NCBI GenBank assembly: GCA_029547225.1
Contig: JAKPPS010000024.1
Coordinates: 893-64,892 of the forward strand
Source: a bacterium
GTDB taxonomy: Bacteria > Patescibacteriota > Dojkabacteria > SC72 > WJKH01
Length of the DNA stretch: 64,000 nt
Reading direction: 5' to 3'
Both the position numbers and the translations under genes were made by a program. The notes below the pieces were generated by a model that was given only the letters and a program-made list of their open reading frames with translations, was not told where the DNA came from and made no database searches. How positions within the stretch are numbered: position 1 is the stretch's first letter; every line of letters starts with the position of its first letter. Of the stretch, positions 1-64,000 are shown one piece after another.

Positions 1-362
1 ATAATCCTTTGATTATTTATCATCGATGGTATATATTTATGCATTTGATCAACTGGTGTACTTTCTAGCAATGGATAGGTGATTCTCTCTAAAATAACAA
101 TGGATTTTCCTTCATAATCGAAGTTACCAAGCAACTGTGGTACTGGGATATTAATCTTATTACTCGCAAGCAGTTGATATGCTCTAACATCCGTCATTGC
201 TCCATCACTTGCTTTTATTACATATTCTTTATCTTTATTATCAACAATGAAAAATACCTCACTATCCATTCCTTGTGGTGGAGTCTGTACCTTTTTAATT
301 TTTACTTTTAAAAATGTTTCGACAGCATTAATAAAATTTTTGTTATCTGCATATTTTGACAT
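1..362 (-). CDS. partial kinase-like (APH/choline-kinase fold) protein; only the N-terminal ~120 aa lie in the window
   Basis: Absent from the ORF track because it runs off the left edge. My hand translation from the ATG at 362 is open down to position 1 (MSKYADNKNFINAVETFLKV...NKDKEYVIKASDGAMTDVRAYQLL...). The YVIKAS lysine strand resembles the N-lobe of the 61438..62517 protein. Confidence 0.4.
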   Translation of the reverse strand, partial: MSKYADNKNFINAVETFLKVKIKKVQTPPQGMDSEVFFIVDNKDKEYVIKASDGAMTDVRAYQLLASNKINIPVPQLLGNFDYEGKSIVILERITYPLLESTPVDQMHKYIPSMINNQRI

Positions 363-441
363 TGAAGATCTTTTTTATAATTATACGAGCATATTATATT
401 ATCTTTTTTAGAGATTCGCTATTCCAAATATAAATAATATT

Positions 442-1188
442 CTAATCATGACCTCCATCCGCAGTAATCACTGTTCCATTGATATAGCTTGATTTGGGTG
501 AGGCTAAAAATAAGCAAAGATTTGCAATCTCAATAGGTTCTGCAAATCTTTCCGCGTAAATATTTTTCGTTTCATGTCTAAGAAATTCCTCTGGAAGACC
601 TTTATTTATATCTGTATTTACCCAACCAGGAGCTATGCAATTTACTCTAACATTCGGAGAAATAGCTTTGGCAAAGTTTTTTGTTAATGTTATAACACCA
701 GCTTTTGATGCATCATAATCTGCGATATCAGGAGAAAAACTATAAATAGCACTTGTTGAAGAGATGTTAATAATGTTGCCTGATTTCTGTTTTAGCATGT
801 ATTGTGAAGCTTCTTTGGAACATATAAATACTCCAAGAAGATTTGTATTTAATGTTTTATTCCAATCAGTGACTTTCTTTTCTAATATATTTGAATCTTT
901 TGCAATACCTGCGTTGTTAATTAGGACATCTATTCGACCAAATTTTGCATAGATCTGTTTCATCATAATTTTTACTTGTTTCTCTTTTGATACATCACAT
1001 TTGAATACAATAGACTTATCACTATAGACTTTAACCTTACTAAGAACTTCTTGAGCTTTTTTCTCTGAGGAATTGTAATTGATAATCACAATTGCTTTTT
1101 CTTTTGCAAATGCAATAGAAGTAGCTTCTCCAATTCCTCCGCTACCACCAGTTATTATTACAATTTTATTTTTTAAGTCTAACTTCAT
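442..1188 (-). CDS. short-chain dehydrogenase/reductase (FabG-like SDR)
   Basis: N-terminal TGGSGGIGEA Rossmann motif, NNAG, and the catalytic S...YDASKAG (YxxxK) motif; 248 aa. Confidence 0.85.
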   Translation of the reverse strand: MKLDLKNKIVIITGGSGGIGEATSIAFAKEKAIVIINYNSSEKKAQEVLSKVKVYSDKSIVFKCDVSKEKQVKIMMKQIYAKFGRIDVLINNAGIAKDSNILEKKVTDWNKTLNTNLLGVFICSKEASQYMLKQKSGNIINISSTSAIYSFSPDIADYDASKAGVITLTKNFAKAISPNVRVNCIAPGWVNTDINKGLPEEFLRHETKNIYAERFAEPIEIANLCLFLASPKSSYINGTVITADGGHD

Positions 1189-1883
1189 TAAATGTTATTT
1201 AAAAGATGATTTATTATGTCATAGGAATTCTTTGCTACAACTGGTAATAGACTTGTAAAATTCACTTTTGCAGAATTATCAGCTTTGTCTGAGATAGTTC
1301 TCACTATAAGGAATGGAGTATTATTAATTGTACATACTTGTCCTACAGAAGCACCTTCCATCTCGATAATATCGCCTTTTAACTTTATAAAATTGTCATT
1401 ATGTTTTTTAAAGTTTTTATCTGTAATGAACATGTCACCAGTTAAAACGGTACCTTTTTTGATGGTATCTTTGTTTTGTGTCTTCAATGCTAATTCTACG
1501 AGGTTTTTATCTGATTCAAAATAACGGTAAGTTGTATATGGAATGGATCCAATTTCGAAACCAAGCTCAGTTACATCTAAATCGTATTGGACACATTTTT
1601 CTGCTATGACAATATCACCTATATTTATGTTGGGATTAATTGAACCTGCAACACCTGTAAATATTACAATATCAGGGGAAAAATGATCAATTAAATGTTG
1701 TGTTATCATCGCCGAAAAGACCTTTCCCACACCTGTTTTCGTCAATACAATCTGTATGTCTTTATGTTTCTTTGTGAAATAAGTTGTATGTCCAATACTC
1801 GTTTTATCGGTAATATCAAGACGAGATTTAATTTCCTCAATCTCTTCATTCAAAGCACCAATTATTCCAATTGTTTTTTTCAT
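1188..1883 (-). CDS. mtnN: 5'-methylthioadenosine/S-adenosylhomocysteine nucleosidase
   Basis: IGIIGALNEEIE, TKTGVGKV, FTGVAGS, EMEGASVGQVC and VRTISDKAD align along the whole length with the Pfs/MtnN family as I recall it. Confidence 0.85.
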   Translation of the reverse strand: MKKTIGIIGALNEEIEEIKSRLDITDKTSIGHTTYFTKKHKDIQIVLTKTGVGKVFSAMITQHLIDHFSPDIVIFTGVAGSINPNINIGDIVIAEKCVQYDLDVTELGFEIGSIPYTTYRYFESDKNLVELALKTQNKDTIKKGTVLTGDMFITDKNFKKHNDNFIKLKGDIIEMEGASVGQVCTINNTPFLIVRTISDKADNSAKVNFTSLLPVVAKNSYDIINHLLNNI

Positions 1884-1952
1884 ACAAGGCTTAAAATAAG
1901 CTATTAAATCACTGATTATAGCTCATAATGCACTTTTAATGAAGTTATGCTC

Positions 1953-2308
1953 TTATTTATCTTTTCTTGCTGATCTATATGAGTAGTGCTGTGTTTTCCA
2001 ATCTGAGCCAACTGGATATTTTGCTTCCAATTTTTGCAATTTATCTGAAAAGGCTTTCTCGACGTCAATACCTGATTTCTCAGCTAATCTTAGAAGATAG
2101 AATAAAACATCAACTATTTCATTACCAATCTCTTTTTATCCTCTCCTGAATAATCTTTGAATTTGCTTGTCCATTGATAATGTTCTGCTAATTCACCCAA
2201 TTCTATTAAAATTGAGCTTATTAACTGATTAGGATCATCATTTTTCCAGTCTCTTGTTGAGCAGAAATTTTCAACATCCTTAACTAATTGGTTTACTGTC
2301 TTACTCAT
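1953..2308 (-). pseudogene. MazG-like nucleoside triphosphate pyrophosphohydrolase interrupted by a 1-nt frameshift
   Basis: ORF 2114..2308 encodes the first half (ELGELAEH, an EXXE motif) and ends at a TAG. The adjacent frame from 2135 down to the stop at 1953..1955 encodes KEIGNEIVDVLFYLLRLAEKSGIDVEKAFSDKLQKLEAKYP, the second MazG helix pair. The junction lies in an A5 run (GATAAAAAGAG on the minus strand). Confidence 0.75.
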
Positions 2309-2325
2309 TGTAGAAAAGTAATAGA

Positions 2326-2463
2326 TTATTTCCGAAAAATTATTTTATTAATGATAGCAATTAGCATATATATTGGCAAAAAGAATAGAATCCCAATACA
2401 ACCAAAGTTAGAAAATCCACTATTTCTGTAGACTTTTTTACCTTTTCCATGTTTAAAATACAT
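2326..2463 (-). CDS. possible small membrane protein (45 aa)
   Basis: Hand-translated ORF MYFKHGKGKKVYRNSGFSNFGCIGILFFLPIYMLIAIINKIIFRK, below the ORF-track length cutoff. It has one hydrophobic helix and lies 17 nt upstream of the MazG-like gene on the same strand. No homology evidence. Confidence 0.2.
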   Translation of the reverse strand: MYFKHGKGKKVYRNSGFSNFGCIGILFFLPIYMLIAIINKIIFRK

Positions 2464-2842
2464 TAATTAATAGATAAAAATTTAGATATTGAAGAAAGTT
2501 CAGGAACTGATAGAATAATAGTGGGATTGGAGATGAAAAATGTTCGAACTTTATCCCGTATCCCGCTTTTTTCCGAACGAAGAGAGTAATTACATGCTGC
2601 GATTCCGATAAACGTTGATCACCGGCTCAGATCTTAAAGGTAAAATATCAATTATCATGAAACATAGTATTTACGAAAGAATACATTTCTTAATGTTTGT
2701 TTTTAGTTGCTAGTAAAATTCTTATCACATATTAACTCTCATGAAAGGATCATATTTTTAATAATATTCTGAAATAACCCATCGCCATGACATTTTCATG
2801 CTGTGAATTTTATTACCAATTATTAATATAAAGTGATAAACT

Positions 2843-3649
2843 TTGAAAATGAGAGAAATTGGAATTGTAAGAAAGTATGGAAAAGCACCTTATCGTATAG
2901 TGCTGGTTCATGGTGGACCAGGTGCTCCTGGTGAATTAAAGCCTGTTGCATTAGAACTTTCAAGATGGTATGGAACTGTGGAATCTTTTCAAAGTAAGAA
3001 TACTATAGATGAACAGGTAGAAGAGCTTAAATATCAAATAGAAAGCGAATCAGATTTACCTGTTATTCTAATAGGTTGGTCTTGGGGGAGCTGGCTATCA
3101 TATATTTTTACAGCGAAATATCCATCATTAATTAAAAAACTAATACTAATTTCTTCAGGCCCTTTTAAGGCTTCATATGTTCCTGAAATAAAAAAAAGAA
3201 GATTATCTCACTTAACGTATAAGGAAAGAAAACGAATTGATGAATTAGAGCAACTTTTTAATCAACATAATTTGATAAACAAGGACGTCCTTTTTAAGGA
3301 ATATGGTTTCCTTTGTAAGAAGGCAGATACTTTTTCAAGTAATGAAGAAGAGTCACTTGTAGATAAGATTTCTCCTCAAATGAATATATATAATGGGGTT
3401 TGGCCCGAAGCCGCAAAATTACGTAAGACGGGTGAATTAATTATGCTTGGATGCAAAATTGATTGTGAGGTTGTTGCCATGCAAGGGGTTTATGACTCAC
3501 ACCCTTCAGATGGTGTAAAAATACCTTTAGCAAGGATTTTGAAAAATTTTAGATTCATTGAGATCTCGAAGTGCGGTCATTATCCTTGGTATGAGAAGTA
3601 TGCTAAGAAACAATTTTATGAGTTGCTAAAAAACGAATTAGTTGTTTAA
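2843..3649 (+). CDS. alpha/beta-fold hydrolase
   Basis: LVHGGPGAPG oxyanion region, GWSWGS nucleophile elbow (GxSxG) and a C-terminal CGHYPW histidine. The start is TTG at 2843 or ATG at 2849. Confidence 0.7.
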   Translation: MKMREIGIVRKYGKAPYRIVLVHGGPGAPGELKPVALELSRWYGTVESFQSKNTIDEQVEELKYQIESESDLPVILIGWSWGSWLSYIFTAKYPSLIKKLILISSGPFKASYVPEIKKRRLSHLTYKERKRIDELEQLFNQHNLINKDVLFKEYGFLCKKADTFSSNEEESLVDKISPQMNIYNGVWPEAAKLRKTGELIMLGCKIDCEVVAMQGVYDSHPSDGVKIPLARILKNFRFIEISKCGHYPWYEKYAKKQFYELLKNELVV

Positions 3650-3837
3650 TATAAAAACTATATTAAGAATTGAAAGGTATACACAATCGGAGTTAAAAGT
3701 GAGATAGGACAAGGAAGTGAACTTACGTTTTCTGTGCTTATCGCAATTTGCGCAACTGCGGAAGATTATAGAGGTTTTTTGCATGGGGATCAGTTTATAA
3801 AGTATGAAGGAATTTCTATTTAGCTAATATGGTATGA

Positions 3838-4773
3838 TTGAATATGGCAGAATGGTTAGATGAAATAAGAAATCAAAATACTTCTGAGAAGGATGGTACC
3901 TCTGAAGAAAAGAATGGGACTCTTCATATAAAACTTACTAAAACCCAAAACTTTTCCCCATTGAATCAATCTGGTAAAAGACAAACAGAAAAACAGTCGA
4001 GTAGAATCTGGATTTGGATCAAAAGTAGATTAAGTCAAACGTTTAGGTTTTTGAAGCTACGAGATGTATTGATCGTTGTTGGTTTGGCAATATTCGTATT
4101 CCTTGTTGATTATCTTGGATTTATTAATATTAAGTCCATAGATGTTACTGGAACAAAAAATGTTCCTTTGGATCAAGTATATGCATTGGCAAACAAATTA
4201 GATGGACAAAACTTTTTCTTTGCAGATATATTTACAGTAAAGGATGAAATATCAAAAAATAACAATTTTGTTGATAAAGTGTATGTTACAAAAATATTTC
4301 CTGATTCAATAAAAATTGAGATTAGCGAAAAAAATCCTGATTTTTTAGTATGTGATCTTGAGCTAAATAAGTACGGACTTGTAGATCCCCACGGATACAT
4401 AATTTTAACAGGAGAGAATTCGTCTGAATGCGAAAGTATTTCACTTCAGTACAATGCTCTACTTGTACAAATCCCTATATCAAGCGGAAATTTCGAAGCT
4501 GGAGACACATATGATCCCTATATTATAAGCCAAATTGACGCAATACAGAAATATTTTCTTAATTTAAATATTGAAACTTCTTTGATTTCGGTTCATAATG
4601 ATTATTGTGAAGTAGAATTCCAAGGTAGTAGGCTAGCTCTTTTTTCTATAGATCAACCGATAAATGAACAATTGTATCGATTTGAAGCTGTTTACAATTA
4701 CGCGATACAAGAAATGATTGATTTTGAGGGGCTGGATCTGAGATATAATAAGCCCATTCTATTTGACATTTAA
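3838..4773 (+). CDS. ftsQ: cell division protein FtsQ/DivIB-like (TM anchor plus POTRA)
   Basis: One TM helix (VLIVVGLAIFVFLV) followed by a POTRA-like segment (IKSIDVTGTKNVPLDQVYALA...VYVTKIFPDSIKIEISEK). It lies directly upstream of ftsA-ftsZ. An alternative ATG start is at 3844. Confidence 0.7.
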   Translation: MNMAEWLDEIRNQNTSEKDGTSEEKNGTLHIKLTKTQNFSPLNQSGKRQTEKQSSRIWIWIKSRLSQTFRFLKLRDVLIVVGLAIFVFLVDYLGFINIKSIDVTGTKNVPLDQVYALANKLDGQNFFFADIFTVKDEISKNNNFVDKVYVTKIFPDSIKIEISEKNPDFLVCDLELNKYGLVDPHGYIILTGENSSECESISLQYNALLVQIPISSGNFEAGDTYDPYIISQIDAIQKYFLNLNIETSLISVHNDYCEVEFQGSRLALFSIDQPINEQLYRFEAVYNYAIQEMIDFEGLDLRYNKPILFDI

Positions 4774-4776
4774 TTA

Positions 4777-6108
4777 ATGTTTATATATATTAAAACTATG
4801 GCAAGAAGGATCATCACAGCAATTGATGTCGGGTCCTCCAAAGTCACTACAGTAATAGCTGCAGTTGAGGAAAATGAAACACGGCCCACAGTCATAGGAG
4901 TGTATACACACTCTGGTACAGGTATCAAAAAAGGTGTTATTGTTAACATCGAAGAAGCAACCAATTCGATTGGTGAAAGTATTACAGCTGCAGAACGGAT
5001 GGCTGGAGTTACAGTTTCTGATGTTTATGTCACAATTAATGGTGAACAGATAACTAGTATAAATAATAAAGGTGTTGTAGCCGTTTCAGCTGGTAATGAA
5101 ATCACGATGGAGGACACTTATCGCGCTATCGAAAATGCTAAAACACTCACATTACCCCAAAATATCAGTCCCGTTCATATTATCCCACGTGAATTTGTTG
5201 TAGATAATCAGGGCGGTATAAAATATCCAATTGGTATGACAGGTATGCGTTTAGAAGTGGAAACTCATATTATCACTGCTCCTATGTCATCATTACAGAA
5301 CCTCATTAAATGTGTTCAACAAATTGCACTTGAAGTAAATGATGTCGTATTTACTGGTTGGGCTTCATCACTTGCAGTACTTACTGATACTGAAAAAGAT
5401 CTTGGTGTTGCTATGTTAGATATCGGTGCTGGTACAACAACGATTACCATTTTTCAAGATGGCGCCATTTCATATAGTGGTTGTATTCCTCTTGGTGGTA
5501 GTAGCATTACAAGTGATATCGCTATTGGTTTACAATTGACTCTTGAAGATGCCGAAAAGGTCAAATTAAACATGCATAAGATACTTGATGATAAAGTTGG
5601 AGCTGTAGAAGTTGATGAAAACATTCCTTCGTTGCTTCGAGCTAAGGAAGGTGAAGATAAAGAGAAGAAGAAAAAGAATCCAGATAATGTTGATGTAAGC
5701 GCTCTAGGTATCACAAGTAAAACTGAAATTTCTAAAACCTTACTACGACAAATTGTTGAAGCAAGGTTACAAGAGATTTTTGATCTAGCTAAGAATGTTG
5801 TTTCAAGAGGTGGATTTGATTTAGCAATGCCTGCTGGTATTGTATTGACTGGTGGTACTGCTCAACTTCATGATATCTCAAAAGTTGCTCAAGAGTCCTT
5901 CAATGTTCCTGTAAGAGTTGGTTATCCTTCAGGTTTGACGGGTATGGTTGAGGAGATTTCAAGCCCAGCAAATTCTGCAGTACAGGGTCTTATCAAGTAT
6001 GCTTTAGAAGATGATTTTGATGGTGGTTCTCAGACAAAGAGAAGTTTATCAAATAGTGGAAATGTTATCTCAAAAGTTGTAAACTGGGTAAAATCATTAC
6101 TTCCATAA
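4777..6108 (+). CDS. ftsA: cell division protein FtsA
   Basis: Actin-fold motifs AIDVGSSKV, LDIGAGTTTI and LTGGTAQL, positioned between ftsQ and ftsZ. The likely true start is the ATG at 4798 (MARRIITAIDVG). Confidence 0.9.
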   Translation: MFIYIKTMARRIITAIDVGSSKVTTVIAAVEENETRPTVIGVYTHSGTGIKKGVIVNIEEATNSIGESITAAERMAGVTVSDVYVTINGEQITSINNKGVVAVSAGNEITMEDTYRAIENAKTLTLPQNISPVHIIPREFVVDNQGGIKYPIGMTGMRLEVETHIITAPMSSLQNLIKCVQQIALEVNDVVFTGWASSLAVLTDTEKDLGVAMLDIGAGTTTITIFQDGAISYSGCIPLGGSSITSDIAIGLQLTLEDAEKVKLNMHKILDDKVGAVEVDENIPSLLRAKEGEDKEKKKKNPDNVDVSALGITSKTEISKTLLRQIVEARLQEIFDLAKNVVSRGGFDLAMPAGIVLTGGTAQLHDISKVAQESFNVPVRVGYPSGLTGMVEEISSPANSAVQGLIKYALEDDFDGGSQTKRSLSNSGNVISKVVNWVKSLLP

Positions 6109-6135
6109 AATGTTAATTTATTTGTAATAAATGTT

Positions 6136-7299
6136 ATGTTAATCACTCCAACAGTTGATCCGGTAGCTAAAATTAAAGTAGTAGGTGTAGGTGGCGCAGG
6201 TGGCAACACGATAAATAAACTTGTCACAGAATTTGGTATTTCTGGTGTTGATCTTTTAGCCTTTAATACGGATGCTCAAGTCCTGAAGGCTTCTCAAGCT
6301 CATGTTACCCTACAATTAGGTAGTGAATTAACTCGAGGTCTTGGTGCTGGTGGTGATCATCTTTTAGGCGCTCAAGCTGCCGAGGAGAGTTTAGATGAAA
6401 TCCATGAGCATCTTGCCGGTTCTGATATGGTGTTTATCACAGCAGGTATGGGTGGTGGTACTGGAACAGGTGCTGCGCCAGTAGTTGCTGGTGTAGCGAA
6501 AAATCTTGGAGCATTGACAATTGCAGTTGTGACAAAACCATTCAATTTCGAAGGAAAGAAAAGAATGCAGGTAGCGGAAGAAGGCATTGAAGCTTTGAGA
6601 GATAAAGTTGATACACTTATTGTTGTTCCTAACCAAAGATTACTTGATCTTATCGATGAACCAATTTCATTTCTTGACGCAATGAAAAAAGTTGATAGTG
6701 TCTTGGCGGAAGGTGTTAAGAGTATAGCAACTTTAGTTACTCAAGCAGGATTTATTAATGTTGATTTTGCTGATGTAAAAACAATAATGACAAATGCGGG
6801 TACTGCTCTTATGGGTCTTGGTCGAGCCAAGGGTGAGAATAGAGCTGAAGAAGCTGCTCGTATAGCTACAAATAATCCTTTGCTTGATCTTTCAATCGAA
6901 GGTGCTACTGGAGTGCTATTTAGCATTACAGGTGGAGCAGACTTGTCTATGAAAGAGATTAATACAGCTGCAGAAATGATTGAAAACGCAGTAGATCCAA
7001 ATGCAAATATTATCTTTGGTGCTTCTATTGATGAATCAATGAATGATGAGGTATCAATTACTATTATTGCGACTGGTTTTGATTCTTCAAAGCAGGTTTT
7101 GACAAACAAAGCTCGGATGCAAAAACAGGTTGATACAAAACTTACAGGCAATGTTAATCCAGCTCAAACAACTAGCAATGATTTCGTAGACAGGTTTACG
7201 GTTACGGATGATACTCCGGCAGCATCAACCGCTTCAACTTCCTTACAGGACGATGAGGACGAGTTAGAAGTTCCGGCTTTCCTACGCAGAAAGAATTAA
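6136..7299 (+). CDS. ftsZ: cell division GTPase FtsZ
   Basis: GVGGAGGN, the tubulin signature GGGTGTGAAPV, NTDAQ, and the C-terminal FtsA-binding peptide LEVPAFLRRK. Confidence 0.97.
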   Translation: MLITPTVDPVAKIKVVGVGGAGGNTINKLVTEFGISGVDLLAFNTDAQVLKASQAHVTLQLGSELTRGLGAGGDHLLGAQAAEESLDEIHEHLAGSDMVFITAGMGGGTGTGAAPVVAGVAKNLGALTIAVVTKPFNFEGKKRMQVAEEGIEALRDKVDTLIVVPNQRLLDLIDEPISFLDAMKKVDSVLAEGVKSIATLVTQAGFINVDFADVKTIMTNAGTALMGLGRAKGENRAEEAARIATNNPLLDLSIEGATGVLFSITGGADLSMKEINTAAEMIENAVDPNANIIFGASIDESMNDEVSITIIATGFDSSKQVLTNKARMQKQVDTKLTGNVNPAQTTSNDFVDRFTVTDDTPAASTASTSLQDDEDELEVPAFLRRKN

Positions 7300-7394
7300 T
7301 AATTGTTTCTATATTTATTGTCACTTATTGAGAAATAAATAACTCCTTTTTCTAATAAATTGATTCCATATGATTAATTTGTTATAATAAGAAT

Positions 7395-7640
7395 ATGGAT
7401 TGGAAAAAGTTTTTTAGTAACAATTGGCCTTTGCTATTAGGAGTCATATATTTATTCTTCCCGATTGATGTAATCCCAGATTCGATCCCCTTGGTGGGGA
7501 TAACTGATGATTCATTACTATTTTTAGTGCAATTGATCAATGTTTTTATTCAATATAGGAAGCAGGGTAACCTCAAGACCTATGTTGAGCCACAAAATGA
7601 TGTTGCAAAACTTGAGAACAAAGATACGGATAAAGAATAG
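7395..7640 (+). CDS. DUF1232 (YkvA-like) small membrane protein
   Basis: FPIDVIPDSIPLVGITDD matches the DUF1232 signature as I recall it; 81 aa. Confidence 0.55.
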   Translation: MDWKKFFSNNWPLLLGVIYLFFPIDVIPDSIPLVGITDDSLLFLVQLINVFIQYRKQGNLKTYVEPQNDVAKLENKDTDKE

Positions 7641-7748
7641 AACTTAAGCGAATTTTTGTGGACAAATTTCTACATTTTATTGATACATTCTCACTATAAT
7701 GGTATTATTCAGCATATAATTGCTTAATTAATTTTTCACGATTTTCAA

Positions 7749-10688
7749 ATGTCAAAGTTTAAACCAGTCGAACAAAATGTTGATTTTATAAAATTGGAGA
7801 CCGAATTACTAGAAAAATGGAATAAAGAGGGAATATATAAGAAGTATTTGTCAAAGAATGATGGATCTGATAAGAAGTTTTCATTTATGGATGGACCAAT
7901 AACAGCAAACAACTTTATGGGTGTTCATCATGCTTGGGGACGAACATTAAAGGATATTTATCAAAAATTTTATAACCTAAAAGGATATGAGCAACGATTT
8001 CAAAATGGTTTTGATAATCAAGGTTTATGGGTCGAAGTAAGTGTCGAGAAAGAAAAGGGTTTTAAATCAAAAAAAGATATTGAGACGTATGGGATTGATA
8101 AATTTGTAGAAGATTGTAAAAAATCGACATATGATTGGTCACTTGTACAAAGAGATCAATCGATAAGGCTTGGTTATTTTATGGATTGGGAAAATAGCTA
8201 TTACACTATGTCAGAAGAGAACAACTATACTATTTGGCACTTTCTCAAGAAATGTAACGAAAAAGGTTATATTTATAAGGGACTTGATATACTCCCATGG
8301 TGCCCAAGATGTGGTACCGCAATCTCTCAGCACGAAATATTAACTGATGAGTATAAGGAGATGGAAGATGAAGCGGTATATTTCAAGCTTAAGATAGATG
8401 GTAGAAGTAATGAGTATTTACTTGTTTGGACAACAACTCCTTGGACTTTAGTCGCAAATGTGGCGGTTGCGGTTTCAGAAGAACTAGAATATTCAAAGGT
8501 TAAAGTTGGTGATGAGATTCTTTATGTTGCTACTTCTCGTGTTGACTCCGTAATCTCTGATGAACATACAGTAGAAGGTACTGTGATGGGTACAGAGCTT
8601 ATTGGTTTAACATATCAACCATTGTACACGCCTGAAGTAATTCCTGCCTTATCGGAATATAAAGCACCATATAAAGTTGTTTCCGGTGGTATGTATGTCG
8701 TTGTGTCAGATACTGAAGGTACTGGTATGGTGCATATTGCTCCAGGATGTGGAGCTGAGGATCACCAATTAGGTGAAAGTCTTGGTATGCCAAGTATTTC
8801 TCCCCTTGATGAGGCTGGAAAATACGTTGATGGTTATGGTTTTCTAACAGGTAAATTTGCTCACGATGTCAATCCAGATGTATTTGATTATTTGGAGAAA
8901 ATTGGTCGTTTATTTAAGAGTGAGAAATATAAGCACAGATATCCTAAATGTTGGAGATGTTCGACAAAACTAATATTTAGGTTGGCTGATGAGTGGTACA
9001 TTTCAATGAAGGATTTAAGATACGATATGATGGCAGTTACAAAGCAGATAAATTGGATTCCGTCATTTGGTATGGATCGTGAGCTAGAATGGCTCGAAAA
9101 TATGCATGACTGGTGTATTTCTAAGAAACGATATTGGGGCTTGGCTTTACCAATATGGGTGTGTAAGGATTGCGGAAATTTTGAAGTAATAGGCGGTCAG
9201 GAAGAATTAAAAGAGCGCGCAATAGAAGGTTGGGATAAGTTCGAAGGACATACTCCTCACAGACCTTATGTTGACGAGATAAAGATAAAATGCAGTAAAT
9301 GTGGTGGCGTTTCAGAAAGAGTTAAGGATGTCGGTAATCCGTGGCTTGATGCTGGAATTGTGCCATTCTCTACATTAAATTATACGACCAACAATGATAA
9401 TTGGAAGAAATGGTATCCTACAGATTTTGTTTGTGAATGCTTCCCGGGTCAATTTAAGAACTGGTTTTATTCCTTGATAGCTATGTCGACCGTACTTGAG
9501 GATAAACCACCATTTAGAAATCTGCTTGGTCATGAAATTGTTAAGGATGAACATGGTGAGGAGATGCATAAGTCCAAGGGAAATTCGATAGCCTTTGATG
9601 ATGCAGCAAATAAAGCTGGTGCGGATATACTTAGGTGGGCATATGTAAAACAAAATCCTACCAATCAGATGCTTTTCGGCTTCAAGTTGACTGAGGATTA
9701 TAAAAAGAATTTCTATCTCATACTTTGGAATATATATAAGTATTTTATTACTTATGCCGATTTAGCTAATTTCGAACCAACAAAAAATGATATAAGAGAA
9801 TTAGAGCTTACGATATTAGATAAATGGTTGTTATCAAGACTTAATACACTAATCAAAACAACCGATGAATATATGCTCAAATATGATCACACGGTTGTCA
9901 CTAAAGCTCTTGAGGAATTTATACTTGAACTTTCAACTTGGTATATTCGAAGAAGCCGAGATAGATTTGCTGATTTAGATAATGTTGCACTAAACATGCT
10001 TTACTACACTCTAAAAAGAGTAATAATTCTACTTTCGATATTTATGCCATTCATCTCTGAGGAGATGTATCAAAACATTGTAAAAAGTGTTGATTCTGAA
10101 TCAAAAGAAAGTGTTCATCTCGAGGACTTTCCTTTATTTGATGAAAAAAGTATTGATAGCAAAATGGAAGAACAGATGCAATCAATTAAACAGCTTTCAA
10201 GTCTTGGTCAATCAATAAGAGTTAGTAATGCATTAAAAATTAGGCAACCACTTTCTGAGATTCAGATAAAAGGTGTGAAGCTAGATCAGGAGTATCTTGA
10301 TATTCTACTTAACGAATTAAATATTAAGAAATGCTCTATTGTTGAAAATTTACCAGAAGGTGATAATTGGAAATCAGCAGATGATAATTTCATCTCAATT
10401 GCAATAGATGCTAATCTTACTGACGAGTTGAAGGCAGAAGGTTTTTTGCGAGAATTTATTAGATCAATTCAAAATGAGCGCAAAAAGAATGGTCTAATTG
10501 TCGGCGAATCTGTTTATGTCCATGCAAAGGGTTTTGATGAAAGTCAGAAGAAGATTATTTCTGAAAATATTGAAAGCATTAAATCTCAGGTTTATGCGAG
10601 TGAAGTCGATCTTACCGATAATAATGAAGAGAAAACCAATATTGACAATATAAAGGTTGTGACAATTACAAACAATCTAGCTAATTAA
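7749..10688 (+). CDS. ileS: isoleucine--tRNA ligase
   Basis: Class I aaRS of 979 aa. HIGH-type region PITANNFMGVHHAWGR, KMSKS-type HKSKGNS, four CxxC zinc knuckles (CPRCGT, CWRCST, CKDCGN, CSKCGG) and a CP1 editing-domain-sized insertion. Confidence 0.85.
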   Translation: MSKFKPVEQNVDFIKLETELLEKWNKEGIYKKYLSKNDGSDKKFSFMDGPITANNFMGVHHAWGRTLKDIYQKFYNLKGYEQRFQNGFDNQGLWVEVSVEKEKGFKSKKDIETYGIDKFVEDCKKSTYDWSLVQRDQSIRLGYFMDWENSYYTMSEENNYTIWHFLKKCNEKGYIYKGLDILPWCPRCGTAISQHEILTDEYKEMEDEAVYFKLKIDGRSNEYLLVWTTTPWTLVANVAVAVSEELEYSKVKVGDEILYVATSRVDSVISDEHTVEGTVMGTELIGLTYQPLYTPEVIPALSEYKAPYKVVSGGMYVVVSDTEGTGMVHIAPGCGAEDHQLGESLGMPSISPLDEAGKYVDGYGFLTGKFAHDVNPDVFDYLEKIGRLFKSEKYKHRYPKCWRCSTKLIFRLADEWYISMKDLRYDMMAVTKQINWIPSFGMDRELEWLENMHDWCISKKRYWGLALPIWVCKDCGNFEVIGGQEELKERAIEGWDKFEGHTPHRPYVDEIKIKCSKCGGVSERVKDVGNPWLDAGIVPFSTLNYTTNNDNWKKWYPTDFVCECFPGQFKNWFYSLIAMSTVLEDKPPFRNLLGHEIVKDEHGEEMHKSKGNSIAFDDAANKAGADILRWAYVKQNPTNQMLFGFKLTEDYKKNFYLILWNIYKYFITYADLANFEPTKNDIRELELTILDKWLLSRLNTLIKTTDEYMLKYDHTVVTKALEEFILELSTWYIRRSRDRFADLDNVALNMLYYTLKRVIILLSIFMPFISEEMYQNIVKSVDSESKESVHLEDFPLFDEKSIDSKMEEQMQSIKQLSSLGQSIRVSNALKIRQPLSEIQIKGVKLDQEYLDILLNELNIKKCSIVENLPEGDNWKSADDNFISIAIDANLTDELKAEGFLREFIRSIQNERKKNGLIVGESVYVHAKGFDESQKKIISENIESIKSQVYASEVDLTDNNEEKTNIDNIKVVTITNNLAN

Positions 10689-10690
10689 AT

Positions 10691-11971
10691 ATGAATAGAA
10701 ATAATGATTGGATTATAACCATTTCTGCAATTCTAACATCAATAATTGGATTGGTGGCCTTGCTTTCTACTTCGATAACAACAACTGGTGAAGTGTTATG
10801 GCAAGGAACGTTTCTGAAGCAAATAATATTTGTAGTTATTGGTTTAGTAATATACTGGGCAATCTCAAAGTTCGATTATACATATTTTAAGCATATTCAA
10901 GTTGCTGGAATAATATATATTGCTGTTTTACTTTTACTTATAATCACATTAATCTGGGGAACAACGGTTAATGCCGCGAAAAGATGGCTAGTTATCGCTG
11001 GATTTCAAATTCAGCCATCAGAATTTGCTAAGATAGCTATCATTATTCTAACAGCGAGTATATTGCAATTAAAAAATAGGTATAACCAATATTTGTTAGC
11101 AGGTATTTCATTTTTACCAGCTCTTTTGATGGCAATATTAATCTATGTACAGCCACATGGAAGTATGGCGATAATACTTATGGCTTTATGGTTTCTTACT
11201 GTTTTTACTTGTCTGGACAAACAGTTGTTTAATCTCCTTATCTCGATTTCAGCATTCGCGGTCTTTGCAGGTATTGTCGCAATATTCTTTAATCTGACTC
11301 TCTTTGGCGTGATAAGCTTGTTAGTCGGATTATTTGTAACAGTTTTAAATTTTGCTATTCATCAACGGTTTCGCAAATTTATAGTTATTGCTTTCGGGAT
11401 TATTGTTTCTGCAGGTTTGGTATTTGGAGTTCTCTGGAACAGTGTATTATGGAAGAGCGTAATTTTTCAACATCAGAAGGATAGAATAGTCGCGTTTATT
11501 AATCCAGAGGAAACTGCTAGTGCTGAAGGTTTCAATGTTGATCAGGCAAAAGTTGCAATTGGATCTGGTCAAATTTTTGGTAAAGGTTTCGGGTATGGTA
11601 CTCAGAGTAAATTACATTTTCTTCCTGAATTTCAGACAGACTTTATTTTCGCATCATACTGTGAAGAATTTGGACTTGTTGGTGCAATGATATTGCTTAT
11701 ATTACTGGCAACGCTAGTGTATCGGATACTTTATCATTCATTAAAATTGAAAGGCTCATTTGAAGCGTCTGTACTGCTCGTGTTAGGCCTCAAAATACTT
11801 ATTGAGATATTTATCAACATTGGTACAAATACGGGTATTATACCAGCTACAGGCATTCCTTTGCCATTGGTTAGTGCTGGTGGTAGTATAACTATAACAA
11901 CCTTCCTTGCATTAGGTATAATTCAGAGTATAATTAATGGTAAGGTTGACAATTCTTTAATATTAGATTAA
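10691..11971 (+). CDS. SEDS-family peptidoglycan polymerase (FtsW/RodA/SpoVE)
   Basis: About 10 TM helices, FQIQPSEFAKIAIII, and the C-terminal PATGIPLPLVSAGGS motif. Confidence 0.85.
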   Translation: MNRNNDWIITISAILTSIIGLVALLSTSITTTGEVLWQGTFLKQIIFVVIGLVIYWAISKFDYTYFKHIQVAGIIYIAVLLLLIITLIWGTTVNAAKRWLVIAGFQIQPSEFAKIAIIILTASILQLKNRYNQYLLAGISFLPALLMAILIYVQPHGSMAIILMALWFLTVFTCLDKQLFNLLISISAFAVFAGIVAIFFNLTLFGVISLLVGLFVTVLNFAIHQRFRKFIVIAFGIIVSAGLVFGVLWNSVLWKSVIFQHQKDRIVAFINPEETASAEGFNVDQAKVAIGSGQIFGKGFGYGTQSKLHFLPEFQTDFIFASYCEEFGLVGAMILLILLATLVYRILYHSLKLKGSFEASVLLVLGLKILIEIFINIGTNTGIIPATGIPLPLVSAGGSITITTFLALGIIQSIINGKVDNSLILD

Positions 11972-11973
11972 AA

Positions 11974-12303
11974 TTGCGCGTTATGGAGAACAAATATGCA
12001 GTTATAAAAATCGCTGGTGGTCAGCTTCTAGTTGAGGAAGGCCAAAAGTACGAGATTCAGAAAATATCTGGAAATGTCGGTGATATTATCGTTAATGAGG
12101 AAGTATTATTGATCGTTGACGGTGATAAAGTCGAAGTTGGTAAGCCAAACATCAAAGGTGCAAAGGTGGAGATGCTTTTTGTAGAAGCTAAGAAAGGTGA
12201 TAAAATTGAGGGCTTCAAATATAAAGCAAAAGCACGTTATCAAAAACACTTTGGTTCTAGGCAATCATTATCAATAGTGGAAATTAAAAAGATTTCATAC
12301 TAA
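11974..12303 (+). CDS. rplU: 50S ribosomal protein L21
   Basis: YAVIKIAGGQLLVEEGQ start and a KGDKIEGFKYKAKARYQKHFGSRQ C-terminus. The likely ATG start is at 11983. Confidence 0.9.
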   Translation: MRVMENKYAVIKIAGGQLLVEEGQKYEIQKISGNVGDIIVNEEVLLIVDGDKVEVGKPNIKGAKVEMLFVEAKKGDKIEGFKYKAKARYQKHFGSRQSLSIVEIKKISY

Positions 12304-12312
12304 TATATTTAC

Positions 12313-13449
12313 ATGAAGTATTTTTTTCAGCCCGGACGCATGTCCGATCTTGCTTGGGCAGAGTTATGCTCTGTTGTATCAAACTTTGCACCTGGCGTTG
12401 TTGTAAAGCGATTAAATGGTCGTATTTTTTTTGTAGATATTACTTCTGGAACGATAGATATTATTAAGATTTTTCAACGATTGGGTGGTTTTATTAGGGT
12501 AGGTGAGATGATCGAAAACCTAGATCTTTTTCTTGAGTATTTCAATCAAAAAAATATTACTTTTGGAGTGTCACCAGATATTTATGGTCAAGGGAATTAC
12601 ATTGAAGTCGCAAACGAAGTAAAAGACTTTTTTAAAGAAAAGGGAGTTAGCTCAAGATATATTATTACTGAAAATACCGCTTCAGTGATTCATAATAATC
12701 TTATAGATGATGGTTTTGAACTCTTAGTGTTGGATCTGGGTAAGGATATGGTATTGGGTCGTACTTTAGCCGTACAAGATATTGAAGAGTATGCAGTAAG
12801 AGATTTTGATAGACCGAATATCGATAAAAAAATGGGTATGCTACCTCCGAAACTTGCTCGAATCATGGTGAACCTTTTGGGTATGCCTGATGAAGGTACA
12901 GTATGGGATCCCTTTTGTGGCTCTGGAACAATACTTACTGAAGCTTTGACTTTAGGATATAGCGTTTTAGGTTCAGATATCGATAAGAAAGCTATTAGAA
13001 ATAGTAATGCAAATATTGAGTGGACTTTGGAAAGGATAAAATTTAATAATCAGAGGTATCGTACATTTATTTTTGATATCCTAGATCCTGATCGTGCTAT
13101 GATCAAGACACTTAGCAAAACACAGATAGATGGTGTTGCTTTTGAACCATTTATGGGTCCTCCTCAAAGAAATATTGTTAAAATCGGGAGAGCTCAAGAA
13201 TTAATCATGGGTGTTAGTGATCAATTAAAAGCTTTTGTTGAGCTCACTCGAGGTATAAATCTTAGAGGTAAAAAGGTTGTATTTGTTAATCCATCATATA
13301 AATCAGAATCTGGTTGGGTTTCATTGAGATTAAACCAGATAATTCCTAAATCATGGTATCGGTCTTTTAGCAATGAAAAGCTTGAATTGTATTGGGAAAG
13401 ACCACATAGCATAATTCGTAGAAATATTTTGATTTATACGGTAAAGTAG
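12313..13449 (+). CDS. putative RNA methyltransferase (UPF0020/Trm11/RlmL-like class I SAM MTase)
   Basis: LPPKLARIMVNLLG...VWDPFCGSGTILTEA (SAM motif I), SDID (motif II) and FEPFMGPP (a DPPY-like motif IV). Confidence 0.6.
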   Translation: MKYFFQPGRMSDLAWAELCSVVSNFAPGVVVKRLNGRIFFVDITSGTIDIIKIFQRLGGFIRVGEMIENLDLFLEYFNQKNITFGVSPDIYGQGNYIEVANEVKDFFKEKGVSSRYIITENTASVIHNNLIDDGFELLVLDLGKDMVLGRTLAVQDIEEYAVRDFDRPNIDKKMGMLPPKLARIMVNLLGMPDEGTVWDPFCGSGTILTEALTLGYSVLGSDIDKKAIRNSNANIEWTLERIKFNNQRYRTFIFDILDPDRAMIKTLSKTQIDGVAFEPFMGPPQRNIVKIGRAQELIMGVSDQLKAFVELTRGINLRGKKVVFVNPSYKSESGWVSLRLNQIIPKSWYRSFSNEKLELYWERPHSIIRRNILIYTVK

Positions 13450-13555
13450 TATATAATACTTGGCAACCTGTGTTTATTCGATGATTAAGAAATGAGTGAA
13501 GTTAAGTTGTCGTGTTAACACAATTATCATAAAATAAGTTAGTTACTAAAAAAAT

Positions 13556-13954
13556 ATGTCACATGTTAAAGCTGGTGGTGCAGTATCACAAACAAAAAAT
13601 ATGGTCGGTAAGAGACTTGGCGTTAAGAAATTTGAAGGCCAACTTGTTACCAACGGTACAATTCTAGTCAGACAAAGAGGTTCAGTCTTCCATGCAGGTA
13701 AAAACACCAAACTCGATAGAAAATATTCAATTTATGCTGTTGTTGACGGTATTGTAAAGTATCGAAGAATGTCTGGCGATAAGCGAGCAAATTACTATGT
13801 TGATGTTATCCCTGCAGCACAATCTGAAACAAAACCAGAAGCAAAAAAAGTAAAAGCTGAAGTCGAAGTGAAGAAACCAACAGTATCAAAGGCAAAAAAG
13901 AGTGAGACAAAGTCAACTACAACTAAAAAAGCTAAAGTAGCTTCAAAGAAGTAG
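13556..13954 (+). CDS. rpmA: 50S ribosomal protein L27 with a lysine-rich C-terminal extension
   Basis: The MSHVKAGGAVSQTKN...KRLGVKKFEGQ...ILVRQRGSVFHAGKN core is followed by a K/A/E/T-rich tail of about 45 aa; 132 aa in total. Confidence 0.9.
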   Translation: MSHVKAGGAVSQTKNMVGKRLGVKKFEGQLVTNGTILVRQRGSVFHAGKNTKLDRKYSIYAVVDGIVKYRRMSGDKRANYYVDVIPAAQSETKPEAKKVKAEVEVKKPTVSKAKKSETKSTTTKKAKVASKK

Positions 13955-14209
13955 TTTTTTGTATCCATGCGCTTTCTTATAAGCGATATTGTACCATTGC
14001 AATAAAATCCGTCACTGTGTAATCATCTTATTCACGCGTTCTTGAAATAATCGGTTAATCGATGAATATCAATTTTTCTATAGCCATTATTGAAAACTCC
14101 AAAAGTGATTGTGGTAATTTCTCAGATAAATGCACGGTTTGTAATGGTGATGGATAATTTTGAAAAAATACGCATGGTTATAAAAATTATTAAGTTAAAA
14201 AGTTAAAAG

Positions 14210-14237
14210 TTACAGTTTGATTATTTTGTAGTATAAT
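14210..14237 (+). promoter_or_regulatory. candidate sigma70-type promoter for the SpoU/TrmH gene
   Basis: TTACAG, a 16-nt spacer, then TATAAT, about 28 nt upstream of the ATG at 14265. Sequence pattern only. Confidence 0.35.
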
Positions 14238-14264
14238 TAGATATTAAAATTAAGGTGTATTGAT

Positions 14265-15020
14265 ATGAAAGACAGATTTGTCCAGATTGAGAGTAAAAAT
14301 GCAGTTCTTGAGATGTTAAAAGAGGGTAGAGTAGTAAAGCGAATTTTTATGGCACGCAATGCTTATAAAGATCCTAAAACATTAGAAATACTCAATATCG
14401 CGCAGAAAAAGGGTATCAATGTTGAAGTTGTAGCTCGAAGACAATTAGATCACAAACTTAAGGGTGGTAGTAAAGAAAGTCTTATTGCTTGGGTCGAGCC
14501 ATTGAATAGAATTTCTTTAGATCAGATGCTTGATAATATCTACAAGAGTGGTGATGATCCCTTCATATTAATCTTTGATGATGTTAAATATGCTCAGAAT
14601 ATCGGTGCTATTATGCGTACTGGTTTCGCGGCATATGTTAATGGTGTTATCTCTCCTATCAAGAAAGATGCATTTATAAATGATGAGATTATTCGAATTT
14701 CTATGGGAGCTTGTGAAAGGATTCCTATGATTGAAATGAACTTGTTTACTGCCATCAAAGAAATGCAAGATAATGGTATAAAGGTCTGTGCTTTAGATAT
14801 GGAGGGAGAACCTTATTTCGATGCAGACTTAACCGGACCAGTAGCTTTTATACTTGGTGCTGAGGATACTGGTGTTTCTAACAAGATTATGGAACGTGTT
14901 GATACAAGATTATCTATACCTATGAAAGAAGGAATTGGCTCACTAAACGTAAGTGCTAGTGCAGCTATCGTAATGTTTGAGAAAATCAGGCAAGAAGTAT
15001 TCAAGAATAGGGCAAAGTAA
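14265..15020 (+). CDS. SpoU/TrmH-family RNA 2'-O-methyltransferase (RlmB-like)
   Basis: LIFDDVKYAQNIGAIMRTG, FILGAEDTGVS and IPMKEGIGSLNVSASAAIVMFE are the three SPOUT motifs. Confidence 0.85.
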   Translation: MKDRFVQIESKNAVLEMLKEGRVVKRIFMARNAYKDPKTLEILNIAQKKGINVEVVARRQLDHKLKGGSKESLIAWVEPLNRISLDQMLDNIYKSGDDPFILIFDDVKYAQNIGAIMRTGFAAYVNGVISPIKKDAFINDEIIRISMGACERIPMIEMNLFTAIKEMQDNGIKVCALDMEGEPYFDADLTGPVAFILGAEDTGVSNKIMERVDTRLSIPMKEGIGSLNVSASAAIVMFEKIRQEVFKNRAK

Positions 15021-15108
15021 TAATTCTGCTTGTGAGCTGAATTAATCTGATAGAGGCACTTTTCTCGTAAATGCTGGGAAGTTTTACTGGATTGATTACG
15101 GAATCTAT

Positions 15109-15966
15109 TTAAACCAACTTTCCCATTATATCCTTAAACTCTTTGTCGTTAAGAAATCTAATTACAATTTTGCCACCTGTATTTAATTTCACTACATTGG
15201 CTGTATAACCGATTTTCTTTGAGAATTTTGAAATGATATCCTTATCTTCCTGGCTTAATAAATCAATAGATTTCTTTGCTGTCGGCTTTCCAAAATTGAT
15301 TTTACGGACTAAATCTTCAGTTTCTCTAACGCTCAATCCTCTTTTCACAACAATTTTTGCAGTAGCTATTGCTGATGAGATATCTGTTAGCCCAAGCAAA
15401 GCTCTGGCATGTCCTTCAGAGAGTTCATTGTTTAAGACCATAGACTTTACCTCATCGCTGTGCGCAAGTATCCTAATCTTGTTTGTGATTGCGACACGGC
15501 TCATGCCTACTTTTTTTGATATTATCTCGTGTGTTAATCCAAATTCATCTTGTAATTGTTTAAAAGCTAAGCCTTCCTCGATTGGATTTAGATCCTTTCT
15601 CTGTATATTTTCGATGAGGGCGAGCTCCAACATTTCTAGTGGTGAAGTATCTTTTATTACGACTGGTACTGTTTTGAATCCGGCAAGTTGAGCGGCTCTA
15701 AAACGCCTCTCTCCAGCAATAAGAAAATATTTATCGTTATTATTTTTATCAGCCGTGATGATCAAAGGTTGGATAATTCCATGTTCTCTTATCGAATCAG
15801 ATAATTCTATTAACTCATCTGGACTTATATTCATACGAGGTTGGTAAGGGTTAGCAGATATTTTTTCAATATCGAATTTTTCTATGTATGAAGAGCTATT
15901 TGCATAGCTGTCTGTGCTAATAAGAGCAGATAAACCTTTACCGAGTCGATTTGTTTCTTGATTCAT
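15109..15966 (-). CDS. parB: chromosome partitioning protein ParB
   Basis: NPYQPR, GIIQPLII and LIAGERRFRAAQLAG ParB-box motifs, followed by an HTH. Confidence 0.93.
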   Translation of the reverse strand: MNQETNRLGKGLSALISTDSYANSSSYIEKFDIEKISANPYQPRMNISPDELIELSDSIREHGIIQPLIITADKNNNDKYFLIAGERRFRAAQLAGFKTVPVVIKDTSPLEMLELALIENIQRKDLNPIEEGLAFKQLQDEFGLTHEIISKKVGMSRVAITNKIRILAHSDEVKSMVLNNELSEGHARALLGLTDISSAIATAKIVVKRGLSVRETEDLVRKINFGKPTAKKSIDLLSQEDKDIISKFSKKIGYTANVVKLNTGGKIVIRFLNDKEFKDIMGKLV

Positions 15967-15983
15967 AGTTATTGCTATACAAA

Positions 15984-16775
15984 TTAATTAAATCGTTCAA
16001 TAAACTCTTCTGCAAGCCGTTTATATGCTAAAGCACCAGTTGATTTTGGATCATATTCCTCTATAGTTTTACCGTGTGAAGGAGCCTCAGATAATCGAAC
16101 ATTGCGAGGAACTATTGTCGTAAAAACCTTTTCTTTGAAAAATTCTTTAACATCATTTACAACCTGTTCTGCAAGCTTGGTACGGCTATCAAACATTGTA
16201 AGTATTATCCCTCCGATTGCGAGTTTTGGATTGATTCCTTTTATCAGATCTACAGTTCTCAGTAATTGGCCAAGACCTTCAAGAGCGAAGTATTCACACT
16301 GGATTGGTACGATTAAGTAATCTGATGCATTTAATGCGTTTATTGTTAATAAACCTAGAGAAGGAGGGCAATCAATTATCACATAATCTATTTGCTGATT
16401 AAAATTCTCAAGAGCTTTTTTAAGCAATGTCTCTCGAGCGAGTACATTTACCATTTCAATTTCAGCACCTGCAAGCGAAAGATTTGATGGTATAAGAAAA
16501 AGGTTAGGTGTGTTTGTTGATACAAAAACCTGAGAAATTGGATCATTGTTGATAAGCACATCATATATGCTTTTATAGGGAGATGGCTGATTCTCGTCCC
16601 AACTGTCTGCTTTAAAAGCTTTTGTAAATCCAACCCCTGATGAAAGATTTGCCTGAGGATCAAGATCTACAAGTAATACTTTTTTACCTGTCAATGCGAG
16701 ATTAGCGCCTAAGTTCATAGCTGTAGTCGTTTTACCGACTCCACCTTTTTGATTAGCTATTACAAAAATCTTCAT
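15984..16775 (-). CDS. parA: chromosome partitioning ATPase ParA/Soj
   Basis: Deviant Walker A NQKGGVGKTTTA, VLLVDLDPQAN and IIDCPPSLG. Confidence 0.95.
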   Translation of the reverse strand: MKIFVIANQKGGVGKTTTAMNLGANLALTGKKVLLVDLDPQANLSSGVGFTKAFKADSWDENQPSPYKSIYDVLINNDPISQVFVSTNTPNLFLIPSNLSLAGAEIEMVNVLARETLLKKALENFNQQIDYVIIDCPPSLGLLTINALNASDYLIVPIQCEYFALEGLGQLLRTVDLIKGINPKLAIGGIILTMFDSRTKLAEQVVNDVKEFFKEKVFTTIVPRNVRLSEAPSHGKTIEEYDPKSTGALAYKRLAEEFIERFN

Positions 16776-16784
16776 ATTATTATT

Positions 16785-17423
16785 TTACTGATATTTTGCG
16801 TGTTCTACAAGTCGCAAATCGGAGAATGGATAATATACTAACCAAGCCTTACCTTTGAGTAAATCGAGGCTTATTGGTCCGAAGTTTCTTGAATCACTAC
16901 TATTGGGCCTATTATCACCACATACAAATATTTTCCCGTCTGGAACGGTAATAGACTGACCTTCTTTGAGATAGTCATCACCATTTGTATATACAGATGA
17001 TTTAAGATATTCACTTTCGTCAAGCACATTGCCATTAAGTACTAATTTACCATCTTGAATAGCTACTGTATCGCCAGGCAGCCCGATTACTCTTTTAATA
17101 TAATCTTCTGTCTCAGAATGTTTAAAAATAATCACATCACCACGATTAGGTAATTTGGTCTTGTAGATAACTTTATTTGCGATCAAATATTCTCCATTGG
17201 CAAAATTTGGATCCATAGAATGGCCTATTACTTCGTGAGGTGAAAGTAAAAAAAGATATACTACTACAGCTAATGCTAATGCAACAACTAGTACTTCAAT
17301 CAGAAAATAGAGTACACCTCCAACAGCACCAAAAAATGATAATGTCCTTTTAATACCTTTTGGCTCACTCTGACCTTGTAAATCGTACATATTTTTGGCA
17401 GTTAAATTAGCTTTCCAATTCAA
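16785..17423 (-). CDS. lepB: signal peptidase I
   Basis: TM anchor, GHSMDPNF (catalytic Ser), IKRVIGLPGD (catalytic Lys box) and GDNRPNSSDSR. Confidence 0.9.
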   Translation of the reverse strand: MNWKANLTAKNMYDLQGQSEPKGIKRTLSFFGAVGGVLYFLIEVLVVALALAVVVYLFLLSPHEVIGHSMDPNFANGEYLIANKVIYKTKLPNRGDVIIFKHSETEDYIKRVIGLPGDTVAIQDGKLVLNGNVLDESEYLKSSVYTNGDDYLKEGQSITVPDGKIFVCGDNRPNSSDSRNFGPISLDLLKGKAWLVYYPFSDLRLVEHAKYQ

Positions 17424-17529
17424 TAATTAACCACTTTATAAATATATTTAAAAAATATGGATTTCTATAAAAAGTAATAAATAATCCAATATTTTTTAAA
17501 TTAAAGCAGTTATGATTATTAATAAAAAA

Positions 17530-17601
17530 TACCGCTACAGGGAATCGAACCCTGGTTTACAGGATGAAAACCTGTTATCCTAACCCCTAGATGATAGCGG
17601 C
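17530..17601 (-). tRNA. tRNA-Glu (anticodon UUC)
   Basis: Hand-folded cloverleaf: acceptor GCCGCTA/TAGCGGT (G1-U72 wobble), anticodon stem ACAGG/CCTGT with loop TTTTCAT, T arm CAGGG-TTCGATT-CCCTG. CCA is not encoded. Confidence 0.9.
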
Positions 17602-17617
17602 TTACTAACTAAGTATT

Positions 17618-17854
17618 TTACCTTATTTTCTTCTTTTTGTTAATATACTCTTGATCTTCTTCTAAAGTGGCTCTACGATAGCTATTAAGCTCTCGATCCA
17701 GTATAAATCTTCTACCGCATTTACATTGAACTATGGTCCTTTTGTCATCAAGTATCTCTCTTTTATTAGCTTTATCAAGTGGGTGAGTGCATCCAACACA
17801 TAATCTTCGCTCGATTAAGATTTTTTGAAATGGAGCGATTAATTTTTTAACCAT
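17618..17854 (-). CDS. small zinc-ribbon protein (hypothetical)
   Basis: 78 aa with CVGC...CKCGRRF cysteine pairs and a basic C-terminus. It lies between two tRNA genes. Confidence 0.45.
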   Translation of the reverse strand: MVKKLIAPFQKILIERRLCVGCTHPLDKANKREILDDKRTIVQCKCGRRFILDRELNSYRRATLEEDQEYINKKKKIR

Positions 17855-17921
17855 AAAAAATTAATTAAATTTATTTGATATTTAGCAAAACATAATATTA
17901 TCCTATGAAATATGCTAAATA

Positions 17922-18038
17922 TGCCGAGGACAGGACTTGAACCTGCAACCCCGCTGACTATACTCAATCGATTATTAAGTACAAACAGCGGGGACATGCT
18001 CCTAAGGCATGCGTGTCTGCCAGTTTCACCACCTCGGC
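17922..18038 (-). tRNA. tRNA-Leu (anticodon UAG) with an extremely long variable arm (117 nt in total)
   Basis: Acceptor GCCGAGG/CCTCGGC, D arm GTG-AAACTGGCAGA-CAC, anticodon stem CATGC/GCATG with loop CTTAGGA, T arm GCAGG-TTCAAGT-CCTGT, discriminator A. The variable region is about 48 nt: CCCCGCTG...CAGCGGGG enclosing a further 11-bp AT-rich helix. Confidence 0.85.
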
Positions 18039-18163
18039 ACGTTCAGGAATACATTTTACAATATATTTAGTAATCAATCAATGTTTTCCCAATACCGTAA
18101 ATATGTAAAAGTATTATGAAAATGACTCAATATAAATGGAAAAATTACCAAACTCGAAATGAT

Positions 18164-18466
18164 TTATGACTCTTCAGAGCCAAAAGTAGCTCCCCAAACT
18201 TGAATATATCCAGCCTGAGTGAATGGGGCATTTGCGAGTGCCTCTTGATTACTTAAGGATGGTTTAACAATATCCTCACGTAATTCAGAAAAATCAATTG
18301 TTTGAGAATATCCCATTTTTACACTTGATGTATCAACTTGAGCAATTTTTCCAGCACTATCAAGTATAGATTGCATCTGTGGAGTAAACTCCTCAATCTC
18401 TTTATCGGTTAATTTTATTTTTGAAAGATGGGCAACATGCTCCAATAATTCTTTATCAAATTTCAT
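18164..18466 (-). CDS. gatC: Asp/Glu-tRNA amidotransferase subunit C
   Basis: 100 aa with LSKIKLTDKEIEEF...LDSAGKI..VDTS, located directly downstream of gatB. Confidence 0.85.
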   Translation of the reverse strand: MKFDKELLEHVAHLSKIKLTDKEIEEFTPQMQSILDSAGKIAQVDTSSVKMGYSQTIDFSELREDIVKPSLSNQEALANAPFTQAGYIQVWGATFGSEES

Positions 18467-18483
18467 ATAAGTCTTCGCAAAAA

Positions 18484-19971
18484 TTATTTACCTAGCTCTT
18501 TTTCGAGTAAATCCTTTACCTTGTTCGGATCAGCATTCCCTTTACTTAATTTCATGACGGCACCAACCAGAAACCCTATTACAGCTGTCTTACCTGATTT
18601 ATAATCAGTAACAGCTTTTTCATTTTCACTTAAAGCTTGCTTAACCATGTTCAAGAGAGCTCCGTCATCTGAAACTGCACTACTTTGTGCTTTCTCGATT
18701 TCTGAGCTAATATCGACTGATTTATCGTTGCTCAAGCAATTAAGTAGTATCTCTTTAGCTTTATTAGTTGTTATAGCTTTGGTATTCACTGACTTAGTAA
18801 GAATTGCTAGATCTTCAGGTTTTATAGATACATCATTTATTTCGATGCCATTCTTGTTTAGGTGTGAGAAAATAATGCCGGTTATCCAGTTTGCAGTAGA
18901 TTTTGCATCACCAGAAAGATCAAACGCTTTCTCAAAGTATTCTGCAATATCTCGTGATGCTGTCAAAACCTCAATATCATAATCTTGGAGGCCAAAGTCG
19001 TTTTTGTACCTTTCAGCTTTTGCATCTGGTAGCTCTACCAATTTTGTTGATATATTTGCGATATCTTGGTCAGATACATTAATAATCGGAATATCTGGTT
19101 CTCTAAAATATCTGTAATCTTCAGCAGATTCTTTTGATCTTTGAAATTCTGTAATACCTTTTTCTGCGTTCCAACCTCTGGTCTGCTGAGTTAGTTTTTT
19201 GCCCGCTTGCAAATCATCGGTCATCCTCTTTACTTCATATTCGATTGCTTTTTCTACGGCGGATATTGAACCGATGTTTTTTACTTCAGTTTTAGGATTT
19301 AATTTATAATCTCCAATAGGTTTAATCTTGTTATCAACCATCTGCCATTTACCTGTTTCCTGTATAGAAATATTTGGTTCACATCTCATCTGACCTTTTT
19401 CCATATCCGCGTCCGAGATACCAAGATATCTCGCAATTTGACGAATTTTTGTAGCATACAATTTCGCTTCTTGAGCTGACTTAATACATGGTTTTGTTAC
19501 GATTTCGATAAGTGGTACACCAGATTTATTGTAGTCAACTAGCGTATAATCAGCGCCTGTAGTTCCGTCTTTCAGATGAAATGTTTTGGCTACATCTTCT
19601 TCTTGATGTATTCTTTCAATTAATACTGTTGAAGTGGATCCATCCGGCAACTTAATATTTACAGTACCATTGTTACATAGAGGTTCATCGTATTGACTTA
19701 TCTGATAACCCTTTGGAAGATCAGGATAGAAGTAATGTTTACGATCAAATTTGATATGTTTTGCAATAGTACAGTTTGTGGCTAATCCCATTAATATGCA
19801 CAGTTCTAAGGCATGTTTATTAGGGACAGGTAAAGCGCCAGGTAAGCCAAGACATTTAGGGCATGTAAGAGTGTTAGGTTCTTTCTCGAAATATTGTGAA
19901 GAACAAGAGCAGAACATTTTAGATTCTGTTTTGAGCTGCAAATGAATTTCTAAACCGATTATTGTATCCAT
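18484..19971 (-). CDS. gatB: Asp/Glu-tRNA amidotransferase subunit B
   Basis: IGLEIHLQL, the CSC...CPKCLGLPGALPV zinc site, DYNKSGVPLIEIV, RCEPNISI and the C-terminal YqeY-like tail. Confidence 0.95.
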   Translation of the reverse strand: MDTIIGLEIHLQLKTESKMFCSCSSQYFEKEPNTLTCPKCLGLPGALPVPNKHALELCILMGLATNCTIAKHIKFDRKHYFYPDLPKGYQISQYDEPLCNNGTVNIKLPDGSTSTVLIERIHQEEDVAKTFHLKDGTTGADYTLVDYNKSGVPLIEIVTKPCIKSAQEAKLYATKIRQIARYLGISDADMEKGQMRCEPNISIQETGKWQMVDNKIKPIGDYKLNPKTEVKNIGSISAVEKAIEYEVKRMTDDLQAGKKLTQQTRGWNAEKGITEFQRSKESAEDYRYFREPDIPIINVSDQDIANISTKLVELPDAKAERYKNDFGLQDYDIEVLTASRDIAEYFEKAFDLSGDAKSTANWITGIIFSHLNKNGIEINDVSIKPEDLAILTKSVNTKAITTNKAKEILLNCLSNDKSVDISSEIEKAQSSAVSDDGALLNMVKQALSENEKAVTDYKSGKTAVIGFLVGAVMKLSKGNADPNKVKDLLEKELGK

Positions 19972-19983
19972 GATGCTATTATA

Positions 19984-21096
19984 TTATTGTCGTAGTGTGT
20001 CGTCAACGAAAACAGGTATATCTTTTTTACTTTCATTATTGATTATATCTTCCGATTTATCGAGATAGAGATATATAGTTCCTCTACCTGAGCCTTTTGT
20101 GCTTAGATAGCCCTTTTCAAGTAAGTCTTGTAAATCTCTAAAAGCAGTCATAAATGAAATACCCATAAGCTTTGAATATTCTTGACGAGAAATTTTCTTA
20201 TGAATATTTAAGTACTCAATCGCCTTTATTTGTCGATTATTTAAGTCGAGAGAAAGCTGTGCGTGATTTTTAACTTTTGATTCATAGTTCGAAGAAATAT
20301 TTGTTTCCAAAGAGATAGTTTCTAACAAAATAGAATAGAGTAGGGCTTCGATAAAAGCAGTCTGATCTTTCTTAGATTTAGAAATTTTGAATGCTTCTAA
20401 AAGATTCTCACCAAGATTATTATAGATTTTACTGATCACTTGGAGATTATCAATGTTATATCCGAACTCCTTGAGAAGTAATCCTGTAAATATTACAGTT
20501 GTCACCTGATTTCCAACGAAAAAAGGAGATTTATCAATCATTTCATAGTTTAGTATCGCAAGTCGAATAAGTTTATGAATTTTAATTTTAGGATCTACGG
20601 TCCAATCGCATAAATCATTGAGAAATGATGAGACATCTAATTGTGGATAATAATCCCTATACTTGTACCAATTGTCATAAATATCGTTTGGTTTCTCACT
20701 AAAAGTTCTAAATTTCCCTGTTTCCCATTCATCTACGATACCTGACATAGCAAGTCTATTGATGTGAATTAGTAAATCAGCAGAAGGTTTAATAAATTGC
20801 ATCTGATTGTAGGTCTTAACAAACTCATTAATACTACGATAGTTAATAAACAGTTTAAGCTTAGTTTTATCAGAAGGAAGCTCTTTACCTTTTTGAATCA
20901 ATAAAGCTTTATTTAACCCAATTTTGTAACCTGTAAGTTCTCCGAGGAAATAAATATCATCTGTCTTTTGAAGCTGATAAATATCGTTTTTCACATTGTA
21001 AGGTAACGGAAGTCCTTTAATTTTATTAGCAGAGAGTTCAATACGGATAATATAATCCAATATCAAGTTTGTTATAGTAAAAGTAGGTAAATTCAT
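19984..21096 (-). CDS. Fic/Fido-domain-like protein with a degenerate active-site motif and a C-terminal winged-helix domain
   Basis: SPFFVGNQVTTVIF occupies the position of the Fic motif HPFxxGNGRxxR (His replaced by Ser, GNGR replaced by GNQV). The C-terminus (ISRQEYSKLMGISFMTAFRDLQDLLEKGYLSTKGSGRGTIY) looks like a wHTH. Confidence 0.5.
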   Translation of the reverse strand: MNLPTFTITNLILDYIIRIELSANKIKGLPLPYNVKNDIYQLQKTDDIYFLGELTGYKIGLNKALLIQKGKELPSDKTKLKLFINYRSINEFVKTYNQMQFIKPSADLLIHINRLAMSGIVDEWETGKFRTFSEKPNDIYDNWYKYRDYYPQLDVSSFLNDLCDWTVDPKIKIHKLIRLAILNYEMIDKSPFFVGNQVTTVIFTGLLLKEFGYNIDNLQVISKIYNNLGENLLEAFKISKSKKDQTAFIEALLYSILLETISLETNISSNYESKVKNHAQLSLDLNNRQIKAIEYLNIHKKISRQEYSKLMGISFMTAFRDLQDLLEKGYLSTKGSGRGTIYLYLDKSEDIINNESKKDIPVFVDDTLRQ

Positions 21097-21117
21097 AATT
21101 ATTAACTCTTAATTTAC

Positions 21118-21282
21118 GGTATGCCACCAACCTTATTGCGTTCCAATAATCTTATTCCATGACTACCCGAGCATTTTTTGAAGATACACCGCTATCACGA
21201 AGCCATACATCAGTTTTTTTTGAAAAACAACCCATGGATAGTGATGGGGAGCGGTCGTCAATGCTATTTGCTCGGATACATT
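21118..21282 (-). repeat. copy A of a conserved four-box structured element (candidate ncRNA or MITE-like repeat)
   Basis: Shares ordered boxes with 39957..40123 and 42465..42515. On the plus strand here they read GGTATGCCACCAACC, CCATGACTACCC, CATGGATAGTGATGG and ATTTGCTCGGATACAT. The strand is inferred from G-U pairing. Confidence 0.6.
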
Positions 21283-21358
21283 AAGCTCATTTTTATTAAT
21301 TTTATTTTAAAATGCACAAGAACTATTAAAATTAGTTATCGATATTATACGACAGACA

Positions 21359-21432
21359 AGCTGGTGGGCGGGATCGAACCGCCGACCTGCTCATTACGAG
21401 TGAGCTGCTCTAGCCAACTGAGCCACACCAGC
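21359..21432 (-). tRNA. tRNA-Thr (anticodon CGU)
   Basis: Acceptor GCTGGTG/CACCAGC, anticodon stem GCTCA/TGAGC with loop CTCGTAA, T arm GGCGG-TTCGATC-CCGCC. Confidence 0.92.
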
Positions 21433-21473
21433 AGAATATTACAGAAATATTGTAACAAAAATGTTACGAATGT

Positions 21474-22367
21474 TCAATCTTTTTTAAATATTTTCTTTTT
21501 CAGAATATAAAGAATTCCAAAGCATATTATCATTGAAAGAATTGATACTATACCGATTGCACCTCCAATAAATGGATTATAATTAATCAGCATTATAACG
21601 AAAATACCAGCAAAACCGTTAAACATACCGTGTAATGCAGCCGCATATATGGCATTATGATTTCTTTCAATAATCATGCCAAACAGTAACGAAAAAGTCA
21701 TACAAAACGCTACAAATATCAAACTACCCAATACTCCATTACCTACGCCATAATTGTATCCCTGTAGAATAATGGGAGAGTGCCATAAACCCCAAATCAG
21801 ACCAATTAGTAAATATTTCTTAATAAATGATAATGACCTGAATTCATTAACTAAATAACCTCTCCAACCGATCTCTTCACCTAAGGCGAAAATAAGATTA
21901 ATTGTAATACCGGCAATAACAGCACTAATATACGATATAGGAACAAGCAGAAGCGGAGTAGGTGGTAAATTTGCAGATAAAGGTGCTTGCTCACCGAGCA
22001 TTTGCTTTAATAATGTTAGTAATTCTTCATTGTTTGAAATTAAGTGGCCAAAAAATTCTGGATTAATAGCTCCAAGAATTAAGGATAGTAAAAAGATAAT
22101 GATTACCCACAAAGTAAATACAAATAATGTATATAAGGATTCCTTTATGTTTAATTTTTTTATTGAAATGAATGAGCCGAAATCGATATTCTCTTTAAAT
22201 ATGAACTTGAGTATTAATAGAGACACAAGAGGTATAGGCATGTAACAGAATGCAAGAAAGATGCCTGAGAGAGAAACTAATGCAGAATTAACTATAAAAT
22301 AGTATATTCCAGCACTGATAAGAGTCAGTACTGATAAAATTATTAAAAATTTAATGTATCCCTTCAT
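21474..22367 (-). CDS. CPBP-family intramembrane glutamic endopeptidase (CAAX protease-like)
   Basis: Polytopic protein with EEIGWRGYL (EExxxR), WGLWHSP and AALHGMFNG motifs. I trimmed the start to the ATG at 22367 (MKGYIKF) because the track ORF start at 22436 overlaps tRNA-Gly(CCC). Confidence 0.8.
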   Translation of the reverse strand: MKGYIKFLIILSVLTLISAGIYYFIVNSALVSLSGIFLAFCYMPIPLVSLLILKFIFKENIDFGSFISIKKLNIKESLYTLFVFTLWVIIIFLLSLILGAINPEFFGHLISNNEELLTLLKQMLGEQAPLSANLPPTPLLLVPISYISAVIAGITINLIFALGEEIGWRGYLVNEFRSLSFIKKYLLIGLIWGLWHSPIILQGYNYGVGNGVLGSLIFVAFCMTFSLLFGMIIERNHNAIYAAALHGMFNGFAGIFVIMLINYNPFIGGAIGIVSILSMIICFGILYILKKKIFKKD

Positions 22368-22406
22368 AACAATACATGTATATTTAATTAATTCTACAGA
22401 GCGAAA

Positions 22407-22479
22407 AGCGAGAGACGAGACTCGAACTCGCGACATTCTCCTTGGGAAGGAGGCATTCTACCAACTGAATTACTCTCGC
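22407..22479 (-). tRNA. tRNA-Gly (anticodon CCC)
   Basis: Acceptor GCGAGAG/CTCTCGC, anticodon loop TTCCCAA (the outermost stem pair is a C-A mismatch), T arm GCGAG-TTCGAGT-CTCGT. Confidence 0.85.
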
Positions 22480-22581
22480 AAAGATTCTGACTAATAATAT
22501 GATTACTAATCAAAATTAATGTAGTAAAATATTCTTTCTAGATATTCTCATCAATCTAGAGAAAAATCTAAACTACGATTC

Positions 22582-23541
22582 TTATTCTGCCCATTCAGAT
22601 TTTTGAATTATCTCTGAAAGGATCCAATCAAAATCACCATTAACTACATTAGCGTTACAATATTTACATTTACCGGCTACATCAACAGATATAGGTGCAC
22701 CACAGTTTGGACACTTTTTATCAAAGATGCCATCTTTAACTTTAGTTTTAAGATTCGATTTTCTAATAAATGACCAGTATTCAGTAAATGGAGGCTGTTG
22801 ATCTTTTGAACCCTCAATGACTACATCAGGTTTATCTTCCTTGACTTTATAATCCTTCATAGAAGCTCGGATTTTGATAACAATCTTATGGAAATCTTGT
22901 CCTAAATCTATTTTAGCGAAATCTGCGCTACCTACAACAATATATTCAAGAACATTAATTGTTTTGTTTTTAATCATATTTTCAATCTGCATCTGATGGC
23001 TTTGGTATACTTCTTCACCCATAAACGGACGACAAATTGCTTGATCTCTCTTTGTCCAGCCTTCTTGAACTGCCATAAACACTTTCTTGACATGAGTTTT
23101 AAATTTCTGCTCATCAAAATCAGGATCGATCGATTTTAATTCAGATAATTTTGTAGCAATTTCCTCTGGAGTTTGTGACCTGTTAGTTGTAGGTACAGAT
23201 GAAGATGTGCCACCAGCAACAGGTGTTGCACCTGAACCTCCGCTACCACCTTTTCGTTTGTTAATTATAGAGACCACAATGATAAATACAACAATTGCAA
23301 TGAAAATAGCGACTTGACAGCCAACAGGAGTATCAGATGAACCTGAAGAAGAATAATACGAGCCTGAATCCCAGTCACTTGAGCTTGAACCCCAATCACT
23401 AGAACTCGAACTTGAATCAAATCCTCCATCACCAAAACTCTCTCCACCACCAGCACGCGCTGAAACAAAAGTAACAGCCATAATAAATACTGTAAAAGAA
23501 ACAATTATAATTGACAGTAATTTCGGCAATTTATTTCGCAT
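22582..23541 (-). CDS. membrane protein with a Ser/Gly-rich region, a Tim44-like domain and a C-terminal zinc ribbon
   Basis: Signal/TM helix, an SSSSSDWGSSSSDWDSGS low-complexity stretch and a second TM helix. This is followed by DPDFDEQKFKTHVKKVFMAVQEGWTKRD...(Tim44-like as I recall it) and CPNCGAPI...CKYCNA. Confidence 0.5.
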   Translation of the reverse strand: MRNKLPKLLSIIIVSFTVFIMAVTFVSARAGGGESFGDGGFDSSSSSSDWGSSSSDWDSGSYYSSSGSSDTPVGCQVAIFIAIVVFIIVVSIINKRKGGSGGSGATPVAGGTSSSVPTTNRSQTPEEIATKLSELKSIDPDFDEQKFKTHVKKVFMAVQEGWTKRDQAICRPFMGEEVYQSHQMQIENMIKNKTINVLEYIVVGSADFAKIDLGQDFHKIVIKIRASMKDYKVKEDKPDVVIEGSKDQQPPFTEYWSFIRKSNLKTKVKDGIFDKKCPNCGAPISVDVAGKCKYCNANVVNGDFDWILSEIIQKSEWAE

Positions 23542-23667
23542 AAAAGAATATATAAAATTATATAACTGTTACCTCTGTAACAAAACTAAACGACTACGAC
23601 CTAATTAAAATATACTAATAATTAGTAATATTAGTCACCGGACTATAATTTACAATTTTAGTATCTA

Positions 23668-24627
23668 TTATTTAGTTGTTTCTGGTGCTGGAGTTGGTGA
23701 AGTAGTACTTGTCGATTGTGGTGTTGTTTGTGCTTGATTCTGTCCCATTTGCTGAGCTGCATTCATACCCATACCCATTGTGAAACCTGTTGCAGCACCA
23801 AATGTTGATGTCGCTGCTTGACCGGCACTTGAGCCACTTTGTAAACCTGATGCCATACCAAGTTTTACAGCTGCATCTGCTGCTTGCATATTGTTTGCGT
23901 AAGCAAAGTCTCTGGTCATCTGTTTCAATGTTGCTTCGTCTTCCTCTTTAATACTTATTGTGACATTACCTATCTTTGCTACAGTTAGTCCATACTCCTC
24001 AAGTTCTTTAGTAATTAAAGGTAAAACCTTAAGTTCAAATTCTGATGCCTGGGAAGCTATACCTAGTACAGGTTTTTTCTCTTCTGAAACATATGAAGAA
24101 ACAACTTCTCTGAAAACTTTCAGCAATAAGCTTTTAACCCATTCTGTCAATTCTTCATTTGTTGTCATACTCTTTGTACCAAGAAGATTGATTACTAATT
24201 TTTCAGGCTCAACTGCTTTAATTGAGTATTCACCAAATAATCTTATTCCTACTGCTAAATTTGACATTGGATCTAGAACATTATCAATCATACCTCCAAA
24301 GGGTAGGTTGGCAAATTGTCGTGTAGAAACAAAGTATAGCTCCGACATAAGAAAATTCCCACCAGTAATGTTATCGATTAATGCACCTAGAAATGGTATG
24401 TCTGCACCATTTAAATTGTGTGTACCTGATGTGAGGATACCCGCAACTTGTCCTTTTTTGACAAATAAAGCAACTTCATCAGCTTGTACAGTAAGTTGAG
24501 ATAGAAGACGAATATTTGTTTCTGGCCATTTATATACAATTGTATCTTTTGCATCATCTGGACGCGCAATAAATTGTTTTGCAGCTTCATCCTTAATTAC
24601 ATTTTTAAAACCATCGAAAATTCCCAT
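23668..24627 (-). CDS. SPFH-domain protein (YdjI / virion-core-protein-like family)
   Basis: The N-terminus MGIFDGFKNVIKDE..FIARPDD...IVYKWP...L.VQADEVALFVKKGQV is typical of the YdjI-type SPFH family as I recall it. The C-terminal tail is rich in A, Q, G, M and T. Confidence 0.6.
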   Translation of the reverse strand: MGIFDGFKNVIKDEAAKQFIARPDDAKDTIVYKWPETNIRLLSQLTVQADEVALFVKKGQVAGILTSGTHNLNGADIPFLGALIDNITGGNFLMSELYFVSTRQFANLPFGGMIDNVLDPMSNLAVGIRLFGEYSIKAVEPEKLVINLLGTKSMTTNEELTEWVKSLLLKVFREVVSSYVSEEKKPVLGIASQASEFELKVLPLITKELEEYGLTVAKIGNVTISIKEEDEATLKQMTRDFAYANNMQAADAAVKLGMASGLQSGSSAGQAATSTFGAATGFTMGMGMNAAQQMGQNQAQTTPQSTSTTSPTPAPETTK

Positions 24628-24674
24628 GTCAAAATACTTTATTAAATTTATATATTGTTATACTTAGGAAAAAT

Positions 24675-25043
24675 TTATCCTAAAGTATTTTTTGTTATTT
24701 CCCAATCAGATTTAAGATGATCACCAATTTCTTGAGCAACTCTAGCTGTAACTTTGCCATCTTTTTTAATTTCATCTACTACTTCAGAAACCAAGGTAAT
24801 ATATTTTTCTTTATCGATTTTTGTGCCTAATCTTTTTAATGCTCTAACTTTTTTTTCAACCATATCCTTTGCATTAGTATAAAATTCTTCAGCCTTGATA
24901 CCTAACTCTTTACTAAATTGAGCTAACTCTTTACGAGTTGCTTCACCTGATTTTGGTGCTAGTAGAATACCGGCTACTGCGCCTGCTGCTGCACCAACTG
25001 TTAATCCCATTACGAATGAGAAAAAATCTGATGTTCTTGCCAT
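24675..25043 (-). CDS. YtxH-domain protein
   Basis: GLTVGAAAGAVAGILLAPKSGEATRKEL N-terminal YtxH signature followed by a helical remainder. Confidence 0.7.
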   Translation of the reverse strand: MARTSDFFSFVMGLTVGAAAGAVAGILLAPKSGEATRKELAQFSKELGIKAEEFYTNAKDMVEKKVRALKRLGTKIDKEKYITLVSEVVDEIKKDGKVTARVAQEIGDHLKSDWEITKNTLG

Positions 25044-25123
25044 ATACTTTTATTTATAATTTATCAGTTAAAATATAGCACATAAGTTGGATAAATAAAA
25101 TACTAAAAATATCTGTGTGGTTA

Positions 25124-25807
25124 TTATAATTTCAATGACTTGATAATCAACGCAAATAAAGCGATGAATGAAAGTGGGGCAACAATAATTAATATGATAT
25201 TTATTAGGGGCGTTTTTGAAATAGTTGTGTCAATCTCAGTATTTGCATTAGTCTCACGCTCTTCAATATTATTTTGGTTTTCTGTTTGACTGTCATTAGT
25301 ATTTTCTTCGGTAGGTATACTATCATCTGATTGATTTACATTTTCGGACACCTCAAGGGCAACATCTGAAGCTTCTTCGTCGGTCGCCGATTCGGTACTA
25401 ATCCCCGTTAACTCAATAATTTTATTTATCACCGCACTGTCACCCATATAACATAATCCGCCATAGTAGAACAATGGAACTTGGGGATTGGTGATATTGC
25501 ATGACATTGCAGAAGCGATAAATTGATCTGATGAAGCTTCATCATTAATATAGACAGTTTCATAATTTATTTCATCATTTATATTATATTTTTCAATAAA
25601 ATCTGATACAGATTTACAATATGTGCACGATTCGGAGAGATATAATTTGTCTTCGCTTCCAGCATAAACAAGCGATCTTTCTGATTTGAAAACATAATGA
25701 ACGCCAGTGATTATAACGAATAACATTAATAAAAAGATTGTCGCAGTAAGGATGCGTTTAATTATCTGAAAATTCTTTATCTTATTTATAAAGGAATGTT
25801 TACTCAT
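25124..25807 (-). CDS. membrane-anchored glutaredoxin/thioredoxin-fold protein
   Basis: N-terminal TM helix, a CTYC (CxxC) site in a Grx-like context (...VPLFYYGGLCYMGDSAV), an acidic linker and a C-terminal TM helix. Confidence 0.5.
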   Translation of the reverse strand: MSKHSFINKIKNFQIIKRILTATIFLLMLFVIITGVHYVFKSERSLVYAGSEDKLYLSESCTYCKSVSDFIEKYNINDEINYETVYINDEASSDQFIASAMSCNITNPQVPLFYYGGLCYMGDSAVINKIIELTGISTESATDEEASDVALEVSENVNQSDDSIPTEENTNDSQTENQNNIEERETNANTEIDTTISKTPLINIILIIVAPLSFIALFALIIKSLKL

Positions 25808-25902
25808 TTAATTGTTGTACTTTTGATATTATATTCAAAAATAGAATTAATTAATCATAAATCAATAGATATTTCATCATATTGTGATATTATTATACAT
25901 CA

Positions 25903-26544
25903 ATGAAAGCAACCTATCAAAAGGAATTACAATTATTACAAGAAGGATATCGATTAATTCTAGGTCTAGATGAAGCTGGGAGAGGTCCTTGGGCGGGGCC
26001 AGTTTCTGTCGGTGGAGTACTAATAACTGATGAAAAGCAAATTATAGATGGGGTAGGCGATAGCAAAACCTTGTCTCATTTAAAGCGTGAAGATCTTTAC
26101 GAACGGATTATCAATTCAGGGTGTAAGTATTCGTTTTCACTTATTCAAAGTCAGATTATTGATAAAATCGGTATTCATCATGCAATCCATGAAGCAATGA
26201 TAAATGTAATTTCTGATATCGAAAAATCTATAAATGATAAAGTAAGTTATCTTTTGATAGATGGCGCGAATGTATTGGAGATTGAAGGATATCAGCAAGA
26301 ACGAATTAATAAAGGTGATGCATTGCATTACTCTATTTCTGCGGGATCGATCATAGCAAAAGTTGCAAGAGATAGGTTTATGTATGAGCAGGCAAAGCTT
26401 TATCCTCAGTACCAATTTGAAAAACATGTTGGATATGGTACTAAAATTCATTATGAAGCATTGTGTAAGTATGGCCCTTGTCCATTACATCGGTTTTCAT
26501 TCAAACCAATAAAAGCAATTGTCGAACAGATAAATCAGAAGTAG
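25903..26544 (+). CDS. rnhB: ribonuclease HII
   Basis: LGLDEAGRGPWAGPV catalytic motif, DSK, IDGAN and IAKVARD. Confidence 0.92.
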   Translation: MKATYQKELQLLQEGYRLILGLDEAGRGPWAGPVSVGGVLITDEKQIIDGVGDSKTLSHLKREDLYERIINSGCKYSFSLIQSQIIDKIGIHHAIHEAMINVISDIEKSINDKVSYLLIDGANVLEIEGYQQERINKGDALHYSISAGSIIAKVARDRFMYEQAKLYPQYQFEKHVGYGTKIHYEALCKYGPCPLHRFSFKPIKAIVEQINQK

Positions 26545-26648
26545 GTTACCCTCAATATTCATATGTTCGGCAAAAATTGTGATCATTTATTTTTTTACGT
26601 CTCCGATATTTATTAACAAGCTTAACTAAATTTTCTTATTCACAATAA

Positions 26649-27002
26649 ATTAATACGCATATCGATACTAGAACAAAAGGAAGAAGATCTGAAAATATTG
26701 CTGCATATTATTTAGTACGAAGAGGTTTTAATATCATAGCTAAAAATAAATATTTTAATCATCGTGAAATCGATCTATTCGTAAAATACCGGTCAAAATA
26801 TTATATTGTTGAAGTCAAATCCTCACATTTGTTTAGTGAGGAATACTCTGAAATGTTGACAGCATCAAAGATTAAAAATCTTCAATCTTGTGTCGGTCCA
26901 CTATTATCACTATATGGTATTGATAATGAGGATTATGGTGGTATAATCTACGCATATATTTATAATAATCATCTTGTAAAGTTACATCTCTTTGATGTAT
27001 AA
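26649..27002 (+). CDS. YraN/UPF0102-family endonuclease-like ORF without a canonical start codon (pseudogene or non-ATG initiation)
   Basis: Hand-translated open frame INTHIDTRTKGRRSENIAAYYLVRRGFNIIAKNKYFNHREIDLFVKYRSKYYIVEVKSS... ending at TAA 27000..27002. The PD-(D/E)xK-like EIDL/VEVK residues are present. There is no ATG, GTG or TTG before the conserved KGRRSE region. The rnhB-yraN adjacency is common. Confidence 0.55.
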   Translation: MNTHIDTRTKGRRSENIAAYYLVRRGFNIIAKNKYFNHREIDLFVKYRSKYYIVEVKSSHLFSEEYSEMLTASKIKNLQSCVGPLLSLYGIDNEDYGGIIYAYIYNNHLVKLHLFDV

Positions 27003-27053
27003 TACTCAAGTTACGAAATATTCATATTTATTTGAGTATTTATATTTGTTTGT

Positions 27054-27127
27054 GGGCCGCTAGCTCATCAGGTTAGAGCAACTGCCTTTTAAGCAGTAGG
27101 TGCTGGGTCCGAGTCCCAGGCGGCTCA
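27054..27127 (+). tRNA. tRNA-Lys (anticodon UUU)
   Basis: Acceptor GGGCCGC/GCGGCTC (G2-U71 wobble), anticodon stem ACTGC/GCAGT with loop CTTTTAA, T arm CTGGG-TCCGAGT-CCCAG. Note C rather than U at position 55. Confidence 0.85.
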
Positions 27128-27252
27128 CTTTCTTTTCTTCTAGGACAATGCGCTTCTTAATTATGCCATTCGTGTGTCAATATATCCGAGTATATTTGCG
27201 ATCTTTTGTATAATCAATTGCATGCTCGTGCAATCTAATATATATTATCTCT

Positions 27253-28494
27253 ATGTTAAAATTTTTATTACATAGAGCTGGAAATACAAAAATTGAAGAA
27301 GTGAAAATAGGCAATAAAGTATCTTATTCCTATCAAAACTCAATACCACGAGCTTATCTTTCTATTAACGATTTCCCAATTGATGGCTTAGAAATAGATG
27401 TAAACTTTACAAAAGATAATCATGCAATTATTCATCATGATAGCGAAAGGATTGATGATTTAAGGCAGTTTATGATTGAATATCCTGATGGAGGTACCTT
27501 GATGGGTTGGTTAGTCTGGCTGAATTCAAACAACTTTTTTCAGAACCGTTATCTATATCTTGATATTAAACCGATGAATTTGAAAATAAATGCATATCGA
27601 TTTATCAAGTTAATCGAAAAATTCAGTGATTTTCCAGAAAATGTTTTTATTGGTGTTAGAAATATTGACCAAGCACTTAGGTTTCTAGTTGCAAAACGGA
27701 TAATGAATTCAAAAGTTAAAATATCGTTACAGATTCCAGTTCCTTTATTTCCAGAAAAATTACTGAATGATCTTGATAATGGAATTGAGAATCAAATTCA
27801 CATAGATCTTGAAGTTTTGAAACTTAACAGCCTAGTAAGGTTAAAGCCTGATGCGGTACATTTTTTTCATATTGACTCCATGTTAAAAAGTTTACGCTCT
27901 ACAACAGAGGGGCATGGTGAGTATGTTCAGTTCACAGATTGGATTAATTGGCATAAGAAAAGCTTCCATCTAAAAAAACTTGGAAAAATTAATAATGATA
28001 TTAGACCACACTTAATACCTGATAAAATATTGGGAATATATTTTAAACATTCAAATGGACCACAAGTCTTCCCTAACTTTATTGGTTTTCATAATATAAC
28101 AATATTAAATTTGAAAAAGTTCACATCATTAGCAAAAAAGAAGGGATACATAACTATTTCTGGTTCAACAAACAGCAAGCTTACAATTAAAAGGATGATT
28201 TCGTGGCATAGCCTAGATATGATCATGGTTGATGACGCTGAATATCTAAAAGAATATTTAGCAAATAATAAGGACTATCAACGTACAAAGTTACCTGCAA
28301 ACGCTTTTCTTGTAGAAACCGAAGCACTAATTGATGCAGAAAGAACTAATGTCGATAATATTGAAAATGAAAAAACAACTAAGTCAAAAAAGGAGACTGA
28401 AATCAAGGGCATAACTAATCAATCTGCCAGTGCTTTCTACTATGGTGAAAAGCTATATAACAGCATTATTTCCGCTATATATCCAAACTACTAG
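27253..28494 (+). CDS. glycerophosphodiester phosphodiesterase (GDPD)-like domain protein
   Basis: The N-terminal LLHRAGN...IDGLEIDVNFTKDNHAIIHHD matches the GDPD HR...E.D...HD catalytic pattern. The remaining ~300 aa are unassigned. Confidence 0.5.
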   Translation: MLKFLLHRAGNTKIEEVKIGNKVSYSYQNSIPRAYLSINDFPIDGLEIDVNFTKDNHAIIHHDSERIDDLRQFMIEYPDGGTLMGWLVWLNSNNFFQNRYLYLDIKPMNLKINAYRFIKLIEKFSDFPENVFIGVRNIDQALRFLVAKRIMNSKVKISLQIPVPLFPEKLLNDLDNGIENQIHIDLEVLKLNSLVRLKPDAVHFFHIDSMLKSLRSTTEGHGEYVQFTDWINWHKKSFHLKKLGKINNDIRPHLIPDKILGIYFKHSNGPQVFPNFIGFHNITILNLKKFTSLAKKKGYITISGSTNSKLTIKRMISWHSLDMIMVDDAEYLKEYLANNKDYQRTKLPANAFLVETEALIDAERTNVDNIENEKTTKSKKETEIKGITNQSASAFYYGEKLYNSIISAIYPNY

Positions 28495-28559
28495 CAGTAT
28501 TTCGATTACTAAATGATACCTTATTGTGAAAATATGGGAATTATTTTTTCGATAATCTC

Positions 28560-29993
28560 TTAATTAAGACTTTTGAAATTTAATTCGTCTTCAAGAGCTT
28601 TGGCCACATTCAATATTAGTTGTTCATCGAAATGACGGCCAAAAATCTGAAAACCCGTTGGCAATCCTTCAGAAAGTCCGTTTGGTATAGAAATACCTGG
28701 CAAACCTGTTAGAGAACTAGTTTCAGCTAAAACATCAGCCATTTCACCAAATAATGGATTCAGTTGTGACACTCCTAATTTTGGTGCAATTGTAGCTGTT
28801 GAGGGACCAATAATTAAATCTACAGTTTTAAGTATATTTAAAACATCATCTCTTAATAATGCTCGTACTTTCTCAGCTTGTTTAAAGAATTCATCAGCAT
28901 AACCTGATGACAACGAAAATGTACCAGTCATAATACGTCTTTTTGCCTCACTTCCAAAGCCTTTTCCTCTTACTGCTTCATAATATTCAGCAATCTGTCC
29001 TTTTAATTCTTCTGGAACGCAATATCGTGTGCCATCATAACGACTCAAGTTCGATGAAACCTCACTGCGACATACTATTGTGTAAACTGCAATGGCATAT
29101 GCTGGATCCATCATTTCTACATCAACTATTTGCCCACCGAGAGATTTTATTAATTCGATTGTTTCTAAAGTATTCTTTCTTACACCTTCTTCAAGTTGAA
29201 GATTCATGTATTCTTTTGGTAATCCAAATTTCATGCCTTTAAAAACAGATGGATCAAGTTTAGCCAAATAATCTTCAACTGGTTTGTTTACAGATGTATT
29301 GTCGTTTTCATCTTTTCCTGCGATTGTTGAAAGTATTAAAGCTGCGTCTTCAACACTTTTAGTAATTGGACCAGGACAATCAAGTGATGAACCCATTGCA
29401 AGTACACCATATCTGGATACACGCCCATATGTTGGCTTTAGGCCAACAGTGCCACACCATGATGCGGGTAATCGTATTGAGCCAGCTGTTTCAGTGCCTA
29501 GTGAAGCAGAGCACATATCTGCTGCTACAGCTGCTGTAGATCCTCCACTTGAGCCACCAGGTATCCGACTTGTATCCCATGGATTTTTTGTTGCACCATA
29601 TGCAGATGTTTCTGTTGACGAACCATGACAAAACTGATCAAGATTCGTTTTGCCTATGATAATTGCACCTTCATCAAGAATTTTTGAAGTTACGGTAGAT
29701 TCATATACAGGCTTGTAATTATCAATGATTTTGGATGCAGAAGTAGTTCGGAGAGATCTAGTTGAAAATGCATCTTTTACAGCTATAGGAAGTCCACCCA
29801 ATTTTTTAGTTTTATCGGCTTTTTCTGCTTCTTCAATAGCTTTCTCATTTATAGTTATGAAAGCATTAATTTCAGGATTTTTTGTTTCAATCTGCTTCAA
29901 GTAATATTCTGTTAATTCAACAGGCTTTAATTCACCTTGATCAATAAGCTTCTTGGATTGTACCAATGTAAGATTTGAAAGATTCATGAACAA
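28560..29993 (-). CDS. gatA: Asp/Glu-tRNA amidotransferase subunit A
   Basis: Amidase signature GGSSGGSTAAVAA, KDAF...T(T)SAS, and length (477 aa). Confidence 0.93.
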   Translation of the reverse strand: MFMNLSNLTLVQSKKLIDQGELKPVELTEYYLKQIETKNPEINAFITINEKAIEEAEKADKTKKLGGLPIAVKDAFSTRSLRTTSASKIIDNYKPVYESTVTSKILDEGAIIIGKTNLDQFCHGSSTETSAYGATKNPWDTSRIPGGSSGGSTAAVAADMCSASLGTETAGSIRLPASWCGTVGLKPTYGRVSRYGVLAMGSSLDCPGPITKSVEDAALILSTIAGKDENDNTSVNKPVEDYLAKLDPSVFKGMKFGLPKEYMNLQLEEGVRKNTLETIELIKSLGGQIVDVEMMDPAYAIAVYTIVCRSEVSSNLSRYDGTRYCVPEELKGQIAEYYEAVRGKGFGSEAKRRIMTGTFSLSSGYADEFFKQAEKVRALLRDDVLNILKTVDLIIGPSTATIAPKLGVSQLNPLFGEMADVLAETSSLTGLPGISIPNGLSEGLPTGFQIFGRHFDEQLILNVAKALEDELNFKSLN

Positions 29994-30757
29994 ATAATAT
30001 TAGATTTTGACGATTTATTCAAGTTAATTATTATTAAAATTATAATCCCAATTATTATTGATAAAAAAGCAAATATATCGCTAGATCCGACTACAATTCT
30101 AATTTGATTAAGTAGTAACCTTATTATTCCGTAGTAAATCAAGTATATAGATGTAATAAGTAAAGGTTTCTTAAATAAATTCGATTTTTTATTTACTAAA
30201 GTAATTATAATAAAAAAGATAGCATTGAGAATCATCTCATAAGCAAATGTAGGATGATAGTATTCAAAATTTATGTATTCCGATGAACGATTTTCTATCG
30301 GTATGTAGATTCCCCACGGTAGATTTGTTGGTATGCCGTACAATTCTTTATTGATAAAATTTCCTATCCTTCCAATACATTGCAATATTGGTAAAATATA
30401 AAATGTATGATCTAATAATCTACTTAGCTTTATACCAAATACTCTTGTTAATATCGTTAATCCGATTATTCCGCCGATTATTGCTCCAAAAAAAGATAGT
30501 CCTTGCATATGAAATGAAAAAATTTCGCTAAGAGATATATTATTTAATGTCCCATTATTAGACATGCTTTTGATTACTTCTTCAAGTATAGGAATAATTC
30601 GTGCAAATATAATGCCTAAAATAAAAGGAAGAAAATAGTAAAAATAATATGAATATTTATGTTTCTTAGCATAGTTACTGTCAATAATAACTAGTTTGTC
30701 AATATAAACGATGTAGATAACAGCACAGAAACCTATTATTAATCCATAGATACTCAT
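29984..30757 (-). CDS. lgt: prolipoprotein diacylglyceryl transferase
   Basis: Polytopic protein with GRIGNFINKELYGIPTNLPWGI and H..FAYE. Its stop overlaps the gatA start by 10 nt. Confidence 0.85.
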   Translation of the reverse strand: MSIYGLIIGFCAVIYIVYIDKLVIIDSNYAKKHKYSYYFYYFLPFILGIIFARIIPILEEVIKSMSNNGTLNNISLSEIFSFHMQGLSFFGAIIGGIIGLTILTRVFGIKLSRLLDHTFYILPILQCIGRIGNFINKELYGIPTNLPWGIYIPIENRSSEYINFEYYHPTFAYEMILNAIFFIIITLVNKKSNLFKKPLLITSIYLIYYGIIRLLLNQIRIVVGSSDIFAFLSIIIGIIILIIINLNKSSKSNIICS

Positions 30758-30836
30758 AATACTATTGTATTGATTTTACATTTGAAAATAAAGCTTCGAA
30801 AAGAGATAATTCATATATCGATATTATTGTGAATTC

Positions 30837-33107
30837 TTATATCATCAAAACCAAAGGTTTATCAGTGTTCTCTATAACAAATAATCTATGTAGTGCACGT
30901 GTAAGTGCTACGTATAATAACCTCATATCATGTTGATCCTCCGTAAAGTCATTAATATCAGCAATGATGACACTGTCGAATTCTAATCCTTTTGCCTTTT
31001 CTATTGGTAATATTTGAATGCCCTCATGGTAATTATCCTCTTTATAGCTAAATACCTGTAATGGAAGATCATTAGTATTATCGGAAAAATATTCATAAAT
31101 TGTATCTGCTTTCAAAGGTGTTCTAGTAACAATTGCTATAGAAGACGCATTCCTAGAAATTTGCTCATTAACTAACTTTTTTAAATCCACAAAATATGTT
31201 CTATTTTTGGTATTTAATACTTTTACCTCATCTCCATGTCTTAATATAGCCTTTGGTAAATCATATTCCTTCGGAAAGTAGCGAGATAGTATTTTATTTG
31301 AGTAATCTATTATTTCTACTGTTGTTCGATATGATTTGTTAAGTTTATACTGTAAGATTTCTGCTTTATCAGAAAGTATTGGATCGTTAAATATTTCTTC
31401 GACCTCAGACCATGATTGGATGTAGAATGGTGGAATAATAGATTGAGCTATATCGCCAGCTAGGTTGATATTCCCATTTTTTGCTATTTTCTTAAGAGTG
31501 AGTATTTGGAAGAGGCTTAAGTCTTGTGCTTCATCTACTGCAACATAATCTCTAATGAATTCTTTTGCGCCGTAAAGTCTAAAAAATATCCAAACAATTG
31601 GCGCAAGATCTTCAACTTTGTAATAGGTTTTGCCACCAGTACTTTGTAAATAGGACAAGGAATATTTTCGTAATTTCTCTGATTCACTTTTTTTATCAAA
31701 ATACTTCTCAAAGATGTATGCAAATTTGAATACTTCTTTGTAAATCCTGTATGGGTTAAGTCGTTTTTTAATATATGAGAGAATGCTTTTCTTTCGTGTC
31801 TCAAGGGATTCAAGATTACCCATAAAATTCCCAGTTGTTTGGTTTTTAAATTGAATTTGAGCAAAAGCATATTCCACAGAAAGTGTAATCCTCTCTTCAA
31901 AAGACATTGTGGGGTATTTACTTTTTAATTCGACAAAACGAGAGTAGATAACATTAGAGCATTTGTCGTCAATTTTATTAAGTATGTCGAGTTCGTAGTC
32001 ATTTACAAAATCATCGATAAGCTTAATAAATTTGTATGAACCTTTAATTCGTTTTATTTCATAATCATCGGATACATTTGCGAACAAATACTTGTTATCC
32101 CAATTTAATATAGTCTTTGCCCAAAAAAGGTATGTATTACGACCAATACTTTCAACACCCAATGTCGGTAGTACGTCAGAAATATAATCAATAAATATAC
32201 TGTTAGGAGCAATAATCAATGAATTCGAGGCCCTAATAGTATCTTTATAATTATAAAGTAAATAGGCGATACGATGGAGCAAAATAGTAGTTTTACCACT
32301 TCCAGCAACACCTTGGATAATAAGAGATTGATCGTTTTTTGCTCTGATAATTTCGTTTTGCTCCTCCTGAATAGTAGAAATAATATCTGTTAGTTTCTTA
32401 CCAATTTTCTTTGTTAGCTGATTTAATAGAAAAGCATCAGCAGATGAGTTACCAGTTCTTATATCGTATGCTTGAGTTATTCTTCCCAGTGACATTTCAA
32501 ATTGTCTCTTAGCGATTAATTCTCCTCGTTGAATACCTGCTGGTGATGTGAATGATGCATTATCAGTTGGGCCAGAATACATGTAATATAGATTTGTGAT
32601 GGGTGCACGCCAGTCAGTGATTAATAATTCGGATGTTTTTGGATTAAATAGTGCGTATTTACCTATACGAGTATTAATCTCTGTTGCTGGGAAAATGCCA
32701 TTAGCTTTCCTTCTGAAAATAGTTTGTCCAAAATATGGATTATCAATAAAATATAGAAAGTGATTGATCTCATCAACATGATATTTTGCTTCCTTAAGAA
32801 TTGCATTATAAGCGGAGATTGCTTCTTTCTTGTCATCACCAGTACTGTTTTCAATGACATATATCTGATTTTCTATATCTTTTTGTAAATCATCAATCTT
32901 ACTTAGTTCTGATTTAATAAGAACTGTTAACAGATTAATAACATTCTGAAGGTGAGGATTTTCTTGAGTAATAGCGGAATTTTGATTGTCGTATTTTGAA
33001 TCGGAAATCTCTGTTAGCAATTCGATCAAAGGATTGATGAATTTGCGTAGAACGACCATAAGAGCGACTATAACATAACTGAGATGATTTGTCCACCTCC
33101 AATGCAT
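30837..33107 (-). CDS. UvrD-like superfamily 1 helicase, HelD/helicase IV type
   Basis: DWRAPITNLYYMY (N-terminal HelD-type motif), Walker A GVAGSGKTT, VDEAQD and YVALTRALHRL. The ATG at 33059 (MVVLRKF) is a more plausible start and avoids overlap with mnmA. Confidence 0.8.
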   Translation of the reverse strand: MHWRWTNHLSYVIVALMVVLRKFINPLIELLTEISDSKYDNQNSAITQENPHLQNVINLLTVLIKSELSKIDDLQKDIENQIYVIENSTGDDKKEAISAYNAILKEAKYHVDEINHFLYFIDNPYFGQTIFRRKANGIFPATEINTRIGKYALFNPKTSELLITDWRAPITNLYYMYSGPTDNASFTSPAGIQRGELIAKRQFEMSLGRITQAYDIRTGNSSADAFLLNQLTKKIGKKLTDIISTIQEEQNEIIRAKNDQSLIIQGVAGSGKTTILLHRIAYLLYNYKDTIRASNSLIIAPNSIFIDYISDVLPTLGVESIGRNTYLFWAKTILNWDNKYLFANVSDDYEIKRIKGSYKFIKLIDDFVNDYELDILNKIDDKCSNVIYSRFVELKSKYPTMSFEERITLSVEYAFAQIQFKNQTTGNFMGNLESLETRKKSILSYIKKRLNPYRIYKEVFKFAYIFEKYFDKKSESEKLRKYSLSYLQSTGGKTYYKVEDLAPIVWIFFRLYGAKEFIRDYVAVDEAQDLSLFQILTLKKIAKNGNINLAGDIAQSIIPPFYIQSWSEVEEIFNDPILSDKAEILQYKLNKSYRTTVEIIDYSNKILSRYFPKEYDLPKAILRHGDEVKVLNTKNRTYFVDLKKLVNEQISRNASSIAIVTRTPLKADTIYEYFSDNTNDLPLQVFSYKEDNYHEGIQILPIEKAKGLEFDSVIIADINDFTEDQHDMRLLYVALTRALHRLFVIENTDKPLVLMI

Positions 33108-34228
33108 TTTTGACCATCAAAAAGTACACAACTTTGTCCAGGAGCGGGTGCCCATTGTTTTTGATCAAATATTACTTGATATCTCGATGAAATCTTATCA
33201 TAGTAGAGAGTACATGGAGTATCTTTTGTTCGATATCTTACAGTACCAGTAAGATTTGCAATATGGTCCAGTTTTTCATTCACTTCTTGTCCAGACTGTT
33301 TCTGTCCTATTTCATTAAGAATCTTGGTACTAGAGGAATTATGTTTATATGTTTCAATATCATTATGATTAATAATGTGCAGATCCTTGAGGATGACGCT
33401 TTGTCCCCACAGAGTATTATGTTCCTTACCTTCAGCTAAATAGACAATGTTTTTTTGAGATTCTTTATTACATACAAAATATGGTTTATGGCCACCACCA
33501 ATACGTATACCTTTCCTCTGCCCAATAGTGTATAGCCAATGCCCATTATGATAACCCAATACTTTATCGGTAACTATATCTCTAAACTCTCCTTTTTTAT
33601 CAGGTATTACGGATCTAATAAAATCTTCGACATCAACTTTACCTACAAAACATATTCCTTGACTATCTTTTTTCTCGGATACTGGAAGAGAAGCTTTACG
33701 AGCTATTTCCCTTACTTGTGGCTTATGTATGTCTGCTAATGGAAAAAGAACTTTTTCAAGTTGTTTATCTGTAAGTTGATAAAGAAAATACGTTTGATCT
33801 TTGTTTGGATCTGCTGCTTTATATAAGTATCCATCTTTCGTCTTACTATAATGACCTGTCGCTATATAATCAGCACCCTCTGCTAATGCTCTATTCAAAA
33901 ACATGTCGAACTTAATAAATTTGTTGCAAAGAATATCGGGATTTGGTGTAATTCCTGATTGATAATCCTTAAAGAACGGTTCGATTACTAATTCTCGATA
34001 TTCTTTCTCAAAGTTGTAAGTTTTATGCTCAATGTTGAGATGTTTACATATGGCGATTGTATCATCAAGATCTCTACGCCAAGGACATTGATCAGAGACA
34101 CCATAATCTTCTCCTGACCAGTTCTTCATGAAAACACCAGTGACTTCATATCCCTGTTCTTTCAGCAAATATGCTGTGGTCGCACTATCTACGCCACCAC
34201 TTAGTCCAACAAATACTTTTTTACTCAT
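33068..34228 (-). CDS. mnmA: tRNA-specific 2-thiouridylase
   Basis: PP-loop VGLSGGVDSA, NPDILCN, ATGHY and KDQTYFL motifs. Confidence 0.93.
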   Translation of the reverse strand: MSKKVFVGLSGGVDSATTAYLLKEQGYEVTGVFMKNWSGEDYGVSDQCPWRRDLDDTIAICKHLNIEHKTYNFEKEYRELVIEPFFKDYQSGITPNPDILCNKFIKFDMFLNRALAEGADYIATGHYSKTKDGYLYKAADPNKDQTYFLYQLTDKQLEKVLFPLADIHKPQVREIARKASLPVSEKKDSQGICFVGKVDVEDFIRSVIPDKKGEFRDIVTDKVLGYHNGHWLYTIGQRKGIRIGGGHKPYFVCNKESQKNIVYLAEGKEHNTLWGQSVILKDLHIINHNDIETYKHNSSSTKILNEIGQKQSGQEVNEKLDHIANLTGTVRYRTKDTPCTLYYDKISSRYQVIFDQKQWAPAPGQSCVLFDGQKCIGGGQIISVML

Positions 34229-34251
34229 ATAAGTAATTATACCATTAATAG

Positions 34252-34821
34252 TTGTTTCAGAATAATTTTCGTGCTAAAAATATTAATATGAAGACAAAAA
34301 TAAATTCAACATGGTGTAAAGGAGTAATAATTCTTTCAATAATGTTCCTAGCTTTTGCATTCGGAGCATATTTTTATTTTTTAAATTTTGCTATCAACTA
34401 TAATAATACCTCGATGGCAGGTGTTCCTCAAAATATTACTGAAACAAGAGATATTGTTATAGTTAAACAATCAGATGAAACTCATTCAAAATCTTTGAAT
34501 GTAAAGATTGCAGATAGTCCCAATGAACGTACAATAGGTATGGCCTATGTAGACTGGATTTCTGAAGATGAAGGTATGCTTTTTGTGTTTGATGATGTAA
34601 CGGATTCTTCTTTCTGGATGAAAAATTGCTTGATAAACTTAGATATTATATTTATTGATGAAAGAGGGGTAATTGTTGATATACTAAAAGATCTAGCGCC
34701 TTGTTCTTCGTCAAGCTGTCCAAAGTATTATGCATCTGACAATTATCGCTACGTGGTAGAAGTGAATGGCGGATGGTCTGATAAATATGGTTTTGAAATT
34801 GGAGATAAGGTGATATTTTGA
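34252..34821 (+). CDS. DUF192-domain protein with an N-terminal TM anchor
   Basis: RTIGMAYVDWISEDEGMLFVF...FWMKNCLINLDIIFIDERGVIVDI matches the DUF192 pattern as I recall it. A likely ATG start is at 34288. Confidence 0.6.
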   Translation: MFQNNFRAKNINMKTKINSTWCKGVIILSIMFLAFAFGAYFYFLNFAINYNNTSMAGVPQNITETRDIVIVKQSDETHSKSLNVKIADSPNERTIGMAYVDWISEDEGMLFVFDDVTDSSFWMKNCLINLDIIFIDERGVIVDILKDLAPCSSSSCPKYYASDNYRYVVEVNGGWSDKYGFEIGDKVIF

Positions 34822-34888
34822 TTTATAATATTTTGCATTTATAATATTTTCGTGTATATTTTATTATATAATTTCAATTTCCGATTTT

Positions 34889-36136
34889 ATGGATGTGATT
34901 GTAAATAAGTTTCAGGAATCTGATGCGACATTTTCATATGAGATAAGGTTTGATTCTGAATTAGTTGAAAAAATTCGTAGCCTACAAAATGTATGGAAAA
35001 GAGAAATTGAGCATAATAACCCGAGTGCTGTTGGTGCTCCATATTTTATGTCTCCCATGGTCGGTGAGTTGATTAGCGATGAGATTTTTCCTAGATGTAA
35101 GGAGCAATTTCAAAAAATCTCTAACAAAATGATAGAACAGGTAGATACAAAAGTTGTAAGTGTGCTTTATCGTGTTACTGTATGGGATACATATCAGCTT
35201 ATTTCTAGAAATGCGAAAATTGTCACCAAAATATTTGAAGAAAATAGTGATTTGAAAAATGAAGTTAATCTAAGATGGATTTGCACAGGGGCTGGCGTTG
35301 CAGAAAGATCACTAATCACATTGTTAAAAGAGAGAGGCGAGTATAAGGATGTTAGAGGTGTTACAACTGATATTAGTGCCGCAGCAATCCTTGTAGCAGC
35401 ATGTAACCTTGAAATGATGAATATTGAGGATGAAAAACCATTAATTAATGTAAGAATAGTATTTGGCTCTGTACCTACCTCTCTAAGAAATCGTCCTAAT
35501 ACTCTGGTTCTGCAGATAGATGATGCAGTAATTTCTCTCGAAAGGGAAATAGAAGATAATATTAAATATGATGCATTTCTTGCTGATAATGCTCTGCCGT
35601 ATTTCACGAGAGAAGAGGGAAGGGCAATGCTTTCTTCTGCAGTAAAATTAGTGAAAAGTAAGGGAATAATACAGGCTTTAGGTTTAAATAAAAATATGTT
35701 TGTTAAAATTCCTCTCACAAATAAGCTTAAGGCAATTTTTAATACCAATATCAAACAAGAATACAATAAGTTAATGGATGAAAAACAAAAAAAACTTGAC
35801 AAAGAGTATCAGCATGGCTATAGACATATATATATCAAAAATAAAAAAGGGATAATTATTCAAGTGATCTCTGAAGGTGCTATAGAAATGTTCTCATGGA
35901 TTCGAGAGTATCTTACAAAATTCAATCTCGATTACGCAATGAAATTAATGAAAATGGTAACAATAGGCACGGGATTATCATCATGGGGTAAATATGTCCA
36001 GACTAATACAGTAGAGTCTTATCGGGATTTGTTAGAATTATTGTTAAATACCAATTATTCTGTAATTGATTGTCCCGGAGAGGATTCTGATTGGAAAGAT
36101 ATGGTTTTAAGTACTTTTACAATTGTATTAGAATAG
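34889..36136 (+). CDS. hypothetical protein, possible divergent class I methyltransferase fold
   Basis: LRWICTGAGVAERS (GxGxG-like), VRGVTTDIS (acidic residue after beta-2) and FLADNALPYF. This is weak and based on pattern only. It lies 4 nt upstream of the histidine kinase. Confidence 0.3.
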   Translation: MDVIVNKFQESDATFSYEIRFDSELVEKIRSLQNVWKREIEHNNPSAVGAPYFMSPMVGELISDEIFPRCKEQFQKISNKMIEQVDTKVVSVLYRVTVWDTYQLISRNAKIVTKIFEENSDLKNEVNLRWICTGAGVAERSLITLLKERGEYKDVRGVTTDISAAAILVAACNLEMMNIEDEKPLINVRIVFGSVPTSLRNRPNTLVLQIDDAVISLEREIEDNIKYDAFLADNALPYFTREEGRAMLSSAVKLVKSKGIIQALGLNKNMFVKIPLTNKLKAIFNTNIKQEYNKLMDEKQKKLDKEYQHGYRHIYIKNKKGIIIQVISEGAIEMFSWIREYLTKFNLDYAMKLMKMVTIGTGLSSWGKYVQTNTVESYRDLLELLLNTNYSVIDCPGEDSDWKDMVLSTFTIVLE

Positions 36137-36140
36137 AAAT

Positions 36141-38447
36141 ATGTCGCTAAATATTATTGGTTATTTGACATTAATAATTATTATCCTAAATTTTATTCTT
36201 TTATTTGCTGTTCTCTTTTTTAGCCATAAGAAAATAAACTGGGCATATGTGTTTGTTGTTGTATCTATAAACTTATGGTCTTTATCAACATATTTTTATA
36301 ATTCTCCTAGCTTTTTGTCAGCTGAAATTTGGCTTAAAATTGTATATATTACATCATATTTGATGTCAATTTCTAATGCATTTTTTGTTTACACGTTCCC
36401 TAGCCGAGTGAATATCCCATTTTGGAAGTATATTATTCCAATTATTCTTACAATTATTCCATCCATAGTATTTTTACTAAATACTGATTATGTGATTATG
36501 GGTGTTACCCATGTTGAAGGTACTTTTACTTCTATTGCACAGATGGGTTGGGGATATATTGTATATATTATTCCTAATGTTCTAGCACTCTTATTTTTAT
36601 CTATTTACCTATTTCGTAAGTCAACACGCTATTTGGGCTATGAGAAGGCTCAATTACAATGGTACTTGGTTGGTGCGTTACTTATGTTTGTACCAATAGT
36701 AATTATTGATTATCTTTTTCCAATTTTCTTAAATGTTACCTCTCTATATAAATATGGACCACTTTTTGGAATATTTTTTACTGTCTCTATAGCTTATTCT
36801 ATGATTAAAAATAGATTTCTGGCCATTAAGTCAGTTATTGGAAAGACTTTTGCTCTTTTTCTTGTCTCCTTAATTAATTTATTGATACTGTTACTTTTCT
36901 ATTATGTATTCCGAAATTATGGATTTGGAACAAGCCTTAGAGATTTGCTAGTGTTTCTTGTCCTTTTTGCACTTCTTTTTTCTCTTTCAAATATATATCT
37001 TACTGGTAAGGTAAGTACTTGGATAAAACGAGTTTATATCAATTCTAAAATTGATCCTGAAGTTGAATACAATAATTTTACTCGTGAGATCGGTACTAAA
37101 TTGCTGATTAAGGATGTTACAGAAAGTATTTTTTCGATTGTCGATAAACTGCTAAAAATAAAGACGATAGGACTTTTTCTTACTGACGAGACAAATGACG
37201 TAATTCAATATAAAAACGTTAGAGATATTGAAGCAATTAGTAATAGGGATATTGAAGGAATTATTAAAATATGGCCAAGCACATTTAATAATCGCGTAAT
37301 AATACTGGAAGAACTTGAAAATATACCACAAGATCAAATAACTATACATCCTAATCTTCATAAGCGAATTATTACTTTTATGAAATATAATAATATATCA
37401 ATTTTGATACCAATTTCTAAAGGTGACAAATTAATAGGATTACTTATGATAGGTTTTAGAGAAGATTTTAGATCGATCACCGAAGAAGAGTCAAAAATTC
37501 TATTAAATATTCTCAATGCATCAAGTTTAGCCCTGTCTAGATCTCTGTTGTATGACAAAGTAAATAATTTTAACGCTGATTTACAAAACAAAATTAATAT
37601 ATCTACTCGTGAATTACAAGATAAAATTCTTTTACTTGAAGAAGCTCGTAGAAAGGAAAACGACATGATAGATATTCTTGGTCATGAATTGCGAACTCCG
37701 GCAACAGTTGTCAGAATAAATGCTGAGATGATAACAACCTGGATTAAGCAAAATATTAATAAATCCGATATAGAAAGTTTTTCAAAACTTGAGAAATATC
37801 TTCATCGAATATCAAATAGCATAGATAATGAAATTAAAATTATTAATAGACTCCTTGCTTCGGCAAAACTAACTGGTAATCGCTTAGAACTGAATCGAAC
37901 TCCAGTAAATGTTATTAGTGCCATTGAGCTAGCAATTGATGGGCATATGGAAGATGCTAATGATAAAAATCTTGATATAAAGTTTAATAAACCAGACAAT
38001 GATAAATCGTTTCCTTTGGCATTCGCTGATAAAGCAAGATTTCAGGAAATAGTTGATAATTTATTAAATAATTCTATTAAATATACTGATAAAGGAGGTG
38101 TAGATATTTCACTGAATAATGATGAAAAATATATTATGATTACTTTTTCTGATACAGGAATAGGTATACCAAAAGATAAATTGGATCAATTGGGAACGAA
38201 GTTTTTTAGACTTGATCAATATACTAACGAAAGCAAAGAAGTTCAGTTAGTAAGACCTGGCGGTACGGGTTTAGGTCTATATGTGGTTTTTGGACTAGTA
38301 GAAGCCCATGGTGGAAAAATTGAAGTTAAGAGTGAAGTTGGAAAGGGTACGAAGTTTACAATTTCAATTCCAATTGCAAAGAACCAGCAAGAGGATATAA
38401 AAGATCTTAGTCTAAAAGGTAATCTCTTCGATAAAATACAGGAATAG
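36141..38447 (+). CDS. multi-TM sensor histidine kinase
   Basis: About 8 N-terminal TM helices, a GAF-like segment and a coiled coil. H-box ILGHELRTPAT, N-box LLNNSIKYT, G1 DTGIGIP and G2 GGTGLGLYVV. Confidence 0.9.
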   Translation: MSLNIIGYLTLIIIILNFILLFAVLFFSHKKINWAYVFVVVSINLWSLSTYFYNSPSFLSAEIWLKIVYITSYLMSISNAFFVYTFPSRVNIPFWKYIIPIILTIIPSIVFLLNTDYVIMGVTHVEGTFTSIAQMGWGYIVYIIPNVLALLFLSIYLFRKSTRYLGYEKAQLQWYLVGALLMFVPIVIIDYLFPIFLNVTSLYKYGPLFGIFFTVSIAYSMIKNRFLAIKSVIGKTFALFLVSLINLLILLLFYYVFRNYGFGTSLRDLLVFLVLFALLFSLSNIYLTGKVSTWIKRVYINSKIDPEVEYNNFTREIGTKLLIKDVTESIFSIVDKLLKIKTIGLFLTDETNDVIQYKNVRDIEAISNRDIEGIIKIWPSTFNNRVIILEELENIPQDQITIHPNLHKRIITFMKYNNISILIPISKGDKLIGLLMIGFREDFRSITEEESKILLNILNASSLALSRSLLYDKVNNFNADLQNKINISTRELQDKILLLEEARRKENDMIDILGHELRTPATVVRINAEMITTWIKQNINKSDIESFSKLEKYLHRISNSIDNEIKIINRLLASAKLTGNRLELNRTPVNVISAIELAIDGHMEDANDKNLDIKFNKPDNDKSFPLAFADKARFQEIVDNLLNNSIKYTDKGGVDISLNNDEKYIMITFSDTGIGIPKDKLDQLGTKFFRLDQYTNESKEVQLVRPGGTGLGLYVVFGLVEAHGGKIEVKSEVGKGTKFTISIPIAKNQQEDIKDLSLKGNLFDKIQE

Positions 38448-38483
38448 CATAATTAATATTGAATACCACTTTATTAATTCTAG

Positions 38484-39098
38484 TTATTGTTGATCGATTT
38501 GATTCATTACACCTCGTACTTTAGAAGACCACTCTTGAGGTGTATCAGGGTTATATTTATTTGCCATCTTTTCAGGTGTAGTCATACCTAAATCCCAATA
38601 CCATTCTTTTATACCGCTAGATACAGTGTCGATCGCATCTTTCCAACTGTTAAAAGCATAACATTTTCGACCACCCCAACCCCACGCGTTATAGCTGTTA
38701 CAAGTAGTTTTCCCACCACCTGATTCAACTATTGATATTGCAGGAACAAGGCGATAGTCAATATTAAGTTCCTGAGCTCTGCGTACAAAATATTCTGATT
38801 GCGAAGCCAATGGAGAATTGTAGTATTCAAATGTTTTACGAAGTTTTGTAACCTTTGTTTGATCAACCGAATAATACCAATAAAGCTTATTTAAATCGTC
38901 CAAAAGATTAGAATCGTTCTTGGCATTATTGTTTGTAGTACGCTTGTTATAAACTATGGATGTCCGATCCTGAGCTAATATCTTTGGTGAGGCTTTGTAT
39001 TGACCAAGTGCTCCAGAAAGCATTATACCTGCGAAAAGAACAGTACATATTAATAATAAGTAATTTCGTTTTTTTACTATGTTTACATGTCGATTCAT
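38484..39098 (-). CDS. secreted glucosaminidase/FlgJ-like peptidoglycan hydrolase candidate
   Basis: Signal/TM helix, then VPAISIVESGGGKT...YNAWGWGG...FNSWKDAIDTV. Paralogous to 48410..49102. Confidence 0.45.
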   Translation of the reverse strand: MNRHVNIVKKRNYLLLICTVLFAGIMLSGALGQYKASPKILAQDRTSIVYNKRTTNNNAKNDSNLLDDLNKLYWYYSVDQTKVTKLRKTFEYYNSPLASQSEYFVRRAQELNIDYRLVPAISIVESGGGKTTCNSYNAWGWGGRKCYAFNSWKDAIDTVSSGIKEWYWDLGMTTPEKMANKYNPDTPQEWSSKVRGVMNQIDQQ

Positions 39099-39296
39099 TA
39101 GAATTTACTTTTACACAGAATAATAATAATTTTGTAGTATATCCTTTTATTATACCATTTTTCTGCATAATTCTGAAGAGAATACAGTTGTTTTAATTTC
39201 TATTTAAATGATTATTTGGTATTATAAGGGATATATTTCGAAAATAAACATAAGGATTTATAGAAAAAATAACTCGTTTAGATATAATATACGTAT

Positions 39297-39932
39297 ATGA
39301 TAGAGCAAATAATAAATTTTCTTGTTTCATTAATTCAGACGGTCGGTTATCCAGGAGTTGCTCTAGCTATGGCGTTAGAAAGTTTTTTTGCGCCAATACC
39401 TAGCGAGTTGATAATGCCGTTTGCAGGATTTGTTGCATCGCAGGGTAATATGAATATTTATCTAGTTTGCTTAATTGGAGGTCTTTCAGGTTTTATCGGC
39501 ACTCTACCATTTTTCTACTTAGGACATGTGGGCAATAAGGAATTTATATCGAAGTTAGTAGTTAAATACGGAAAATATTTATTTATAAGGCAGGCTGATG
39601 TAGATAAGGCATATTTTCTTTTTGAAAAGAGAGGGAAAATCATTGTCTTTTTTGCCCGATTAATCCCAATAGTACGATCAATTATATCTATACCAGCAGG
39701 TATGGCTAAAATGAATTTTGGCATTTTCGCAATATATTCTATAGCAGGTTCATTATTATGGAGTTCGATTCTTGGAGTTGCAGGTTATTATTTAGGCTCA
39801 AATTGGGTATTGATTAGTGAAATTATTTCAAAATACGAAAAAATTATCTTAGTAATTATAATTTTGTGTATTGTGATCTTTGTTGTGTATCAGATTTATA
39901 GATTCCGAAAGGAAAAGATATCTAGCAAATAA
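39297..39932 (+). CDS. DedA-family membrane protein
   Basis: GYPGVALAMALESFFAPIPSELIMPFAG and RLIPIVRSIISIPAG motifs. Confidence 0.85.
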   Translation: MIEQIINFLVSLIQTVGYPGVALAMALESFFAPIPSELIMPFAGFVASQGNMNIYLVCLIGGLSGFIGTLPFFYLGHVGNKEFISKLVVKYGKYLFIRQADVDKAYFLFEKRGKIIVFFARLIPIVRSIISIPAGMAKMNFGIFAIYSIAGSLLWSSILGVAGYYLGSNWVLISEIISKYEKIILVIIILCIVIFVVYQIYRFRKEKISSK

Positions 39933-39956
39933 CAATATTTATCAGTTATGTTTTCT

Positions 39957-40123
39957 ATGTATCCGAGCAAATGTCGCTCGCGACCTCTATCCATCACCAT
40001 CCATGAGCATATTTTCAAGAAGAGCTCAAATATGGAAGATGTGTAAACGGTGATTTTGAAAATCAACGATTGGGTAGTCATGGTACGAGCTAATTAAGTT
40101 GGTAAAACGGTAGGTGGCATACT
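39957..40123 (+). repeat. copy B (full length) of the conserved four-box structured element
   Basis: ATGTATCCGAGCAAAT (39957), CCATCACCATCCATG (39991), GGGTAGTCATGG (40072) and GGTAGGTGGCATAC (40109). It fills the convergent dedA/gpmI intergenic region. Confidence 0.6.
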
Positions 40124-40142
40124 ATAAATAAAACAAATATTA

Positions 40143-41681
40143 TTAGAATAATGCTTGTCCTGTCATAACATCCGGAGCACTAAATCCAGCAAGCTTAAGT
40201 ATCGTTGGAGCGATGTCGCAAAGTGAGCCGTATTTTAGCGTCTGTATGTTAAGCTTATCTCCACAGATTAAAAAAGGAACATCATTTTGAGAGTGCTCTG
40301 TGTCCATTTCGCCAGTATTAAGATTTAGTAATCCCTCTGCGTTGCCGTGATCCGAAGTAATGAGTGTAACCCCTCCTCGTGCTGTAAAATTTGCGACTAG
40401 TTTATTTACACAATAATCTACCGTATTTATTGATTTTATCGTAGCTTCAAGATTTCCTGTGTGAGCAACCATATCACCATTAGCAAAATTTACTGCTATG
40501 AATTTATAATAATCGTTTTGAATTCGGTCTATGATGGCTTCAGTAATCGCTGTAGCACTCATCTCAGGCTTCATATCGTATGTCGGTACATTGGGAGATG
40601 GTATTTCTATGCGATCTTCTCCTTGGTGGATAATCGATAGACCTCCATTTAAAAAATAAGTAACATGAGGAAATTTTTCTGATTCGGCAATCCTTAGTTG
40701 ACGAAAACCATAGTCGGAAATTACTCTGCCGATTGGTAGAGAGATATATTCTTTAGGGAATAACACATTTTGCGGTAAATTCTTTTGGTATTCCACCATA
40801 GAAATAAAAAGAAGATTATTAATTTGTTTTCGTGGAAAACCATTAAACTCTGGATCAACAAAAGCTTTTGTAATTTGTATTGCGCGATCAGGCCTGAAAT
40901 TAAGAAATATGAATGCATCGTTATCTTTAATACCAGAGAAACCAGATTTATCGATTACGGCAGGTTCGAAATACTCATCAGTAATATTGTTATTATACTG
41001 ACTATCAATGTATTGAATGTAATCGTTATTGTGCGAGCCTTGAGCATTTACAAGTAAATCATAATATTTAGAAGTTCTGTCCCAATTCTCATTTCTATCC
41101 ATTGCGTAGGCACGTCCACAGATTGTAGCAATCGTGATGTTCGGAGAATTTGCAATTTTGCTCTCCAAAAGATTGATGTAGTTCAAAAAAGATTTAGGAG
41201 ATACATCTCGCCCATCAGATATCGCATGAATATAAACTTTTTGCTGAATGTTATTTCTAACGATTACATCGATTGTTGCCATTAAATGATTAATATGAGA
41301 ATGTACTGCACCATCACTTAAACATATCGCGATATGAAGTGCGCTGTTGGTATCCCGAATATGTTCAAAAGAGCTAAGAAGTGTTGCATTTTGGAAATAT
41401 TCTCCTTTATTAATTGCCTTATTGATTCTAGGAAGATTTTGATAAATTACCTTTCCAGCTCCGATATTCATGTGTCCAACCTCACTATTGCCATTTGTAT
41501 TAGCAGGTAATCCAACAGCCTCACTTGAAGCCTTAAGATAAGTGTGCGGGGATGAATTCCATAGGCGGATTAGATTAGATGGGCGAGCCATAGCTATAGC
41601 ATTTCCTTGAGATTTTGGCGCAACACCAAAGCCATCCATGATTATTAACATGATCGGTCTTTGCATTACTTGATTAAGCAT
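40143..41681 (-). CDS. gpmI: 2,3-bisphosphoglycerate-independent phosphoglycerate mutase
   Basis: LIIMDGFG, NSEVGHMNIGAG, RPDRA and TSDHGNAE motifs; 512 aa. Confidence 0.93.
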   Translation of the reverse strand: MLNQVMQRPIMLIIMDGFGVAPKSQGNAIAMARPSNLIRLWNSSPHTYLKASSEAVGLPANTNGNSEVGHMNIGAGKVIYQNLPRINKAINKGEYFQNATLLSSFEHIRDTNSALHIAICLSDGAVHSHINHLMATIDVIVRNNIQQKVYIHAISDGRDVSPKSFLNYINLLESKIANSPNITIATICGRAYAMDRNENWDRTSKYYDLLVNAQGSHNNDYIQYIDSQYNNNITDEYFEPAVIDKSGFSGIKDNDAFIFLNFRPDRAIQITKAFVDPEFNGFPRKQINNLLFISMVEYQKNLPQNVLFPKEYISLPIGRVISDYGFRQLRIAESEKFPHVTYFLNGGLSIIHQGEDRIEIPSPNVPTYDMKPEMSATAITEAIIDRIQNDYYKFIAVNFANGDMVAHTGNLEATIKSINTVDYCVNKLVANFTARGGVTLITSDHGNAEGLLNLNTGEMDTEHSQNDVPFLICGDKLNIQTLKYGSLCDIAPTILKLAGFSAPDVMTGQALF

Positions 41682-41766
41682 AGTATAATCTACACGAAAT
41701 TCTGGATTTTTTCAAAGATTTCCTATATAATCACAGAGCAAACTAACTTTATAGTATTTACACAAT

Positions 41767-42288
41767 ATGGATAGAAAAATATTTGACAAAATCGAAGCTG
41801 ATCAAATGAAGAAACGACCTGAAGTAAAAGTCGGTGATACAGTTAAACTTTCAATGAAAATCAAAGAAGGTAATAAAGAACGAACTCAGATTTTTGAAGG
41901 CGTTGTTATCGCTAAAAGTGGTACAGGTCTAAATACTACAATTACAGTTCGAAAAATATCTTACGGTATTGGTGTAGAGAGGATAATCCCTTTGCATACT
42001 CCTACAATGCAAAAGATAGAAGTAGTTAAAAGAGGTAACACAAAGCGTGCAAAACTCTTTTACATGCGTGAGAAGATCGGTAAGAGAGCTCTTGATGTTT
42101 CTGGCTCTTCATCTGTTTATTTTACTGATGAAGCCGACGAAGTTATAGAGGAAGCAAAAACAGAGGATGTTACTTCCGCCGAGAATACTGAAGCTACCGA
42201 AAATACAGAAAACACAAATACAGAAGAAAATAATTCTTCAGAAACAAAAGATCAAGCCGAAGAAAAAGATAAACCTACTGAAAACTAA
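41767..42288 (+). CDS. rplS: 50S ribosomal protein L19 with an acidic C-terminal extension
   Basis: The VKVGDTVKL..KIKEGNKERTQIFEGVVIAK...ITVRKISYGIGVERI.PLH.P core is followed by an E/T/N-rich tail of about 55 aa. Confidence 0.92.
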   Translation: MDRKIFDKIEADQMKKRPEVKVGDTVKLSMKIKEGNKERTQIFEGVVIAKSGTGLNTTITVRKISYGIGVERIIPLHTPTMQKIEVVKRGNTKRAKLFYMREKIGKRALDVSGSSSVYFTDEADEVIEEAKTEDVTSAENTEATENTENTNTEENNSSETKDQAEEKDKPTEN

Positions 42289-42328
42289 GAATAATTAATT
42301 ATTTAGCTCGTTTTTTTGTCTCGTTATT

Positions 42329-42402
42329 GCGGGAGTAGTTCAATTGGTTAGAATAACTCTCTTCCAAAGAGTAGGTTGCGGGTTCGAGACCCGTCTCCCG
42401 CT
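42329..42402 (+). tRNA. tRNA-Gly (anticodon UCC)
   Basis: Acceptor GCGGGAG/CTCCCGC, anticodon stem ACTCT/AGAGT with loop CTTCCAA, T arm GCGGG-TTCGAGA-CCCGT. Confidence 0.92.
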
Positions 42403-42464
42403 TATTCTTCATTATGTAATAATATATTTCTGCCGTGTAAAAGATTGTAATATGCTCAGTGCAT

Positions 42465-42515
42465 GGGTAGTCATGGATATTAATTTTTGGAACGCAATTA
42501 GGTTGGTGGCATACC
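42465..42515 (+). repeat. copy C (3' module only) of the conserved structured element
   Basis: GGGTAGTCATGG, 24 nt, then GGTTGGTGGCATACC. 44 of 51 positions are identical to the reverse complement of 21118..21168 by my hand alignment. Confidence 0.55.
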
Positions 42516-42591
42516 ATGTAATATAGTTTTAAATGATCTCACGAAATTGAATGCTATTGTTTATGGCAATGATTTTTGATAGGATATTATT

Positions 42592-43611
42592 ATGCAAGAT
42601 ATCTATCCGCCTTCAGTTCAAAATAATTCAAATAGCAACGATGATATTTCCACTAGCAATTCGGTAACTTCTAGCTCTATTTCAAGTCCTAATAACGCCT
42701 CTAATGATAACTTATCCGTCAGCAATTCTTCTTCTAATTCAAATACCGCATCAGGTAATATTAGCTCTATGAGCCAATCAAGTAATAATCCAAAAATGTT
42801 TTCTAGTATTGGGGATAAAAGTACCACGCAAAATGTAAGCTTACCTAGTTTTCCTTTAAATAACGCCGGTTTGAATGGTAGTGGTTCTCGTCAATACTCA
42901 CCTTTAACATCCAGTAGCAGTAATACTCCTCGTCCGATTTCTTCACCAACATCTTATGGACCGAGTACTAAATTTGGTTCTACAATTAACGATGATCCTT
43001 TTGCCCAGTGGGATAATGATACCGATGATAGCTTTGGCGGAGGGTGGGGTGCTCCTCCAAGTTTTTCTCGTGGTGGTAAATCGAACGTACGTCTTTCACC
43101 GGAAGAGCGTGTTCAAATGATTGAAAGATTATTTCAAGAGATACTTGGTCGTAAGGCTGAAACAAAAGATATAAACTATTACAAGTTTAGCACTCTTAGT
43201 GAGGATGAAATCCGTAAGCAATTAATTACAGGTAAAGAGCATAAAGAATTACTAGCTAATGGAAACGAATTTAAACCCTTAAAGGAAAGATGTGATGATG
43301 CAGAAAATCGTGTCCGGATGCTTGAAGCGCAGATTAAAGATCAGATTATTGAATTTCAGAAGCTTGCTGAATTATTAAAATCAAAAAATCGATATATCCA
43401 AGAATTGCGTCAACAAGCTAATAATCCTTATAATATCCCAGAAAATACTGTACGCACGGCTCAGTACTATAATCGACAAAACCAGCAAGCCTATTACGGT
43501 ACAAACAGTAAAGATGATAATTCTGATGATGTATCAAAAAATAAGACCGATGCAAAAGATAAGAAGTCTTATTCTATTTTGGATAGGATCGGCTCAATAC
43601 TCGGTGATTAA
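42592..43611 (+). CDS. hypothetical protein with a Ser/Asn-rich low-complexity N-terminal half and a possible DUF4214-like segment plus coiled coil
   Basis: The first ~170 aa are dominated by S, N and P. Then ERVQMIERLFQEILGRKAETKDINYY resembles the DUF4214 LYxxxLGRxxD pattern. Confidence 0.35.
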   Translation: MQDIYPPSVQNNSNSNDDISTSNSVTSSSISSPNNASNDNLSVSNSSSNSNTASGNISSMSQSSNNPKMFSSIGDKSTTQNVSLPSFPLNNAGLNGSGSRQYSPLTSSSSNTPRPISSPTSYGPSTKFGSTINDDPFAQWDNDTDDSFGGGWGAPPSFSRGGKSNVRLSPEERVQMIERLFQEILGRKAETKDINYYKFSTLSEDEIRKQLITGKEHKELLANGNEFKPLKERCDDAENRVRMLEAQIKDQIIEFQKLAELLKSKNRYIQELRQQANNPYNIPENTVRTAQYYNRQNQQAYYGTNSKDDNSDDVSKNKTDAKDKKSYSILDRIGSILGD

Positions 43612-43703
43612 TTCACAATATAAAAATACTTTACTGGTAAAGCTCATTTTAATACTCCTCATTATGCTAGTGCAATTGATGACAAAATATGGTATAATTA
43701 AGT

Positions 43704-44051
43704 ATGTATGAGTATATTGGAGATAGAATAAGAAGAGCTAGGGAGACCCACGGTGTTTCTCAAAAAGCATTAGGTTTATCATTAGGTTTATCTGATAAAG
43801 CAATCAGTGCTTATGAAAGTGGTAGAATATTACCACCTATTGAGACTCTTTTTAAGATTGCAAAAGAACTAGATAAGCCTTTTTCATATTTTATTGCAGA
43901 AGTTGCTGATGAAGCATCTTTATACGATCGAATAGATAGAACTGAAAAAATGGTTGAGGAATTGATCACAGAGATTAAATCTGTTAAGAATCTCCTTCTT
44001 ACTACTAAAACTGTAGCTGGTGATGTTGTTCCTCCTAGTAAACCAATATAG
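43704..44051 (+). CDS. XRE-family helix-turn-helix transcriptional regulator
   Basis: IRRARETHGVSQKALGLSLGLSDKAISAYESGRILPPIETLFKIAKELD is a canonical Cro/C1 HTH. Confidence 0.85.
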   Translation: MYEYIGDRIRRARETHGVSQKALGLSLGLSDKAISAYESGRILPPIETLFKIAKELDKPFSYFIAEVADEASLYDRIDRTEKMVEELITEIKSVKNLLLTTKTVAGDVVPPSKPI

Positions 44052-44053
44052 TA

Positions 44054-44821
44054 TTATTCAGTATTGAATTCAATTTCAGATAGCGCATTCTCAATTCTGT
44101 TGATTTCGTCTAGTAAATAATTAGGGCAAAGGCTCTGATATTCTTCGAATGATTTATCACGCAAGTCTGAGATTGTAGTCGCTTGCTTCTCTAAACTGTT
44201 TTTAATCAATGTGGAATTGACAGCATCTTGCATTGAAATATAGTCGTTATATATTTTTAAATCATTAAAAAAAACTTTTTCTGCTGCAAGATATTCCTTT
44301 GTAACATTAAGGCAATTAAAATCTCTATCATAGTTATTGATCGAATCGATTTGATAGTTAATCTTTTCAATACATTTGTTTAAATCTTCGTCGGTCTTTT
44401 GATTATTATTGATGTCGTAGTCTTTATAGCATATGTTTGACTCATTTAGAGCAATTTCGTATTGATTTTTAAATTCAAAATATATTTCATAATTTTGTTT
44501 AGCATATAGTAGCTCAAGGTTAAGCTTGTCAAACATAACTATATTATTATCCATCATGAAGCCTTTAGAATCCGATAACTTTTCGTCTATTCTAATTATT
44601 TTCTCATAACGCTCAATATCTGATGAAAGTCCTAAATCACTATACTCCGATAATAACAAGTGGTTTCTGTAAATAATCAGAAATTGCGAATATCCATCAA
44701 ATACTGCGGATAGTAGAGTTAAAGATAGTATTAGAGCGATAATAATGCTTATTATGGTATATAATCTCTTAATCTTGTATGTTTGCTTTGCTGTGTTCAT
44801 ACTAGTACATATACTATGCAA
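44054..44821 (-). CDS. hypothetical membrane-anchored protein
   Basis: One N-terminal TM helix (LYTIISIIIALILSLTLLSAVF) with a helical, Asn/Asp-rich remainder. It is the last gene of the minus-strand run 49102..44054. Confidence 0.4.
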   Translation of the reverse strand: MHSICTSMNTAKQTYKIKRLYTIISIIIALILSLTLLSAVFDGYSQFLIIYRNHLLLSEYSDLGLSSDIERYEKIIRIDEKLSDSKGFMMDNNIVMFDKLNLELLYAKQNYEIYFEFKNQYEIALNESNICYKDYDINNNQKTDEDLNKCIEKINYQIDSINNYDRDFNCLNVTKEYLAAEKVFFNDLKIYNDYISMQDAVNSTLIKNSLEKQATTISDLRDKSFEEYQSLCPNYLLDEINRIENALSEIEFNTE

Positions 44822-44828
44822 ACCTAAT

Positions 44829-45494
44829 CTACTTGTATACTGGAGGTTTTAACCAATTCTTTAAATTCTTAATTCCAAATTTTGCTAGAAATATCATGGC
44901 GACAACGGAAATCGCAAATGCAAGTAAAATAACACCTAACTTTAATATCTGAGCACCTGCATAACCTGGTTGGGTAGGGGTAATTATTAAATTGTCATCC
45001 AAAGTAATATTAAATTTTTTAGATGAAGTATAATTACTATCAGCAGTCCACGCAGTGATATCAACAGCAATATCATAAGAGCCGCTATTTATTGGAATAA
45101 TAAACGCTTCAACTTCATACACTTCACCCGCCTTCGTAGGGAAGAAATTCTGATATCTTGGATCAATTTCTAAACCGAATGGGGCAATAATACTTACATC
45201 AGTTTCTTTAACATCTGTTGAAGGAATAAATCGTATTGTTATTGGTATCTTGTTATTCCATGGATTCTGAGTCTCGACAAAAATTTCTATATCAAAGGAT
45301 ATTTGAGATTTAGTACTTGTAGTAGAAGTAGTGATATCGGTTGAAGGATTAGTGAGATTACTATCCTGGGATGTACTATTTGCACTATCAATAATAGGCT
45401 CGATTGTTTGTGCAACAGACTTATTAATAGGAAAGAATGCAAAAATTACTACAGAAAAGGTAATTGCTAAAACCACTAATATTTTATTCTTCAT
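44829..45494 (-). CDS. hypothetical surface protein (signal peptide, Thr/Ser linker, beta-rich domain, C-terminal TM anchor)
   Basis: MKNKILVVLAITFSVVIFAF signal, a TTSTTSTKS linker and a C-terminal LKLGVILLAFAISVVAMIFLA helix. Confidence 0.4.
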   Translation of the reverse strand: MKNKILVVLAITFSVVIFAFFPINKSVAQTIEPIIDSANSTSQDSNLTNPSTDITTSTTSTKSQISFDIEIFVETQNPWNNKIPITIRFIPSTDVKETDVSIIAPFGLEIDPRYQNFFPTKAGEVYEVEAFIIPINSGSYDIAVDITAWTADSNYTSSKKFNITLDDNLIITPTQPGYAGAQILKLGVILLAFAISVVAMIFLAKFGIKNLKNWLKPPVYK

Positions 45495-45536
45495 ATATCC
45501 GATTTTATCATCAATTTAATATTTTATAAATATTTA

Positions 45537-47423
45537 CTAGCTGCTAAGTGATTTAGGCTTTTTATTATTACTATATCTTTTGATTTGATGCTTTTTGTTA
45601 AAAACAAAATGATAAATAATAATCGATATAATAATTAGAGGAATTATACTAATAACTGTTGGTAAGAGTTTTTCCCACCAATAAGTATAGTTATCGATCT
45701 TAATATTAATTGTTGATGAACTACTCTGATTGTTTACATCTGTATACCTGCATAAGTAGCTATTATTAGTGTTATTTTCAACAGTAAATGAAGCTTGAAC
45801 TGAATCCTTAGGAAGTAAAGTTTGGTTAATATTTATTCCTAACTCTTCGCAAATAATACTATTAATAATCGTATTACCTGTATTAGTAAAGGTTAAATTA
45901 TTTGTTACTGTGGGCATAAAATTCGGAACAGATGTCTTCTCTGATGCGATAGTTAAATTCTCCTTAATATCGCTAGATGCATCATCAAGTACAAAATTAT
46001 ATTCAGAGTCTGTAAAGTAAGGAAGTTTTGGATTAAAGGCGTTAGAACTTCTCTGAATAATTGCAATGTGGTCTGATAAATCAGAATCAAAAAAATCTCC
46101 TTCAGATACATCATCTAGTGCAGGATCGATTGCTCTCCAGTCACTCTTCTGATCAAAATACTCAACCCATGAATGAAAGAAACCATTTTTATTTTTATCC
46201 GGAGAATATACATAACCTAAGGACATCCTTGAAGGGATACCATGCTCCCTATACAGTGCAATTAAAAAATCCACATAATCTTCTGAAATTGCACTTGATT
46301 TCCTTGATAAAGCTCCTTCTACGCCACCACGTAATGGATTTTCTACTGAAGATGACTCTTGGCTTGTAGGAGATAAACGATCAATTACATAACGGTACAG
46401 GGCTTTGTAGAGGCCATAATTCTTTTTTATTTCAACCTGATTCTGATTTAAATAGAGAGATATACGATTAATTTCTGATTCTGACTGTAAGTCCCAGTAA
46501 TCTACAATAGAGCTGGATTCGTCATCTATTGAATTTGTATCACTATTGTCAACTAACATCACATTGCCACTAATATTTACCTGAATTTTGCTTGATGGTT
46601 GAACATCATATACGAGAAAAATATTACCATCTATATCTTGATACGAATTATTAGGTAGCGGATCTATGTAATCTACTGAAACCATTTGACGTGAAGTCGC
46701 AACGGGCAAAGGAATTTCATTGGTAAGTGTAATATCTGAGGTATTAGTTAATTCCTTACTAATTGTATATTTATATTTTAATGAGTTACCTAGCAAAATT
46801 CTGATATTTGTTATCTGCGGATTTAAGAAGGTAATTTTGTATGAGTTAGCGTTTTTAATATTCTCTTGTGGCTTAATTGAGGAGAAAACTAATTCCCCCC
46901 AGGAAGAAGGATAGGTAATCTCAATATACTTAGTGTCAAAACCATCAGCATATTTGGCGGGAAAATCTATTTGAGTATTCTCGTTTATTAACCGGTATTG
47001 AAAAGTACAATTTAATTTGTCTCCTGGTTTCAATATATAGCCATCAAGTGACAATGTAATATTTGAATAATTGCTTTGTTTATATGTATCATGATTTTGA
47101 GTTCTTCCATTACATTGGAGTGAATCAGCAGATATCTCAGTCTGTGGAATTGTAAGCGTATAATAATCTAATACTGTCGTTTGATTATTTGTTGCGGTAA
47201 AACTAACTTCATATATGATATCAGTGTATTTTTCTGCAAGTGAATATTTAATCCCGATCTCTTCAGTTACATTTGATGCGAATGTATGACTTAATAATGT
47301 AAATGAGAAAATACTTACAGCAAGAATAAATACAATACTTAGCGAAGCAACACGAACAAATGAAAATAATTCGTTAAATTTTTGTAAAATTATCTTGTGT
47401 GAATAACCATTCAAATTTTTCAT
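45537..47423 (-). CDS. transglutaminase-like (papain-fold) domain membrane protein in which the expected catalytic Cys appears to be replaced by Ser
   Basis: TM helices at both ends. AISEDYVDFLIALYREHGIPSRMSLGY...FFHSWVEYF...WRAIDPA aligns with the transglutaminase core (G.C..F...L.R..GIPAR...H.W......W..D) with Ser at the Cys position. Confidence 0.55.
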   Translation of the reverse strand: MKNLNGYSHKIILQKFNELFSFVRVASLSIVFILAVSIFSFTLLSHTFASNVTEEIGIKYSLAEKYTDIIYEVSFTATNNQTTVLDYYTLTIPQTEISADSLQCNGRTQNHDTYKQSNYSNITLSLDGYILKPGDKLNCTFQYRLINENTQIDFPAKYADGFDTKYIEITYPSSWGELVFSSIKPQENIKNANSYKITFLNPQITNIRILLGNSLKYKYTISKELTNTSDITLTNEIPLPVATSRQMVSVDYIDPLPNNSYQDIDGNIFLVYDVQPSSKIQVNISGNVMLVDNSDTNSIDDESSSIVDYWDLQSESEINRISLYLNQNQVEIKKNYGLYKALYRYVIDRLSPTSQESSSVENPLRGGVEGALSRKSSAISEDYVDFLIALYREHGIPSRMSLGYVYSPDKNKNGFFHSWVEYFDQKSDWRAIDPALDDVSEGDFFDSDLSDHIAIIQRSSNAFNPKLPYFTDSEYNFVLDDASSDIKENLTIASEKTSVPNFMPTVTNNLTFTNTGNTIINSIICEELGININQTLLPKDSVQASFTVENNTNNSYLCRYTDVNNQSSSSTINIKIDNYTYWWEKLLPTVISIIPLIIISIIIYHFVFNKKHQIKRYSNNKKPKSLSS

Positions 47424-48105
47424 ACTTTCTAAGAATCTGTTTAAGAATTGGGGTTTTGTCTGAAATCCCGTACTTTAATAATACAGGTTTCATATCAACT
47501 TTTCTATACTTAGAAATATTTTTATAATTTGGGTTTCTTACAATTTCCAAGCGAGAATTCTTAGCAATTATGTAATATGGTGCGCCATTCTTCTCATTTG
47601 AGATCACCTTACTCTTAGTTTTATTTGAGTGAAATTCTGCAAAAATAAAGTTTTGTTTCCTGGTATTTATTGCTGAGTATGCGTATCCACAAGGCAGGAT
47701 GACTTTTGAACCAGCTTTAACGCGTAAAATAATTGTGTCAAGTGTGTAGTCAATATTATATTTGTAAAGAATAAACAATCCTGCACCATAAACACACTCT
47801 AGAATCTTGGGATAATTCAATATCCTCGAGCATAATGTCTTGCAATACTCAATACCTATCATGCCTGGATAAACCATTATGATGTTCATCGCGATTCCCT
47901 TGTTAGAAAGAATTCCATGTATGTCGCCACGTAAATATTTACGATATATATTCTCAGGAAGCTGCACTTCATTATTTAGTATCTGTTTACGCAGAGAAGA
48001 GATTTTAATTAAAAGGCTTTTTCTGAATTTAAGATCTGCACTTTTAATTTGATTATCGATAATCTGTACTGAAAATCCAATATTTCTTTTGATGTCTAAT
48101 ATCAT
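47374..48105 (-). CDS. cupin-fold protein distantly resembling cupin-type phosphoglucose isomerase, with metal ligands not conserved
   Basis: PGMIGIEYCKTLCSRI...ILECVYGAG...VKAGSKVILPCGYAYSAIN parallels my recollection of archaeal cPGI (..TKGHFH...EVY..L.G......G..V.VPP..AH...N). A from-memory comparison only. Confidence 0.3.
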   Translation of the reverse strand: MILDIKRNIGFSVQIIDNQIKSADLKFRKSLLIKISSLRKQILNNEVQLPENIYRKYLRGDIHGILSNKGIAMNIIMVYPGMIGIEYCKTLCSRILNYPKILECVYGAGLFILYKYNIDYTLDTIILRVKAGSKVILPCGYAYSAINTRKQNFIFAEFHSNKTKSKVISNEKNGAPYYIIAKNSRLEIVRNPNYKNISKYRKVDMKPVLLKYGISDKTPILKQILRKYEKFEWLFTQDNFTKI

Positions 48106-48389
48106 TAGTTTGAAAAAGCTCTAATTAATTCAATTGCAACAAATGCTAAGATCATATAGAAACCTAAACCTAATAATGCTAATAAATCGATATGAAAACC
48201 AAACCAAATCGTTTCTGGAGGTACAATACCATTTAGGAAACTAAGAAAAAAGTCGGAGTATCTATAAACTATATCAACTAGTTTAATACCAGAAGATGCC
48301 TCGATAAGCTTTAGAACAAACCTAATAGCGATAAGAGTTTCTATTAAGACGAGTATTGTATAAACTATTTTTGCTATGATTTTAAACAT
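48105..48389 (-). CDS. small two-TM protein, possibly YggT family
   Basis: 94 aa with two hydrophobic helices and an AIRFVLKLIE segment reminiscent of YggT. Confidence 0.35.
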   Translation of the reverse strand: MFKIIAKIVYTILVLIETLIAIRFVLKLIEASSGIKLVDIVYRYSDFFLSFLNGIVPPETIWFGFHIDLLALLGLGFYMILAFVAIELIRAFSN

Positions 48390-48409
48390 GTTCGATTATA
48401 ACCTTTAGA

Positions 48410-49102
48410 TTATATATTTTCAAGATTATCTAAATAATACTGTAGTTCGTTCATATATTTTTGTACTCCATTTGCCCAAGCATGAGCTGGATCCTGACCA
48501 CAAGGCGGGCAATAAGTTGGTTCAATTTGGCTAGGAGTAAGAGTTGTACCATAGCCATAAGCTAATCCCTCAGTTACAGTAGTAACACCTTCTTTCCAAG
48601 TGGGAAACATGCTCCAGTCACCACCTGGACCTCCACGCCATCCCCAACCGTTATTAGAATTCAAGGGAATAATATTACCGAAAGCAGATTCCACACCAGA
48701 TATGCTTGCAACCAGTCTCCAATCTAGACCTGTTCTATCAGCTTCCATTATAAATATTTCAGCATAGGGATACATTGGTGATCTGTAATCTTGTAAAAAT
48801 CGTCGCATAGCAATTACTCGAGGATCCGTTGTGATATATTTATTCTGATCTGAAGTACTTAAAACATTTTCTTCCTCAATAATATTATATGCCCAGGATT
48901 CTGTTAGTACAGGATCTGTAATTGGTCTAAGGTATATAGATTCTTGAGTTGGTTTGTAAGCTTTACTCAATAATTTACTTTGCACAGATGTCGCAAAATT
49001 ATTAATAGGCGTAAAGATAAATAGCATGTATACACCTGCAATAGATACGATTAGAATAAAGAAAATAATAAATTTTAAAATGTTAGGTTGCTTTTTATCC
49101 AT
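48410..49102 (-). CDS. secreted glucosaminidase/FlgJ-like peptidoglycan hydrolase candidate (paralog of 38484..39098)
   Basis: N-terminal TM helix, then WRLVASISGVESAFGN...NNGWGWRGG...FPTWKEGVTTV. The ES..G and N.WGW.GG blocks are shared with the 38484 protein. Confidence 0.45.
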   Translation of the reverse strand: MDKKQPNILKFIIFFILIVSIAGVYMLFIFTPINNFATSVQSKLLSKAYKPTQESIYLRPITDPVLTESWAYNIIEEENVLSTSDQNKYITTDPRVIAMRRFLQDYRSPMYPYAEIFIMEADRTGLDWRLVASISGVESAFGNIIPLNSNNGWGWRGGPGGDWSMFPTWKEGVTTVTEGLAYGYGTTLTPSQIEPTYCPPCGQDPAHAWANGVQKYMNELQYYLDNLENI

Positions 49103-49179
49103 TTCTCAAGTATAACAATTTACATACCAAACTGGAATATGTAGAATAGAATAATATTTAGAAGTTTCATTTCAAAACC

Positions 49180-52100
49180 GTGTTTACACATCTGCACTTA
49201 CATACAGATTATTCGTTGTTGGATAGCGTAATACAGCTTTATCCTCTTTTTGATAAGCTTACCGCTCAAGGTTTTAAGGCTTGCGCAATAACAGATCATG
49301 GTAATATGTATGCTGCCAATAAATTTTATGGTGGTTTATCGAAAGCAGGAATCAAACCAATTATCGGTTGCGAAATATATGTAAGTCCTCGCTCAATGTT
49401 TAGTAAGCAGTATGGTATAGATAATAAGTATAATCACCTAATACTCCTTGCTAAGAATCTTGAGGGTTACAAAAATCTTATCAAATTGGTTTCTAAATCT
49501 CATATTGAAGGTTTTTATTATAAACCTCGAGTAGATTTTGACACTATAAAGGAGTACTCAAAAGGATTAATTTGTTCTACAGCATGTTTACAAGGTGTTG
49601 TCTCTAAGCCGTTAATGGATAACAACGAAAAGCTAGCCATTGAGAATCTAGAAAAGTATTATGAATTATTTAAAGACGATTTTTACATCGAATTACAAAG
49701 AAATGGTTTAGATATCCAGGAAAAAGTTAATGAAAAGCTAATAGAATATTCCAAGAAATATTCTATACCTGTAATTGCAACTTGTGATAGTCATTTCTTG
49801 AGTAAAGAGGATTCTGTCTTACAGGAGATTCTCTGGTGTATAAGGGACTCAAAAACATTAGACGATCCGTCCAGAATGAAATTAGAATCTCAAGAGTTCT
49901 ATGTGAAGTCAGACGAAGAAATGGTCGATTTGTTTAAGGATATCCCTGAGGCTATTGAGAATACACAAGTTATAGCAGATAAAGTTGAACAATATAATAT
50001 AAAATGGGGTCGGGTACAGCCAATATTTACTGACAAAGCAGAAGATGTAACATCAGGAGAATATTTACGGAAAATAACCTACGACAACGCTCCGTCAAAA
50101 TATGGAGAATTAACTGAGGATCTAAAAAACCGCTTAGATTATGAATTAGATTTAATTCATTCAAAGGGATATGATGATTATTTTTTGATTGTTCGCTCAT
50201 TTGTAAGATTCTGTAGAGATAATGGTATTATTGTGGGTATGAGAGGTTCAGGATGCGGTTCTGCAGTAGCTTATTCTGTAGGTATTACGCACGTTGAACC
50301 AATTAAGTGGGAACTTTATTTCGAACGATTTCTCAACCCTGAAAGAGATTCGCCACCTGATTTTGATATCGATATAGCTGATGAACGTAGAAATGAAGTA
50401 ATCGATTTTGCAATAAACCAGTTCGGTGAAGATAATGTTAAGCAGATAGGTACATTTAGCAAGCTACAAACAAGGCAAGCTATCAGAGATATAGCACGTG
50501 TACTTGGAATAGATCTAATGATAGCTGACAAGCTTTCCAAAATGGTAGTTATTGAATTTGGAAAGAGTAAGCCGATTGATTACATGTTGGAGCACGATAA
50601 GGAATTTAGTGCAATTATTAATTCGTCTCCAGAGATATTACAATTAGCTGATTATGTAAGGAAGTTAAATGGTGTTCATCGAGGAGTTTCTACACATGCG
50701 TGCGGTATTATTATTACTCCAGAGCCACTTGTAGAGTATTGTCCGATTCAGAAGGATGCTCATGGTGGAGGTATGGGTATGACGCAGTATGAGATGTCTG
50801 ATACTGAAGACATAGGTTTAATGAAATACGACTTTCTTGGATTAAGGAACCTAAGCATTATAGGTAAAACGGTGTCAATGATCGAACGAAGTAAGGGAAT
50901 AAAGGTTGATCTTATGTCTATCGATCCTCATGATAAAGAAACATATAAAACGATTCAAGATGGACATACTGTAGGCGTTTTTCAGATGGAAAGTGAGGGC
51001 ATGAAGAGACTTGTAAAAGAGTTACAACCAGAATCACTTGAGGAAATAAGTTATATTTTGGCAGCATATCGACCTGGACCTCTACAGTTTATTCCGGAAT
51101 ATATTGCAGTTAAAAAGGGAAAGAAAGAAATCGAATATTTGATTCCTGAATTAGAGCCAATTTTGAAAGTTACAAATGGTGTTATTACTTATCAGGAGCA
51201 GGTTATCAGGATTGCAGTGGATATTGCAGGCTATACGATGGGTGCTGCTGATATGCTTCGTAGAGCTATGGGTAAAAAGAAGATGGAGATTATGGATCAG
51301 GAGAAAGTGAAATTCATCGATGGTGCAACAGCACATGGATTTGATAAAGAGAAGATAGAACAGCTATGGGAACGATTAGTTCAATTTGCAAACTATGGTT
51401 TTAATAAAGCTCATTCAGCATCATATGCGTATGTTACATATTGGACGGCATATTTGAAAACACACTATCCTATTGAGTTTATGGCTTCAATTTTGGAAAG
51501 TGATCTTGAAAAGTTTGATCGTGTTGTAATAGACATGGAAGAGTGTAAGAGAATTGGAATAAAAGTGCTACCACCTCACGTAAATAAGAGTGATTTTTAC
51601 TTTGCTCTAGAGGAAGAAAAGAATGTTAGATTCGGATTAGCAGGTATTAAGAATCTTGGTGAGGATGCGGCTAAATCAGTAGTGGAAGAACGTAATGAAA
51701 ATGGAGAATATTTGAATTTTGATGATTTTATATATCGAGCAATTACTCGAAAGGTAGCAATCAAAGCTATAGAGTATCTGATTAAGGCAGGAGCACTAGA
51801 TCATTGGGGAAATCGTGAGAGTTTAATAGCAACATTACAGTCGCTATATGATAAGTATCGTAAACAAATTAGTAATTTCACTGAAGGACAGATTGATCTT
51901 TTTGGAAACGGAAGTACGAAACTATCTAATATTGAAGTGGCATCAGTAATTCCAGAAGCCCCAAAGCTCTCAGATTTTGAAAAATTAAAGTGGGAAAAAG
52001 AGTTGTTGGGTTTATACATGACCAATCATCCTTTGAATGATTTTGATGAGATTTTTAAAGAAAAGCATGTTGTCCCTGTCGCAGAATTAAAGAATAGAAA

Positions 52101-52572
52101 TGAAAATGATTTTGTTGTAATTGGTGGAATTATTAACAAAATTAAACGAATAACGACTAAAAACAATGATAATATGGCGATATTAAGTATTGAAGATATG
52201 ACAGGAATGACAGAAATAGTCGCTTTCCCACGTATCTATGAAAAGATTAAAGATGAATTTGTACAAAACATTCCTATTCTGTTTGTTGGGCGTGTGAAAT
52301 ATCGTGAAGATGTCGTAAGTGTAATATTAGATAAGGCAAAAGCACTAGATCCAGAGAAACATAGTAACAATTTTAGTGGTATAATATTCAAAATCAGAGA
52401 TGATCATACTGAGGGTGACATATCAGACTTGAAGCAAATCATTAAAGACCATCCAGGAGATATACCAGTAAAAATCATTTCATTGCAAGGTGATGAAGTT
52501 AAAACTGTTGTCCTGAACAACAAAGTAGCTAAATGTGCAGAAATCGAAGAATGTCAGAAGAAATTTTCGTAA
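49180..52572 (+). CDS. dnaE: DNA polymerase III alpha subunit
   Basis: GTG start. PHP domain HLHLHTDYSLLDS, GYDDYFLIV, FERFLNPER..PPDFDIDI, GLMKYDFLGL and KAHSASYA; 1130 aa. Confidence 0.95.
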   Translation: MFTHLHLHTDYSLLDSVIQLYPLFDKLTAQGFKACAITDHGNMYAANKFYGGLSKAGIKPIIGCEIYVSPRSMFSKQYGIDNKYNHLILLAKNLEGYKNLIKLVSKSHIEGFYYKPRVDFDTIKEYSKGLICSTACLQGVVSKPLMDNNEKLAIENLEKYYELFKDDFYIELQRNGLDIQEKVNEKLIEYSKKYSIPVIATCDSHFLSKEDSVLQEILWCIRDSKTLDDPSRMKLESQEFYVKSDEEMVDLFKDIPEAIENTQVIADKVEQYNIKWGRVQPIFTDKAEDVTSGEYLRKITYDNAPSKYGELTEDLKNRLDYELDLIHSKGYDDYFLIVRSFVRFCRDNGIIVGMRGSGCGSAVAYSVGITHVEPIKWELYFERFLNPERDSPPDFDIDIADERRNEVIDFAINQFGEDNVKQIGTFSKLQTRQAIRDIARVLGIDLMIADKLSKMVVIEFGKSKPIDYMLEHDKEFSAIINSSPEILQLADYVRKLNGVHRGVSTHACGIIITPEPLVEYCPIQKDAHGGGMGMTQYEMSDTEDIGLMKYDFLGLRNLSIIGKTVSMIERSKGIKVDLMSIDPHDKETYKTIQDGHTVGVFQMESEGMKRLVKELQPESLEEISYILAAYRPGPLQFIPEYIAVKKGKKEIEYLIPELEPILKVTNGVITYQEQVIRIAVDIAGYTMGAADMLRRAMGKKKMEIMDQEKVKFIDGATAHGFDKEKIEQLWERLVQFANYGFNKAHSASYAYVTYWTAYLKTHYPIEFMASILESDLEKFDRVVIDMEECKRIGIKVLPPHVNKSDFYFALEEEKNVRFGLAGIKNLGEDAAKSVVEERNENGEYLNFDDFIYRAITRKVAIKAIEYLIKAGALDHWGNRESLIATLQSLYDKYRKQISNFTEGQIDLFGNGSTKLSNIEVASVIPEAPKLSDFEKLKWEKELLGLYMTNHPLNDFDEIFKEKHVVPVAELKNRNENDFVVIGGIINKIKRITTKNNDNMAILSIEDMTGMTEIVAFPRIYEKIKDEFVQNIPILFVGRVKYREDVVSVILDKAKALDPEKHSNNFSGIIFKIRDDHTEGDISDLKQIIKDHPGDIPVKIISLQGDEVKTVVLNNKVAKCAEIEECQKKFS

Positions 52573-54062
52573 ACCAATCAGATTATGATCTATTACCCCG
52601 ATTACCAGGTGTATACCGCTTCTATGATAAAGAAAACACATTAATGTATATTGGAAAGGCTTTATCTCTTAAGGATCGAGTAAGTTCTTATTTTAAAAAC
52701 GATCATTTAGATAGGCCACACATTATTCCAATGATTCCGAAAATCGTCAAAATAGGATACATATCAACTACTAATGAAGTTGAGTCATTGATTCTTGAAG
52801 CAGCATTAATAAAACAATATCAACCTAAATACAATATCGAACTAAAGGATGATAAATCATTTGCATGGATTTACATATCCACAAACGAACAATTCCCAAA
52901 AGTGAAAGTGGTTAGAAGCATTACAAAAACAGAATACCAGAAAGGTAAGTTATTTGGGCCATATCCTGATGGAAGCTCAGTACGAAGAGTATATCGGTAT
53001 TTGCGTAAAGTCTTTCCATTTTGTAATTGCAAAAGCAAAGAAGAAGAAGAGATGTACTACCAAATAGGACTTTGCGCTGGTCCCAACATCGGAAAGATAA
53101 ATAAAAAAGATTATCGCAAAATTATCAAAGAACTAATTTCGGTGTTACAAGGCAAGCGAGTTAACATTATTAATCGCCTCCAAAAGGAAATGGATTATCT
53201 CGCCAAAAACGAAAAATTTGAGGAAGCCGCACTACTGCGCGATAAAATTAATGATTTAAAATATGTAAGTAGAAGTACAGGATTAGACCTTTCAACTAAT
53301 GAGTTACAATATTCCGCATATAAACAAGAGAAACTTAATGCAATTGCAAAGCAGCTTGAGATAGATCATATTAAAAGAATTGAATGTTATGACATTTCAC
53401 ATCAAGCTGGTAAGAATGGTTATGGATCAATGGTTGTTTCAGTTGATGGATATCCTCGGTCGGAAATGTATCGTTCATTTAAAATAAATATTGAGAATAC
53501 TGGTGACGATTATTCGTCATTGCGTGAGGTTATACAGAGGCGTCTGAGATTAATAGAAGACAAAGAATTTGGTGATATCCCTGATTTAATAGTAATAGAT
53601 GGCGGTCCTAATCAGCTTCTCGCAATATACGATATTGTAAATAAATATAATAATATTGGTATACTTGGTATTTCAAAGGGTCGAAAATATAAAAGAAAGG
53701 GTTCAAGATTGCATGATGAATTTTGGATATATGATAAACTCAGTCTTAATACTGATTCGCTGACACCAAAAATAAGGCAGATTAATCTTAGGAATCCAGA
53801 AATTATTGCATCATTGAGAGATGAAGCTCATAGATTTGTTATAAAGCTTTCAAGAAATGCTAAAAGAGAAGGAATAAAGAAATCAGTTTATGACGAAATA
53901 TCTGGAGTCGGTCCACAGATAAAAAAGATTTTGAAACAAAAATATCAATCTCCTAAAGATATACTTAAAACAAGTGTTGAAGAACTAACCATTACTATTA
54001 AAAATCGTTCTACTGCAATTAATATTATGAATTACTTGTCAACAAAATATAAATCTAATTAG
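52533..54062 (+). CDS. uvrC: excinuclease ABC subunit C (short form, 509 aa)
   Basis: GIY-YIG (PGVYRFYD...LMYIGKA), UVR domain (FEEAALLRDKINDLKYV), IECYDISH, DLIVIDGGPNQL, RDEAHRF and a C-terminal HhH (ISGVGPQ). The likely start is the ATG at 52551. It overlaps the end of dnaE. Confidence 0.85.
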   Translation: MCRNRRMSEEIFVNQSDYDLLPRLPGVYRFYDKENTLMYIGKALSLKDRVSSYFKNDHLDRPHIIPMIPKIVKIGYISTTNEVESLILEAALIKQYQPKYNIELKDDKSFAWIYISTNEQFPKVKVVRSITKTEYQKGKLFGPYPDGSSVRRVYRYLRKVFPFCNCKSKEEEEMYYQIGLCAGPNIGKINKKDYRKIIKELISVLQGKRVNIINRLQKEMDYLAKNEKFEEAALLRDKINDLKYVSRSTGLDLSTNELQYSAYKQEKLNAIAKQLEIDHIKRIECYDISHQAGKNGYGSMVVSVDGYPRSEMYRSFKINIENTGDDYSSLREVIQRRLRLIEDKEFGDIPDLIVIDGGPNQLLAIYDIVNKYNNIGILGISKGRKYKRKGSRLHDEFWIYDKLSLNTDSLTPKIRQINLRNPEIIASLRDEAHRFVIKLSRNAKREGIKKSVYDEISGVGPQIKKILKQKYQSPKDILKTSVEELTITIKNRSTAINIMNYLSTKYKSN

Positions 54063-54094
54063 AATTAGTTTATTACTGTCAAAGGAAATAATTG

Positions 54095-55411
54095 TTATCG
54101 ATTAATATTCATTGGAACTATATTCTCAACGAGGAAATCCATGATCGAATTAGCATCAGCTGGACCGTAAAAAATGAATACAACATTATCTCGCGGAGAG
54201 TTAATCACGTATGCAACCATATTTTTATCATCTTCTGACTTTAATTGAGCTTTAAGACCTATCAAATCAGAAAATAGATATGTTTGTGAGTTGACAATCG
54301 AGATATTATTTTGACTTGTGTAATCAAATAAATGTTCATCATACAATCTCCCATCATATGTAATAAAAGGGATTATCTCTACAAAGTTTTCAGTATCACC
54401 AATCATCGTAATTTTAGCTTTCTGAATAGTACTCACATTAGATGAAGTATAGGTGACTACATAACTTCCAGGCATTTCTAAACGCCATGGATAATCAGGT
54501 AACAAAGAAACTGTACTATTTTGCTTGATAGCTTGTTTACGCGTGTTCTCTGCGTCAACTACACGCTTTAGTCCTTCTCTTGCATCAGTCTCAGATACTC
54601 TTTGGAATACAATGTCATCAATTTCTGTATATATTCTTAAACCAATACCTTCTTTAACAAAATATTTACCATATTTCATACTATTATCACTCCTCGGGAC
54701 ATCCTTTACTTGTTCCCAGCCTAATTGTTGCAGTTGCTCATTATAAAAGTTTTCAACATCAGTCCATACTGTACCAGGAGATAATCTATATATTGAATAA
54801 CCAGCAGAAATAAACTCTTTAACTTCTGTAGAGTCTTCATAATTCTCAAAGATAAAAGAGGAACCTGGATACACAGGTATGTCGGCAAATCCATATACCT
54901 GTCCAGTTATTAAATTATCAGTATTATCATTATCACGAATTTGTAAAACAGTTTGAATTGCAAAATAAATAAATGCTGCGAGCAGAAACGGAGAAAGTAT
55001 GATGATTAAAATGGTTATGGATTTCCTAAGAAGATTCTTTCGCTTAACAAATTTTTCGCGGTTAGACGCGCCCTTACCAGTACAAGATTTTTGATACTTT
55101 TTAATAAAATTGTTATCAACCTTTGAACTTTCTCTATCTAATACATTTTGAAGTTTATTTGAAGATCTATGTGATTTTTTCTGTAAATTTGTACTTTGCT
55201 TTCCAAAAATAATGTGATCCTTCTTAATAGTAGTATATTTATGTAAATCAACGCCATCTTCATCTTTAGTTACTTTATTATTTCTATCGTTTTCCTTATG
55301 AGTGCTTGAATTTCTTTTGAAACCTAAGGCTTTTTGAGCATTTGCTAACGATTGCGCCTTAAGATCATTTTTCTCAGTTTTGCTATTTTTTCTAAAAAAG
55401 GGAATGTGCAT
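54095..55411 (-). CDS. hypothetical membrane protein (basic disordered N-terminus, one TM helix, ~280-aa external domain)
   Basis: Long intact ORF with the TM helix ITILIIILSPFLLAAFIYFAI. No motif recognised. Confidence 0.4.
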   Translation of the reverse strand: MHIPFFRKNSKTEKNDLKAQSLANAQKALGFKRNSSTHKENDRNNKVTKDEDGVDLHKYTTIKKDHIIFGKQSTNLQKKSHRSSNKLQNVLDRESSKVDNNFIKKYQKSCTGKGASNREKFVKRKNLLRKSITILIIILSPFLLAAFIYFAIQTVLQIRDNDNTDNLITGQVYGFADIPVYPGSSFIFENYEDSTEVKEFISAGYSIYRLSPGTVWTDVENFYNEQLQQLGWEQVKDVPRSDNSMKYGKYFVKEGIGLRIYTEIDDIVFQRVSETDAREGLKRVVDAENTRKQAIKQNSTVSLLPDYPWRLEMPGSYVVTYTSSNVSTIQKAKITMIGDTENFVEIIPFITYDGRLYDEHLFDYTSQNNISIVNSQTYLFSDLIGLKAQLKSEDDKNMVAYVINSPRDNVVFIFYGPADANSIMDFLVENIVPMNINR

Positions 55412-55479
55412 ATTTTGGCAGTTTATATCAAAAGAAAACGGAACCTTACTAATAATACATTTTTACTCTATAATAAGTC

Positions 55480-56538
55480 ATGCAAAAAATCAACATTTCT
55501 GTAGCACCAATGGATGGTATTACTGATATAGCTTTGCGAAAAACTCTTGCAAGTGGAGAGAATTTTATTAAATATACACCAGATATCATATTTACCGAGT
55601 TTATCAATGTAGAAGCTCTACACCGAGATATTCGATCAGCTAACAGAGCAATGATCAAGTTACTAACTACTCCCAATGATGAAAAAAAGGCATTATCTAC
55701 GTATAAAGAATTGTTCGAGAAATACAATATATCTTCTTCAGACTCTGATAGTTTTTTATCAAGTTTCAAGAGTGCCTATAAAGGTAAACAGATGGCTCAA
55801 TTATATGGTAAAAATCCTAAATTATTTGCAGAGGCTACATCAAAAATTATTGAATTGGGATACGATGGTGTTGATATAAACATGGGTTGTCCAGCAAAGA
55901 AAATTGCACGGCGTATGGAAGGCGCGGGATTAATCAAAACTCCTGAGATTGCAATTGAGATTATTGATCAGGTTAAAAATATTGTTAATTCCTCAAATAT
56001 AGGTAAAGATTTTACAATTTCTGTAAAGACTCGCTTAGGGTTTGAAACAGATATCGCAGAGGAATGGTTATCTTTACTTGATAAACAAGACCTAAGTTAT
56101 ATTACACTTCATGGAAGGACTTTTGCGCAAGGCTATACAGGAAATGCAAACTGGGAAAGGATAGGTGAGGTACGCAAGAACCTACAAACGAAAATTATCG
56201 GAAACGGCGATATTATATCAATTGAAGATGCCAAAGAAAAACAGTCACAATATGATTTGTTTGGAGTAATGATAGGTCGAAATTATAATGCATTTATAAA
56301 ACCTGATAGATTAAGTCGTTTATCTGCACTTTATTATTATTTGAAAAACCATCAATTACTTATATCAGGTTTTTTTAGATCTTCTGATAGTGCATATGCA
56401 TCTGCCAAGAAGGTTATCGTAACATTTCTTAAATTTCTTGAATCAAAAAACAACTTACAATATAATTTGCTCTGTGCAAAATCTTACGAAGAGGCTTTTA
56501 AACTAATAGACCAAGAAATCAGTACCGTTTGTAATTAA
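55480..56538 (+). CDS. tRNA-dihydrouridine synthase
   Basis: VAPMDGITD, VDINMGCPAKKI (catalytic Cys), SVKTRLG and ITLHGRT. Confidence 0.85.
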   Translation: MQKINISVAPMDGITDIALRKTLASGENFIKYTPDIIFTEFINVEALHRDIRSANRAMIKLLTTPNDEKKALSTYKELFEKYNISSSDSDSFLSSFKSAYKGKQMAQLYGKNPKLFAEATSKIIELGYDGVDINMGCPAKKIARRMEGAGLIKTPEIAIEIIDQVKNIVNSSNIGKDFTISVKTRLGFETDIAEEWLSLLDKQDLSYITLHGRTFAQGYTGNANWERIGEVRKNLQTKIIGNGDIISIEDAKEKQSQYDLFGVMIGRNYNAFIKPDRLSRLSALYYYLKNHQLLISGFFRSSDSAYASAKKVIVTFLKFLESKNNLQYNLLCAKSYEEAFKLIDQEISTVCN

Positions 56539-56581
56539 CCTAATTGTAACGAAATTGATTATTTAGCTGAGAATACAAATT

Positions 56582-57166
56582 ATGAATAATCATAAATCAA
56601 GTGATAACAATAAAATACTAATACATGCATGTTGTGCAGATTGCCTTTCAAAGATCCTTACAGACAGCCAAATCGATGAATTGGATAAGGTTGTATATTT
56701 TTATAATCCTAATATTCATCCAAGGTCAGAATATCTAGCTCGATTATGTGCAATTCAAGCTGTATGTAAGGAAAAAGATATTAAAATTGTTATCGCAGAT
56801 TGGTCTCCAAAACAATATTTTAATGCACTTAAAAAAGCAAGTAATGCGGATTCAGATATTTCTACGAATAGGTGTGTATCATGTTGGAGATTGCGATTAG
56901 GCATGAGTATTGATTATGCTTTTCACAATATGTTTACTTACTTTACTTCGACATTATTAACAAGTCACTACATGGATCATGAGTCAATAATAGAGATTTC
57001 GAAAGAATTAATTGAGACTAAATCGAATCAGAATATCAAGCTCATAATACCTTCAGAGGATTGCTGTGATGTAAAGACAGGCGGGTTTTATAAGCAGAAT
57101 TATTGTGGTTGTGTATATTCACTTATCGAGAAATATCACGAAAAGTTTTTAACTAGCGAGAATTAA
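56582..57166 (+). CDS. queH: epoxyqueuosine reductase QueH (DUF208)
   Basis: LIHACCADC, YFYNPNIHP, RCVSCWRLRL and YKQNYCGCVYS cysteine motifs. Confidence 0.85.
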   Translation: MNNHKSSDNNKILIHACCADCLSKILTDSQIDELDKVVYFYNPNIHPRSEYLARLCAIQAVCKEKDIKIVIADWSPKQYFNALKKASNADSDISTNRCVSCWRLRLGMSIDYAFHNMFTYFTSTLLTSHYMDHESIIEISKELIETKSNQNIKLIIPSEDCCDVKTGGFYKQNYCGCVYSLIEKYHEKFLTSEN

Positions 57167-58789
57167 TGCTTTAATTCCATATCCATATTCACCAGTAAAC
57201 TCAAAGCCTCTTTTCATGTAATATTGTCGTGTACCGACGGCAGAAATAACTCCGAGTTTCTTGCAATTGTAGGATAAAGCTATTTTTTCTGCTTCCTTGA
57301 GTAATTGAGTTCCAATTCCTCTATGCTGTGTATATTGAGAATCACTATTTTGTGTTATCGATATCGGTTCACTTGGGCCATATACATGTAATTCTCGAAT
57401 ACAGCAATCAAAATCTTCAATTAGTTCAGCATTCATACTGTTTAGTATAGTTTTATTCGCTTGTTTAGTATTATTCAATATTGATAAACGTAGAAAGCCT
57501 GCAATTTTATCGTGTTTTGTTCGGAAAGATAAGAAAAACTCTATTGTATTATTAGTATTATATTCTACTGTATTTAATGTTAACTCTCTGATAGAAGGTT
57601 TTTCTTCTTTAATTTCATTACATCTTATACAATTGCATTTAAAACCATCTTGGTGCATTTTCTTAAGCACGTATTCACGAAGGTTTGTAAGCGTAGTACC
57701 TGCAATAATATTATTAGTAGGAATATCCCTAAATAATCGAGATATTCTAGTGTATGGTGGAACAATTCGTTTACATTTTACAAGAAGTTCAATTAAATCG
57801 CTTGTTGAGTATGGTTTATACTTATTCTTCTTATAAAGCTCATATAGTGCAGTTTTTTCAACAAGCACACAAGGATATATCTTCATTTCATCAGGATAAA
57901 TTCCGGTATTTTTATCAAATAATGATTTAAAGTCTTCATAATCCTTTTCGATTGTTGCTTGATAAAGATTACACATCCAGTGGACCATAATCTTAAATCC
58001 ATTTATTCTTAGAAGATTGATTGCTTCAAAAGTATCTTGAGCTGTATGCATCCTATTATTGGCAAGCAGTATTTGATCATTCATAGATTGTACTCCAAGT
58101 TGGACCTTAGTAACTCCAAATTTACGATATTCTTTAATACTATCGATAGATATTTTGTTGGGTCTTGTTTCAATTGACATACCTACACAACGCGATAATG
58201 CAGTTTCATTGATGCTTTGTAATTCATCCAACGAGTAAGTTGCATATTTATTCAAATCAAGATGGTTTAATGCAATAAAAATTTTTTTAATAAAATCGAC
58301 TCTATATTCAAACGAATAATCGTCCCAAGTGCCACCCGATATTATTATCTCTACTTTATCGGTTGAATGATTGTTGTTTCGAAGCGATTCGAGCCTGCGA
58401 ATAATCTGAAAATAAGGATCGTAATTTTGTCCAATAGCTCTCTGAACTGCAGGTTCATCGGAAAGATAACTTTTAGGTAAAGTATTATCTGTGGGACAAA
58501 ATACACAATTTCCACTGCAAAAATAAGGTTTAGTAAAAATTGTGATAGGGACAATCCCTGACATTGATCGAACTCTTTTTACTGATAATAACGACTTAAG
58601 CTTAGGATTATTCAAATAAACATTAGCTCTTTGCTCTGAAGACAAGGCATTGATATATGAGATAATCTCATGCTTTGAAAGTAGCCTACCATTTTCATAT
58701 GTGAATTTTTTACTTAATATCTGCCATTTATCACCATTAAGAATAGGTTTATTAATGATAGATAAAATAGCCTCATTCTTTGTAAGCAT
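57149..58789 (-). CDS. elp3: Elp3-type radical-SAM/GNAT tRNA uridine-34 carboxymethyl-modification enzyme
   Basis: Radical SAM CSGNCVFCP (CxxxCxxC), GVQS, and a C-terminal GNAT QHRGIGTQLLKEAEKIA. At 546 aa it is collinear with the Elongator subunit 3 architecture. Confidence 0.85.
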   Translation of the reverse strand: MLTKNEAILSIINKPILNGDKWQILSKKFTYENGRLLSKHEIISYINALSSEQRANVYLNNPKLKSLLSVKRVRSMSGIVPITIFTKPYFCSGNCVFCPTDNTLPKSYLSDEPAVQRAIGQNYDPYFQIIRRLESLRNNNHSTDKVEIIISGGTWDDYSFEYRVDFIKKIFIALNHLDLNKYATYSLDELQSINETALSRCVGMSIETRPNKISIDSIKEYRKFGVTKVQLGVQSMNDQILLANNRMHTAQDTFEAINLLRINGFKIMVHWMCNLYQATIEKDYEDFKSLFDKNTGIYPDEMKIYPCVLVEKTALYELYKKNKYKPYSTSDLIELLVKCKRIVPPYTRISRLFRDIPTNNIIAGTTLTNLREYVLKKMHQDGFKCNCIRCNEIKEEKPSIRELTLNTVEYNTNNTIEFFLSFRTKHDKIAGFLRLSILNNTKQANKTILNSMNAELIEDFDCCIRELHVYGPSEPISITQNSDSQYTQHRGIGTQLLKEAEKIALSYNCKKLGVISAVGTRQYYMKRGFEFTGEYGYGIKALILAS

Positions 58790-58868
58790 AAATAGAATAT
58801 AAAATAAATAATAGTCAGTAAATATTATTAGTCTGGCACTAATATTATTGTAAATATCGTATGTAACG

Positions 58869-60563
58869 CTATTCTGTCTCTGATAAAAGCTCGTTAATAT
58901 CCTTCACAAACCTTATTTGATCAGAATCTCTTCTTTTTACTTCAAGACCACCGTTTTGCATACTCCTTTTTGAACATACAATCCGATATGTGCAACCTAT
59001 TAGATCAGCATCTGCAAATTTCTCACCCATTGAGTTTGATCGTTCATCCCACAAACAATCATCTTTTACTTTTTCATAAATTGATTCAGCTAATTTTATA
59101 GCTTCAGGATCATTATCTGATATTAAATGATATTTAAAAGGAGATACAACATCAGGCCAAATAATACCTTTTGAGTCATTATGACATTCGACTATTGCTG
59201 CCAAAGTACGCTCCACACCAATACCGTAACAACCCATGTAATACATTTTAGTTTTTCCATCAGCATCATCGAATTCTGTGCCTTTCATCAATTTAGGATA
59301 ATGTTGCCCAAGCTGAAAGATATTTCCAACCTCTAAGCCTTTCTTAAGTGTTAATCTAGATTTTCCTTGAGGATCGTAAAATCCTTCCTTCGCAAGTGCA
59401 ATATCAGCTGTAATATCATGCTCAAAATCTCGTCCATAATTTACATTAATACTATCTTTATCATCGGATTTTTGACCACCAATAAAATTTCTGACAGTAC
59501 GAAGAGAGTTATCCCCTACATACTTAACACGGCTGTCTGTATTGCCCCAACAATGCACATATCCTGACTTAGTGCCTATTGACTCCAAGTCCTCATCTGA
59601 AGCATCGTCTAGAAGTCCTACTGCATCTAATACATGCTCCAATTTATTCTTATTCACATCTAAGTCACCACGAATTGAAGCTATGATTATTTCACCAGTT
59701 ACACGATTTTTGTATACGACATTTTTTAAATACTTCCATATAGGCTGACCATAGTGTTTTTGGTTATCGTCCATTGTTTTAACCCATTCTGGTTGTTCGA
59801 TAATCTCCATGGGTAATATTTCTTCATCAGGATTCATATCCTCAAGTTTAAACTCAGCAATATCCTCATGCGCAATATATGAACCGTCTTCATTTGTAAA
59901 AAATAAGCTTTCACCTCCATCACACAACACATCGAATTCATGACAATAATCACCTCCGAAATAACCATTATCTGCAGGTACCGGAATTGTATCGAGCCCA
60001 AGTCTAGAAAAAAGTCTGGAATATGTATCGGACATATTCTGATACTCCTTATCAAAGTCTTCTTCAGTAGCATGGAACGAATATCCATCTTTCATAGTAA
60101 ATTCACGAGCCCTTATCAAACCACCTTTTGCTCTAATCTCATCTCGGAATTTTGTTGAAAATTGGTATAGATTAAATGGCAAATCTCTATAGCTTATCTG
60201 AAATTTTCGTACAAGATCAACAATCATCTCTTCGGCAGTACCACCAAGTGCAAAACCTGCACCCCTACGATCTTTTACAGTCATTAATTCAAAGTTCGAG
60301 GAACTAACACGATTTGTTTCTTCCCATAATTCAAGAGGGTGTAGGGTAGGGGCAAGAACTTCCTGCGCACCAGCTTTATCCATCTCTTCTTTTATTACTG
60401 CCATTATTTTCTTCCTAACAATATTTCCTAGCGTCAAGAAATAGTATCTGCCAGCAACAGATTCTCTAATAAATCCGGCTTTATACAATAATTTGTGTGA
60501 AATATTTGAAGCATTTTTAGGCTCCTCTCTAACTGTTTTTCCGAATAATCTAGAATATTTCAT
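58869..60563 (-). CDS. proS: proline--tRNA ligase (bacterial type)
   Basis: ISHKLLYKAGFIRE..AG.Y, class II motif 2 FRDEIRAKGGLIRAREFTMKD.YSFH, and motif 3 MGCYGIGVERT; 564 aa. Confidence 0.93.
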   Translation of the reverse strand: MKYSRLFGKTVREEPKNASNISHKLLYKAGFIRESVAGRYYFLTLGNIVRKKIMAVIKEEMDKAGAQEVLAPTLHPLELWEETNRVSSSNFELMTVKDRRGAGFALGGTAEEMIVDLVRKFQISYRDLPFNLYQFSTKFRDEIRAKGGLIRAREFTMKDGYSFHATEEDFDKEYQNMSDTYSRLFSRLGLDTIPVPADNGYFGGDYCHEFDVLCDGGESLFFTNEDGSYIAHEDIAEFKLEDMNPDEEILPMEIIEQPEWVKTMDDNQKHYGQPIWKYLKNVVYKNRVTGEIIIASIRGDLDVNKNKLEHVLDAVGLLDDASDEDLESIGTKSGYVHCWGNTDSRVKYVGDNSLRTVRNFIGGQKSDDKDSINVNYGRDFEHDITADIALAKEGFYDPQGKSRLTLKKGLEVGNIFQLGQHYPKLMKGTEFDDADGKTKMYYMGCYGIGVERTLAAIVECHNDSKGIIWPDVVSPFKYHLISDNDPEAIKLAESIYEKVKDDCLWDERSNSMGEKFADADLIGCTYRIVCSKRSMQNGGLEVKRRDSDQIRFVKDINELLSETE

Positions 60564-60630
60564 ATATGTAAAATATAAATTTAATTATTATTAAGTTCGT
60601 GTAACAATATTTATAATATCCCATTATAAA

Positions 60631-60689
60631 GCAAAAACGCCCCCATAAATAGTATAACCAAAAAATGTTAATACTATTTACAAGGGCGT
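60631..60689 (-). terminator. intrinsic terminator of the T-box leader
   Basis: On the minus strand, ACGCCC-TTGT-AAATAGTAT ... ATACTATTT-ATGG-GGGCGT is followed by TTTTTG. Its 5' arm overlaps the 3' arm of the antiterminator. Confidence 0.8.
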
Positions 60690-60870
60690 AATTTGAAATA
60701 CGCGATACCACCTTGATTTATGCATACATCGCTGCACGCACCTTGATGCTTACCAACATAAGCTTCTTCATTTATATTCCTAGAAGATAAGGAGAGTGTT
60801 TCGATAGATTCCTATTTTGCACTCGCACTCGCAATTGGGATTGGTCATCATGCATATACTTAATTATAAC
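60631..60870 (-). promoter_or_regulatory. T-box riboswitch leader of proS (with a candidate -10 box at 60863..60868)
   Basis: The minus strand reads AAATCAAGGTGGTATCGCG (T-box sequence, 60719..60701). Antiterminator: CAAGG, 7-nt bulge TGGTATC, GCG, loop, CGC, CCTTG. A mutually exclusive terminator follows. AUGAUGA (K-turn-like) lies near the 5' end. Confidence 0.8.
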
Positions 60871-60972
60871 ATAAATACAAGAAAATAGTATCAGTTATGA
60901 GATTAATAAAATGTGTGCTAATTAATTTTTGTCTATAAATCAAATATTATGCCTGAGAATAGAGCATAAAAA

Positions 60973-61407
60973 TTACAAACAAGGATCAGTTCCCCAGTCG
61001 GCATGGCCACGGTTTTCATGGCATTTAAAACGATAGAGTAGATCTGTAAGTTCCCAATTGCTTTCAGAAATGTTACTCCAGGTCTCAATATATTCAATTT
61101 CTGAAACGCTATCATCCATAGCAGTCACCTGCTTTAGAAAAATATACTTACCTGAAGAAGAAAGAATTTTACATTCTATTATTTTGCCTTCATTTATTAC
61201 GCAGATATCCTCTTCTGTTGGGACTTCTCTATCTGTAAGCGTTCTCGGTTGTAGTATTTCTTTTTTAAGATATAAGCTCTCATCAAAAGGAGAATCATTT
61301 TCCTTATTAAAGACAGTTAAAATTAATATCAATAGAATTGACAGAGAAACTATTAATAAGATTAGAGGTAGACTTATATTTCCCTTTTTCTTTTCAGTAT
61401 TTTCCAT
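60973..61407 (-). CDS. hypothetical membrane-anchored protein
   Basis: 144 aa with an N-terminal TM helix (ISLPLILLIVSLSILLILILTVF). No motif recognised. Confidence 0.4.
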   Translation of the reverse strand: MENTEKKKGNISLPLILLIVSLSILLILILTVFNKENDSPFDESLYLKKEILQPRTLTDREVPTEEDICVINEGKIIECKILSSSGKYIFLKQVTAMDDSVSEIEYIETWSNISESNWELTDLLYRFKCHENRGHADWGTDPCL

Positions 61408-61437
61408 AACGCTGCACCCATTAAAAAAATTAAATAT

Positions 61438-62517
61438 TTAATGCTTAATGCTTTTAATGATTTGTAATAAAGCCTTTTCAGTTAAACAAGGTTTGATTTC
61501 TTTATTACAATCGTGATTAACCTCATATATTGTACCAATAATTCTATGCATCAAAGAGTACATAAAGGTATCTTCATCGAATTCGAAATTAGCTTTAAAC
61601 TGATCTAGTATTAAAATAAAATCATCAAGCATGTTCTTTTCGATAAGAATTCTTGCAAGGTATTCAGCTAAATCAAAATACCGAAATCTAAAAAAAGAAA
61701 ATTTTCCCCAATCTATAATCGTAATGCTAGGTTCTTGAATAGGTATAGCTGGTGATACGCTATTAATTTTAACCTCAAAGCTTATTTTTTTTGATTGTGG
61801 CATAATAAATGTCTGATTCTTAATTTTGGGAATTTCTTCAATAAAAATATGATTAAAATTCAACTCACCGTGAGAAGCACCACTTTCAAATGGTGATCCG
61901 AGCGTAAATGATTTTAACTTGGAAATGGCAAAGTTATAAATCTCCGAATACTTAAGTTGTGAGTTGGATATCCATGTCGTTAAGAACTGTTCCTGCTTTA
62001 ACTTCATTGCTTCAAGAAATTCTTTTGTTGGATTAAGGCTATTATTTGGTAATATCGATAAATTTGATTTGAGTTCTAGGCTGTCAATTTCTTTAACAAT
62101 CTCGAGTATTTTAGAATTGGTATATTCAAATTCATTATGATCTGCAAAAGAAAGCTTCTGACCATCCACCTCCTGAGTAACAATATACTTGATGTCTTCA
62201 TCAAGTATAGGAACATTATCTGAAGTTTTGAAAGAATTGTTGATAATGTCCTGGGATATTTCGCCTGATAATAATAGATTTTGTATTCGGAAAGATGAAA
62301 ACTCTGGATTCCCCTTAAGAAACCGACTCTCTGGATTTATTGTTGACTTGAAGCCAACTTTCAAAAAAGCATTATCATCCTTGCACTTTACTTTATATAC
62401 AAAGTTATTGAGTTGCTCAGAAGGTAAACCTAATTCGATTTCGGGATGATTTTTAAGTATTACTTTGATTACAATATCTCTAAGTTCGGGAAATTGCTCT
62501 CTTATTGATCTTGCCAT
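61438..62517 (-). CDS. kinase-like phosphotransferase (APH/choline-kinase fold) with an atypical catalytic loop
   Basis: FLKVGFKS lysine strand, SHGELNFNHIFIEE in place of the HGDxxxxN loop, and ITIIDWGKFSF...YFDLAEY (a DxG/DWE-like motif). Confidence 0.5.
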   Translation of the reverse strand: MARSIREQFPELRDIVIKVILKNHPEIELGLPSEQLNNFVYKVKCKDDNAFLKVGFKSTINPESRFLKGNPEFSSFRIQNLLLSGEISQDIINNSFKTSDNVPILDEDIKYIVTQEVDGQKLSFADHNEFEYTNSKILEIVKEIDSLELKSNLSILPNNSLNPTKEFLEAMKLKQEQFLTTWISNSQLKYSEIYNFAISKLKSFTLGSPFESGASHGELNFNHIFIEEIPKIKNQTFIMPQSKKISFEVKINSVSPAIPIQEPSITIIDWGKFSFFRFRYFDLAEYLARILIEKNMLDDFILILDQFKANFEFDEDTFMYSLMHRIIGTIYEVNHDCNKEIKPCLTEKALLQIIKSIKH

Positions 62518-62575
62518 AAAACAAATAAATAAATAAATCGTGCACTAATAATGCTTATAAACGGACAACACTTCA

Positions 62576-63073
62576 TTATAGCTCATTTAGATATTGATTT
62601 AAAACCTCAATATCTTTTTGATTTATATGTATAAATTGTAAACTCGTTTCTGTCCCATCAATTAGCTGTGCTATCTTATACATAGTCCAATTACAAAAAC
62701 TATCTGTATAACCATTATTGACAATAATTCGATCGAAACCGTGAGTAGGGTAGTCAAGCAAATATTTGGGAACACCATTTTTGTCGATTTTCCTCTTTTT
62801 GTTAAATATATTTACAGCACTTGATTCAAAATAAGAATTACGTGATCGTGATGATGCAATCCCAATTATTAATTCCGGATTTTTCTCTTTTATTAATAAA
62901 CTAAACTGTTCAATATCGTTGTTAAAATGATGGAAAATGAAGTCTACGCTCCTTGATAATAAATGCTTATACGGAAAATTCGTAAACGAATAGATAAGAA
63001 CCCTTTTCAATGATTGTTTACCCAACATTAATTTATTATTTTTTTTATAAGCCAAGATTAGTTTGATAATCAC
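62576..63073 (-). CDS. pyroglutamyl-peptidase (C15)-like small protein
   Basis: ELIIGIASSRSRNSYFESSAVN (Glu), YTDSFCNWTMYKI (Cys) and LQFIHINQ (His) parallel the C15 Glu-Cys-His triad contexts as I recall them. The likely start is the ATG at 63028. Confidence 0.4.
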   Translation of the reverse strand: MIIKLILAYKKNNKLMLGKQSLKRVLIYSFTNFPYKHLLSRSVDFIFHHFNNDIEQFSLLIKEKNPELIIGIASSRSRNSYFESSAVNIFNKKRKIDKNGVPKYLLDYPTHGFDRIIVNNGYTDSFCNWTMYKIAQLIDGTETSLQFIHINQKDIEVLNQYLNEL

Positions 63074-63821
63074 TTATATAATCATCCGTTCTTTGACCCT
63101 TGGATCCGATAAGCCAAAGTGCCTTATCAAATGTTATCCAACTCCAGCGAGTTTTTTTACAGGCTTCAGACCATAATTCCTTAACAAACTTAATGTTTTG
63201 TTGAGTCATTTTCATACTATCAATAAATCCCCATTCGTAAGTTAATCTTACATCGTGTATATCGACTGGTTGAAGCACTTGATCAATATCTGTATATGAT
63301 AATTTGAGTAAATCTATATATGTTCTAACAAGAAAATTTGCAAGCTTATCCCCGAAACCTCTAAATCGCTTTATTCGAGAAAGTAATTCTAGTGCACTGT
63401 TTGATGAACTAATTATATTTATTGCCTTCCCAGAATAATCTTCATTCAGCAATTTCGCATTTACCTTAAACCTTTTAACAATTTCATTAGCATAACGAGG
63501 TTTAAAGTTTTTTCTTACAAAATCGAGAAGTACGGCATTTGGCATATTTAAAAAGAAGTTGGGATTTAACCATTCAGTATTGGTTTTATAAAGCCTATTT
63601 GCATTCTCATATAATTTGCTTGACTTTGTGGCATAATCCATTTGAATTATCCAAAAAAGAAATTGGATCTGTACTGTTTTGTCAGCATCGGGGACATAAT
63701 CTTCAGCGTTAGTTTTTTCTATAAAAATTCCTTGAGAATTTGTATACGCTTTACATATATCGTCAACTATTTCCTCAGGAGTCTTATTCAACACTTTGCT
63801 TACCATATATGTGTATATCAC
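63045..63821 (-). CDS. HhH-GPD-superfamily (DNA glycosylase-like) protein
   Basis: RIKRFRGFGDKLANFLVR (helix-hairpin-helix GxG), QPVDIHDVRLTYEWGF and FDKALWLIG resemble the HhH-GPD pattern. Confidence 0.4.
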   Translation of the reverse strand: MIYTYMVSKVLNKTPEEIVDDICKAYTNSQGIFIEKTNAEDYVPDADKTVQIQFLFWIIQMDYATKSSKLYENANRLYKTNTEWLNPNFFLNMPNAVLLDFVRKNFKPRYANEIVKRFKVNAKLLNEDYSGKAINIISSSNSALELLSRIKRFRGFGDKLANFLVRTYIDLLKLSYTDIDQVLQPVDIHDVRLTYEWGFIDSMKMTQQNIKFVKELWSEACKKTRWSWITFDKALWLIGSKGQRTDDYISDYQTNLGL

Positions 63822-63853
63822 TCAAAATACCAGATACTAAGACTAAAAAAAAA

Positions 63854-63924
63854 TTGCGGGACGTGGAATCGAACCACGATTCACGGCTTCAAAGGCCGGT
63901 GTCCTACCATTAGACGATCCCGCA
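63854..63924 (-). tRNA. tRNA-Gln (anticodon UUG)
   Basis: Acceptor TGCGGGA/TCCCGCA (the U1-A72 pair typical of bacterial tRNA-Gln), anticodon loop CTTTGAA, T arm CGTGG-TTCGATT-CCACG. Confidence 0.85.
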
Positions 63925-64000
63925 GTAAATTTTTAAATGAATTACCTCTTTTCATTCTCTTAAGCTCATGCTCTCGACATACTGCTTCAGAGCGAGTGGA

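Follow-up and report, generated by a model that had tools for sequence, protein, structure and literature searches.

A tRNA-Leu(UAG) gene with a hyper-extended variable arm in Candidatus Dojkabacteria, apparently derived by palindromic insertion

Insertions in rRNA are common in CPR bacteria, and bacterial 23S rRNA can carry IVSs in its helices 25 and 45, which are typically about 90–150 nt long or more and are excised by RNase III without religation. In tRNA genes, the group I introns have a catalytic core of about 200 nt or more and are located in the anticodon loop, and the archaeal introns carry the BHB motif, with two 3-nt bulges 4 bp apart at the exon-intron junctions. A different kind of extension is seen in tRNA-Sec and the allo-tRNAs, whose acceptor branch measures 13 bp or 12 bp. 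CPR genomes are small and usually have one copy per tRNA. Group I introns do occur in the tRNA genes of Patescibacteria, and the survey that describes them concerns anticodon-loop insertions and never mentions the variable arm (PMC13011429). The tRNA-Sec and allo-tRNA families combine 8/4, 9/3, 8/5 or 9/4 acceptor/T branches with long D stems and SerRS identity (PMC5389517, PMC7609411). As regards the variable arm of ordinary tRNAs, engineered hairpins at this position leave tRNAs active in E. coli (PMC7590224), and a tRNA with the Spinach aptamer in its V-loop still supports growth (PMC5397188), even if the Spinach fusions are only marginally active according to Mukai (PMC7590224); charging, and use by the ribosomes of E. 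coli, remain possible for tRNAs of this kind (PMC7590224, PMC5397188). On the other side, long rigid variable arms can hinder A-to-P translocation at the ribosomal A-site finger (PMC9561287). For E. coli tRNA-Leu, neither the sequence nor the folding of the variable arm affects leucylation, sequence-specific reading of this arm being unique to Archaea, and the C2-G71 pair is an antideterminant against SerRS (reviewed in PMC9976931). The searchable literature yielded no account of a bacterial tRNA whose variable arm is hyper-extended in the way presented here. What is new here is a class II tRNA-Leu with such an arm, which was probably acquired by a palindromic insertion and, as far as the sequences tell, on at least two occasions in one CPR clade.

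The gene was found in a 64-kb stretch of DNA (the window, that is, the whole of the sequence analysed) from a member of Candidatus Dojkabacteria (CPR/Patescibacteria), a group of tiny, uncultured bacteria. It is 117 nt long, occupies positions 17922..18038 of the minus strand, does not encode the CCA end and reads GCCGAGGUGGUGAAACUGGCAGACACGCAUGCCUUAGGAGCAUGU-[CCCCGCUGUUUGUACUUAAUAAUCGAUUGAGUAUAGUCAGCGGGG]-UUGCAGGUUCAAGUCCUGUCCUCGGCA. Its 5' part can be divided into GCCGAGG U G GUG AAACUGGCAGA CAC G CAUGC CUUAGGA GCAUG U, and the 3' part that follows the hairpin into UU GCAGG UUCAAGU CCUGU CCUCGGC A. The Rfam tRNA model (RF00005) covers the whole gene, from model position 1 to 71, with 49.5 bits versus a gathering score of 29, and its alignment treats the extra 44-45 nt as a single insertion within the variable region; ARAGORN reported six other tRNAs in the window and missed this one. 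The core comprises a 7-bp acceptor stem and a 5-bp T stem (a 7/5 acceptor/T architecture), a 3-bp D stem, a 5-bp anticodon stem, and 7-nt anticodon and T loops, with the leucine anticodon UAG at 18002..18004 (minus strand, read 18004-18002) inside the loop CUUAGGA, as placed by the sequence and the Rfam alignment, and the discriminator A73 at 17922. Outside the variable arm, the window tRNA agrees with 70 normal orthologues at every invariant position; its sequence forms all the cloverleaf pairs tested (24/24), and the anticodon loop sequence TTAGGA is identical in 72/72 orthologues. When 16 sequences were aligned, the cloverleaf, including four basal pairs of the variable arm, was paired in 99.7% of the cells, with 13 pairs altered on both sides, a covariation score matched by none of 500 shuffles. 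All the leucine identity elements considered (A73, C2-G71, A14/A15, G18G19 and U48) are kept, their numbering following our own alignment with E. coli tRNA-Leu, and at both the D loop AAACUGGCAGA and the U preceding the T stem the gene either equals the 70 normal orthologues or stays within their range of variation. The hinge elements A14, A15-U48, G18G19 and A20a, together with C2-G71, which are listed in PMC9976931, are likewise present. The gene is thus a class II tRNA-Leu(UAG) with a canonical core, and a real gene. The first-pass annotation of this DNA, which described a type II tRNA-Leu(UAG) with a canonical core, a 3-bp D stem, the loop CUUAGGA and A73, was right on each of these points, as judged from the sequence and from Rfam. 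By contrast, its suggestion of a non-canonical tRNA-like RNA does not stand, given the location of the gene in the orthologous tRNA-Leu(UAG) slot, as described below, and the conservation of every invariant position.

The exceptional part of the molecule is its variable region, which spans 48 nt (17947..17994, minus strand) and is made of a U, a 45-nt hairpin (17949..17993, minus strand) and UU. The hairpin, CCCCGCUG U UUGUACUUAAU AAUCG AUUGAGUAUAG U CAGCGGGG, starts with an 8-bp GC-rich stem (CCCCGCUG/CAGCGGGG), continues after a U·U mismatch into 11 bp, 3 of them G·U, and is closed by the loop AAUCG, so that a GC-rich base carries an AU/GU-rich distal part. The MFE structure obtained with ViennaRNA for the whole tRNA contains exactly this arrangement, with an energy of -54.7 kcal/mol (z = -5.7) that none of 200 shuffles reached. 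On the tRNA strand the isolated hairpin folds with -26.1 kcal/mol, as against -16.9 kcal/mol for the other strand, and nothing sampled in the window at a length of 45 nt is more stable: among 25,582 windows of this size, taken every 5th position on both strands of the 64 kb, none reached -25 kcal/mol. The length of the helix is by itself unexceptional in AT-rich DNA when G·U pairs are allowed, since 20 levels were attained in 6 of 30 shuffles; it is therefore the energy, the precise position of the hairpin within the variable arm and the state of the relatives that make the case. A difference of 9 kcal/mol favours the helix on the tRNA strand over its complement, in which the G·U pairs become A·C mismatches, and this strand specificity hints at a constraint acting at the RNA level. 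The dimensions that had been annotated for this region (48 nt, an 8-bp stem, the U·U mismatch, 11 pairs including 3 G·U and a 5-nt loop) were all correct, and so was the view that the insert is not random junk: energy, placement and relatives all point to a deliberate-looking helix.

The genomic context of the gene is conserved. Upstream lie gatB (18484-19971) and gatC (18164-18466), both on the minus strand and both identified by NCBIfam equivalog matches; this pair (18164..19971) defines, by its order in the relatives, the orthologous slot. Downstream, also on the minus strand, there are a gene for a 78-aa CxxC...CxC protein (17618-17854) and a tRNA-Glu(UUC) (17530-17601), two conserved neighbours that together span 17530..17854, and lepB, parA and parB complete the locus. 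As in the relatives, the tRNA is found 125 nt downstream of gatC and precedes the 78-aa gene, the tRNA-Glu and lepB. A GatB-based scan that took one genome per species provided 80 loci, most of them labelled Candidatus Dojkabacteria, whose GatB proteins are at most 71% identical to that of the window. The order gatB-gatC-tRNA-Leu(UAG) was recovered with a custom cloverleaf scan in most of these 80 loci, where the contig reaches far enough downstream; in the remaining ones the gene is normal but narrowly fails the strict scan, is cut by the contig end, or was not found in the stretch. Since most relatives share the gatB-gatC slot, the window gene is the orthologue of the standard tRNA-Leu(UAG) of the clade, and it is the only copy within the 64-kb window. 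No LeuRS was recognisable within these 64 kb. A promoter-like site, TTGATT-17 nt-TAAAAT (18053..18081, minus strand), ends 14 nt upstream of tRNA position 1, and it is a consensus match only, as sites of this type are no more frequent in the region than in shuffles.

The comparison of the orthologous genes leaves little doubt about the direction of the change. Among 72 Dojkabacteria loci, 70 have a variable region of 15-18 nt and the other two have one of 47 or 48 nt, with none in between; the 48 nt of the window are about three times the norm of the clade and fall outside its class II range of 15-18 nt. Among the 70 normal orthologues, 41 have the same flanks of the arm, U... and ...UU. Of the two relatives that are the closest we found, L127 ranks first by the 78-aa neighbour protein, through which both were reached; it shows 75% identity to the window in this protein, 75% in ParA and 74% in ParB. 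Its tRNA gene measures 85 nt and differs from that of the window, outside the arm, by one compensated acceptor pair and one D-loop base. The L127 variable region, U-CCCU-GUAAU-GGGG-UU, agrees with the window gene in its flanks and in the CCC.../...GGGG base of the stem. L128, a continuation of the L123 genome (both come from one sequencing run and overlap at a contig end), also has a normal tRNA-Leu(UAG), of 86 nt. The LepB homologues offered a flat range of identities, 55-61%, as a route to sister genomes. Aligned with L127 and 14 other orthologues, the window gene shows a 37-nt palindromic segment (17953..17989, minus strand) in place of the 5-nt loop GUAAU of an L127-like arm, a net gain of 32 nt that leaves the flanking U and UU unchanged. 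Because the close relatives have the short, L127-like arm, the window allele is the derived one, and the long arm is a recent, lineage-specific insertion and not an ancient retained feature; by the same alignment, the arm grew from a helix of about 4 bp to one of about 20 bp by a palindromic insertion in one step. The retained structural extension put forward in the first-pass annotation is thus refined to a derived insertion, given the 15-18 nt of 70/72 orthologues; the comparison with orthologues that it proposed finds the insertion absent from these 70 of 72 Dojkabacteria genes, with a 5-nt loop at the same place in L127.

We also looked for further long arms and for further copies of the insert. 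When 241 million metagenome records were scanned with a pattern for Dojkabacteria-type tRNA-Leu(NAG) having a variable region of about 25-55 nt, 32 loci came up, all of them spurious (adjacent tRNAs, assembly duplications, random matches or Ns), and hence neither intermediates nor additional long arms among the alleles covered; the pattern, which allowed no T at one IUPAC position, excludes the window allele and hides about 25% of alleles. In viral contigs, three matches were obtained for a long-arm tRNA-Leu, and the one examined (L087) is a normal tRNA-Leu followed by a chance downstream GGTTC motif. The palindromic segment has no other copy in the window, even if 3 mismatches are tolerated, and blastn-short detected none there or in the loci retrieved from other species, the only other matches of the segment being to the same gene in six contigs (L001-L006).

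These six contigs come from six samples, carry the identical 117-nt gene, and have names (JGI, k141_, NODE_, scaffold) that point to different assembly pipelines. Their loci are collinear with the window and 99.3-100% identical to it, with 0-43 other differences over about 6 kb, and the exact GatC protein, encoded 125 nt upstream of the tRNA, was present in at least 23 contigs. Thus, the 117-nt sequence is unchanged among strains that differ by up to 0.7% elsewhere, and the lack of SNPs within the tRNA is what chance would give at the observed SNP density. The long-arm allele is, by these sequences, fixed in the population. Library artefacts can generate palindromes, and a palindromic chimera or another assembly or sequencing error therefore had to be considered; however, the same 117 nt in contigs from six samples, named as the products of different pipelines and 99.3-100% identical over their loci, effectively refute this explanation, to which we assign a negligible probability. 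The assembly error that the first-pass annotation had named as a possible refutation thus finds no support, the same gene being present in six independent metagenome assemblies.

The second long arm belongs to L064, in which a 116-nt tRNA-Leu(UAG) with a variable region of 47 nt is found at the orthologous position. The L064 hairpin, CCCGUCAAGUCAUUAGG-CAAUGUCUUA-CCUAAUGGCUUGACGGG, shows no sequence relationship to that of the window, comprises 17 bp (about 20 helix levels with one C·A mismatch and two A-U pairs of the loop included) and does not change from a GC-rich base to an AU-rich tip. The MFE of the whole L064 tRNA is -58.8 kcal/mol (z = -4.9). With relaxed filters it scores 46.1 bits in Rfam, and it is missed by both the default Rfam filters and ARAGORN; otherwise the Rfam search returned only weak matches to miRNA hairpin families, reflecting the long hairpin. 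No repeat copies of the L064 hairpin were found. In a rough neighbour-joining tree of GatB, L064 is a separate branch of the same broad clade as the window, and the genomes placed between the two lineages (L124, L056 and that represented by L123/L128) all have normal arms. Since the alternative needs one gain and several exact reversions, two gains are the more parsimonious history, and the long arm would have been gained independently at least twice in one CPR clade. The two hairpins, of 44-45 nt and about 20 helix levels each, share neither sequence nor loop motif, and plain neutrality gives no explanation for the equal size of two independent inserts.

When compared with the systems described above, the window tRNA is closest to the class II tRNA-Leu of E. 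coli and of the other Dojkabacteria, with which it has in common the 7/5 architecture, the 3-bp D stem, the AA..GG..A D loop, A73, C2-G71, the UAG anticodon with G37, and the U.../...UU flanks of the arm, the Dojkabacteria orthologues sharing also the slot. However, the normal orthologues have a variable region of 15-18 nt, an arm of 4-5 bp and a total length of 84-87 nt, as opposed to 48 nt, about 20 levels and 117 nt in the window. The differences from the other systems are these: (i) As in the tRNA introns of Patescibacteria (PMC13011429), an extra sequence interrupts a CPR tRNA gene, here in the variable loop. Searched in Rfam at E<=1, the window tRNA gives the tRNA family and an insignificant match to an antisense RNA, and nothing else. 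A group I intron or ribozyme is rejected, as the annotation had anticipated: the insert is of 37 nt, lies in the variable loop and not in the anticodon loop, has no Rfam match at this threshold and has no catalytic core. (ii) An archaeal BHB intron is likewise rejected, there being no 3-nt bulges in a helix that is continuous save for a single 1x1 U·U mismatch. (iii) The insert is not a detectable repetitive palindromic element (REP/MITE-like) or mobile element, having neither a second copy nor a comparably stable hairpin elsewhere in the 64-kb window. (iv) The tRNA-Sec and allo-tRNAs (PMC5389517, PMC7609411) also have a longer-than-usual arm, but that of the window is far longer and is borne by a tRNA with leucine identity, and the 7/5 configuration together with the 3-bp D stem rules out membership of these families. 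(v) The engineered tRNAs, with MS2, boxB or SECIS on allo-tRNA (PMC7590224) or with V-Spinach (PMC5397188), have a hairpin at the arm tip or V-loop and an intact L-shaped core, as here; they are artificial and ligand-binding by design, whereas the window arm is of natural origin, it is fixed in a population living in the wild, and no aptamer motif can be recognised in it. (vi) With the 23S rRNA IVSs, the window gene shares a helix in place of the terminal loop, a sporadic and lineage-specific distribution and sequences that are unrelated between cases; the IVSs differ in residing in rRNA and in measuring about 90–150 nt or more, while the insert described here is in a tRNA and measures 37 nt; excision, a property of the IVSs, is only a possibility here.

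How would such a molecule work? The reading that we favour, and which seems to us on balance the most likely, is a functional tRNA with a retained and tolerated "expansion segment". The tRNA would be transcribed, possibly from the promoter-like site just upstream, its ends would be matured and CCA added, and it would then be leucylated normally, because the bacterial LeuRS reads A73 and the D/T-loop hinge (A15-U48, G18G19 and A20a) and not the variable arm. It would decode CUA and CUG, and possibly all the CUN codons. The long arm would remain on the mature tRNA, solvent-exposed and tolerated, with little or no function of its own, as a tRNA counterpart of the rRNA insertions common in CPR bacteria. 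The indifference of LeuRS to the arm and the activity of the engineered arm hairpins make this tolerance plausible; the possible clash of a rigid 20-bp arm with the A-site finger during translocation (PMC9561287) may count against it. The codons themselves are still in use: in the long ORFs of the window, CUA and CUG account for 266 of 17,345 codons (1.5%), and their share of the leucine codons is 0.168 in the window and 0.143 in L064, within the 0.11-0.355 spanned by relatives with normal arms, of which L124 is also in the lower part of the range.

Other explanations have to be weighed against the retained arm. The insert may behave as an IVS, the arm of about 20 bp being cut after transcription by RNase III or another double-strand-specific nuclease, to leave a shortened, nicked variable arm and a functional tRNA in two pieces, which the acceptor stem, the tertiary core and the 8-bp GC-rich base would keep joined. 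Its anatomy, an extended helix in place of a terminal loop, matches that of the rRNA IVSs, as do its sporadic occurrence (2/72 lineages) and the unrelated sequences of the inserts of the two lineages. In addition, both inserts extend over about 20 helix levels, close to two turns of a helix, and RNase III substrates belong to this size class; a constraint on length without shared sequence fits a protein that recognises double-stranded RNA independently of its sequence; in the window, the GC-rich base would survive the removal of the AU/GU-rich tip. Against this, the cleavage is hypothetical, no natural bacterial tRNA functioning as two pieces is known to us, the contrast between base and tip is missing from L064, and the agreement in size comes from two cases only. 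The RNase III signature motif is also absent from the 64-kb window, which is little informative about the whole genome. IVS-like behaviour is the main rival of the retained arm, and we regard it as unlikely. The more specific proposal that the arm is an RNase III substrate and that tRNA-Leu(UAG) functions as two non-covalent pieces or with a trimmed, open arm, with at least two origins in Dojkabacteria, would explain the equal length of the inserts as about two helical turns, and we consider it improbable, more so than IVS-like behaviour in general.

It could also be that the gene is disabled or decaying and that CUN codons are decoded by another tRNA-Leu gene located elsewhere. ARAGORN rejects the gene, the CUA+CUG usage is somewhat low in both long-arm species, and with only 64 kb of the genome at hand there is room for a second tRNA-Leu(UAG) or other CUN decoders. 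Yet the gene shows no disruptive change anywhere outside the variable arm, all the invariant positions and the 24 core pairs being kept and the flanks of the arm exactly preserved; the insert is a near-perfect helix and not degraded sequence, the gene is in the single orthologous slot, and CPR genomes usually have a single copy per tRNA. Moreover, CUA and CUG still make up 1.5% of codons, and the same architecture arose and persisted in L064. The intact core, the identity elements and the use of CUA/CUG argue against a pseudogene but are no proof of expression, and we give this explanation a rather small chance. A gain-of-function handle, that is, an arm serving as docking site for a protein or RNA with a role in sequestration or regulation, in protection from a nuclease that targets tRNA-Leu, or in recruiting a modification enzyme, would account for a helix that G·U pairs, in place of A·C mismatches, maintain on the RNA strand and for the same size reached in two lineages, and engineered variable-arm hairpins can recruit proteins (PMC7590224). 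However, the two inserts have no loop motif or sequence in common, 70/72 relatives do without a long arm, and no evident lineage-specific partner gene was seen in the neighbourhood of the tRNA, the 78-aa neighbour protein being present also in species with a normal arm; we find this explanation very unlikely.

To our knowledge, the 117-nt gene is among the longest tRNA genes. With a retained arm, the RNA would measure about 120 nt (with CCA), would be among the longest natural elongator tRNAs and would provide a natural test of the bulk that LeuRS, EF-Tu and the ribosome tolerate in a variable arm, which is of relevance to the engineering of tRNAs and to CPR bacteria with their minimal ribosomes; the functional significance of the arm itself may be nil. 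If it is trimmed, the IVS phenomenon would extend from rRNA to tRNA, with a fragmented but functional tRNA. That two independent palindromic insertions into one and the same loop should be equal in size suggests some mutational or selective mechanism behind them. There is finally a practical side to these genes, which escape detection: ARAGORN missed both alleles, and the default filters of Rfam found that of the window and missed that of L064. Genomes with long-arm alleles may consequently be wrongly scored as lacking tRNA-Leu(UAG), which distorts estimates of completeness and inferences about the genetic code.

The second long-arm tRNA-Leu(UAG), encoded in the related Dojkabacteria locus L064 (4140-4255), was detected with a score of 46.1 bits when the filters of the Rfam cmscan search were relaxed, having gone undetected both by ARAGORN and by cmscan at default filters; automated annotation would list this tRNA as absent. 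In the metagenome scan for tRNA-Leu(NAG) genes with long variable regions, the longest genuine ones measured 24-25 nt and belong to the GC-rich contig L116, which carries a tRNA-Leu(CAG) at 6199-6292 and a tRNA-Leu(GAG) at 6385-6478, the two lying ~90 nt from each other with a further tRNA-like stretch in between; variable regions of this size are moderately long. In the case of the sister species, the Logan contigs L122 and L123 both break off at their 3' ends before tRNA-Leu is complete, within its conserved 5' half, and L123 continues on a separate contig, L128. These ends are likely to be graph breaks at tRNA k-mers common to co-occurring Dojkabacteria.

Between the long-arm tRNA-Leu of the window and tRNA-Glu lies a gene (17618-17854, minus strand) whose position is identical in all the related loci inspected for it. 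Its product, 78 aa long, has a CxxC...CxC motif; it matched no Pfam family, and a word-indexed search returned only 4 homologues. Directly upstream of gatB there is a 370-aa ORF (19984-21096, minus strand), which had no NCBIfam match; in relatives its counterpart is a syntenic gene of 364-370 aa, and one of these gives no more than a faint HTH_DeoR signal. The arrangement of the gat genes differs: while in locus L129 gatB, gatC and gatA are contiguous (1-2409) and the tRNA-Leu comes after gatA, in the window gatA (28560-29993, minus strand) stands ~8.5 kb away from gatB-gatC (18164-19971, minus strand).

Two further features of the window deserve mention. At parB/parA (~15000-16000) the GC skew switches sign and gene orientation turns convergent, with plus-strand genes on the left side and minus-strand genes on the right; this may mark a replication landmark or merely reflect coding-strand composition. 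Further along, 57149-58789 on the minus strand encodes a protein of 546 aa that scores 448 bits as an Elp3-type tRNA U34 radical SAM/GNAT modification enzyme, the curated cut-off being 350 bits. Since this family is chiefly archaeal and eukaryotic, its occurrence in a CPR bacterium is notable, and it may be relevant to the tRNAs with U34, Leu(UAG) included.

Follow-up and report, generated by a model that had tools for sequence, protein, structure and literature searches.

The four-box element between a tRNA-Thr gene and a Fic-like gene of a Dojkabacteria genome is one copy of a modular repeat. The repeat is built from an 83-nt unit and is dispersed over intergenic regions without orientation bias. 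The stretch of DNA analysed, 64,000 nt in length, is referred to here as the window. With somewhat better than even confidence, we interpret the family as a non-autonomous, lineage-specific MITE/REPIN-like repeat whose boxes are putative recognition sites of a trans-acting transposase or recombinase. Among the possibilities raised by a first-pass annotation of this DNA, the evidence favours the fallback, a MITE-like repeat.

Copy A is located at 21118-21282 on the minus strand and copy B at 39956-40122 on the plus strand. Both carry the same four boxes in the same order; in a pairwise alignment, the spacing is nearly identical and the spacer sequence largely different. In copy A, box 4 (21119-21132, GGTTGGTGGCATAC) and box 3 (21157-21168, GGGTAGTCATGG) are exact matches, box 2 lies at 21233-21247 and box 1 at 21266-21281, all on the minus strand. 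The sharing of four ordered boxes, originally noticed by inspection, was confirmed with counts above chance. Box 4 has three matches in the window against 0.23 expected and box 2 three against 0.15, counts reached by no dinucleotide shuffle. Boxes 1 and 3 have at least two exact matches each. Copy A starts 76 nt after tRNA-Thr(CGU) (21359-21432, minus strand) and ends 21 nt ahead of the ATG of a Fic/DeoR-HTH gene (19984-21096, minus strand), the position initially assigned to it. Copy B is found between convergent VTT/DedA-family and iPGM genes. A third copy, implied by the earlier annotation, is present as a solo 3' half: copy C (42434-42515, plus strand; nhmmer E = 1.5e-17) consists of a core module with boxes 3 and 4 only and is located 32 nt downstream of tRNA-Gly(UCC).

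The four boxes had been taken for parts of one RNA. They belong to two units: boxes 3 and 4 form an autonomous 83-nt module, and boxes 1 and 2 lie in an inverted, diverged copy of it. According to the nhmmer profile, the 83-nt core module starts with CGTG and continues to GGGTAGTCATGG, about 10 variable nucleotides, TTGGAACGCAAT and GGTTGGTGGCATACC. In copy A, the core module is the 3' arm (21118-21199, minus strand; profile positions 2-83 of 83, E = 1.2e-19), and boxes 1 and 2 are on a class I 5' arm (21202-21282, minus strand; class I arm profile, E = 9.6e-24). The corresponding parts of copy B are a class I 5' arm with boxes 1 and 2 at 39956-40036 (plus strand; class I arm profile, E = 2.3e-21) and a core module with a variant interior at 40040-40122 (plus strand; nhmmer E = 1.4e-10).

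The module of boxes 3 and 4 stands alone at about half of the loci. Three upstream classes are distinguished: a class I arm, a class II arm or nothing. Class I arms, with boxes 1 and 2, are present in copies A and B and at the loci L003 and L008. Class II arms begin with TATAACCATGCGCTG, contain CCGTCACCATTACAATCC and occur at about 11 distinct loci. Solo modules were found at about 14 loci, including copy C. When the modules are reverse-complemented, they can be aligned with arms of both classes over about 83 nt. The alignment brings together the termini (GGTATGCC, ATGTATCC or TATGTAACC), a box at equal offset (CCATGACTACCC, CCATCACTATCC or CCATTACAATCC) and the inner end, TCAC(G/A). The 5' arm of copy A aligns over its full length with the reverse complement of the core module and is a diverged, inverted core unit. 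All arm types align in inverted orientation, which makes the 165-nt element an imperfect palindrome of two such units. Judged from these alignments, box 1 is the diverged inverted counterpart of box 4, and box 2 that of box 3. Each arm of about 83 bp thus has two conserved boxes, a subterminal GGGTAGTCATGG and a terminal GGT(T)GGTGGCATACC, with starts 40 bp apart or about four helical turns. The homology of the arms in inverted orientation extends over about 83 nt, and at the termini, TATGTAACCAACC, ATGTATCCGAGC and reverse-complemented GGTTGGTGGCATACC, the match is imperfect. Unit sizes range from 83 to 226 nt, all non-coding. Long versions were also seen, in which a class II-like arm and a core module enclose an AT-rich interior of 270-470 nt without an ORF (L133 1-614, L026 2202-2636).

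The window harbours in total three core modules and two extra arms in 64 kb. One extra arm is of class II and has no adjoining core module (14101-14183, minus strand; class II arm profile, E = 2.5e-11). It is faced by a diverged class II-like arm at 13960-14045 on the plus strand, with the outer terminus TGTATCCATGCGC; this arm was recognised by eye and by alignment with other arms, and its assignment is less certain as it lies below the profile threshold. Together, they form a 226-nt inverted arm-arm element of two class II-type arms (about 13960-14185) between the L27 and SpoU-methylase genes. Strains with about 2% divergence in other regions have an almost identical element. A counterpart of the L27/SpoU site was looked for in the sister species and not found. 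In the spacer after tRNA-Lys(UUU), 27129-27252, the sequence ATATATCCGAGTATAT has three mismatches from box 1 and is preceded by CGTGTGTC. This sequence, which is below the profile threshold, may represent a decayed arm of class I.

Copies beyond the window were searched for with the pattern GGGTAGTCATGG-N15-40-GGTGGCATAC, which permits a distance of 27-52 nt between the starts of boxes 3 and 4. The pattern is present at 37 metagenome-contig loci, and individual contigs of 40-121 kb carry three to four copies. Neither the 185,579 species-representative genomes scanned nor the viral contigs contain the exact pattern. BLAST against plasmid and phage collections revealed no DNA similarity, and the module profile had no match in 80 iPGM-flanking loci of other bacteria and archaea. 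An nhmmer scan of about 340 kb recovered the pattern-found copies and a single further, truncated copy, in L030, which lacks box 4. In total, 38 distinct modules were gathered, roughly one per 13-30 kb of contig. DNA similarity between the window and the metagenome loci is confined to the elements. The Fic-like protein is identical to one listed under Candidatus Dojkabacteria at NCBI. The host genome, with a GC content of about 33%, recurs in metagenomes of anaerobic digesters and activated sludge.

All copies are intergenic, and their neighbours are ordinary housekeeping genes, among them dnaX, uvrD, an EPSP-synthase-family gene, mutL and translation GTPases. At about 29 distinct loci, all four gene-orientation contexts are occupied: between co-directional genes, the element is in sense at about 7 loci and in antisense at about 8-9; about 4 loci lie between divergent and about 5-6 between convergent genes. 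Because copies occur in all four contexts, no oriented cis-regulatory role fits, and an oriented promoter or leader function was rejected. The proposed association with tRNA trailers does not generalise. A tRNA is located within 100 nt at about 4 of the about 29 loci, in mixed orientations.

Candidate transcription signals were inspected in the modules. The sole recurring sigma-70-like feature is GTGGCA in box 4 as a weak -35 sequence, with chance -10 boxes in the flanks. An intrinsic terminator was considered on account of a terminator-like hairpin over box 2 of copy A and was rejected; the hairpin is not kept in copy B, L003 or strain L119. The sigma-54 consensus of the -24/-12 type is TGGCACG-N4-TTGCW. 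By eye, the module interior TGGAACGCAATTTGG / TGGAACGCAAT(T/C)TGG, for example at 42478-42493, resembles such a site. It has no GC at -12 and is absent from copies with a variant interior.

The repeat family, as seen in the sequences compared, is confined to one small clade, and copies are gained and lost between sister species. The sister species has 81-86% protein identity; its locus L133 was reached via an 81% identical iPGM protein. The site of copy B is empty in L133, where the VTT and iPGM genes are separated by only 25 nt. The site of copy C is also empty: the spacer from tRNA-Gly to the ORF measures 109 nt, compared with 189 nt in the window, and has no module match. Conversely, L133 has a module beside an HTH gene (535-614) where the window has an empty 2-nt gap (44051/44054). 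In the sister species, the site of copy A is occupied by no more than a solo module. More distant Dojkabacteria with a 51-56% identical Fic protein have kept the synteny of tRNA-Thr and Fic, and the element is absent there. Over 195 nt, copy A shares 91% identity with the L008/L030 copy; the similarity stops at the element edges and the flanks are unrelated. The family has both young and old copies, because this high identity coexists with retention of a module over about 25% divergence of coding DNA at another site.

The first-pass annotation had described a plain MITE as dispersed copies with target-site duplications and without covariation. Dispersal and the lack of covariation were both found; a duplication was not seen. 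The junctions are AT-rich, often TA or TAA, and ambiguous, and no consistent target-site duplication was visible. Most copies have a TA 1-3 nt from their 3' end. Comparison of the filled and empty site C suggests no duplication, with intergenic DNA in the sister species too diverged for exact boundaries. Automatic alignments of filled and empty sites are unreliable in such diverged AT-rich spacers.

A transposase, integrase or RAYT-like gene was not detected on the 68-kb contig (GCA_035424305.1, DAOODH010000009.1, 68,129 nt) to which the window was assigned via its iPGM gene. None lies beside any copy examined, and no autonomous element with matching ends was seen. Among 160 distinct ORFs in the loci, six paralogous groups were formed; their nine proteins include no transposase.

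The repeat shares features with several known systems. Like the bacterial MITEs of the Correia type in Neisseria and the ERIC and RU elements of enterobacteria, it is 80-230 bp long, non-coding, multi-copy and strictly intergenic, has inverted arms able to form a long hairpin when transcribed, and differs in presence and absence between close relatives. Correia elements duplicate TA at the insertion site, whereas the Dojkabacteria repeat has no demonstrable target-site duplication. It further differs from these elements in its poor terminal inverted repeats, in paired arms that are systematically different, in solo arms that are as frequent as pairs, and in lacking a known parent insertion sequence. 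Strict membership of the MITEs is withheld because the target-site duplication and the parent insertion sequence are unproven.

A REP is a GC-rich imperfect palindrome of 20-40 nt with a 5' GTAG and a stable hairpin; REPINs are mobilised by RAYT transposases of the Y1 HUH type. The Dojkabacteria unit resembles REPs and REPINs in occurring singly or as an inverted doublet, in being extragenic, long-lived and vertically retained, in the GTAG inside GGGTAGTCATGG of the core, and in resident copies that are apparently under selection. In contrast to the REP palindrome, the unit is about 83 nt long with two boxes 40 nt apart, and has only a weak box 3:box 4 stem of 5-9 bp enclosing about 31 nt. Copy numbers also differ, with inferred tens per genome compared to hundreds of REPs, and the 68-kb contig has no RAYT gene. 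The missing REP hairpin and RAYT gene are the reason for not assigning the repeat to the REPINs in the strict sense. Pneumococcal BOX elements share the alternative sub-units, the intergenic dispersal and the folding potential upon co-transcription. Their modules are different and without sequence similarity, and BOX is a direct A-B(n)-C arrangement, unlike the inverted copies of one unit in Dojkabacteria.

In a mobile repeat of this kind, the boxes would be recognised by a trans-encoded transposase, recombinase or another sequence-specific protein. Protein-recognition sites of this kind would explain why the boxes are invariant at a fixed spacing while the rest drifts. Copies would spread, or be maintained, through the box-recognising protein. 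A paired copy co-transcribed with its neighbour, such as copy A in the spacer from tRNA-Thr to Fic, could fold into a long imperfect hairpin, probably a by-product and not the selected function. The mobile repeat has its weak points: no transposase was found, no target-site duplication was shown, and the inverted repeats at the termini match imperfectly. Solo arms equal pairs in frequency, an awkward finding if the repeat were a classical two-ended cut-and-paste MITE. A further weak point lies in the signs that purifying selection acts on resident copies. Because of these weak points, a host-retained role of the REP/BIME or REPIN type is kept as the main rival.

Such a host-retained, REP/BIME-like site, to which we give a modest chance, would be bound at its boxes by a host protein (nucleoid-associated, gyrase-like or other) or would serve as a transcript stabiliser or processing site, and would be selected copy by copy. 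It draws on the conservation of the boxes. The starts of boxes 3 and 4 are 40 nt apart in 34 of the 38 modules and 39 or 41 nt in the other four. The view of the first-pass annotation that boxes and geometry are conserved and spacers are not agrees with this strict spacing. Outside the 22 positions of the search pattern, the mean pairwise identity of the 38 distinct modules is 63% (range 36%-97%), and the invariance of the boxes themselves is in part an ascertainment effect, since most modules were found via them.

An unbiased case is L128, which was reached via an 86% identical Fic protein and has a solo module at the orthologous tRNA-Thr/Fic site. By hand count, all 30 positions in box 3, box 4 and the 5' TCGTG are identical to the window, compared with 18 of the 53 remaining module positions (34%). 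At the orthologous MutL-BipA loci L026 and L037, the module was kept in both species, 22-24 nt from the shared convergent stop codon, at a coding-DNA identity of 73-76%. Box-damaged copies were absent from the about 340 kb scanned, save the L030 copy, which keeps box 3 and lacks box 4. The perfect boxes at an otherwise randomised orthologous site and the lack of decayed copies argue for purifying selection acting on each resident copy, unlike in a purely selfish, dead MITE. The missing transposase also speaks for a host-retained site. Several observations speak against it. The sister species does without copies at sites B and C and has one at another site, and the family is wholly absent from close relatives. 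The positions of the copies follow no consistent rule with respect to promoters, gene ends or orientation, and the ascertainment via boxes weakens the argument from their invariance.

Close strain pairs cannot test the constraint on the boxes, as both members of each pair were found via the box pattern. Strain L119 has 13 differences in the 165 nt of copy A, which is in the top 6% of windows, and none in boxes 3 and 4, where about two were expected; this deficit is not significant. The overall divergence of L119 is 1.8%. L123, at 2.1% overall, has no difference in copy A. Variability is much higher again in other intergenic stretches, near 23400 and 26400. This pattern suggests mosaic recombination among strains. 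The 10-nt variable segment differs between L002 and L018 and between the window and L119, strains that are only 1-2% apart, and is therefore unconstrained. A guide-RNA-like reading of this segment was rejected on the same observation.

There is also a small chance that the 83-nt unit is a selection-maintained site in an ultra-small CPR genome. It would then be either a bipartite protein-recognition element, in a REPIN-RAYT-like partnership or as a 'punctuation' system of the chromosome or transcripts, or a multi-copy RNA in which a fast-changing 10-nt segment lies between two invariant boxes. This reading is compatible with the perfect boxes at the randomised orthologous site, with the strict 40-nt phasing and with the absence of decayed copies.

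A structured non-coding or cis-acting RNA, formed by pairing of box 2 with box 3 and box 1 with box 4, or of box 3 with box 4 within the module, is improbable. Cmscan of the whole window at gathering threshold detected tRNAs only. For copies A and B, a search with E values up to 10 yielded chance-level scores of 11-19 bits against thresholds of 35-90. The element is in this respect, as had been supposed, not a known RNA family in Rfam. The pairing of box 2 and box 3 with ten Watson-Crick pairs, one G-U pair and one mismatch had been counted correctly, according to a hand check. The nested two-stem fold built on it did not stand up in the comparison of five distinct class I copies. Although 96.5% of the cells in the two stems are paired, the 17 pairs include no compensatory change, and the three varying pairs are all broken, among them by two changes in box 2 (strain L119 and copy B, one each). 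Copies A and B also differ in their minimum-free-energy folds, with a z of -2.8 for copy A and, for copy B, a z of -0.73, no improvement on shuffled sequences.

Some observations favour an RNA. RNAalifold with 33 modules predicted a box 3:box 4 stem, GGTA-GTCAT with GTGGC-A-TACC, which includes G-U pairs. In 12 of the 15 full-length copies, the top strand gives a better fold than its complement (mean z about -1.7 compared with -0.6), because the mismatches between the arms are G-T rather than A-C. In a hand comparison of the arm classes, the box and the terminal pentamer can form a 5-bp stem with a loop of 29-31 nt, in which one position is C-G, A-U or G-U, a weak sign drawn from three lineages. 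The tRNA-Thr promoter probably also drives transcription of copy A. Other results speak against an RNA. The long box 3:box 4 stem of RNAalifold never varies, with a covariation term of -0.37 kcal/mol, and stems with invariant paired positions carry no information. The strand of the intra-arm stem that is compatible with wobble pairs is opposite in the two arms of a pair, which fits DNA ends better than a single transcript. By eye, neither a shared hairpin in module positions 6-32 nor pairing of AATCAG with CTGGTT keeps a consistent register or shows compensating changes in the variable regions, and both candidates were discarded. The copies are sense and antisense to their neighbours about equally often, and no conserved promoter or terminator brackets the module.

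A tiny gene is very improbable. A 13-codon ORF, MPPTxLRSNxxxP*, on the reverse strand of the module begins at an ATG in box 4 and stops at a TGA in box 3 (for example, window 21118-21170, plus strand). Of 37 distinct modules, 29 have it intact at exactly 13 codons, the variant-interior modules of L003, L026 and L128 among them. It is broken in copies B (8 codons) and C (4 codons) and six others, has no Shine-Dalgarno sequence ahead of it by eye and essentially random middle codons, and is not kept in the homologous class I and class II arms. A fixed 40-nt spacing and a short interior often leave a frame open by chance, and the ORF is probably a by-product of this spacing.

No published account of a dispersed repeat family from CPR/Patescibacteria came to light; the top matches of a limited full-text literature search on Dojkabacteria and repeat elements included no Dojkabacteria paper. 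As a MITE/REPIN-like repeat, the family could serve as a strain or species marker for these Dojkabacteria in digesters and activated sludge, and as a handle for finding the box-recognising protein. If selection indeed keeps the boxes on each resident copy, the family would represent a domesticated repeat system in a minimal genome. It also holds a caution for RNA-motif discovery: the conservation of boxes and spacer lengths does not indicate a structured RNA here.

Two unusual RNA genes were observed besides the repeat. At 17922-18038 on the minus strand of the window, the Rfam tRNA model scored 49.5 bits over 117 nt at a site missed by ARAGORN. The sequence looks like a tRNA-Leu(UAG) with a hairpin of about 45 nt (CCCCGCUG...CAGCGGGG) as variable arm, far longer than a normal class II variable arm. 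In L025 (1308-1736, minus strand), ARAGORN called a tmRNA of 429 nt with an unusually long predicted tag of 32 residues (ANISSFTAKLVDGVKSAFASVSGAFALNYSLA). This call may be a mis-call or a peculiarity of Dojkabacteria.

Follow-up and report, generated by a model that had tools for sequence, protein, structure and literature searches.

What lies between two convergent genes in the genome of an uncultured bacterium, and how it came to lie there, is the question raised by one locus of the 64-kb stretch of DNA analysed here (hereafter the window). The initial annotation had recognized at this locus a sequence of four boxes, copy B, resembling another element of the same window (copy A), and had left open whether it is a stand-alone RNA, a 3'-UTR element or a mobile repeat. 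The last of these options gained support, because the orthologous sites in related genomes are empty, and no good evidence emerged for a stand-alone RNA. We consider that copy B is probably one insertion of a small, non-autonomous, modular interspersed repeat confined to a narrow Dojkabacteria-like lineage of CPR bacteria.

The genes of the window are the usual housekeeping genes of a small genome (among them DNA polymerase III alpha, FtsZ/FtsA/FtsW, ParA/ParB, GatB/GatC, IleRS, ProRS, UvrB/UvrC and ribosomal proteins), and its gpmI product shares 53-57% identity with proteins assigned by name to Candidatus Dojkabacteria or WS6. The host is a narrow lineage of uncultured CPR bacteria, the nearest named relatives of which are Candidatus Dojkabacteria. 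CPR/Patescibacteria genomes are streamlined, at about 1 Mb, and are regarded as carrying little mobile DNA.

A modular element between convergent genes

Copy B (39957-40122, plus strand; 166 bases) is a full-length type-1 element, consisting of a 5' module, a centre and a 3' module. Its parts and immediate neighbours are the following.

39297-39932, plus strand: gene for a DedA/VTT-domain membrane protein (Pfam PF09335; 211 aa), the stop of which lies 24 nt before copy B
39957-39972, plus strand: box 1, ATGTATCCGAGCAAAT, 16/16 positions identical to copy A
39991-40005, plus strand: box 2, CCATCACCATCCATG, 14/15 identical to copy A; an imperfect inverted repeat of box 3
40041-40122, plus strand: 3' module of copy B, 82 nt (YGTR...GGGTAGTCATGG, 10 nt, a short hairpin, GGTNGGTGGCATAC)
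40048-40068, plus strand: A/U-rich hairpin before box 3 (GATTTT/AAAATC), present in the MFE fold
40072-40083, plus strand: box 3, GGGTAGTCATGG, 12/12 identical to copy A; the same in copies A, B and C
40109-40122, plus strand: box 4, GGTAGGTGGCATAC, 13/14 identical to copy A
39896-40081, minus strand: 61-aa open reading frame starting at an ATG inside box 3; fortuitous (see below)
40143-41681, minus strand: gpmI (PF01676 and PF06415), convergent, its stop 20 nt past copy B

Pattern searches, with 0, 1, 0 and 1 mismatches, recover the four boxes at the positions and with the identities to copy A that had been assigned to them by hand. The ORF positions likewise agree with a placement between the dedA-family stop at 39932 and the gpmI stop at 40143, a convergent gap of 210 nt that copy B occupies as a whole, and the earlier exclusion of a 5' leader holds for this copy. 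The absence of a nearby tRNA also holds, the closest being at 42329, 2.2 kb away, and the A/U-rich hairpin described in the centre is the one seen in the MFE fold at 40048-40068. One claim did not survive: the centre of copy B is not unrelated to that of copy A. In an alignment of the five type-1 copies, A and B match end to end, at 111/167 positions; the centre has 36/66 identical positions and 2 gaps, a score that none of 2000 shuffles reached, and the last ~30 nt of the so-called centre are part of the conserved 3' module, which starts at 40041.

Against the type-1 profile, which was built with copy B among its members, the whole of copy B scores 142 bits (E 1.5e-41, model positions 1-164). 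Its 3' 82 nt score 39 bits (nhmmer, E 1e-9) against the 3'-module profile, which likewise includes it, and the 55-75 bits reached by typical copies mark copy B as the most diverged full copy. Matches to single boxes with up to three mismatches are weakly enriched within the window. A box-1-like match at 27180 (13/16) was undetected by the type-1 profile and is treated as chance.

The layout of the family was derived from an alignment of about 35 distinct copies. Its near-invariant unit is the 82-nt 3' module (CGTG…GGGTAGTCATGG…GGTGGCATACC), which all members have in common (YGTR...GGGTAGTCATGG...GGTNGGTGGCATAC). This module begins with YGTR-(A)AGGT..., followed by a small variable hairpin and box 3 (GGGTAGTCATGG); after box 3 come a 10-nt A/T-rich segment and a short hairpin, mostly ATTGGAACGCAAT, and the module ends with box 4, TGGTTGGTGGCATACC, mostly followed by W-TAAA, the spacing between boxes 3 and 4 varying from 27 to 30 nt. 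The 3' module is found solo (copy C, L005, L023, L035 and others), behind a type-1 5' part or behind a type-2 5' part. The type-1 5' part, present in copies A and B and in L009 and L004, consists of box 1, a small hairpin, CGACC and box 2, and the type-2 5' part, TATATAACCATGCGCTGATTTTCAAG-ATTATCCGTCACCATTACAATCC...ATTACCCGATTCAC, occurs in about 12 copies and also by itself (L011, L037). Elements are AT-rich and range in size from 82 to 230 nt. Running through the boxes is a TAYCC-type motif, held by boxes 1, 2 and 4 (TATCC, CTATCC, CATACC) and complementary to the GGGTAG of box 3; for the TATCC of box 1, the complement is GGGTA.

Box 3 (GGGTAGTCATGG) is constant in all metagenome copies found, copies that were ascertained by that same pattern, and, as the metagenome search required both box 3 and box 4, their near-invariance is in part an effect of ascertainment; even so, it could reflect selection for an in-place function. 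Box variants exist (copy D; L031 at 6155-6208), and the 10-nt segment after box 3 differs at 7/10 positions in one orthologous pair with 96%-identical flanks.

Three further copies lie in the window.

13958-14186, minus strand: copy D, diverged and type-2-like, between the genes for L27 and a SpoU methylase; its 5' module is recognizable (nhmmer 37 bits, type-2 5' module) and its 3' part non-canonical
21118-21281, minus strand: copy A, type 1, between tRNA-Thr and a 370-aa gene (160 bits, type-1 profile); its box 1 is at 21266-21281
42434-42515, plus strand: copy C, a 3' module alone, 32 nt after tRNA-Gly (60.9 bits, module profile)

A fifth copy is located ~3 kb past the end of the window on the same contig, which makes five copies on 68 kb, or about one per 14 kb. 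With regard to a replication-strand bias, the orientation of these five copies switches between 21 and 40 kb, and the GC skew of the contig follows gene orientation and yields no origin or terminus.

The family has a restricted distribution. The pattern GGGTAGTCATGG-N20-40-GGTGGCATAC, with its 22 exact boxed bases, was matched at 37 metagenome loci from anaerobic digesters and activated sludge, with up to 4 loci per contig, and had no match in 185,579 species genomes (one genome per species); two patterns gave no match in viral contigs. With the module profile, no match was obtained in L123, a relative at 57% gpmI identity, or in four loci from the closest genomes that carry a name, of which three are labelled Dojkabacteria and one Saccharibacteria. 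Searching the window with Rfam 15 at the gathering threshold returned tRNAs only, while permissive searches (E up to 10) returned two chance-level matches of 13-19 bits in 39700-40400 and nothing relevant for three typical type-2 or solo loci. Searches of the literature brought up no account of the repeat, which is best read as a previously undescribed, lineage-restricted element, MITE-, REP- or BOX-like in kind.

Should the density of one copy per 14 kb hold, a genome would carry some 60-70 copies, a sizeable undescribed component, and the repeat would offer a handle on the persistence of non-autonomous elements in reduced genomes and possibly on a new hairpin-recognizing mobilization enzyme in CPR bacteria. 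It should be useful for strain-level typing and for understanding assembly breaks in digester and sludge metagenomes. For annotation, it calls for caution: copies should not each be called an sRNA gene or a small ORF.

Empty orthologous sites and genomic context

The evidence for mobility comes from comparison with relatives. For the 38-52 kb part of the window, these were the syntenic Logan contigs L122, the closest found (gpmI 81% identical), and L123 (57%); for site A, they were L130 and L131 (GatB 68% and 63% identical). Copy B is absent from both relatives at its site, where dedA and gpmI are separated by 25 nt in L122 and overlap by 11 nt in L123. Copy C is missing from the sequence between tRNA-Gly and the gene that follows it in both L122 and L123, where the flanking DNA aligns right up to the ends of the 82-nt module. 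At site A, L130 and L131 have a spacer of 40-53 nt between tRNA-Thr and the orthologue of the 370-aa gene and lack copy A, and the gap equivalent to site D measures 29 nt in L131, without copy D. The reciprocal case also occurs: in L122, a copy of its own, the boxes of which are exact, follows the stop of an HTH gene at a distance of 19 nt, whereas in the window this gene is separated from its neighbour by 2 nt. A copy 91% identical to copy A over 195 nt is found in L009/L031 in flanks that have no nucleotide or protein similarity to the window.

Every orthologous site that could be compared is thus empty of the window copy, and gain and loss of the element have affected many sites in a narrow lineage. 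At any single site, the difference may formally reflect loss in the relatives rather than gain in the window. Taken as a whole, the family is multi-copy, non-coding and intergenic, with presence/absence polymorphism and four window sites empty in the relatives compared, which are the properties of an interspersed repeat.

All copies are intergenic. They have no uniform orientation with respect to neighbouring genes: 8 are co-directional and 8 anti-directional, 3 lie in convergent gaps and 5 in divergent ones. The neighbours checked include IF-2, BipA, UvrD, DnaX, ribosomal protein L25 and similar housekeeping proteins. An all-against-all BLAST of 388 flanking ORFs revealed no recurrent neighbour protein, solely cross-sample orthologues and one cluster of translational GTPases (IF-2, BipA). 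Linkage to tRNA genes was considered and rejected: copies A and C follow tRNAs, yet such adjacency is seen in few of 36 loci, in all relative orientations and no more often than expected for intergenic sites.

The placement of copy B invites another reading, in which the element acts in cis at the ends of transcription units and is kept for the sake of its neighbours, as an mRNA 3'-end stabilizer, a terminator or attenuator, or an insulator between convergent genes. Copy B fills a whole convergent gap, and among the 19 copies with a convergent downstream gene, 10 have their 3' end 9-30 nt from its stop (20 nt for copy B). Croucher et al., moreover, report that SPRITE repeats are enriched near convergent 3' ends and that folded repeats affect co-transcribed genes (PMC3049150). 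However, a terminator scan at copy B detected no hairpin-plus-T-run on either strand, a similar number of copies lie upstream of genes or in divergent gaps, and the orthologous genes of relatives, which are 25 nt apart or overlap, manage in its absence. We therefore regard retention for such a role as quite unlikely; a cis effect would in any case be compatible with a mobile origin and is not an alternative to it.

Returning to the mobile repeat, no TIR was found at its ends: those of type-1 elements share only GTAT(C)C...G(GC)ATAC, and the CGTG at the start of the solo 3' module has no inverted counterpart in the CATACC at its end. Comparison of the boundaries of copies B and C with the empty sites of L122 revealed no direct repeat that would represent a TSD, in diverged AT-rich spacers that could hide one of 2-3 nt. 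On the folding strand, the 3' flank has a weakly conserved C-W-TAAA, and the 5' flanks are not conserved; at copy B, an A-rich tract follows the element on this strand. Inspection of the 64-kb window plus ~280 kb of flanks revealed no transposase, no RAYT or other mobilizing gene, and no parent IS whose ends match. An inverted pair of modules in L031 was evaluated as a possible IS and rejected, as it encloses genes for AIM24, DivIC, an Xer-type recombinase and a HAD hydrolase, that is, ordinary chromosome.

Folding and coding potential

The initial annotation had proposed a fold shared by copies A and B with two helices, box 2 with box 3 and box 1 with box 4. Only part of it was recovered. The box 2:box 3 helix is present in the MFE folds of copy B (z-score -0.30) and L004, and absent from that of copy A (z-score -2.19), in which box 1 pairs with box 3; the box 1:box 4 helix appears in no MFE or consensus fold. 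Forcing the box 2:box 3 helix in copy A costs 12 kcal/mol, and forcing the full two-helix model costs 0.7 kcal/mol in copy B, 12.6 in copy A, 2.9 in L004 and 11-19.5 in type-2 copies. These folds compete because boxes 1, 2 and 4 all hold the TAYCC-type motif complementary to the GGGTAG of box 3.

Consensus folding (RNAalifold) of five type-1 copies keeps the box 2:box 3 helix, leaves box 1 unpaired and pairs box 4 with CGACC instead, with double changes in 4 pairs and a covariation term of +1.2; for ten type-2 copies, double changes were found in 1 pair. The covariation terms of the two consensus folds, +0.52 and +1.2, are zero or worse. The box 2:box 3 pairing thus features in the MFE fold of copy B and in the consensus folds of both types, its paired positions being invariant, and no fold is common to copies A and B or to types 1 and 2. 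Isolated 3' modules (36 copies) fold no better than shuffles on either strand, with a mean z of -0.22, and of -0.06 for the reverse strand. In about 23 of these 36 modules, copy B included, the MFE fold contains a bulged 9-bp stem in which box 4 pairs locally with box 3 (GGTAGTCAT with GTGGC-A-TACC). Column-wise counting of pairs on 35 aligned 3' halves was dropped, as the hairpin after the 10-nt segment lies in different registers between variants, which renders column counts meaningless.

Several features nonetheless hint at pairing. One strand folds better owing to G-T pairs, and folding energies are consistently lower there. Small hairpins of differing sequence occur at fixed places, before box 3 (in the position of the 40048-40068 hairpin of copy B) and after the 10-nt segment. 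The box 1:box 3 helix is extended by GAGCA/TGCTC in copy A and by GTCAC/GTGAT in type 2, complementary in both. These hints fit a folded single strand, of DNA or RNA, and define no single structure.

Such features could also be those of stand-alone genes for small structured RNAs, with their own promoters, a scaffold of invariant boxes and variable segments conferring paralogue specificity. The near-invariant boxes and variable spacers would fit this reading, as would the strand preference imposed by G-U pairs together with the consistently lower folding energy, the equivalently placed hairpins of different sequence, the helix extension that differs between copy A and type 2 and is still complementary, and the rapid change of the 10-nt segment (7/10 positions) between flanks that are 96% identical; in addition, type-2 copies begin with a conserved, -10-box-like TATATAAC. 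Against it stand the lack of any Rfam match even at E up to 10 and of a conserved -35 element, promoter-like matches at background level and no terminator in the scan at copy B, mean z-scores of -0.22 for the 36 modules and -0.30 for copy B, covariation terms of zero or worse with invariant paired box positions, and the absence of a fold common to A and B or to the two types. Copies are, furthermore, gained and lost between close relatives, and modules occur apart. On balance, small RNA genes retain a small but appreciable probability. A bolder version, which appears more doubtful still, would make the family a new class of multi-copy CPR small RNAs, in which an invariant box 3/4 scaffold pairs alternatively with boxes 1 and 2, fast-changing guide segments (for example, the 10 nt after box 3) act together with a protein partner, and the turnover of copies represents turnover of a guide repertoire rather than selfish transposition.

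If folding were irrelevant altogether, the element might instead be a cluster of double-stranded DNA sites for one protein, nucleoid-associated or Xer-type, with TAYCC/GGGTAG as the site. The element contains the motif three times directly and once in inverted form, what is conserved in the boxes is the sequence and not the pairing, and two copies in L031 have a gene for an Xer-type tyrosine recombinase between them. Xer-type recombinase genes are present in nearly all bacteria. G-T pairs in helices, however, make sense solely for one folded strand, no candidate protein was found, and although box 4 presumably resembles a dif arm, a conserved second arm is absent from the flanks. We consider a cluster of this kind very unlikely. 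Other likenesses considered, to a sigma-54 promoter, a k-turn and a G-quadruplex, were set aside along with the dif/Xer arm for lack of conserved partner motifs.

The 61-aa minus-strand ORF at 39896-40081 exists as annotated, and its ATG start within invariant box 3 could be taken to mean that it encodes a small protein. The ORF opened by the same ATG in 34 other copies, however, runs for 7-58 aa of unrelated residues, the 61-aa product has no Pfam match, and the boxes are invariant at all codon positions. On the other strand, the 27-30-nt spacing between boxes 3 and 4 breaks any frame; a 16-aa frame through these two boxes was discarded on account of these spacing variants. The earlier judgement that a coding explanation is unlikely is thereby upheld, and a protein product is hardly credible.

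Possible mobilization and known repeats

For a non-autonomous interspersed repeat, the means of movement would be an enzyme encoded elsewhere in the genome and acting in trans. The form recognized would most likely be a hairpin in single-stranded DNA, as for the HUH/Y1 enzymes (TnpA of IS200/IS605; RAYT with REP), because TIR and TSD are lacking, the boxes are mutually complementary and G-T pairs favour one strand. At site B, the element probably has no dedicated function; if read through, it would add a folded 3' tail to dedA or gpmI transcripts.

In its architecture, the repeat resembles the BOX elements of S. pneumoniae and S. suis, which are built from boxA, boxB and boxC modules and the mobilizing enzyme of which is unknown (PMC3049150). 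As in BOX and the enterobacterial BIMEs, short intergenic repeats present in dozens of copies in few related species are composed of separable modules in several combinations, with complementary end modules, and are predicted to fold if transcribed. The corresponding mosaic is observed here in the form of solo 3' modules, solo type-2 5' modules and composites, with boxes 1 and 2 complementing box 3. This likeness is architectural and not one of homology, as there is no sequence similarity to BOX, and the tandemly iterated middle module of BOX is absent here. Moreover, BOX and RUP have terminal inverted repeats that pair as a duplex, whereas the box 1:box 4 pairing is weak and unpredicted, and the host in our case is a CPR bacterium, the genome of which is AT-rich and very small. 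The location close to convergent 3' ends recalls SPRITE (PMC3049150). Some REP/BIME and pneumococcal SPRITE repeats have been proposed to act in cis on their neighbours.

The REP/REPIN-RAYT system may offer another parallel, with intergenic imperfect palindromes occurring as singlets and inverted doublets, no TIR or TSD on insertion, and persistence and turnover within a lineage. IS200/IS605 TnpA and RAYT act on hairpins of single-stranded DNA, the latter in REP/BIME sequences, and the GTAG held by box 3 recalls the GT(A/G)G head of REPs (PMC2817692). REPs, however, are 20-40 nt long and G+C-rich, with GTAG outside the stem, whereas the module described here has 82 nt, is AT-rich and has GTAG inside a predicted stem; nor is there a RAYT gene flanked by the repeat in the window or its ~280 kb of flanks. 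MITEs are similar in being small, AT-rich, non-coding, multi-copy and intergenic, with presence/absence polymorphism and no transposase of their own. They differ in that the present repeat has no TIR, no TSD was seen at the two aligned sites, and no parent IS was found in the window plus flanks.

Integron attC sites, which act as folded single-stranded DNA, are the closest formal match to the four-box picture, with four boxes in two complementary pairs and a variable centre. The repeat differs from attC in lacking RYYYAAC/GTTRRRY cores, an intI gene nearby and a same-orientation cassette array; the centres of its copies are homologous to one another, and the copies lie dispersed between housekeeping genes.

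Finally, IS200/IS605-derived PATEs have subterminal hairpins and neither TIR nor TSD, with which the hairpins of the repeat and the lack of a visible TIR or TSD would be consistent. The left end of a PATE abuts a conserved 4-5-nt target, whereas the weak C-W-TAAA of the repeat lies on the 3' side, opposite to that of the IS608 model. That the weakly conserved flank is 3', not 5', on the best-folding strand is an observation that speaks against IS200/IS605-like movement.

Further family members on the window's own contig

The contig carries two further copies of the repeat family, one within the window and one beyond its end, as well as a short match to box 1, the start of the type-1 5' module:

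Window 13958-14186, minus strand: fourth, diverged copy (copy D), flanked by the L27 and SpoU-methylase genes and combining a type-2 5' module with a 3' part that departs from the canonical form
L128 (contig region past the window end) 160-241, minus strand: fifth copy, a 3' module, 56 bits
Window 27180-27195, plus strand: box-1-like match, 13/16 (ATATATCCGAGTATAT), 52 nt after tRNA-Lys

The ends of copy D are mutually complementary (5' CCATGCG versus 3' CGCATGG), and further complementarity lies within the element, between ATCCATCAC and GTGACGGAT. The gap orthologous to this site in a relative's contig (L131) measures 29 nt. The fifth copy lies about 3.2 kb past the window end, and the stop of a methyltransferase gene is found 2 nt before its start. 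The box-1-like match was not detected when the window was searched with the type-1 profile, and is therefore probably a chance resemblance or a badly decayed remnant.

Separate or incomplete modules in other loci

Several modules from metagenome loci (L011, L037) and from the contig of a relative (L122) lack a partner module or lie at a distance from one:

L011 5945-6023, minus strand: type-2 5' module, no recognisable 3' module downstream
L037 7353-7422, minus strand: type-2 5' module, no recognisable 3' module downstream
L122 1-60: fragment resembling a type-2 5' module, at the contig start
L122 536-614: canonical 3' module

A gene starts approximately 110 nt downstream of the L037 module. 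The two L122 segments, separated by about 470 nt of AT-rich, ORF-free DNA, may be either two unconnected fragments or the parts of one element interrupted by a long insert.

Variation of the 3' module

The metagenome copies L003 4693-4742 and L019 7786-7835 are orthologous, with near-identical flanks and 96% identity in the 5' part of the element; in the 10-nt segment that separates box 3 from TTGG, 7 positions differ (GATGATATTC versus AACACTATTG). This sequence comparison suggests either patchy exchange between copies or rapid change at this segment. Metagenome locus L031 holds two family members:

L031 1765-1847: canonical copy
L031 6155-6208, minus strand: partial 3' module, box 3 intact, end altered (GCATGGTGTC replacing GGTGGCATAC)

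The altered end shows that box 4 variants exist outside the set of metagenome copies retrieved by requiring exact boxes 3 and 4. The interval between these two L031 members includes a Xer-type tyrosine recombinase gene (3522-4412).

Unusual tRNA and predicted tmRNA genes

One RNA gene and one predicted RNA gene seen alongside are unusual in their dimensions:

Window 17922-18038, minus strand: tRNA-Leu, anticodon UAG, anticodon loop CUUAGGA
L026 (metagenome locus) 1308-1736, minus strand: tmRNA predicted by ARAGORN, 429 nt, 32-residue tag peptide

The tRNA-Leu, which scores 49.5 bits against the Rfam tRNA model and receives no ARAGORN call, has a variable arm that, at about 46 nt, is unusually long; the stem of this arm is 8 bp (CCCCGCUG/CAGCGGGG) and its loop 29 nt. 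The predicted tmRNA is long by tmRNA standards.
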